Source: Phallusia mammillata
Taxonomy: Eukaryota
Assembly (NCBI GenBank): GCA_965637545.1
Contig: OZ281494.1
Location: 15,252,001 to 15,316,000 of the forward strand
Direction of reading: 5' to 3'
Length of the DNA stretch: 64,000 nt
Positions 1 through 64,000 of this stretch are shown piece by piece (within the stretch, counting starts at the first letter, position 1; the number at the start of each line of letters is the position of its first letter). The position numbers and the translations under genes were made by a program. Below the pieces are notes generated by a model that saw only the letters and a program-made list of their open reading frames with translations, was not told where the DNA came from and did not search any database.

Positions 1-25
1 CCAAAGCTCTTGTTTGTGTTGCTAG

Positions 26-1520
26 GTTAATGCAAGCTGCACTAGACACAGCCTTTCCATACGTACATGATAGAAAACAGTTTGGACAAAAGATTGGTGA
101 ATTTCAGGTATGATGTTTCATGAAATTCTTACTCTAGACAACATACATTTCATTAAATCAGTGCTTATCAACCTTTTTCGAAATGGAATACCCATTTAAC
201 GTTTATTTAAAAGTTGTACACCCCCAAAAACTGTAAACTTGTCATAAACTTTTTAATGCAAAAAAAATGACTAAAGAGGAAAGGAAATATTAAAATATGA
301 TGTCACAAATAGAATATAGTAATTCACAATCCATATACTTGAGATACAGTTGTACCATGTATACTACACTCCAGTCATTCTGGTCTAAAACATAAACCTG
401 CATAATGTAATACCTAGTCATAGGTGTATTATATTATTGTTTATGGTACACCCCAGTACACCCCATAAAAGTGGTACAGCCTTCAAAAACTATGGGTGTA
501 CGATACACCCGGTTGAAAAGCCCTGCTCTAGACAACACACTTTGTAAGTGCAAGATTATTTGGTTAGTTAAGGTGTGTCATAAAGATAAGGACCAATGAT
601 TAGTTGGCTTAACGTTCACATGGGAAACTGGATACTCTTTGCATGTTAAAATCAAGGACCAACTTTTTTTTAAAGCTTATTCAAGGCAAGATGGCAGACA
701 TGTACACAACCTTGAGCGCATGTCGGTCGTACATGTACACTGTAGCACGTGCATGTGACAGGGGGTACTTTAACAACAGGGATTGTGCTGGAGTAATCTT
801 GTATGCTGCTGAAGCTGCTACTAAGGTGGCTATGGATGGCATACAACTGCTTGGTAAGTAAAATAGGAACACCATCATTTGTACCACACTAGGAATAAGG
901 TCCAAGTTCACATGATTTACAAGGTTGTGTTTCCCTGAGCTTAAGTGACATTGCTCCAACCAGGTTGTTCCTGATGGGTTGAACCCAATTGAAGTCACCA
1001 AGTCGAAAAAATTAATTAATAAATGATTCAATGTACTTTATAAAACAGGCGGACTAATTGTTGGCACAACGCATTCAGGCGTTGTCCCCCACTGAGGAAA
1101 ACATGGAACAAACAGTTATCATTGAGGACTGTTTAGCCTTGATGCTGCTCTACTTGTGCACAAACGATATTGTTTTAGCTTCACTGGTTCAAAAACGTTG
1201 GTTATTTGTGTTTTCCCAGACTTAATTATGAAACAATATGGGCAATTTGAGTTCACGTTTTAGGAAAAAAGGGTGTCTTTGACTGAGATATCTTGTGTGA
1301 AAAATAGAACTGTTTTTAGTGCGGACTCAACATATTTCATAGGGAATTAACTAGTCCTTTTGCTACAGTGTTTGCTTTACTTTTAGGCGGAAATGGTTAC
1401 ATTAACGATTACCCTACTGGAAGGTTTATGAGAGACGCAAAACTGTACGAGATAGGAGCAGGCACAAGCGAGGTCCGTCGATGGCTGATCGGTCGCACGT
1501 TTAATGAGCTCTTCAAATAA
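26..1520 (+). CDS. IVD: Isovaleryl-CoA dehydrogenase, last three coding exons (5' part lies outside the window)
   Basis: Exons 26-107, 676-853 and 1387-1520 are bounded by AG/GT and phase-compatible. Translation [37 protein letters not shown]...[54 protein letters not shown] is the acyl-CoA dehydrogenase C-terminus of IVD type. An AATAAA follows near 1755. Confidence 0.93.
159..525. mobile_element. hAT-like MITE in an IVD intron
   Basis: Imperfect TIRs CAGTGCTTATCAACC (159) and GGTTGAAAAGCCCTG (511-525), 13/15 match. Repeated internal GTACACCC motifs. Right flank is CTCTAGAC, an NTCTAGAN-type hAT target; the same 8-mer lies at 132-139 but does not abut the left TIR. Confidence 0.6.
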
Positions 1521-3418
1521 ACCAATCAGCTTCAAGATAGTCATCATTCCACGAAACGCAATTGTCACTAAGTTTGACGCGTAATTAACTGGTCCAGGGC
1601 CCAAAGACGTTCGATTCTGTAAAGATTTTAATATTTATGCTATCGTGATGTGTATGACAAACAAAGCTCATTGAAATGTGATTTGCTTTTGTTGTGAATT
1701 GATCAACGGGTACAAGAAATCTATTTGATGTTTTTGACGAATAGTAGGCACAACAATAAATGCAAAAAATACAACAGCTTTCATTTTCTTGGGTGTATTT
1801 CGCACGAAAACGACTTAAACGAAAGAGGAGAAAATGAAACTTAATCGAAACGGCGACCACGAGACACTAAAAGCGGCCTGTAGTTGCAGTGGAGTTAGTA
1901 GCGACACAGACGCTGGCGAATTGAACCTCGGGACAGTTTAATAGATGTTCATAGTATGTGGCACAAAGGGCAGCAGAGTAGGATAGGGATAGCGTGGTAG
2001 AAAAACATACTGTCGAAGGTTCAAGGGGACTTTAGCGACCGTCATGAACAATTGTCACATAACCATGCGAAATTCTAGTAATTTGAACTGTAGAGCATAA
2101 GCGTTTGGGATATAAAGTCGATGGTTTGGTGTTGTTTTAATTTAAAAACGGTACATTTACAGGAGGGCTAAAATGTTCAAGAGGTTTTAACCTGGAAACA
2201 TTAGTTTCAATCATCAAATACATCCGTGCTTCGCAACATTATGTCACAATTCTTGGTTTTTCATTTTTCTTTTGCAATTACATGTCCCGCCGCGCGACCT
2301 GATACGAACGCCTGGTCAGTGCCGTAAAAATACACCTTGTAACGTCGACAACAAACCAGCACCTTTGGGCTTGTGCAACAAGAGGCTGCGCCCCAATGAC
2401 ATTCAATACTGCAATACGGGCTCCATTACCTCGTTTATATTGTGTACTATTGAGTGGGCCCTGGCAAAGCAGGACAATGTTATAGGTAGAACATCGGAGC
2501 AAACACTTTAATCTTGTACCACTTGAGGTGCGCCAGATTATTAGCACTTATGCGCCGCTCGCCGTGTACTACGCTTATCAAAAGCGGTACCCATGATATG
2601 CGCATGTATTTATACGTACTATTACTTTAAAGTACTAATAGGCATCTTGATGTAACATCAGATATCGTTATACACACAGCAGTCTAGGACACATTATAAA
2701 AGCGACTGTGTGAAGCTATTCAGTGCTTCCGATATGAATGCCTATAGTTCCGCTAATGGTATCTTTCCGTTAGCAATTTACCAAACAGTGCTGCTGCGTA
2801 TAAAATGTTGCAAGGGTTACACCAGGATGCCTAACATGAGACAATATATATATATATTAGCAAGTATTAGTCAATAACAAAGAGCGAAATTGGTAGTCTA
2901 ACTTTTGAACTCAACGGTGGTCGTTGTACAATCGAAAGGGGTTAAAACGGCCGCTGGCTGCGACTTGGCAAAGAAACTAGCAGGCATGAAACTTTTAGGC
3001 GATCGCGCGAAAACAGAGAAACTCTAAGGGTTTAAAACGCGCTGGCAATTTAGTCGGTAAAACACGAAGTGAAAGGACATAAATATATCTCTCCGGAGAG
3101 CGAGTCTTGCAAAACTGCCCAACTTTGTCCAGATCCAAATGGTCTTTGGTCTTGAAAAATGGTGCAGCTTTCAGGCACTGCTACATTTACATTGGACTTA
3201 AGTTTCAACCAACAAAGTTTAGTTTCAACCAGAGGAGTTGCTTCCAAGTTTGGAGCGACCAGTCGATCCCCACGTGACCAAACATAAGCAAAGCGATGAC
3301 GTCACAATGTGCGCGCGCGACCCGTAAATTGAAGATTAACTTGCAAGAGCGATGAGGTAAAAACACTGAAGCTCCGACTGCACAGCCAGTAATCGACTGA
3401 CGTCATCATTGCGTTTTG

Positions 3419-6400
3419 CTAGTGGCGACCGGGCAGGGCGCTGTTGGGACTACTCGATCGCTGCGGCACTGAGCTTTCGTGGCGCCCGCCGCAGCAATGG
3501 CACCACACGCCACACTTGTGGCAAGACTTAAGGAGCGGATAGAGGCATAAGCACGGCACGAATATTGAAATTAGGCCGAGCAAAAGCCAATGAATCCACC
3601 GAGATCCCCTTGTGCACGGCTGGTCGGGAAGGTCTATTTGTGTGTCTGGCAAGCACCGTTTCAGAGTGCTACCCGCGCACGAAATACAGCTCACATGGTT
3701 TATGCAGACCTCGTATGCATCCTCAGGCGCAGCTGTACAAGAGCCTGGTCTGTTTTTATCGTGGTTAAACATTGTCTGGCAGTAGCGGCACTTTGAACGT
3801 TCGCCAAGGTCTTCCTTATGCTTGCCTTTACGTTTCTCCTCGCACCCCGCTTTGTTTATAATCGACGACTGGCGTAAGTTTTTTTGGTGTTCCGTGTAAC
3901 TAAACGTGGGGCTTTTTTGGTAAAGCAGGCTCTTCCCGCCGTGGTGTTCCGGCGATTGTCCGTCGAAACTCTTTTCCGTGTTGAAAAAATAATCTCCTCC
4001 ACTGTAATAAGGCACCGATCGCGACGGCGTGCTGTACCGATAGCCCGGATATTTAACGGTGTGCTCATCCGATGAGCGTTTTCGGTGGGATCCTGTCGGT
4101 TTTGACGACGTTATTTGGACATACGAGTTCGGTTTGGTCGGCTGTAAGTCTCTCTGTCGCTCAAGGTGGTCGAGATTCGGCGTTTTCGTTCGCCGCGCGC
4201 GGGCGCCAGAGTCTTGCCTGTGTCGCGATCTGTGTCGACGCGAGGGGGTCACAGCACGACGACCGTTGGAAATCACGTCGTTTGACGGATGAGTCGACTT
4301 CTCAGGGTCCTAAAGCGTTGTAAAGTATGTGAAAAGAATTCTTAACTGGGTTTACAGTAGATTTAGCTAATCGAGATTGCTTATCATCCAGTCGAATATT
4401 TGCAAGCCGATCACGTTATTTCTTACCTTTTTCAATTCGTCGCTAATATCTACTTGCGGGAAAGTAAACGACTGCGTAGGAGCGGGAGCCGGTGGCCGCT
4501 GCGGAGGCTCCGTCACGGGTGGTTGCGTCGGACCAACCACGTGAGATGACGTAGAAGGGGTCCGGTGCGCGCGACCAGGGACCGACGAAGAGTGGCGTCG
4601 CGCAGGTCGGGATGACGGGGCTGATGACGTCGTGGTATGTTGCCATGACGAAGCGGAGAGAGTCTGCTGTCGGTATTGCTGAACGGGCAGAGTTGATAGC
4701 GACCGACAACAGTGGGGCTTTGCAGGATGACGTGATGAGCTTGACGAGGTCGAAGTGTGTGATGACGTCGACTGCTTTTTGAATCGCGCCGATTGTTCGT
4801 CGCCTTTGTCGCTGGCTGAGGTAGGGAGTGGAGATCCACCAGGAGAGGTCTGTGTGAACAAAGATGGTTATTTATTGTGTGTTGTACATTATTATGGTAC
4901 AAATTCAGTTTCATTTTATTTTGTTGGTTGTCATAATGTTACCAGCTTTTTCGTTTATGTTGTCAAAAAGGAAAAGGAAAACCGAGATAAAAACAAATCA
5001 GGTCAGTAAGATCAACAGTACATGCAAGGCGCGTGTAAAGACAAAAGCAAAACAAGAGTGTTAACCCTGGAAGGTAACGACTACATTGACATGAATTGGG
5101 ACGTTTTTTTTCTCCAAAAAATGACATTATTTTTAACTGACACACATGTCTGATTTCATTTTGAGAAACTACTCAATAGTCACAGTAAATTTACGATGAT
5201 TAAACGTCTGGACATTGGATATTTGTAGCGTGCACCAATAGTAGCATTATGCAAACATCGGTTTTACACCTGTTTGTTTGGCAAGAACATGACTAAATAT
5301 ACGAACAATCAACTTACCGATAGCGGATCATCGGACGCTGTGCTGCTTCCACAGCTTAGGTTCGAAGCAGCCACTGAAAAGTAATGGACTTGATTTAGAA
5401 CGCTGCTGGAGTGAATGACAATGCGAAGATACCATTGCCATGAGTGATTTTTTTCGACGTAATGTCAAAACTCTCAGGCAGTGCATTTTTGTATCAAGTA
5501 AAATAACAAGCACTACATATACTATAGTGGTTCTTGAACTTTTGGTTCTTGTATATTGTTTTGTGTCACAAGATTCGGAAATTGGAAAGCCGCATATACA
5601 GATCAACTACCGAAAATGACATCAAAAAATATTTTTTGCACAGCTTACAAAAACGAAAATCCCCGTGTATGAATACAAGCAGCTGTGAACAATAGCCTCG
5701 CCACATGTCGAAAATGCCACAACACTAAAAAAGGTCAAATCGGTTTGCCGCAAAACCAAAAGAGCGACCTTGTGCGATAAAATTCCGCGGCCTCGGTTCA
5801 CATCCGACCGTAATCAAAACGCGAAGCTCAAGTCGGGAACAACAACAACAAGTTCAAGAAAACCCACTAGTTTGCCAACGGTGCTGTGAATGAGCAAAGT
5901 TGGAACAGCGAGGATATGAAACACCAATGACCTTTTCGTGTACTCCAAGGGTCCATGTGAACGATGTCAAACAGCCAGTTCCCAATGCCAAATAGGGAAA
6001 GCAAGAAGCGATGACACGTCGGCTGGCAGTATTGGAGGTAGTGGAAAGCAATCAAGCAATTTGGCCAATTATGCGGCTGATGAAGGACACCTCTTACAGG
6101 AATTTGAATCACTCGTAGCGTGTCCCTTGAGAGTGGACATCGATTATAGACATTACGACGATGCTTGTGCGCACACGATGTTTACGCAGTGGATGCGATG
6201 TCCTTACATTTCCCGACGATGTACTTGAAGTCAGTATACCGGCGTTTAACCCCGAACTTTCTTCATGCAAAGCAGGAAATGGCAGTTGCGGTTCATTAGC
6301 GGTAACAATCCGTATTAGGGAAAGCTTTGCAGCGACACACGGTCAAATTTGGTGGAGGGCTACTCATGCATCAACCAACTAACTCTGAATATATCATTCG

Positions 6401-9400
6401 TATGTAAATTTCTACAGAATATGAAGAATGACAATTTTCGCAGGCTCTCGAACGAGTTTTGTGCAAATAACCGTGACAAAAACGAAACCAGCGCAATCAG
6501 TGGTTTACCATATTTACATCTAAATGGGAACACAGACTATTTTGCAACTTTTTGAGATTCCTAAATATCTCGCCTTGACTGCACAAATGTCCCTTGCAAA
6601 TGGATACCGTATTAATGTTTTATGGCAAAATGTATTTGAAACAGATTTTGAGCTTTGGGAAATAGAAGCCCATGCGAGGTCTGTGGCATATGCGAACCAA
6701 ACCCGAATCGATGCGAGCATACGAGTGTGTGGTCTGCCTCGCATACCAGCGGATTGTCGGGCGGATGTGGCTCAAGCAAAACATCTCCCGTAGCCAGAGC
6801 GAGATTAACGAACAGTGGTCGAAAAAAGGGCGCCCAGGCAAGAAAGAAAGCTCGGAAAAAGATAATAAAAGAGAATAAATAGGCTGTCGGGCATCGGCGA
6901 CGAATATAACCGGGCCCCGGAAAATGTGTTTTTGGTTCGGTGGCGTTATTCGCCGTTTCCTGTTTACATGTCGGTGCGCTGTCATCGCTAATCAATTCGA
7001 TGCGATCCACGGATACGTCGGCATCCGGTTTCGGCGCCGAACACGGGCCGATGACGCAGTGGACCCACCCGAGGCGTCCTTCGCGCTTCGGCAGAATTTG
7101 GAGACAGAGATGTTTCACTTAAGGCTAAGTCCAAGATCGTTCTATTTCCAAATGTTCTTTGAAATATGAAATAACATAGACTCACGAATTTCAACAATAT
7201 TTTTGCGGTTTGTGAAATATGCTACGAACGGATTTGACCAAAAATTGTACAGAAGAGGAATTGGAAGTTAAAGATCATGTAATTGTAAAATATCGCCAAT
7301 GCAGTTTTCGCCCTTTTAGTAAAATATCCAACTTACTCTCAACAAAACATTAACCAACATGGTACACGCTCAACGCAACCTCGAAAAATCTTTTTGCAAA
7401 CGGGTCGCGCAAAAATAACACCCAACAATGCCGTTCATAGTTGAGCGCTTCTAATCAGTAATGCGTGACGATTGAGGAATTTTACGCGACATTTTGCGCT
7501 TAACCTTACCGCGGGCGATTTAGCTGCTGTAAGCGGGCCTTAAGCGTGCGACTTGTCACCGAAAATCGGATCTTGCCAATTACGGTTTGGTTAACCAACT
7601 TAACCCACACGCAGATGGGAAGACTTAAAATGCAAAATAGGCAAAATTTGAGTCAAAGAAACAGTTTAAAAACAAGAATGACATTTGTCTGCTTGGCAAA
7701 GAGATTTTATTAACAGGTTAAATATGTCAAATATACACTTAATACAAAAGTTGCAAAAAGCCACGTGAAATTCAAATGATATATCGATCTTTGCCTGATA
7801 AAGCCAAAACAAAGCAGGAAGAAACTCTTTGCACATATTTCAGCCTCTAGTGGGGCATTGTCAGTCTTTATAAGCATCACAAACACGCCGGTAAATGTCC
7901 ATATTGACCTTGATTAACCAGTAAAATTTATATCAAGCTAGTGCTTCCCATATACACGCTTTACGTCACCCGGTTTTTAGGTAACATATACGCGACGCAT
8001 AAACATTATTACACGAATTCAGCTGCCTGGACAGGATGCGAAGTCGTAGCAGGAGTAAGTACACACGAACCAGGCGATGGGGGTCGCAATCAGGGAAGGC
8101 GTGATCGGAAACTAAGCGTCCGTCGGTAGGAAGGGTTTGACGCCGGGCTACACGGTAAAATGAAGTAGAAGAATTTGTACAAGGGTTGTTACGGACACGA
8201 CTGGAGCTGTAACTGTTTCTGAGTTTTCAAAACAAGTTTTTAAATGAGGAAATAACTTGTGAATAACTGCTGAAACAATTGAGGCATTTTGGGTGGTGTT
8301 TTTTACCCGTTTCTCATGTTCCATCTGAAGTTTACACTTCGCTCAATTCAAAGGCTTTGCAGCTTTATCGTAAGGTTTTTAAAGCACATTTCGCTTTACG
8401 TAAATGCTTGGAACGTTGTTTCGATTTGACATAGCGTATATTTCATATTGGTAAAAGAATACAGTGTTCCAGAAGTCATTTCACGAGACAAAACGATAGG
8501 AGCTGTAGTACAAACACCATTCCAGTGAGCATTAGTCAAAACAAGCACCCCCAATAAAGGCTTGTAATACGAAACACGAAAAGAGTTTTCCTTTTCTGAG
8601 TCCGACGGGCTTGGGCTACTCGGAAAATGTCTCTGACGAGAAACCACATCCCTTTCATGCGTCCGCTCTGCTTTAAATGATTCATAGCGAACGGATGCGA
8701 CTCGTCCTGTGCGATGTCGTGGCGAAACTGCCGACCGACAACACCCCATTGGAGATACATGTGACTTCAATATGTCAGAAAAAGGTGTTTTTTTCGGATA
8801 AAAAAATTCAAGTTTGGTTTAAAATAGATCTGATAATTTTGGTAGGTTTTTTTAATTAAACGATATGTACCAATTGGTTATGTGAGAAAATTTAGCGAGC
8901 TCATGTAATTTTAATCGAGGATATAGCGAAACAAATTACAGATCCGTTCTGAAAATTTGAATATTAGACAGTAGTCGTACATCATTTCTGCTTTGACATT
9001 AATAGAAAGCGGGATCGCAGCAATGCAATGTAATAAGTAATCTATCTAGAGGAGACCGCACCGGCGCTGGTAAAAGTAATAAACGACAACGGGAACAATG
9101 GCGACCACACGATCTCGTTGAATAGGCTTGAGCGCGGATGATGAATGACGCAAACGGCTACGTAACGTCGCGACTTTTTGTTCGTAGAAAGTGAAAAAAT
9201 CGCCATATGTAAACACTAACAGGTATGACGACTGGGTTTATCTCAAACAAAACCAGTAGTAGTCTCTGTTTGTGGCAAATAAAAAAAAATGCCAATGTTT
9301 TTTTCCAAACACTTTATCGCTTTTGTACAGTATTTTTTGTCAAAGTTTCCACCCAGTGTGTAATACGCTTGTGTAATACGCAAATTCCAGCGGACATATT

Positions 9401-12400
9401 TTCAGGTCAGGTGAGGTTAACATCGACAAGCACTTCGAAAAAATATCAGTGTTAAAGCAAGGCATATGTTGGCCAGCTCAAGGCAGCCCCTCGCTTGCAG
9501 CCAATGCAAAGCAAACGCGAACTCGACAAGCCTTGAATGGGCGAGGAAATGGACATTTCCTAACGTATCAATGCACCACTGGCTCAGAAGTGAAGTGAGG
9601 ATGTTACATCATGGTTTATCGGGACGTTGCACCCTAACAGTGAGTAAAGTTGCGCAACTCTAAGCTCTGTCACTCTCTTGCTCTTGCTCAACAGCACTCT
9701 AGGAGCACAGCGAGGTAAGAGAATAGCTGCCATTAATGTCTTCAGTTGCTAAATTCAATAAGCGCCGCGGATGTGGTTGGTTTCCATTTTGCGCAATGGA
9801 ATCCATTTAAGGATGCAAAGAGCAGTTACGCTTCATATTTGATTGAGAGGTGTCTCTTGCAAAGTGTTTTTTTACCAGAAGCTAATAAACTGACAAATAT
9901 TTTGTTTAATACTGGAATCGCCCACACAAACGTTGACCAGAATTAAATTGTGGATAAAAAACAAGTCGAGCAAATTTCCTCCAGTTTGTCAAAAAATAAT
10001 CAAATTGAATACCGCTAAACTATATCCAAGCATTCATGTACATTTAAAAATTCAAAATTCATTCATGTACATTGTCACTTAATGCGGTACTAATTCGAAA
10101 CGAAACAAAAATCCTTTAAAGTTTATTTCTATTCCAAACTTGTCAGTCAGCATGGCCAGGGGCAGGATAAAATAGCATGGGTAACCCACCTTTGTCGAGG
10201 TTCTCAAGGGCAACACGAATCCCTCGGTCAAAGGAGCGGGCGTCAGCAGTCCCGTTGAAAGCGAGTCCCATTCGCTGACTGCCAATCATCCAATGGTGAA
10301 AGATGGCGTTGGCTTTTGTGAAAGGCATGTGGTATGGAATGAGCGAATCCAGTGTTATCTGCGCAAGTCAAAACATGTTGATTTTAGTTATAGATCGTAG
10401 GAATAACAAACATCAAGAAAGCAAAAGCGCCTTAACGGGGGTAAATCGATTTTAAGGTATTGAGGAAGATTTGTTTAACAAAGATTCCCTGTCACATTTT
10501 AACTCAAATTTTACCAACAAATGCAAAAAATTTGCTGGTTAACAGTCTGATAAGCAAGAAAAAAAAATAACAGCAAGCACCAGGTATATTGCCCTAAAAA
10601 ATGTCGGGTAGTTCGCTTTTTCATTGCAAATTATAAGAGCAAAGTTATATCAATCAACGTACTTGAGCATGGAAACTAAACCGAATTAAACATGGAAACA
10701 TTTTTCAAATTTATGTTTTTTCTTTTTGTACTGTTCTCAGAAATTAATGTACAGTTTGGTCGAAATTCATTATTCCTGTACAGCAGGTTTGTGCGGTTAC
10801 CACCTTAATGACAAAATCGTGTTTACAATTTAGTTGAGGTTTTCATCAGGGAAATCAATGGTAAGTTAGCTGCAGATTATGCACACTGTTTCAATATTTT
10901 AGCTCTCTAGTGTAGCTGGTGACAAGACATAGGTCCAGCAAGGATTTTGCATTCGAATGCATTTGTTTCTATAATTTTTCTTAAATCAACGTAAAACACG
11001 CTTAAAACAGAAACTAACAGCAAAGGCTAGTATCGTTTGCAGCAACTGGAAATTCGTCAGCAATTTCCAGGCAGCAATGCACGATTGTGGATTTCACAAT
11101 ACGCGTGCTTCTTTCAGTTTTCGGCGAATCGGAGACAACAACACCAGCGTCGAATATTTAAAAGTGATGGCCTTGTATAACCCAAGTGAAACAGACATAG
11201 TGTAACATTTTAATGGAAACTTACAGGAAAGACAAAGCCCGCTTCACAATGCAATAAACGAGTACAACATGAGTTTTGAAGCGCTATCTACGTCAGCTCA
11301 CTGTGTCTCATAAAGTTAAACGGGCACGTTGGAATTCACCGTACACAAAACGCGCACTAAGATTTTTTAAATTTTGAACACAGTTTAGGCATATAGAGAA
11401 CAGCTGGTTTCAGCGATCGGCCGTTAAGGGCTAGCGTAGCCTCCTTAGTCCTTACCATACTGCTTTGTTGTTAGTGTTAGGCAGAAAAAGGACATGCCTC
11501 ATCAACCCGTTTGATGCCACAACTGGGCATAAACCAGGCCTTACTATTACAATAAACTTGTGTTTTATACCATGTTGGCAAAAACGTAACCAATCCAAAC
11601 CTAAACGAAAGTTTTTTTTTCTAGTATAACATATTTATGGACACCACGCAGCGCCATACATTTTCCTCGACTAGAATTGGATACAGAAAGCAAGACTGTC
11701 AATCAAAACGACAACTTCATTACAGGAGCGATGCCGGCTGTCCTGGAACTTAAAAATAACCGCTCCCTCGGGAAGAAGTTGCTGCCAGGAGGCGAGAAAC
11801 GTTGGAAGTGCGGCAGTCAACTCGGTACGTCGGGCAGCCATGGGGGAGAAAGGCCTAATTGCCTTCCGCCCAAAACACTTCAAGAAGTCTATCGGATCGT
11901 CTGGCCTTCAAATTACGGCGCAAGGAAGGATAATTCGTTTGATAGATCCCTCGGAATTGCGATGACATACAAAAGCAGCGATTAGACAACGCGCTTTTCC
12001 GGGGCTGTCATGTAATCATGTAAATTTAAGAAAAGATTGTCGAACGGGAATATAAAGAGGAATTCCTGAAATGTTTTAGGGACTTAACAACACAAGATCG
12101 CAATTTTCATTTTTTGTAAATCTATGCACTAAAAAATGTGAGCTCTAAAATTTAATGCTTGTGGTGACAGACCTAAAAAGTAAAAACGCAAAACGTTCTA
12201 AAAACTAGGTCCCAGTGGGTATAAGTTTACTTCAAGCTTAAATCCAAAACGCTAAAAATTGCATGTAAATCGCTATCTAACAGACATGGAGTAAAATTAT
12301 TCGGATGCCAAAAGGGCATTATGGCACCTGTTGATGGAAAAATACCGCTTTGCACTATTGGGTTCACAAATTACAAGCACGTTTACAAATTACAAGCACG

Positions 12401-15400
12401 TGAACAAATTAATGGCCAAACTTGTCGAGCAAAGGACATTGCAAAACTATTTTCATCATTTCCAATAAGCACAAACTGAACTGGTTTCCTAGAATAAGTA
12501 AGTTTATAAAAAAATGTCCTTTTTGACAGTGAATATACTAAAGCGTACAACACGCAAAAAATGCCTGAAACCTAAAACAGGGAGGGGTAAGCGAATGTGT
12601 GTCAGACGCAAGCCAAAAGAGGAAAAATCGATATCCAATAATCGACGGGAAGCATCTCAAACGCAAGGGAGTAAAGAGAAGCGGCGTGCTCGGGCTCGTA
12701 GCCGGACGAACAACGGTATACATCATACTGTACCTGGTTGGGATGTGGTTGCTAAACTGCACAGCCGCTTTAATCACAGGACGGCCGTGCTGTCTCAAAT
12801 AGCGGCACAGTTGACAAGACATGTTGGCAGGAGAAAGTGTGTGGGTGTGTGAGAGGCGTGTCTGCAGCCCGTTACACGGCGTAAGACGAAAATGGGAAGG
12901 TCTTGCCGCATGCAGCTTTGATGTGTGCCGAAAGCGGTTTAGCATTTGTTAGTGCTATGACTACGTTTGCAAGCAATTTATTGGGTAACGAAACGGTTGA
13001 GTTTTGAAACATCTGCTTGCTTAAAATCTGAAACCTAATGCATTCACAAAAAGGCGTAGAGACCGTTTGCCCTTTATTTCACAACGTGCCTGGCATATTT
13101 CAGTTTGCCACAGATTAAATCAAATTGTTAGGGGGTTGTGTTAATTGTGTTATTTCAAAAATCGATTCAACACCTACCACTTTGTCCTGGATTCGGTAAG
13201 CGTAGAGTCGGTACTCGGAATGCATAACATTTTCGTAGATAGCCACTTTGCTGTATCCTGCTCCGAGGTAAGGCGTCCACCCCACTTCGCCTCTGATCAT
13301 CACAGTGGCCTCCACACGCACAATCGGACGCTCGCTGCAACCGAAAAAAACTTTATTACATGGAGTTGTTGCCGTTTTTTAATATCCCATGGCGCACAAA
13401 GTGGACTTTTGTACGGCACATTAATTGAAATCAAGAGAGTACATGTTCGTGTTCAAGACATACGCAGTTAGTCACACGTTTTTATGCAGATTCCGAGCAC
13501 GTTTTTGTGGCGAATACTTTCAACAAAACTTATATGCAACAGCTAAAAACGTTCATTATTGTTGGTTTCTTTACAATAATTTCCATGAATTTTTCAAAGT
13601 TATTAATACCGACGGCATACGATGTTCGAATTTTGCTTTGTATAGTAACACCGGTCAAAATGTATAAATAAAGTCCATGATCTACAAAATCAATGCGTTT
13701 TTCTTATTCCAGATATTCATACATTCTGAGAAAACGTACAAAATAACCTTTTCTCGCTATTTCTGTGCTATTTTTGCGACAATTTTTACGTGCAAGTATA
13801 TCGACCCAATCAGACACAATTCCAAGATTCGATCGAGAAAACGCTACAGACAAAAATGCAAAACATAATTGCCATCGACACATCTGCGTCATAACGCGAT
13901 CAATCGATCTGGTTCGTCGTGATGTAAGCCCGGAATATTCGTAGGCGACAAGCTGTGATCTGGTACACCTGTTCACAATATCATCATCAAAATACACTTA
14001 TGTTGTAAATGCGTCCTAAGCTAATAAAGCTCCTTGGGGCACGTTACATATGGCGCAATGATTGGGCTAAATGTGATAACTATACAGCCTAACAGATAGG
14101 AATTGGGCAGTACTATATGCAAAGCATAAAGGATGTTCCTCTTTTCCTCGCTTCGTATGGCTTCGACCAGTTTCGTATTTTCCAAGAAGCGTTGTGCGAA
14201 ATTGGGCTAGAGTGTGGTGCCATCGAGATTAGAAAGAAGGAGAACTGGTCCCGTTGGCCGGAAAGTAATTTTTGTGGGCTTCGAGAGTCGTTATGTTGCC
14301 GCGCCGCCGCCCCAAAGTGATCGGCAACACCGCTGAATTCCCTTTGCGGCGGTGCCATATTTGGGCGGGGTAAACGGATGAACTTGAAGATAAGGAAAAC
14401 TTTCCTAAAGATCTCAAATGGATGTCGCGATATAGAAATAACAACACGATAAGCTATTAAAATAGTTTGGAAGGAACATGTATCTGTCTATTAGTTCGGT
14501 ATGTGCTGCTTGGCAAAACAAAAACGAGATATTTTTAGTAAGCATTGGCTGATGAATACTGTGCTATTTAGGAACATTGGTTTAACAAACTCATGAGCAT
14601 AAGGTAACAAATGCATGAACCATGGTGCATAAGTTCATGACATAAACTTGTAGGACAATGCCTTTCTAAAAACCGACCACATGAGTCGACAAACAAGAAC
14701 ACATACAACAGGGACATTGCAGCAACTCGGTAGCTAAATGACCTCCAGTGTGTGGTAGTGGTAGTGACCTGCAGTATGTGATGGTGACCTGTATGTGGCA
14801 GTGACCTCCAGATACAAACATAAAGAACAAACAGGTTGTATACGTTTGAACTTTTGACATAAATTGCGGCGCGTAACGGAAACTACAGAAAAACGCGCAA
14901 GTACATTGTGTGCAGTTACTGACAATCACCGTGGATGGGAGTCATTAAAGTGTGACCATTGTAATGTTATTGTTTCTTCATGTAATGTTTTGAGTAAGGT
15001 CGTGGGGTGATTTGAGGCATGGGTTACGACATGAACAGTGCTTATATACAACGTTTTTGCGCCAGTACAACGACACCAACCCAACAGCAATACATTTTTG
15101 TTTTGATGCAATCCAATGTTTTGAAATAACGGAAACATAATTATATTTTGGCCAAACTTTCACCCGCCTTTGACAACTAATTAAATACAAACAAAATACT
15201 ATGATGACTGAAAACCGCTCAGTTGCAAGAGTTACATTTGTAGTCAAAACTTATTTCAACACATTTTACTGTTTCATTGTGTGTACTGATTATATCTTCT
15301 ACATTTATTTACAATTCACCACAGCATAAAAACCAGACGATCTTGAAAAAATTTAGCGGTTACAATAGCGTAAACACAAAAGGTATTTTATACAGCACCA

Positions 15401-18400
15401 CAGTAGCCACAATTCTTCAAGGTTCAATAGCGTCTTGCTTAATATAAAGAAGTCAAAATATCTGTTATGGAAACACGATACGCTTGTCTGGTTTTTAGGA
15501 GAAACTTATACAAGGTCAACGAAGCAGATATCCTCCAGATCCAGCTTATTTAACGCTATTGTCAATTCGCACAATGCCGACGCATTCCGTGTTTAAAGGA
15601 AAAGAGAAGAAGAAGGTCTCGCAGATACACAACAAACCACCTGCTTTTTGGAAAAAACCGGCATTGCCAAACACGATTTTTTGCTCCAGTCATAGACAAC
15701 AACTAAACGCAAAGGTAGAAATCGCCAAATACCACTTGACGATAGACATACGAGCTTTACATACACAATATTATCTCCAAAATCCATTTCAAAAATGGCA
15801 GTTATGTTCAAGCCCAGTGTATTGTACTTGAAAAAAACGAGGCCAAAACGGTTACTAACATGCGCATTGTTTTGCGGTTGATAAAAAATAGTTTTGTTGT
15901 GGTTGTTCGTTTCATATTGCACCACATAAAAAAAAGTGTAACTGACTTTTGGAAAATATCAAACTTCGTAGAATCGCATTTGACATCTAACATGAATATA
16001 TCTAACATGAAAAATTTTAGAAATTAGAAATAGACCTTATACTTAGGGATGTCCATTTCAGAATCCTTTACAATCGGTTCCAAATGTGAACCGGGTCCAA
16101 ATTATAATGGTCATAATAATGTATTTTCAAAAATATTCTGTAACATTTCCAATGTAATTTTTTACAGTTTTTATGAAATTCCTCCCCTAAACTCATAAAA
16201 TTCCTCCCTAGGGAGGAATTCCTCCCTGGTTGGGAACCACTGATCTATAGGCAAACAAAAAAGCAAAAGCTCTACGCAAAGCAAACTACCAAAGATGGCT
16301 CTTTGTAAAGCGACAGGTGAGTTTGGTTATTGCTTTTCATCAGCACTCAGGTCGAATGACTAAGCGAAATAGAAAAGCTGTACGTCATAAGAAATGACAC
16401 ACCTTGATCGGTTCCGCCATGCTGACAGCGGGTCGCCACGGAATTCCGACTTGGCACGGAAGCAGAACGTTTACATAGTGCCCAGGTTTTGTTCAAATTT
16501 ATTGGCAGTAACATTTCATAAAATCTTTAAAGATGTAGGTTTTCGGATAACTGTCAAGTTTACTCGGTTAGGTAAACGAAACGGAACAATTCTATTCACG
16601 TAATAGGTAATCGCAATATGGGCAGCAACCATGTAAAGAACGATGGGGACTAAAAAATTTTGCCATCAATCTCGGGGTAAAAATAGAATGTTAGGACAGA
16701 TTGAAATAATTTTATTTATCAAAATCAAATCAATGTCAATCTATGCTACTAAAATGAAATACACCCGGAAAAAAACGCCACACCGTAATAACGAAATTAG
16801 CTTCCTTAACCTTGATTCTTTACTATGTTAATGTTGTTAACCTATGTCGGGCTTTGTGTTTTAAACGAGAGTCGGTGTTTTATGATGTATGATGAGTTAC
16901 AATAAATGCATTTGGAGTTGCTGTAACTGAGAAAATACAAGAAAGCAGGCTCAAAATAAGAACATTTCTCAGACAAAGGGTATGCCAAGCCTGAAAATTG
17001 TACACAACAAGAAGGAACCTGTTAAAATAGGAGGTGTAAAATAATGGAACGAGTTTAAAGAAGCTTACTAACCGTTGTTCAAGTACTTTTAGCAAATAGT
17101 GGCGAACTATCGACCAAAGTGCAACCGCCGTAACTTACGCTACATCCGCACGTAAACGTTAAGCCAACAGTCGTTAAAAACCACGACCGGAGATGGTTAA
17201 GCACTGAGAAATGGAGTTTCTGGCCCAGCCCAACAACGGGTGTAAGGGATGGCGCAACAGACCATCGATATGTCTGTGAAAATCGGGGACCCTGGCCACA
17301 GTCATAGCCAACACAAACATATCGAGTTTAAAATCTAGCACGCACGGTTCACGGCTCAACAGGCAACAAAAGTGGCTGGTATTTGTGTAGGTTGAATACG
17401 AGCAAATTAATTTAATTAAAACGGTGACATCGGACTTCGGCGAAATGTGGAAGTGCTATGGAATCGATGGCTGAAATTAAACTTATCAATGGTTTCCTGA
17501 TGAAACTCCATAATACAGGTTACATACTGTGAGTTCGAGTCCTAGTCCTACATTTACCTCTAGTACCAAAACAAAATAAAGAAAACTCGCATACATGCCA
17601 ACATTTTACCACCGAAGATTTATTACATTTTCGGAACTTGGATTCGACTTTCATTTAGCCACAGTCCCACTGTAAAAAATTGTATGTCACAGGTAAGTCC
17701 CTGGCGCACGGGCGAAGCTCGGGTCGACATTCGTTGAGCAAACACATTTCTTGTTAAAGAGGGGAAGTCGTTGAGTCCGCACAAATATTAGCAAACGGTA
17801 AACACACGGATATGCATGCGAGTCAGACCCGATGCCGAAAACCGACTGGCAAACGATTCGCCTGTTTGGACAGCTATGTCCGTTTTCGGGGTAAGGGACG
17901 TTGATTTACGGTACACGGGGTATACTGAGGGCCATAATCGTGTCCACCGTTATGGGAATTTTGTTAAGCAGATGGCGGGCTTGATTGTACAATATCGGTA
18001 ACACAATATAGACGTATTCTAGTTAAACGTAAGTTACTATTGGCGCGACTGGACAAAACAACATTGAAACCTTAGGACAAGTTTAAAAGTCGTTGGAACC
18101 AAGAATATATTTGACGACTGATATTCAAACCAATCGTCTTATTAAAAAAACACGTATATAAGCTTGCTGAATTATTGTCACAACTTTGCTTGCGTACGAT
18201 AAAAACTGGCCTGTAAACTGGTGAGAGGATGTTGCAATATTACTATATTTGCATGCTAATGATCAAAACAGAAAACAGTTTGACAAATTAAAAGCAGAAC
18301 TGAAAGCCAGTCAAAGCAAGGCAGTCCATACCGAAATACAAATATTGTTTGGTTGCAAAGTAACCGGTGCCAAAAATAGGAAAAACAGGTTTAAAAACTT

Positions 18401-21400
18401 ACTTTTCTTTATTCTCATGTAGTATAATATGTCGTTTTACTTGCAATTGGCTGAGCACCAAAATCTGACTAAGAAAAACAGGCACTGCGCATTTTCGTAA
18501 GAAATCAAGTTTCGAACATCTGTATGGCTTAGTTGCTATAACCATTTTTTGAAACTCGCTTTTGTTTTACGTTGCTACAAAACAAAAAAGACTTTAAAAC
18601 TGCTTGACCGAAGATGTCATTATATTTCGGTTATTGACAGATTTCTTTGAAATTCAATTAGTATTTGTATCAATTTGGGACTAACCCAATTTCGCTTCAG
18701 AGTGAATTGATTGGTAAGGCTTTTTAGATGTCTTCCGAAAAAGCCCATAAAACGTCTTTAAACACGAAATACCTAAAATATATCACCAGACGGAAAGCTT
18801 TATTTTGCAGAAATACTCAATTCACCGTCCTTTTATCTCGAATATCATACGATTGGTGAATATGGCAACTTAGTACAGAAAGTTACTTAACCACACACAA
18901 CTCAAAACGTAAACCCTAATAGTATCGTGCTTGCTGGCCCTGTTGTAGCTAAACGAGGTATTACCCGAAGAATCAAGTAAATTTAAACCTCAACAGGGTT
19001 AACACAAGACTTGAAAAAAGTTATTTGCACCATGGTATGTTTAATGTGCTGGGACAAAAACTATCTTAAAATCGTTAGAGTCCTTAGAACTTAAACGAAA
19101 ATTGTGTCTTGGATAGCGTACAACTCTATAAATATATATTACATCACCCAAAAACAGGTTAAGATAACAAAAAAGTACAGACCTTTCGCAAAGGTTGATC
19201 TCGGTTAAAAACAAGCCACCACATCGACATTAGTGATCGTGTAGGTTAGGCTTAGCTGCATATAAGGTGACATATTGCGAAGACTTTACAACATCCGGCG
19301 TCGGGGGTAAACTTTAGAAGCTAAAGAGCAAGGGGCAAACCGGTATTCCTGAAATGCGATAAGCCGCAAAAGTCGAATCTTCCGGGCGTAAGAAGATAAT
19401 GTCGCACTGGAGTGACTAGACAAAGTAAGTTTTTTGTGATATTTATATTGCGGTGTAACGGATTTATCACATGTTAGGTTCGTTCCGATCTCAGGAATAC
19501 ATTTATAACTGACACGAATATGGCTGTACGTTTTTTTGAAATTGCACTGATGGTATTGATATGCGATACAATGGAGTTCACAAAAATCAAAACCATTAGG
19601 GTATTTTAAAATAAAATCAAAGTCCCCTGAAGAAATTTCTCATGAAAACGATATTCGTGCTGACTCAATTCAACAACGAATATCGTTTTCATGAGAAAAA
19701 ATATTATTTCCAGAAAACTTCTAGAAAACGTTGCCACGTTCAGAGCGGACATGCCTTCGAAAAAATATGCCAATTTTCGTTTTTTTTCGGGACCGACATT
19801 TGGTTACAGAACAGCGTGTAATATAATCTGCATTAGCCGAGGCAGCATCGGCAGACAAACCCGAGCGCAGTCGCTGTCTTCCGCGAAATGGGAGGCTTCT
19901 GAGACTGTGTCGTGACATTAATTAGCGCAATTTAGGCGAAGAGCAAAACGAGACCATTTGTCACTCCACCAATATTGTGCATCGCGGGAACCAGACAAGG
20001 CACAAAATATTTCTGAACCAAGCAAAAACATAGCCTATGGATTCAAGCTCGCCGATTTCCCACCAATATCCTCGATCAGCTGCTGATCATGCGCCACGAG
20101 CATTCGCAAATTTCTGGGCTCGAATTCGTTTTCCTGTTTGTCAACAGCGACCGTGTTTTTGTGGTAAATGTTCAGCGGGAAACCGACATCGAGCTGTACG
20201 AAGTGTCAACAACAATTTCCTGTGCTGTCACATTCGCACCGCCGGGCCTTGCAGCGCAGAAGCGAAGTTGAACAACCGTGGACAGCGACTGCGCCTGCAG
20301 CAGTGGCCCGTTATGAAAGAGATCGTTTCCCGCCTCGCTTCTGCACACACGCACGCGCCGAGCAGCATCTCCCGCTCGCAACTATTTTCCCTCGTAACCA
20401 GCATTGCAGTGGCGCATCAGTAAAGTTGGTTTCATGCAACAATACAGGGAACAATGTCACCATACTGGTGTAGTACGGCACCCACGTTAAACGTTTTGGT
20501 CGAGGAAGCGAAGGCTGGAACTGCAGGATGGTTTACTTGGCCGGGCAAAATAAATTAATACGAGCATGGATAAGTGCGACAACCTTTACAATACAAGACA
20601 ACCGATTTGTTGGTTTGATGAATTACTTGTATGTTATTGACAACTATAAGTGTTCTAGACTTTATGTAACCTTTCTGAAAACTTAAAATGTTTCCAATTT
20701 CGACATTTACTGCATAAAACCAGTGTTTGGTCGAGCAGCCAAACATTAAGAATCACTAAAGGTGCACCTTTTACCCAAAATCATCGAATAACTTTCAATA
20801 AAAAAACGACAACAACTTAGTTAAGCACTAATGTTAGTCAAATGCGTTATTTTATCAGCAAATGCTTATGTTGGAGCATTGGCACGTCCCGTCGGCAAAA
20901 TAGATTAAATTTCTCATGCCAAGAACAGGGGAAACTGCGCAATAACTGTAAGGATGTGAGTGTACAAGCCAGTGGTCCCTTTGTATACAGTTCATCTGGT
21001 GCCGGGGGCGACAAGGCATCATTCCCACGTTCTACTCAACTTATTACACGAAAGATTATCTCACAGCGAGCGTGTGCTGATTGCAAACACGATTCTGTGA
21101 TACGGGACAAGGAAGGGAGGGCGTCGGCCAGCGGAAAACCGACAGGAACTGGCCGATGAGGAGTGCTTAGTCTTGTTTAGCAATTGTGGTTGCCAACGGT
21201 GACGCACCCAACGAGCGATAAACTGGGTGTAAGTGTGTGAAGTATTTTCGAAGACTGATGACTTTATTTCAGCACCCAAGAATACCGGCACCAAACAACA
21301 CAGTAACTTGAAACTGATCTTAAAATTTAGTTGCTGAAACCACGATTCAAACAAAACACTTGCCTACAACGGCATCATAAAACAGGCATTTAAAGTTTCA

Positions 21401-21774
21401 TCTAAAACCCTACCGACGTTGCGTTATAACACATGTAGAGTAACTTGCAATGATGCAAAAATACACAGGCTAAATAAACTTCGTATTGCAATCGACAGAG
21501 TTGATTACAATATAAATTCAATACATTTTTTCCAACCAATGTTCGGGGGTGCGAAAGGTTTGGGTGATTAGTCATAATTCGTTATGTATTTTAGTCCTTT
21601 ATTATGGCATCCCAATTCCTTTAGCACTCACACACTACTTTACACGAACGGATGACAAATATTTGACATCGCTGGCACAAAAATCATTGATGGTTTAACA
21701 AATCAAACAAACGCAACTTACTTCCATTCTATTCTTAAAGCCTCGTTGGCTCTGCTGTCCATTGTACCAGCATG
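3419..21774 (-). CDS. SPRED: Sprouty-related EVH1-domain protein (SPRED), ~582 aa
   Basis: Exons (-): 21774-21722 (MLGTMDSRANEALRIEW, GTAAGT donor, in-frame stop upstream; least certain), 13334-13178, 10358-10190, 5373-5318, 4849-4427, 4309-3419. All phases join (1749 nt). EVH1: VRVEATVMIRGEVGWTP...[29 protein letters not shown]. Cys-rich SPR domain: RSKCRYCQTMFNHDKNRPGSC...PCLCLYPLLKSCHKCGVWCHCCGGRH. Confidence 0.9.
12365..12410. repeat. Short tandem duplication (19-bp unit, ~2.5 copies)
   Basis: ACAAATTACAAGCACG-TTT-ACAAATTACAAGCACG-TGA-ACAAATTA read directly. Confidence 0.7.
16199..16242. mobile_element. hAT/Charlie-type right TIR remnant with adjacent palindrome
   Basis: GGTTGGGAACCACTG (16228-16242) is the reverse complement of CAGTGGTTCCCAACC and is followed by ATCTATAG. 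It is preceded by three AATTCCTCCC motifs, including the perfect 22-bp palindrome AATTCCTCCCTAGGGAGGAATT (16199-16220). No left TIR found. Confidence 0.45.
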
Positions 21775-24700
21775 GCACGCGAGGAAACGCTGTTCGTTGA
21801 AATTCCTTGCTACCTCGCAGACCTTTGCTTCATTGTACGGAGACTTGTAAGCAGTTTGTGTAGCGATATTCCAATTTCTGTACCCCAATCAATTGATTAG
21901 CTGTCTGTTGAAGCTCCTGTGTTTATCCAAAGTCCATCTATACTCAAGCAGCTTGTCCTACTCGGGCGACCAACGGCAAGCTTTGTAATGCGACAGCTAA
22001 TAGACCTAATGCTACTACTGCTGAAAAGAAAACACTTCATTCATGAAAAATGACAGGTTTAAAACAAAGTGTGGTAAACAAGCAACTAGAACAGCAGTAG
22101 CACTGTATTTCATACCGTACATACAATAACCATAACCTATCGCACGGTTGTGGAACATTCAAATAAACGACCCGCAGATGGTTTCAATGTTCCACGACCT
22201 GTACCTAACGTAACTGTCAGTTAACCTGAATCGACCTATAGAGTCGTTTTTAGAAACATACCTAGAATACTCGCTTGGACAGTTGGACTAAAGAAATGTC
22301 CACAAGGCTGTACACCAGCCCTAAATATTCAACAAAACTGTGCTAAGCGTCAATCCCAGATGCCTGACTTGCTGACAGCTCAGTTATGGGAATTGAGCAA
22401 GTCTGTGCGACGTAACTACACAGTTACAGACAAGCAGCCATTTTCCGACGCACTCGGCATTATTGACAGTCGGCCAACTAGAGAGAAAGCAAGCACGCTT
22501 TCATTCATAAATTTAGACACTGGGGAGTTTTCTGGCGAGCTGACTGACCGAAGATGCGCGCGCTGTTGTTTTTGCACATTACACTTGTCCTACACGTCAT
22601 ACTGCCACGAGCATGCCTGGCTGAATAAGGAGCTTTGGTTTACCAGACACAATACGTGGCAAATTATTCGCAATTTTATACTATTAATCTGAAGTCGTAA
22701 CAACGCAGATTGAACAACACAAAATGATGGTTTTCAAACCGTCCAATAAAACCTGCAATACTCAAGCTAACAACTTGACTAAGCAACAACATAAGAAAAG
22801 GTAGTGTTTTGTTTATAATGAACTCTTTTGTTTATTGCATTTATACTGAATCTACTCTAACTCGCTACAACTGGATGTCAGTAGCAGCGTGGCTCATCGG
22901 CGGTATATCGCCTAATAACAGCGCTAATAGTGAATGAGCGGCCAAGTAGAGTGTGTTTCCCTGGGGCAATGCGAAGCGGAAGCGGCACATGTGGAGTTAT
23001 GTGCTCCAGAGCGCTGCTGCGTGGGCTAAGCTGCCATTTTCGACGTCTTATCGGCAATAGGGCTCGAGCCGGGTCGCTAAATATCCGACGCGATTTAAAG
23101 ATTAGACCTGAGAGATTTGTCAGTAGCGACGCCGTCCGCGCGCACGTTTCATATCCAGTTTGTAAAGTTTTCATTCATACAGCGTTCGCCACAGCATAAA
23201 CAACAGGAGAACGGGTGCGTGAACCTACGACTAAAATGTCCCCACTCCCCACTGAAACGTTCTTACACTGCGGATGCTAAACGGGATGTCGCCTCGTGAC
23301 ATCACAATGTGTGTATTGTCCCCGTTGTTTCGATAGCGCCTCTACACTCGCCAGCACGTCACTTAACGATAATGCTAAAATGTGGAAGTTTACGCGTTAC
23401 CGCTGCTGATGCGAAAGGCGCTACTGCCTGCACGCATATGCTACAAGTCCCAGGACTAAACTGATCCAAACTCAATGCAGTTAGCTTTTCGAAGGCGCCA
23501 GCAGTTGATACATTGGGCATACACTGGTTTGTGACAAGCGATCTTGCCTAAATACAGATAATTGCTCTCGTTTTTAACAATTACTCTTGCTGTTTTAATG
23601 AATGCAAACAACTTGATGGCAATGACAGAACACGATTTAAACAGAAACAAAACTGTTTACCTTTATACCTTTTTGCTAAAAAGGAGACTATGACTAGGTA
23701 TGCAACAGGATGCGTTTTTTAAAATATATAGTCACTAGTACAGCCACCAATATCTTGACGCCTTTACTAAACAGCATAAACAGCCATTCCAAAGAAATAT
23801 GCAGAAGCAGTCAAATAATGTCAAGTGAACTAAGCCGCACTGATACCAGCTTCTTGGTAAAACTGATTTGACCCCAGAAACGAAATGATGATCGTTACGC
23901 GTTTCCATTCCACCGATGCCAACGAACAGGCGAGTCAGTCTGGCACTCTACAAAAGACCGCCGTAATTAGGGCTCTGCCGCAGTTCGACAGGAAATAAAA
24001 CCGACAATGATGGTGAGAAGCTCTGGGCCTCCAATTACACGTGCCAGGCTTAGTACGTGATCAGGAGAAAATAAGGTCTGAGGTTGTGAGTTATGAGTTT
24101 TAAAATAAGAGTCAATTGACAAAATCGCACCTGTGTCACATTTAGGTATCATTTTCATTAAATTTGTTTGGCAGGATCTAAAATACCAACATGGAAAATT
24201 GCAAAGAACACATCTATCCCGATGATGTTTACTGGAAAACCGAATAACAATACAATTTAGTTACAAATGTTGTAAAAGCCCTGTAGTACATGTAGGCGGT
24301 AAATATTGCGCTAAACAACGTTACATCAACGCTACTTAAACACGTTGAGAAAGTTAATACAACTGCTCGACTGTATGTTGTTTTACAACACAACCAAGTG
24401 TAATGTAACATAAAAAAACAAGAAAAATCGACAGGCCGGCATTAAAGTGCGACAAAAAAATAATGTAGTCACACAAATATATTGATGCTGAGTGCCCATC
24501 AACTGTCAAGCGCCATTGGATATATTAAGTTTCAGCCTAATCGCTGGGGAGTTTGACAGTCGGTCCACCGACGAACGACATACATAGGAATAAAATGAAT
24601 CCGTAGGCAAGATTATACCCAACATGACAGACGTCTGTGATCCAGTTGGTCCCAAAGCGATCACATACCGAACAATAGATACTAAATAGCGTTGTGACAA

Positions 24701-27700
24701 TAACCTTTTCAATGTACACATAGCCAGGATGATTCAAAATCGATTAAAAATGTCCTAAAGCCATTTATCATAAATTGCGTTACACCTTTTTATCAAAGCA
24801 GAAAATAAAAAATATGGTACAATTCGGACTGCTAACGCTAACGTTAAAAAAAGTAGAATTTTCTATTCTACATCGGTGTCATGTTGCTTCCTATAAGCGC
24901 ATGACCTTTAGGAAAGGCTTGCTTCCCAATTGTTACCGTCACATAATTTAATATACAGCCACAGGGCGACGTAAAAGCGTAGCAATAAATATACCAATTT
25001 TAGACGGATCGAAGCAGAAATCTAAAACGACCGTTATCGAAGACAAAACGAACAGGCTGAGCGAAACAATAGATTGAATTGCGCAGCCCCATTCACAAAA
25101 CCGGTGTAGCCATAATAAAATATGAATGAACAGCAGACATAGCGTCAGACACATGACCGTAACAGCGGTTTGACGACATAGCGCTATGCCACGAATTTTT
25201 TATCCAGCCGAAAATATGGGAGATATTAAGTATGCATTTTGAAACGATAGCATTGGACAGAGAAATTGCTCAGTTGTATTATTAGAATATTTAATTTCTA
25301 AAACATATTGATCAACAACGAACATGTGACCAGTGTACGCTTTCGCAAAAAGATTTTATGGCTAAGTGAAATCCAGAACCTTGCAGATTTTTTTCACTGA
25401 ATTGGTGGGTATAGCCTTTCCTCTCTTACTAGGTTTCGCAGGCAAACTTCTGTTCGCAGCCCATTACAACAAAACCCTCCATTGTTCGCGCAAAGGCCAA
25501 CACTTGAGCAGTCGGTCTCCAGAAGAGCTTACTGGCTTCCTCTGGGTCGGTTGTGTTCCCCTTAAACTTACAAGCACCCTTGAAGGCTGCTTTGCTTCGT
25601 CAGTGGCACCGGAATTGCTTCTACGGTGGAAATTTGACACACACACAAAGTCTCCCTCGCAGGGTTATTCACTATGCTACGTCCACAGACTTAACCAGTA
25701 AGGAAGCCACGAGTGTTTACATCAACAGATATATAACAAGACAACTTGCCTGGTACTAGGTCTGGTACCAACCACAAAAGGCGCAAGCTTGGCCACTAGT
25801 AAAAAAGCGTTTTTTTTAATCCATAACTGTGCTTAACAGTTTAACCACTTGTTTACGGTAAAGCGAAACTTTAAACCCAAATTCACTGTTTACAAAAACT
25901 GGCAAAACCGTGCCAGTATTTTTCATAGACCAGCAAAAACATGTTTCCGGGTAAACGAAATTACGCATTTTTGCCGGTAAACACAGCGCAACCTACACTA
26001 GCACGTAACTGTCATGCCGCCCAAGACTTTTTTGTGAATGCGAAGGGTTTGTGCGAGTAACGGTCACGTGGCAGCGCCTATCGATCAAACATCGGCATGC
26101 TTCCGGTGGCTCTCAGTAAAACATGCATTATTCAGAGATGCTTTGCGCCCATTGTGGTGGCGCCGGTACCTAAACGTCATGGTCTCAAAACCTTAATTTA
26201 TATGTTATACAGTTAATGTTTAATGATGATGCTAAATTTTCTAATGTGTACAACTAGGCCAAATTGGATCAGCTTCCTATAAAAAAGTCAACAGGTTTGT
26301 GATGCTTACTCAGTTTTTAATGAAAACGTTTGATTAAAAACAAAGAGGTTACATTTTTTTGATTAAAAAAACCTTTCTGAAATGTAAGATGAGTTACCTA
26401 CAACTTGCATAAAAATCAGCCTGTTTAACATAATATTTCATGGTTGACAAAGTAATTTTGGATTTGATCCAAAAACCAAATAATTTGATTTAAAACACCA
26501 ACAAATGCAAACACAAACACATTTAGCGGCCACACTTAAAATACCAGACAGCAAAATAAACCAAACAACTACAGAAAGTGGTTTGTACTGACATATTTTG
26601 TATCTGCACAACATCATGCAAATTAAAAATTTACATGTCCACTTCCAACTACAGCCAGTGAATAGAGCGGATGTAGCTCTCTATATTTATACATGCTAAT
26701 GATCTAATGTTATTCTTGAATAGAAAGTTCAGTAAAATGTAAACAATAGCATTAATAATTCAAACACTGCATTAGCTTACATCGGTAAACAAAGTTGTAC
26801 TTCAATCTTTACAAATATATGTTTGGTGTGGAACTTTATTTATTTTTTTTAGTTTTTGACAAAAAACACATATTGTACCCAGCCCATTCAAACTGAGTGA
26901 ACATCCAACATTTACTAAACAAGGCACTGTTTTATAATATTCACAGAACAGAAAAAAACATGTCATGAAACATCCACAAAGCAAAAACAAATTGACAATT
27001 TAAGTGGCAAACAATCCAACGATGACAAAACAATGTTTTTTTACTTTGTATGTACTACACAAACAAACATGTACATAAAGTATTTGCATTGATTGCCTGG
27101 TATAATTAAAATTTGAAAATATAGGACCATAAAATCAATATGAGACTAACTTCACAATCTACCACTTTTGTGTTAACTTGTGACAAAAATAAACATAAAT
27201 TAAGGTTGTTGCAATTACAAACAATTATTTTTTTCTCAAAAAATCCTCCGCGAAAAAAAAATCATATGTTGCAATAAAACCAATCAAAATTTAAAAAAAA
27301 TTAAAAACGGGATGTTTAAACAAACGATATATATTTTTTTTCAATTTGCAACAAAACAAGGTTACAAATTGCACAAAAAAAGCAGCACTATACACCAAAA
27401 ACCTCTGACTGGTATTGTAGGCAATCAATACTTGACTTTAAGCCTCTGTGTTATAAACTGTTCAACCCACTACCAACATACACTCTTTGAAAACTGTATG
27501 AGAAGAATATTCTGCCAATCAATATTTACAACCATATATAATTATGTCAGAATTACCTATTAAGATATTGAATAACAAAACAGCAAAATTGACAGCAAAT
27601 GTGACGCCTTAAAACAGAAAAACATATTCACTATCAATCTGCCACACACACACACACCATGAAAGTTTGATCGTGGCTACTGGCCATACCGCAGTGCGAT

Positions 27701-27752
27701 TTTTCAATGGGCGAACTGTGTAGGTGTGGGAACGGCGCACACGCAACTCACA

Positions 27753-28050
27753 GTAACAAAGAGAAGCGACGGCGCTCTCTCGTGGAGAAGTGGGAAAGAA
27801 TAAAAGAAAAACTAGGATGAGACGCGCAATGACAAAGTAGCGCAGGGTCGTTTTCCAACCGGAGATGATACGAAGCGCTTCGGTGCGTTTCGAAGTGGTC
27901 TGTCGCCGCGGCTGACGACGAAACCAATTGTGTGAACAAAAAACTTAAAACTGATCTAGTTGTACCTGAGATTACAAAGCTAGGTTGTTCAAATATTCGT
28001 ACAGTTACTTGCAACGTAGCCCTTAATAGATACATCGCCAAGAAGTACCT
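27753..28050 (-). other. Probable non-coding first exon / TSS region of SPRED
   Basis: CpG-rich patch ending in a consensus donor CT|GTGAGT at 27752. A matching acceptor TTTTCTTTTCAG near 22022 opens the exon holding the SPRED ATG. It lies just downstream of the SelL poly(A) signal. The 5' boundary is approximate. Confidence 0.45.
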
Positions 28051-28486
28051 AGTTCAAACTGGCAATGGCGAAACAATCCGGTTTGGGCTCTTTCTCCCTC
28101 CCTAGCGGTTAAAGTTATCCAACTTTATTTTATTAACTGTAAACATGGCCCATGTTGTGCACTGCACAGTCTCGAAGTTTCTGGAGATTCATAGGGAAAT
28201 CTCCTTTGGTCAACCAACAGGTAAAATGCTATATTTTGTCTTGGAAAGACATATACACGTGGATTTGGCTGTTAAGAGACCTGAATGAAAGTAATTGACG
28301 TAATTGCAACTGACCTTCGCTGAACCAAAATTTTGTTGTTGAACTTGGTTGCTGGCAATCTGAACGGAATATTACGTGTCTTATTGGTATGCTACGAATA
28401 TTTTATTTTTATTACGCGTAAAACAGTTTGCTGTGGCTTTGTGATCGTAATTGGACAACGCAAAGAAAGTCAGCAGGAGCAAATTG

Positions 28487-28557
28487 TTCGTGAGGCCAGG
28501 TCATGCAGTTTCAATGCCCAGGACATGGCTTTGTTGAAATACAATCATAAACACGAA
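28487..28557 (-). promoter_or_regulatory. SECIS element (type 2) in the SelL 3' UTR
   Basis: RNA: UUCGUG-UUUAUGAU-UGUAUUUCAA-CAAA-GCC-AUGUCCUG-GGC-A-UUGAAACUGCA-UGAC-CUGGCCU-CACGAA. Helix I is UUCGUG/CACGAA. Core is AUGAU/UGAC with tandem G.A pairs. Helix II is 10 bp with one bulged C, followed by unpaired AAA and a GCC/GGC mini-helix. AATAAA signals follow at ~28402-28413. Confidence 0.85.
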
Positions 28558-28845
28558 AAACTCACTAGCTGCTATTCACTTGCGTTAAATTGATACAAAT
28601 TGAAATACAATTGAGGATTGATAAAGAAAATATAAGTACCTATATTTCGCAGTAAATTGCGATTTAAAAATGTAAAAATTACAGATTTGCAAACGTGGTA
28701 ATATCTCAGTTGAACGTTTTGTGGATTTTTGTTCTTAATATTGCACTCTTAAATCAGAAACAACATTAATTTTTGAAAAACAATAATAAGTAAAGAAATT
28801 TGCTGACGGATGTGAAGTAACGATACACAGGAAACTCTTCTTGCT

Positions 28846-30704
28846 CTACTGCTGTGCCATTTTTAATGCTTCCTGTATCTGAAGCATGCTGGGACGATCC
28901 GAGGCTGTGGGACTTCGATAAATTGCAGAATATACAATGCCTTTTGGAGTTTTTGAGACTATGAAGTCACCACCAATCTGGGTCAACAAGAAATTGGTAT
29001 GACCATTGTTATTGACCAAAGTAGTTGTATAAACAACAGTTGTGCAGGTCTAAAAACAGCTGACTTACTTGTTGAGGGTCATCTTTTATGTCAACAAACA
29101 TTTCTGGTATAGGTTCACCACGGGCCATTGCTGAGCCATAATATGATAAAGGTTCTGTGTGATATGCCTGTTAAAAATTCACATATGTTACTTGCTGTTA
29201 AAGCACATTGACAAGCTGGTGAACAAACCAAAGTGCCCCGCAATTTATTATGATTTTAACAACACCTCAAATCGAAATAACAACACCTCAAACTAACACT
29301 TATTAATATCAAACATTGCTTTGATGAAATAGAAATTTCATATTGGTTCTTTTTTTTAACAAACAGAAATAGTCAAAACACTAATTAATTATAATTATCA
29401 ATGAAGTACCTTTGCAACAGAGCGAGAGAGACCCAATGCTTTATACAGGTTGCGATCACTATCAATGAACAATGGAAAAGGATAATTCATTATTTTTAAC
29501 CACTGTTTTGCTCCTACAATAACACCAAATGTAACAAGAACCACAGAGCACTTAAGACTGGCCAAGTCTTTCTGCAATGCAACAATAAAAGATTTACAAA
29601 ACCACGTTTTTGTGCATTTTTGTACATTACCATTTCCAGTAATTATGAAACTCAACTTTTCAAAAAGATCGCTGAAGAAACAGCTATCTCATAAGGTAAG
29701 AATAAAACAGCGCTGAGTATAAATATATTTTTAAACAGTCTTTGTTCGGACAGGTTTAATTTAGGATCTACTGTTTTGAATTGTGTATTTTTTCTTCACT
29801 CTCATATTTTCATAAACGAGCATTTTTATTTTACTGTAGTATGTATGTGTAATGTATACATGCTGCATTGCACACTAATACAAAAAAATACATATATACA
29901 CCTACTCCAACTTACAAGGCAAGCCTGGAGTTCTTTTATGTGAGTTCGTCATGGAAGTCAAGCAAAATGCCTCAACAGAACAACCAAACAGTGGTCATTT
30001 CCAGTATTAAACAAAGTTTTGTCATTAAGTTTGCATGTTTGGTCAGACTCCGCATTAACAAGTTCATGATCACATGAAAACATGTCTCCTTCAGTTAGCA
30101 CTGGACCACTAGCAATTCCAAGGGCAACTTTTCGATCAATTTCAAGTAAAAACTCATTCCAAGAATCCTAAAAATAGTAGTACATCTTATAAACAAGAAA
30201 ATAAACTAAATTTGATGTTGTCTATAATTAAGGAAATATCATATAATTTGCTAAGCTATTTCATGCAATTAATTTAATTTAATTAAAGATTTTTTTTAAC
30301 AAATGAGTAACGAAGGAACAGAATCAACTGCTTATATATATATGTTTTTGTACTGTCAAAATATAGTCCTATTTTACCTCAAAGCTAATAAAATCTTCAA
30401 CAGCATTTTGCACATCAATGTCTTTGTACAATTCAATCCATTTGCTTTCAACTGCTTTTCTGTTGGGTAAGTTTGTATCAAGGCATAATTGTTTGTATGT
30501 AGTAAGAAGGCCCAGCAAAGTTCCCAATTTTTTGTCAACAAAGTAATTTGCTGATTGTGCATCTGAAAACGAAGATCTAAAGATTTTTGTAATAACACAT
30601 TAAACACCATCAAACATGATCATACCATCTAATGTTTTCTTTGCATTTTCAAGCACCTTCGTGCCGTTTTCCACAAAGTGGTTTAGTGCTTCAATTAGAT
30701 GCAT
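28846..30704 (-). CDS. SELENOL: Selenoprotein L (thioredoxin-like/AhpC fold, UxxU motif), ~302 aa
   Basis: Exons (-): 30704-30626, 30562-30378, 30167-29916, 29571-29410, 29167-29069, 28977-28846 (909 nt, phases consistent). Exon 3 reads LVVLLRHFA-TGA-LP-TGA-RTHIKELQ, with TGA at 29960-29958 and 29951-29949. Downstream VVLVTFG...FPLFIDSDRNLYKALGL...DDPQQIGGDFIV...DRPS fits the SelL/PRXL2-like family. A SECIS is present in the 3' UTR. Confidence 0.9.
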
Positions 30705-30880
30705 GTTACATTGTTAGGCCAAAATTTAGTTAAAGACAAATTTTAACAGTCTAAAAATGGATGCACACAGGTAATACAGAATATGGTCACCCAAAACACA
30801 AGTGTTTTTGTGTAAATGTCATTGCAAAATAATGCAAACAAGTAATGTAAAATATAAATATGGACACACCATTTAAATGT

Positions 30881-31303
30881 TTATTTGTGCTTCACATCTT
30901 CTTTTTTACTTTTTGTCCCAAACAGTTCATCCCAATCAACATCTTCTCCCGTTGAATTTTTCCCAGGAGGTATTTTGGGCATTAAACTTTGCATTTTTGC
31001 TGTAAATTCAGTCAAATTTCGAACACCCAATAATGCACACACAGTGACACAAAACAAGGAAAATCCACCCACTGAATAAACAGTAGCCCGCCCAAGAGCT
31101 CTCATTGCCAAACGACCCCCACTTTCCATGTTTTTTAGGTCAGGCACTTTGTCATTAACAATGTCACCAGGATCAGATCGCTTGGACTTTGCAAGCATCA
31201 TTGCAAAACCACTGAGAAATGCAATTCCTGTTGCACCGAAAATAAACCCTGCACTCTGGATAGGAGTTGGACTGCTAAGCTTGGGTTTGGTGTTCTCTTC
31301 CAT
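30881..31303 (-). CDS. TMEM242: Transmembrane protein 242 (DUF1358), intronless ORF, 140 aa
   Basis: Two hydrophobic segments and the family motif MESGGRLAMRALGRATVYSVGGFSLFCVTVCALLGVRNLTEFTAKMQSLMPKIP, recognised from memory of the family. Confidence 0.85.
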   Translation of the reverse strand: MEENTKPKLSSPTPIQSAGFIFGATGIAFLSGFAMMLAKSKRSDPGDIVNDKVPDLKNMESGGRLAMRALGRATVYSVGGFSLFCVTVCALLGVRNLTEFTAKMQSLMPKIPPGKNSTGEDVDWDELFGTKSKKEDVKHK

Positions 31304-32168
31304 TGTTTGTCTAGTAGTAGGTTTCCTTGAAGTTATTGGTACTTCCAGGTTAACAGCACATGACAGTGTAATATTAAAAACACCTGCCTGTCTTCAATTG
31401 CTTTTTGTAGTTTGGTTCCTTAAATCCTATGGACCTGTTAAAAAGCTTTTCATTTTAGGTGGCTTATGTACATGCACAGTCAGTAAGTTGAGGTGAGTAT
31501 CATTAACCTTTAACTCACCAAATTAAAAAAACAACTTTATTATGTACACAAATTGCTGTAAAAACTAACTTATCATTTACATTCCTCTGGAATCAGTTGG
31601 GGCTGGTTAAGGGCAGATAAACATAATTACAACCGGTAGATTGCTTATATTAGAGCCCGCAGAGCCGCAGGCATTCTGCAACTGATTAACAATATGGCTC
31701 TGACTGTTTAATCAAATATTTCGAAAAGTAGCAAATTACTTCACCTGCAGTGTTCAAGTCTACGAACTTGATCGAACGATTAATTTGGTACTATTGGTTA
31801 TGACTTGAAACGCACGAATCCAATGACCCAGTGTGCAAAACTCGGCATTTTTGTTGTTGGTTGTTGGAATATTATTGCAAAAACTGCTGCAACTTGGCTT
31901 ACCCTCTGCCGCCACCTGCCCGCCTTTTGCAAGCACCGACCGATTTTTCACATATTTAAACTAATCGAATTATTTCTTTTGCATCCAGTCCAACAATACA
32001 TTTCAAATTCAATCCCAACTATTCGTTCGGTTGCATTTCATAAAGTCGACCTCTATACTGACTTCATAGTGTTAATTGTAATTTTTTAACGCAATTCATT
32101 CAATTTGCCTTTTCCTTCGGTGTAGTAGCACCACGTGTTAATATGTTTACATTCTCAGAGACTTTAGG

Positions 32169-32205
32169 ACAGGGGTGCACAAACTTTTCGCTATTGACGG
32201 CCGCG
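32169..32205. mobile_element. Possible hAT MITE left-end remnant
   Basis: CAGGGGTGCACAAACTTTT resembles hAT left TIRs. No partner TIR or TSD found. Confidence 0.3.
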
Positions 32206-32444
32206 TCATAGCGGTATGTAAAGACTATGGTCAATAGGTTTTATGCTCCAATATCCCAGCTACTGGTGCCTAAAACTCTAACTTTGTCGCAGTTTTGTAA
32301 AATTTATAAAATGCACTGGTCAAACATACATTACGTAGAAATGATGTTTATTTCGCCAAGCTGCGAAACGACAAGCATTTAGAGCTGTTAAACACAACAG
32401 CATGTGTTCATGCAGCAAAGAGAACAAATTAACAATTAAGCAAT

Positions 32445-35400
32445 TCATGAATCGAGTTTTTCCAATAGAATTTTTGTAGAATGTACAGACGCATTTGCCT
32501 CCAATACGGAACGCTGCTCCAATAGAATCTTTTTACTGGTTGCTGACACATTTTCGTCGCGACTTTTAACAAGCCTTTAACAATAAAATAGCACATTAAT
32601 ATCATGGTTAAAATCTTTAAACACAATCCGTTTCAAGCTTACGATAAAAGAATTTGTGTCCCACGGTTGCAAGCGCTCCACGAGGCTAGTTTTTCGGCAG
32701 TAATGCTTTTCAGCAGTTGGTTGGAAAACTTTGATTCTGTAACACAATAAATTTGTAGTGGGCCCTAACGGTGTGTATAATACTAGCAATTAACGCATTC
32801 CTAACCTGAACTATCGTCACCCTCTCTTGCTTTGGATTCGGCGTTGATGAGCATTTTAATAAGCAAATGTCCACATTGATCTTCAATGATATGAAGCTGC
32901 GCAATAAAGGCGATGTTCACGATTACAATCAACAGTATAATATTTCTTATAATAACTGGTCCACAATACACGAGAATAATTGTGTCCGTACACACAAAAA
33001 AACTATTGATCAAACCCCCCTTAAAATCTCTAGTCTGTTGGATGTTTCAAAATAAACTTTTTGCTATTGATGCACGTAACTTTTTGGCCAAGATGTTTCG
33101 GCCAACCGAAACTTTTGTGAATAAAAACAAATGCTTTTGTCAGTTCAACACACTTGACGAGCAGCACTGACGTATTAAGTTGTCTTTTGTATGATGCACT
33201 TGTACCTTTCCGTTGGCTCCAAGTTGACCGGGAACAAACTCCATGTCTGCTATTGATAAAACACCTTCAATAAGTTCTGAAGTGTCACCATGGCAACGTA
33301 GAATGACTGTCTCCACGACAACAAACAACGATCGGTCAAACACCAATTCTTGCAATTTGGGCTTAAGATATTCGATAATGCCTGGAGAGGCTGCTTCAGA
33401 CAGTTCAAGGTATCTCTGCTCCATTGCTTTTTTGCTGAGTAAAGGTTAATTTATTGAGATAAAAACAGATGCTAAGTGTTTGATTAACATCAAAAAATCT
33501 GCATCAGAAAAGCAAAATAACAAAAAACAAATTAACCACAAGCAAGAAAGATATAAAAAAAAAACAGACCACATATACCTGGTTGGGTTATCATCACCCT
33601 TTGACAAACTTTTGACAGTTTCCGGTAAAAAGTGTGAAGAATTTCGTGGTGATATGAGATAGAGAACAACTTTTCTCCCATATTTGTTGTGGATCAAATC
33701 ATCCAATGCCTTCACTATTGGCTGATTTCAAGAATACAGGGTTAATTTAAGAATCAAAAGGAAAAACTTTGAAACAACTTGCGAGAATTGTTCTTTTGCC
33801 AAAATTTGAAATACACTTTTAACAAAAATCAGAATGTAATGTATTTTCAGTGTTTTAATTTTTTTTTTAATATTGCTATTAGTTTTAGATAACCTTTGCA
33901 GAATAAAAAAAACTCACTAGAATTAATGCCTTTTTCAGAAAAACGGTGTCATCCACACAATCAAATGCAGTTAACAATGGCAAATGTCCAAACTGCTCGC
34001 AGCTTAGCTTTACCACAAATTCTTTCATGGACTTGACAATGACCTGTCAAAAAATTGTGTAAATAAAGCAATTAATGAAATGCTGCAAAATAATTTTGTT
34101 TTTACACAGACCTTTCTGTCCTTTTTAGAACCGTGCCATAGGCAATTCATTGTCACATGAGCACCATCACGAGTATGCATCATATGAACCAAAGAGTCCC
34201 GAAGAAGTTCAATTAACTCCTACATAAAGAGCAAGACAACACTTGTAATGTTTTAATAAGTACTAGAACCAAACTATACTATTTGGCAGAGTGCCTTTTT
34301 AGTAATTTACTTGCATCATGCACATTATTGATAACATTAATCACCATGTTTAAAGCAGGGTGTTTTTGTTACCTAACATCTGTCAGAGAATATAAAACTT
34401 AAGTGTTTGTCAACCAATTGATTATAAAATGTTTTTCAGTATGAATATAGCACAATTATCAATTATGTTTTGTTACTTGTAGGCACAGGGTCCACATTTA
34501 TGTCACTAGTACTGTACTTATAATATTTACTAGTACTGTACTAAGATTATTCACTAATACTGGGTGAAAAGAGTTTGTTTCACATATACATGACACCCGA
34601 CAAGCTCTGGATAACAGTGTCATTGCCTTTTACACAAGCTTACGGTTTTTATATTCTGTATGTCACAATGTTCGAAGAAGTCATAGAAAGCCTTGTGGAC
34701 AATGGTATGGATCACAACACTTTTATCCACTAGAGGCACCAAAGCATCCTTAAAACTTCCCAAAATTGACTCCTTTTTATCTTCTTCCTGTTCCAGCACT
34801 TCTGATAATGTATCTGTATCTGATTTCTAACAGAAAATTAAGTGAAGTTTAAATGCATAGTTTTTGTAAATAGGATGTTTGAACTCACTCCATATACGTA
34901 ACAAACAGTAACTTGATAAAATATCCAGCCAAGTATGTTGGGCAAATGCAGGTGTTTTCAAAACATATAAACCCATTCAATACCCATGTTTAATATTTGA
35001 CTTACTCTGCACATTCGAAATACTTTTCCATAAAGTTGGGTAATCATTCCATTACGCTGTGGTGCTGTAGCATAGTTATTGTATGCATATTCAACAATTG
35101 CTGCTGATTTGGAATGGCGAATTAGCTTGTATGCCTTGTCATTAAAGCTCTTCATGACATGTCCTCTTTCTTCAGGAGTACTGTGATGAAACAAAAACAG
35201 TTTTAGTTTGATTTTAGATACGTAAAAGCCTGACTGGGCAACAATGCAATATTGATAGCTATGCGAGGATTTATATCTGTATAACATTTTTGCTTTTATC
35301 TGCACTACACAAAAGTTTGGAAAGTAAAGTGCATGACTTTGTAGAACAAAATATTATTGCAAAGCTATTAACTTGTGCAAATCACTGTGTTTACACAAAT

Positions 35401-36415
35401 AAACAAAGACAAATCGAGTTCTAAAAATGCGAAAGCTTTGTGTAAAAAAATTATAAAACATTTGGATAATGTTTTATTATCTTTATTGATACCATACATA
35501 CCCATATTTCAACATTTTCCACACAATATTTTTGGCATAGCCATCTTTGCACATGTGGACTATGTGTTCATTTAGTTCCTTAAAAATTTCCTCCCGTTGT
35601 TCTTTGTTGCCTTGTTTGAGGCAGGTTTGGAGAACCCTGCTTGTGTCATGAGCATATGCCAAATTTATAAGCTGAAAACATGCATTATTTAATGTTATCA
35701 CAATTTTAGCTATAAAAAAAGGTGTTTTACACTTGTTGGGCACTATATTCTGTTTCTGACATAACTGTTTAGTTGACCAACAAAAACAAACAAAATTACA
35801 TATTGCATCACCTTTTTATCATGTTCTGTAACCACAGACATAAGTTCTTGAACAAGGGCACCCTTCTCTTCAGCACTAAGTCGATTTTTTTGAATTCTTA
35901 GTTTCTCCCATATTTTTTTGGCTTTGACAGATAATTCAAATACTGGATTTTGCTTTTTTCTGAACAATAAATTGGAAAATAATAAAAAAACAGACTAAAA
36001 TATTTTGGCACATGTCTATGAGAAAAAACAAACATCCCAATCTAGCAGATCTAACCCTTACACTTTTTTGCCATTCATCATCGATTTAGGTCCACATTTA
36101 AAAAAATAATCCAGTTTACCTTAGAATTTTCCGTTCTTTCCTTGACTTTGCAGTTTCTTTTGGTAAAGGCTTTCCTTTTGTTATTTCTTTTCCTTTAGAC
36201 TTAACAATTGTTTTTCCTTTCCCTAAACTTGTAGCCTTTGTTGTTTTTAATTTTTTGGGTTTTGAATCATTTTTCAGCTTCTTATTCGGAACAGAGGTAT
36301 TTTCTAGCGTTTGAAATAGCTTTTGTGAGTGCTTTTTGTAGTTAAGCATTAAAACGCAATAAAATTGAAAAATCTTACCTTGTTCTGTGCTTCTTTTCGT
36401 TGATTTGTTCGTCAT
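32445..36415 (-). CDS. PUM3: Pumilio homolog 3 / Puf-A (KIAA0020/Puf6 family, CPL domain), ~605 aa
   Basis: 13 exons (-): 36415-36379, 36303-36120, 35959-35812, 35671-35502, 35180-35006, 34826-34644, 34219-34112, 34043-33918, 33721-33579, 33434-33206, 32896-32806, 32736-32643, 32574-32445 (1818 nt). Lys-rich N-terminus, then AKKIWEKLR, LAYAHDTSRVLQ, MMHTRDGAHVTMNCLWHGSKKDRK, NKYGRKVVLYLISPR. Confidence 0.92.
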
Positions 36416-36794
36416 TGCTAATTTGTAAGTCAGTTCTTGAGCTTTAAAAATCGATGCAATTGCAATGTATGTTGTATTGGTCTTCTTGACTAAACCCACG
36501 TGAATCAAAATTTTTGATCCGCAACAACTGGAGGCATTTGTTTATAATTTTTGCTTTCAATAGGCAATAAATTTAACAACAAAACACCCAAACTAAAAAT
36601 TTAGTACTGATTTACGTCTTGCAAAAATCCAGTTGTATATAGTTAACAATATGAATCTTTTGTAGAGGATTATTTGAATTGGTAAAATCCCAAACAAATA
36701 GGGAAATCCCCAGTAAGCTTACTCATGTGTAAGTTAAATTAAATGATAAAAAAGACTTGGTGCTTTGGGAAGAAAATATTTACAGTATATTAGT

Positions 36795-37957
<1,163 letters not shown>

Positions 37958-38564
37958 CTCGGGTCATCTCTTACAAATTTCAATTATACATTGTTCCCAA
38001 TTTCACTTTTTTCAAATATATTTTATCACTGCATTTTACTGGCTTGCTGTTGGTAAAAAATGCTTTTAGTCCTTTGCTGAAGTTTTGTTATTTTATTTCT
38101 GAGATGCAATAAAGATAGCTTCAACATGATTTCTTGTAATTGCTGACAATATAGTGGCAGGTAAATTGATTTGAACTGATGATTTTAACATAAACAGACA
38201 GGTGGTCACAGTGCCCAAACTAAATAAATCTTGATAAATTGCATTACCAACACAAACAAGTTAGGTCAGGATTTGAACTTGATTGATTTACAAAATAACA
38301 GCAGTAATTTCTTTTGATTTATATAAGGCTTGTGTCATGTAATAGAACCAGTCAAATTCCAAAACAGTTCTCCTCATAGACACAATAACTGCATTGAATA
38401 TTGCATATTTCATTGCAGCTACAAGTCTATGCCCAAAACTTTAGCAGAATTGCTATCAATCGTTAGACTAGCTAACCAAATCTTTTTGTGTGTGTCAGGG
38501 CTGAACTGCATCCGTTTGTCAACATGGCAAGGCCACATTAACTTCAAAGATCTTTTGCTGGGCA

Positions 38565-56516
<17,952 letters not shown>

Positions 56517-57819
56517 CGTTGTAGGTTTTGGAATACTGAAATTAGATAACCATTACTTTAAACACATGCTTTTTAAGTCCACAGAAGCATCTATGGTTAA
56601 AATTCAACATTTGACCAGAAATGCATGCATTCGCTTTGACGATAGAAGGGAAATTCCCTATCTACCAACAACGGAGAGCAAGGTGAGCACGGTATATTTA
56701 CGAAATCGAATATTGTTAAATTGATTTGTAAAATGCTCAGTTGTTCCCTTTTTTCGATTTTTTTTCACAGTTCACTGGAAAATAACAAATTTAGGAGCGG
56801 TTAAAATCCACAAGGACACAAACATGTTCATTTTGAGTGGTAAAACTTATCCAATTTAAAAATTCAAAAGCCAAACCATGTCAACTAATTGCATGAGTGT
56901 TGTAAAATATTGCCCTTTTCGGTGACAAGACGTTTGTCTGCAGCAGAGTTGTGTTTGGGAAAAAGTGCGACTCTTCGATGCACAAAACGTACAATAGTCC
57001 TTAAAACAACATGTCAGCATGCTTTGCGACGTAAACAGGTTTCATCGGAACCGGCAAAATTTTTGCACAATTGATTATTATTTTTACCCTCACGTATGTG
57101 GTATAACAACGTAATGTAGCCTAGCGGATATTACACGACACAACGTTTTTTTCGTCCAGTTCATTCGTCATCAGCAGGCATGCCTACGTTACACCGTGGG
57201 CGCAAAAAACACAACACAGCAAGCACCAAAATGCTCAATTGAGTTTGTAGCACAAACAAAAACAACGGTTTCAGCAAAGGAAGCAGCAAGTTAGTGCTAC
57301 CCGAACTTCCTCGCAGAAATAGTGCGATGCGATATAGTTTGTACCAGTTTACAACGATAATCAACTGTAGCCTACGATAAAATGTGAAAAGTGCTAAGAC
57401 AGCCTTGTTAAGTTACAATTTTGTAAATCAAATCATTTTTTCCTTTTTAATTCCTTATGGCTTTACTGACTTAAAAACAAGCGTTCAGATGCCTTAAATT
57501 GCGAGAACACGTTTTCAGGTTTATCAATACTTTTCTGTAGTTCTGCGAAGTTGAAGTGACAGAGTAATTACCTACAATATTATCTACAGTGCGTTTACTG
57601 ATGGCAACAGTAGTAATGTGGTTATAGTTAACAGAAAACTTGGACCAAGTCGATTATAGCTTTAGTCAGAACATAACGCCTAAAAGTAAAGTTTTGCATA
57701 AAAAATATGCTATTAGCTTGTTCGCCGGGAAATACATAACCTAAGAAGCAGTGTAAACCTTTGTAAATGTACAGGTTTGGAATTCATAAATATTTCTGGG
57801 TACTAATCGGAACCCTTGG

Positions 57820-58799
57820 ATGACAAAGTTTTTTAATCCGAACGACAGGCCGGGTAAAATCCCCGTACCTTTGGAGGCTCCAATAGCATTGGCATCACTC
57901 GTTGTGGTGATACTGGTGTTTTGTTTTATGTACAAGATATGTTGTAGAAGCCACTGTACAGCTAGACGCAATGGAGTTCGTTTCACAAATCGAGCTGGGC
58001 AAGAGTTAAGAGTGGACACAACCTTTCAGAGGTTAATGCGGCTTTTAGTTTGGCAGGAAGCAGAGCTTAACGGTTGGTACATTTTGTCAAGATTTTCTTT
58101 CTTTCACATGATAGTTTGTAATGTATTGACGTTTTTGCGCTATTTTGCTGTAGTTTTTCGTAGAAAGTTTTTTTTTGTTAGATCTCTTGACACTTTTTCG
58201 TTGTCTAAGTTGGGTATCATTGTACAGCACGTTTAGGTTTTCCAAACAATCACAGCGAAGATGGTACAACGGGTTTACCACCACGTTATGATGACCTGCC
58301 ACCAAACTACACTGACGCAGTGACAAAAATTTCGCCAAAACAATCTCCAACACAAAGCGTCAGTGAGGTCATTTTTATTCCTTTGTGTAATTGGTTAAAA
58401 TAACAAAGCAGTTTGTAAACGTGGCTGTTGCTTTAGCAAATGTTTAATAAACCAATCAAATTGATACGGCTCGACCACAAGACTGCGAATTATTTATGAC
58501 TGTATTGATATCCCTGGTTTGTATGCATGCCCATAAATCTTAAAACCAACCAAGTTAGTTCAAAAACAGCCAATTGTGACGATATTGTTGCTGGTGAACT
58601 ATTTTTCCAGGGGTTGCTAAGGCTAAGCTGCTGCAGTAAAATTGGCAATTGCCAGCTAGTTATCATAGAAATAGTTATCAACAACTGCAATAGTAGATTT
58701 ACGAAATTCCCTTTTTGTGTTTATTTGCAGACGACCGAACCGCTTTGCTCTCCACCAGCGTACGAGCTTTGCAAATCATTCCAACATACAACGGTGTAA
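57820..58799 (+). CDS. Uncharacterised single-pass membrane protein with three PPxY motifs, ~150 aa
   Basis: Exons 57820-58072, 58237-58367, 58731-58799 (453 nt), with an in-frame stop upstream of the ATG. TM APIALASLVVVILVFCFMY, then KICCRSHC, then LPPRY, LPPNY and SPPAY. The exon 1 donor (G|GTTGGT) was chosen for phase compatibility. Confidence 0.65.
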
Positions 58800-60779
58800 G
58801 AAAATCACCCAGTAAAAGGCAATTTTGTCGCTGAGTCCTTGTGTTTGTGAACACTTTCAGTGACAAAATGGAAGCACCAAAATGCAATGGATTTTTGATA
58901 CCCAATAAACAAAAATGGCAGCAGTTTGTTGGATACGTAAGGACCTATTTGGGCAAATTGACTTTTTTGTAATGCGTGTTTGCGTTTGATTTGATTGTGA
59001 CACAGCACATAATGTTTTAAATTGTTTAAATCGTTTTTGTTTTTCTTGGTGCTAAAACATTTTTGCTTTTTGTATTTTAATTTTTGATTAACAATATTTG
59101 CAAGTTTTAGTCACCTGGTAGTGAAGTTTAAAAAAGTATTTTGAAGCGTTACGCTTTTGTACTACACAAAACGTAAAAATGGTCACCTTAGCGCGTATTC
59201 TCATGCTTATGCAAAAATGTTAAAACCAAAATGAACAATGCTAACACTTTTCTTTAAAATAAAGTTCATTTATGACGCTAACACATGAAGGCTTGGCGCA
59301 CTGCAGTTAAAAATATGAGGCATGGTTTGGTGAAACATTGTTTCCACAACTGAACAATAGTAGAAATTTAACAAATGCAACAACAAATTGCCGCAATACC
59401 GCAAGCCACATTGACTGTCACTGTCAAAAACAACATTACTCTATTAGGTGTAAAATTACATCACCGTGTACAATCATTGCAGCACAAATAACAGGATGTG
59501 ATGAAGTGCAAGGTTCCAATTGTATTATTCATTCATTGCTCTAAAGAAGCCCTACCGTTCTGGTGGGCGAAACGTCAGCAAATACAAGTTCTTGAAACAA
59601 CAACTAGTATTTTGTTTTGCATAACACCAGTTGAACGACAAATTTGTTTTAAAAAAAGGTTCCAATTTACAGCGCGAACAAACCGCTGTTAAAGGGAGAG
59701 GATTTTTGTTGGTATGAGCATTGCGGACGTGCTGGTTTTTATAGTTCTGTTGGACGTGCTGATAGTATTGGCAAAATGTAAAGATTATCGTAATTTGATT
59801 CTATAACATCAAGTACCACAAACAATGACCTGATTTGACATAGTGATTTTGGACAAAGCAAGCTTTTCGCAACACAAAGACCAACCCAAAAAAGTATTGC
59901 ATTAAGTTCATCTTTCTGAAGGACATTTCAACAGAATAACGCTACAACGATAATGCATATAAAGCGTTGGCCTAGCCATATGCAACTAAGTACCAAATGA
60001 AAAAAAACACATGTTGGTTGGAGGTGTAAAATTTTGCAGATATGAGTCTTATGTAAAAAGCACAGTGACCACATTTTGTCAATTCAAACGTATTTAAATG
60101 TGTCCTAAACCCAAACGTAACTGTTTACCGTTGTATAAGAAAAATTCCCGGAGTGAAAATCTGAAAATTTTGTCGTATTTGGAATCTCCTGGTCATGAGG
60201 TAGCCAGCAATAAAAGGTGGCATACAAAAGAAAAAAGGCGATGCTATAACGATGCTATAACAAGCGAAATAAAAGTTTTTTTTTAATTTGATAACAGTTT
60301 TTCTTGTCGAAATCAGCTTTTATCGCAACTCGCAATAGGTTTCCACCTGCGCAGACGGATCTTCATACAATATTCACTTGTGGAGTCCGGTTGTTTATGT
60401 TTGTGTTGTATTGTCAACAAGGGTGATGCGGTTGAAAGCAAAACAAAACTCAACGCGAAATATGAATCATTATTAGTCTGCTTCCGTGATAGCGTTGTTA
60501 AAGTTTGAATAGTACGTAAACACCGTAAATCTGTGAAAATGTGAAACAGAAGAAGTTTATTGCACTGATCAAAGAGGAGAGTGGTTTCGTTACCTTTACC
60601 GGTAGATTGACCTGGTTGCTCAAGGCGTTTTGTAAGCTTAACTTTGTACATTACAACGTATGTGGAAGTCAAACTGCCCAATAAACAGGATATGCTACAA
60701 CAGACTTGTTGCAAAGCGACGGAGAATTCATTAAATTAATGGATTACAGATTCTTTTAGAAGATCTTGAATTTGCCATC

Positions 60780-60819
60780 TTACTTGCTGTAAAAGTCCTA
60801 CTTGCTGTGAAAGTCCTTT
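60780..60819. repeat. 18-bp tandem duplication
   Basis: TTACTTGCTGTAAAAGTCCTACTTGCTGTGAAAGTCCT read directly. Confidence 0.65.
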
Positions 60820-61456
60820 TTGGTGCAAATTTGTGCACAAACAAAGTCACTGCAACTCGACTGCAGGTGTAGCGGTTGATTAAGGTTCAGTCGTGCAATG
60901 CGAGCGCTCTGCTCTGAACAATACGGATTACTGGCAGTGCATGTAAACAAGCGGTTCCGCTGTTAGCCCTGATACAAGTGTGACTGATGTCCTGTGGTAA
61001 ACTCTCTTTACTGAACCTACTTGTAGGAGGTGTTGTGTACGCAAGGTTTTAGACGAACGTTTTAATTTCGTTTCCATTTTTCTGTTGCTAACAAAGCTGT
61101 TGCTAACAAATCGAAAATGTTTCTTGCTTATTTTAGGTGTGCGTTTAGACAAGCAACGTTTTATTCGCAAGGTTATTAGGTTGGTTTTGGTAGTTTTGGG
61201 CAGTATAGATTGATAAGAACATTCAATGTTAATCTTTGATTAGAATTGACCACCTCTATCAATGCTAATAAAGGAAATGCTATTTTTGTATTTATGTGAG
61301 TATAAATGGACGAAATAATATAAAAGCCTGAAATCATTGTGAATAGAAACAAACGTGATTTCAAAGCAAACGTCGCACCTAACTGTGACATCTGATTATC
61401 GCAGGTTTGTTTATCCAATATGTAGCAGTTTAAGTAACATAAATTCGCACAAAAAT

Positions 61457-62290
61457 ATGCACAACACGGCAGCAAACAATAGCACGCCATTGGATACAAC
61501 TTCGGCGACCACATTGACAAAATTTCATGTCGTTCCCCGGTTTGTGGACAACTCAACCAATGTTATTGCTGTTCTAGTGGTGTCAGTAATAATTACATGG
61601 ATATTCTTTCTGATTCGAGCCTGTAGGCGCAACATTACCTGCCCTTGGTCGAGACAACAAAGCGACCGAAGAGATGCAAGAAGTGCCGGGATTGAAACAG
61701 GTCGGTGAAGCATCTATGTTTTCCCAATTTATTAGGCATGCCTATATACAGCACCTGAAACTCTCGCAGCAGATTAATTTAATAACACAGGAAATTGCGG
61801 ATATTCTAGTTAAATAAGATGTTGATATTGATGTTTATTGTTCCGACATAAAAATTTCCACTACAAAGTCAACTAGGTGTTTATCCACCAAGTAATTTTA
61901 CTTTTTAGGTGTCGTTGTCGGTATTTAGTGAATATATTGAAAAGCGGACGTTTTAACAATCGCTGTTTTCATTGTTAAAAGTGCACTGTTTACACAAAAT
62001 TAGTAAGTTTTTTTTCCGACTGTCAATTTACATAAGGTGTGGTTGTTTGCCGGTAGCAAAGCACAGAGACGTATTTCAATATTATGTTGACAGGTGACTC
62101 AGTTGGAAACACTGAAACTACTTTTGTCCATTTGATGCCACCACCGAGCTACGAGGAAGTAGTAAAAGGTAACATCAACTTTGTTGTTTTTCTTTTCTGG
62201 TCAGGTGCTTACAGAAAAGCGGAAGTCTATTGGTTGTTGCATCTAACACATGGCAGAATAAATAAAAGGATGGACAAGTCGTTTAACTGA
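61457..62290 (+). CDS. Second uncharacterised single-pass membrane protein with a PPSY motif (both ends uncertain)
   Basis: Exon 61405-61700 has a Thr/Asn-rich ectodomain with NST sequons and TM VIAVLVVSVIITWIFFLI followed by RACRR. A phase-1 intron leads to an exon from 62094 with LMPPPSYEEVV. Frame stays open to TGA at 62290 whether or not the 36-nt segment 62169-62204 is spliced. Upstream coding exons are possible. Confidence 0.55.
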
Positions 62291-62931
62291 TGGTTGCACA
62301 ACGCGAGACGAGGGCCGATTTTGTACCTTATAATTGAGTTACAAATACCACGCGATGCAATAGATGTTCGGTGGCTATAACTAAACTTAATGACTTCATG
62401 TCAATAAACTCACTAGCGTATCGCCTTGTAGCTATTGATGTGCAATTTGGGTTGTGCACCTGGGTTTAACGTATTGCATATATTCAATATGAATTCAAGA
62501 TATAATTGCTACAAGGCCGTTTCTAAAAATAAAATCATGTTAAAAAATGCTTCGGTGGTGAATGTTAAAGATGTTTAATGTATTCTTTTGTATAACCACC
62601 ACAGTATTTTGTTAAACATGTTATCCAATAGGCATTAAACGCGAAAGAATTCAAGCTCCATGCCAGTCGGCAAGCTCGTTACGTCATCAACATGGTCGTC
62701 ACGTTATGTACGTACGTCAACAGCGAGGATCAAACACACCTCGGGGCGCAAGGACTGTTTGTTGACATTGTTTTACAAACTTGTAAGTGTCGCCAAAGTG
62801 TTTTTGTTTGTTTGTTACGATTACCGCACAATATCACCAATTTGAGTGAAAATACTGTGAAAGTGTTTGCCATTAAAACAGCTTTAACCAAAATAAGCCA
62901 AAAAAGAGTTAGGGTTTCTTAGCTAGCCTCA

Positions 62932-64000
62932 CGAAACTGATACTTATGAAACTAGTATATAACACAAAACATGCCTGCTTACAACTAACAAGGCAAAGCA
63001 CACCAACGCGCGACGAGTAGTTTTTCGCCAAATCAAATAATTCAATTGTTCTTCGTATCAGCGGAAGTTTTCTGATTGTTCTTAAGTGCGGTCAGGAAGC
63101 CGTGCTGTCAGTAATCACCGATATGAACCACAAACGTCTTGTAAACAATAACTGCTTGTATGAAGTGTCTTAGGGTTTTGCTTTTTTTGTCGATTTGTTT
63201 TCATACAGAGCTACAAAACGTCCAACGTGCATTAAAAAATTCTAGAAACAGAACAACAGAAAGAAATGTCTAATGACTTCTAACTAGAAACAGGACTCTC
63301 TTAGACATTTTAATTTTGTGGGTTATACCTCGCTTTGATTAGTTTTTTTTTTAAATGTTGTAACATTTTAGAAAATATTTTTTGTGCGTACTTATAAACA
63401 GCTTGGTAATAGGCGCGTAGTAATTGTAAGATCAAAAAGCTCTTTAGGACATTTTTAAAGAATATGTTCGAGGTGTAGCGTTCCATTCAAGGCTTCTTGT
63501 GCCTATTGTCGTAGACTTCACAGAAGGGATTTAGAAGACAGACTGACACAACAACTTTTATGGAGTATAGTGCCAGCTTTTTTAACGTTGAACGCTGATT
63601 CATTTCTTAACTGCTTTATGTTTTTCGTTTTTCAAAACAGTAACCATGCTGTAAAAGTATTCTTGTGAGGTGATTTATTTTAACATGCGAATTGGAGATA
63701 TTCTTATAAGTTAACTTTTGTAAAAAATGTGTTTGTTTGCTACAATCAACACACGAGATCATTAATTCGTTTTTTGTGGACTTATTGTAGTATACTGTAA
63801 AAATTATTTGTCTTTATAACAGTCTTAATTAAGAAACAAAAACATAAAAAAACTAAGGTTTATTATTTAGTCCAGCGAACTGTTTTGATACCTACGAAAC
63901 CAGTAAGACACAAAACATTCATGCTTACAATTTAAAAAGCAAAGCACAATAACAAGCTATGAGTAGTTTTTCGCCGAATCAAATAATTTAATTGTTCTTA
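62932..64000. repeat. Diverged direct repeat, copies ~946 bp apart; second copy truncated by the window end
   Basis: 62932-63054 aligns by eye with 63876-64000, e.g. GAGTAGTTTTTCGCC[A/G]AATCAAATAATT[C/T]AATTGTTCTT at 63015 and 63961, and ACAAAACAT..TGCTTACAA. Confidence 0.75.

Follow-up and report, generated by a model that had tools for sequence, protein, structure and literature searches.

Introduction

Does a spliced gene that carries two in-frame TGA codons encode a selenoprotein, or does its protein end at the first of them? This question is raised by a locus on the minus strand of a 64,000-nucleotide stretch of the ascidian Phallusia mammillata (GenBank assembly GCA_965637545.1, contig OZ281494.1, positions 15,252,001 to 15,316,000), hereafter called the window; all positions given for the locus are those of the window. 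The selenoprotein L (SelL) family was described in 2007 by Shchedrina et al., as cited in PMC3316567, PMC3473315, and PMC13134290. SelL has two selenocysteine (Sec, U) residues two residues apart, and one SECIS element serves both (PMC3316567). Within a protein that is peroxiredoxin-like, the Sec pair can join in a diselenide; tetrapods have lost the gene (PMC13134290). SelL is present in sponge, placozoan, cnidarian, annelid, and amphioxus (PMC3473315). The SelL of Ciona intestinalis is known from ESTs and is missing from the 2010 genome assembly (PMC2874816). A search of the available literature for Phallusia together with SelL found none. The original prediction for this locus, made from the DNA alone, proposed a hidden SelL with two Sec residues in a UxxU redox motif and described such proteins as forming a rare diselenide bond and as occurring patchily in aquatic animals and some prokaryotes; the rarity was overstated, the family being widespread among marine animals. 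In this study, we followed up that prediction through the gene structure, transcripts, homologues, predicted fold, and 3'UTR of the locus.

Materials and methods

Exons 1, 2, and 4 to 6 were located via splice signals, and the frame was translated per exon and in phase. Homology searches were run exon by exon. Fold evidence was taken from a natural homologue, P0015. The AlphaFold model covered residues 1-312 of P0015, with an alignment of 21 relatives and with Trp written at the Sec positions.

Four runs, drawn from four studies, supplied transcript contigs, which were placed on positions 28200-30900.

For the codon comparison, DNA was read at nine distinct homologous loci, of which six lie on metatranscriptome or transcript contigs, one on contig L022 (a JGI sample, metagenome or metatranscriptome, with a complete intronless frame), one on the genomic contig L015, and one on the Biomphalaria glabrata chromosome (L025:6639-6791). 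A MAFFT alignment of N- and C-terminal ORF fragments misplaced the RHFA ends, and the comparison was anchored on the TGA pair instead.

SECIS elements were searched for with the Rfam model SECIS_1, with a simple custom scanner, and with a covariance model (R1) built from two homologue SECIS elements. A MAFFT alignment of four homologue SECIS elements was structurally wrong and was discarded.

Results

A six-exon gene with two internal TGA codons

On the minus strand, exon 3 translates into 84 codons ending in ...CLVVLLRHFA-TGA-LP-TGA-RTHIKELQACL. It lies between a polypyrimidine-ag acceptor (...tttttag) and a gtaagt donor. The predicted reading of this exon, LLRHFA-TGA-LP-TGA-RTH, was returned as claimed on re-translation, and Leu-Pro between the two TGAs gives the UxxU spacing. 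The six exons (Table 1) sum to 79+185+252+162+99+132 = 909 nt, or 302 codons. Per-exon translation also reproduced the claim of five further phase-compatible exons and 909 nt with no other stop: the only internal stops are the two TGAs, at codons 158 and 161 of a predicted 302-residue product, and the terminal stop is TAG. As had been noted, the ORF list of the window misses the motif exon; its sole fragment there, 29958..30101, ends at TGA 1.

A minimal upstream ORF (ATG-TAA) is found at 30712-30707 (minus strand) in the 46-nt 5'UTR, where one C separates its TAA from the ATG at 30704.

Table 1. Features of the P. mammillata SELENOL locus, in order of transcription.
Feature	Position	Strand	Description
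Trans-splice acceptor (ag) for the spliced leader	30751..30752	-	Loose end of run X1
5'UTR after trans-splicing	30705..30750	-	46 nt; in-frame TAA 12 nt 5' of the ATG
Exon 1, coding part	30626..30704	-	79 nt; ATG at 30704; junction 30626/30562 in four runs
Exon 2	30378..30562	-	185 nt; N-terminal helical domain; junctions in transcript contigs
Exon 3, UxxU motif	29916..30167	-	252 nt; junctions in transcript contigs
TGA 1, predicted Sec158	29958..29960	-	Corresponds to W167 (TGA) of P0015 and C44 of human PRXL2B
TGA 2, predicted Sec161	29949..29951	-	Corresponds to W170 (TGA) of P0015 and C47 of human PRXL2B
Exon 4	29410..29571	-	162 nt; AhpC-TSA_2 domain core
Exon 5	29069..29167	-	99 nt; junctions in transcript contigs
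Exon 6, coding part	28846..28977	-	132 nt; TAG at 28846-28848; junction in transcript contigs
3'UTR	28383..28845	-	About 460 nt
Type-2 SECIS-like hairpin	28487..28557	-	Sole such candidate in the 3'UTR

The mRNA is trans-spliced and polyadenylated

The predicted exon junctions were borne out by RNA-seq. All five, with GT..AG ends on the minus strand, were present in spliced contigs of all four runs. Nor was the TGA segment spliced out: exon 3 was included in contigs of all four runs, the contigs had zero mismatches or indels relative to the window, and no junction skipping exon 3 was found among the contigs of these four studies. Low-depth contigs in two runs covered intron 3 (29572-29915) in part or in full, at depths of 6.2 and 3.6, compared with 27-79 for the spliced contigs; these are probably unspliced precursor or minor intron retention.

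At the 3' end, AATAAA occurs twice (28413-28408 and 28407-28402, minus strand), and contigs end at 28383-28395, which is 7-19 nt past the second copy. At the 5' end, transcripts of runs X1 and X5 start at 30752. The loose end of X1 at this position (minus strand) reads ...ATTCTATTTGAATA, then genomic ag. It equals the 16-nt Ciona spliced leader (SL; PMC1488885), and a search of the window for the leader sequence found it absent; hence, the mRNA is SL trans-spliced. The product of the locus is a six-exon, SL trans-spliced, and polyadenylated mRNA that carries both UGAs.

The immediate upstream neighbour of the gene, also on the minus strand (30881-31303), is an ORF of 140 codons that matches DUF1358 (TMEM242-like; PF07096) at E 8.6e-18. 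Its transcript contigs extend to at least 30723, beyond the SelL trans-splice acceptor, and both genes are spanned by contigs of two runs. The two genes appear to form an ascidian operon that SL trans-splicing resolves.

The locus is a single-copy SELENOL gene

Exon 4 matched the Pfam family AhpC-TSA_2 (PF13911) at E 1.7e-7 (32 bits; cut-off, 27). The match begins at profile position 8, which places the redox motif just upstream of the AhpC-TSA_2 model. A HMMER search with exon 4 against 1.84 billion representatives gave 54 matches, many of them C-terminal ORFs of 130-135 residues and a few of them longer. Their cluster names included 'selenoprotein L [Biomphalaria glabrata]' and unnamed models of Capitella, Trichoplax, and Branchiostoma, from species in which Jiang et al. 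(PMC3473315) reported SelL. Exon 4 alone had no match in a PDB sequence search.

By BLASTP, exons 2 to 6 were colinear with P0015. Exon 2 aligned to residues 34-94 (E 1e-11), the part of exon 3 before TGA 1 to residues 96-166, exon 4 to residues 182-235 (E 2e-16), exon 5 to residues 236-266 (E 1e-9), and exon 6 to residues 267-299 (E 2e-8). The exons were also colinear with the Biomphalaria protein P0090, to which exon 2 matched weakly (residues 39-98; E 0.003) and exon 3, again in its part before TGA 1, at residues 101-162. In both proteins, the last residue aligned with exon 3 is the one that immediately precedes the first TGA position. The locus of P0090 is named selenoprotein L in GenBank, so the predicted identity is upheld by colinearity with the product of a mollusc gene of that name. 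In the ESM Atlas, the exon-3 piece was nearest to two 161-residue 'selenoprotein L' clusters (score 0.88), which we treat as a lead only. A word search with the same piece, for which only proteins of 38-120 aa were eligible, gave no candidates and is for that reason uninformative. When the genome was searched with exon 4, the gene itself was found and no second AhpC-TSA_2 copy. The locus is the single-copy SELENOL gene of this ascidian.

Both TGA codons are kept in nine homologous loci

The original prediction would have the two TGAs align with Sec or Cys in homologues. At the same site, both codons were TGA in 9/9 homologous loci. In the genomic contig L015, the exon borders are the same as those of the window gene. 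The codons beside the conserved TGAs vary synonymously: Ala is GCT, GCC, or GCA; Leu is CTT, CTC, CTG, TTA, or TTG; Pro is CCA, CCG, CCT, or CCC; Arg is CGA, CGT, or CGC; and His is CAC or CAT. Since the flanking codons vary in this way while the TGAs are invariant, the frame appears to be translated and the TGA itself to be under selection. Judged from these DNA comparisons, the TGA pair is far beyond chance, given that both TGAs are invariant in nine other loci. The base after TGA 2 is C in all ten loci, and the base after TGA 1 is T in 4/10.

In P0015 and several other database proteins, the motif is written W-LP-W. In the encoding contigs, each W is a TGA that the gene caller had read as a sense codon (Trp). 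UniProt A0A2C9LHP9 (P0090) was considered as a form with Cys at both sites and was rejected, the Biomphalaria genome having TGA there.

The TGA positions in the predicted fold

In the P0015 model (pLDDT 91; pTM 0.85), residues 2-115 form a helical N-terminal domain, after which comes a thioredoxin-like sandwich; the TGA positions 167 and 170 fall between the strand 156-161 and the helix 169-179. The best PDB match of the model was human prostamide/prostaglandin F synthase PRXL2B (PGFS; 9usa), with E 9.6e-9 and a TM score of 0.78 by target; many peroxiredoxins follow PRXL2B among the matches. In a sequence alignment of P0015 with 9us9, which is weak alone (E 0.04), the TGA positions fall on C44 and C47. 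Since the alignment of exon 3 with P0015 extends to residue 166, Sec158 and Sec161 map, through this homologue, to the CxxC pair of PRXL2B. In the modeled homologue P0015, the UxxU motif is thus predicted to occupy the CxxC position of a thioredoxin/peroxiredoxin-like fold. The predicted alignment with Sec or Cys accordingly finds TGA in all loci that were read and, via P0015, C44 and C47 of human PRXL2B.

A SECIS-like hairpin in the 3'UTR

The 3'UTR hairpin (Table 1) has an AUGA quartet at 28548-28545, an unpaired AAA at 28532-28530, and the 3' UGA at 28503-28501 (all minus strand). Twelve nucleotides lie from AUGA to the unpaired AAA. Helix II has 10 bp with one bulge, and helix I is long, reaching 28574/28471. 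The hairpin is assigned to type 2 on account of a 3-bp apical mini-stem. When the quartet and AAA were constrained to be unpaired, the minimum-energy fold equaled the hand-drawn structure, at -27.8 kcal/mol versus -29.4 kcal/mol unconstrained.

The custom scanner returned the hairpin as the only match of its quality in the window; its expectation, with thresholds that were set after the candidate was seen, is 0.2 matches per 128 kb (40 simulated 128-kb sequences), or about 7e-4 per UTR. Neither a 5-kb stretch nor the 3'UTR gave a SECIS at E <= 10 in Rfam scans. In an 86-nt scan, Rfam SECIS_1 aligned over its full length with 13.2 bits, below its gathering score of 35; the same model gave 23.3 bits for the SECIS of homologue L011. 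Type-2 SECIS-like hairpins were found 19-300 nt past the stop in four homologues (L011, L014, L016, and L024). With R1, the window hairpin scored 5.4 bits, which is noise; R1 also missed the positive controls L014 and L024 and is therefore uninformative either way.

The proximal 3' region of L015, the closest genomic relative, had no comparable hairpin. The sole good SECIS of that contig (JGI sample 3300001689) is at L015:7727-7789 (plus strand), 2.7 kb downstream of the SelL stop, with a canonical AUGA..AAA..UGA and 25.1 bits for Rfam SECIS_1. This element may serve SelL if the 3'UTR there is long or spliced; alternatively, it may be part of another selenoprotein gene.

The P. mammillata genome contains a tRNA-Sec(TCA) gene (77.2 bits) and SepSecS exons, both above the cut-off. 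The hairpin at 28557..28487 is very probably the SECIS of the gene, and it is the weakest link of the case.

Discussion

How are the two UGAs decoded?

In our analysis, the locus is very likely an expressed SELENOL gene in which both UGAs would be decoded as Sec via the SECIS, giving a peroxiredoxin-like diselenol/diselenide redox protein. The type-2 hairpin in the 3'UTR would recruit SBP2, eEFSec, and tRNA-Sec, so that UGA158 and UGA161 would be read as Sec instead of stop and a 302-residue protein would be made. This protein is predicted to have an N-terminal helical domain that precedes a thioredoxin fold of the peroxiredoxin-like (AhpC-TSA_2) kind. If the analogy with studied SelL and PRXL2 proteins holds, its two Sec residues would stand where strand 1 ends and helix 1 makes its first turn, a site that in PRXL2B and thioredoxins holds the CxxC pair. 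As the redox centre, the pair would cycle between the diselenol and an intramolecular diselenide.

Decoding of UGA as Sec is generally incomplete. The outcome could then be mixed, in that only one UGA is decoded efficiently or many ribosomes terminate, and truncated and full-length proteins coexist in a ratio set by selenium supply. The two UGAs, nine nucleotides apart and sharing one SECIS, lend themselves to this outcome, but both TGAs are kept in every homologue, which argues that both are needed as Sec, and we regard such a mixture as decidedly improbable.

A related proposal takes the operon-like arrangement into account. SelL would be the downstream cistron of the operon, behind the DUF1358 gene for a TMEM242-like membrane protein, with a selenium-gated output of two functionally distinct products from one locus. 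Under selenium scarcity, ribosomes terminating at UGA158 would leave a stable helical-domain protein of 157 residues that has a function of its own; with enough selenium, the complete diselenide enzyme would be made. We put this forward as an unlikely possibility.

That the TGAs are true stops is very unlikely. The gene would then give only the 157-residue N-terminal helical protein, or it would be a decaying pseudogene with untranslated downstream exons. ORF callers using the standard code do end at TGA 1, and the Rfam score of the hairpin is below threshold. However, the 141 codons past TGA 2 are open over three more phase-matched exons that bear a Pfam domain, the protein after TGA 2 is conserved (E 2e-16 to 2e-8), and the nine divergent loci keep both TGAs amid synonymous variation. 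An mRNA with a stop in the third of its six exons would usually be exposed to nonsense-mediated decay, yet spliced contigs were found in four studies.

TGA followed by C, as at both UGAs of the window, is a context known as leaky. SECIS-free readthrough by near-cognate tRNAs (Trp, Cys, or Arg) into a protein that lacks selenium would suit this context and a SECIS call that is not formally significant in Rfam, but it is extremely unlikely given the tRNA-Sec and SepSecS genes, an established selenoprotein family (PMC3316567, PMC13134290), SECIS-like hairpins that recur in homologue 3'UTRs, and a TGA kept everywhere although Cys and Trp are one base change away.

Consequences for annotation

Standard pipelines get a gene of this kind wrong, as was foreseen in the original prediction: the motif stretch is absent from GenBank or UniProt models in Biomphalaria, Capitella, Trichoplax, and Branchiostoma. 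The public SelL models that omit both TGAs are P0054, P0062, P0019, P0030/P0061, and P0016, and one Biomphalaria model is named selenoprotein L. A different error is seen at L011:997-1068, where the frame truly ends at the TGA of codon 313. In the public gene call, this TGA and a further one are read through, and the 23 spurious residues that result overlap the SECIS.

The present model corrects the annotation and adds a complete genomic model of an ascidian SelL, with its exons, spliced-leader site, 3' end, and SECIS-like hairpin. It should be useful to curators of selenoproteomes, since public models skip the redox motif and callers of metatranscriptomes write Trp for both Sec residues. The gene adds to a known family, and SelL biology as understood is unchanged.

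Comparison with known systems

The P. mammillata gene resembles known SelL in the UxxU motif, the single 3'UTR SECIS (here SECIS-like), the peroxiredoxin-like/AhpC-TSA_2 fold, and the length of about 300 residues. The N-terminal extension is also common to the mollusc, annelid, placozoan, and amphioxus orthologues. There is no defining difference from SelL; what is visible here is the exon structure, the SL trans-splicing, and the operon-like place behind DUF1358.

Human PRXL2B (FAM213B; 9us9/9usa) belongs to the same Pfam family, PF13911, and has its C44xxC47 at the TGA positions. Unlike the ascidian protein, PRXL2B has Cys in place of Sec and is without the N-terminal helical domain of about 120 residues, and the identity is about 21%. 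The prostaglandin synthase activity of PRXL2B is not attributed to SelL. PRXL2C (AAED1) is likewise similar in its AhpC-TSA_2 domain and in a redox motif that follows an RHF-type strand; GenBank gives this name to some models of the same Biomphalaria locus. The PRXL2C family is a Cys-containing paralogue.
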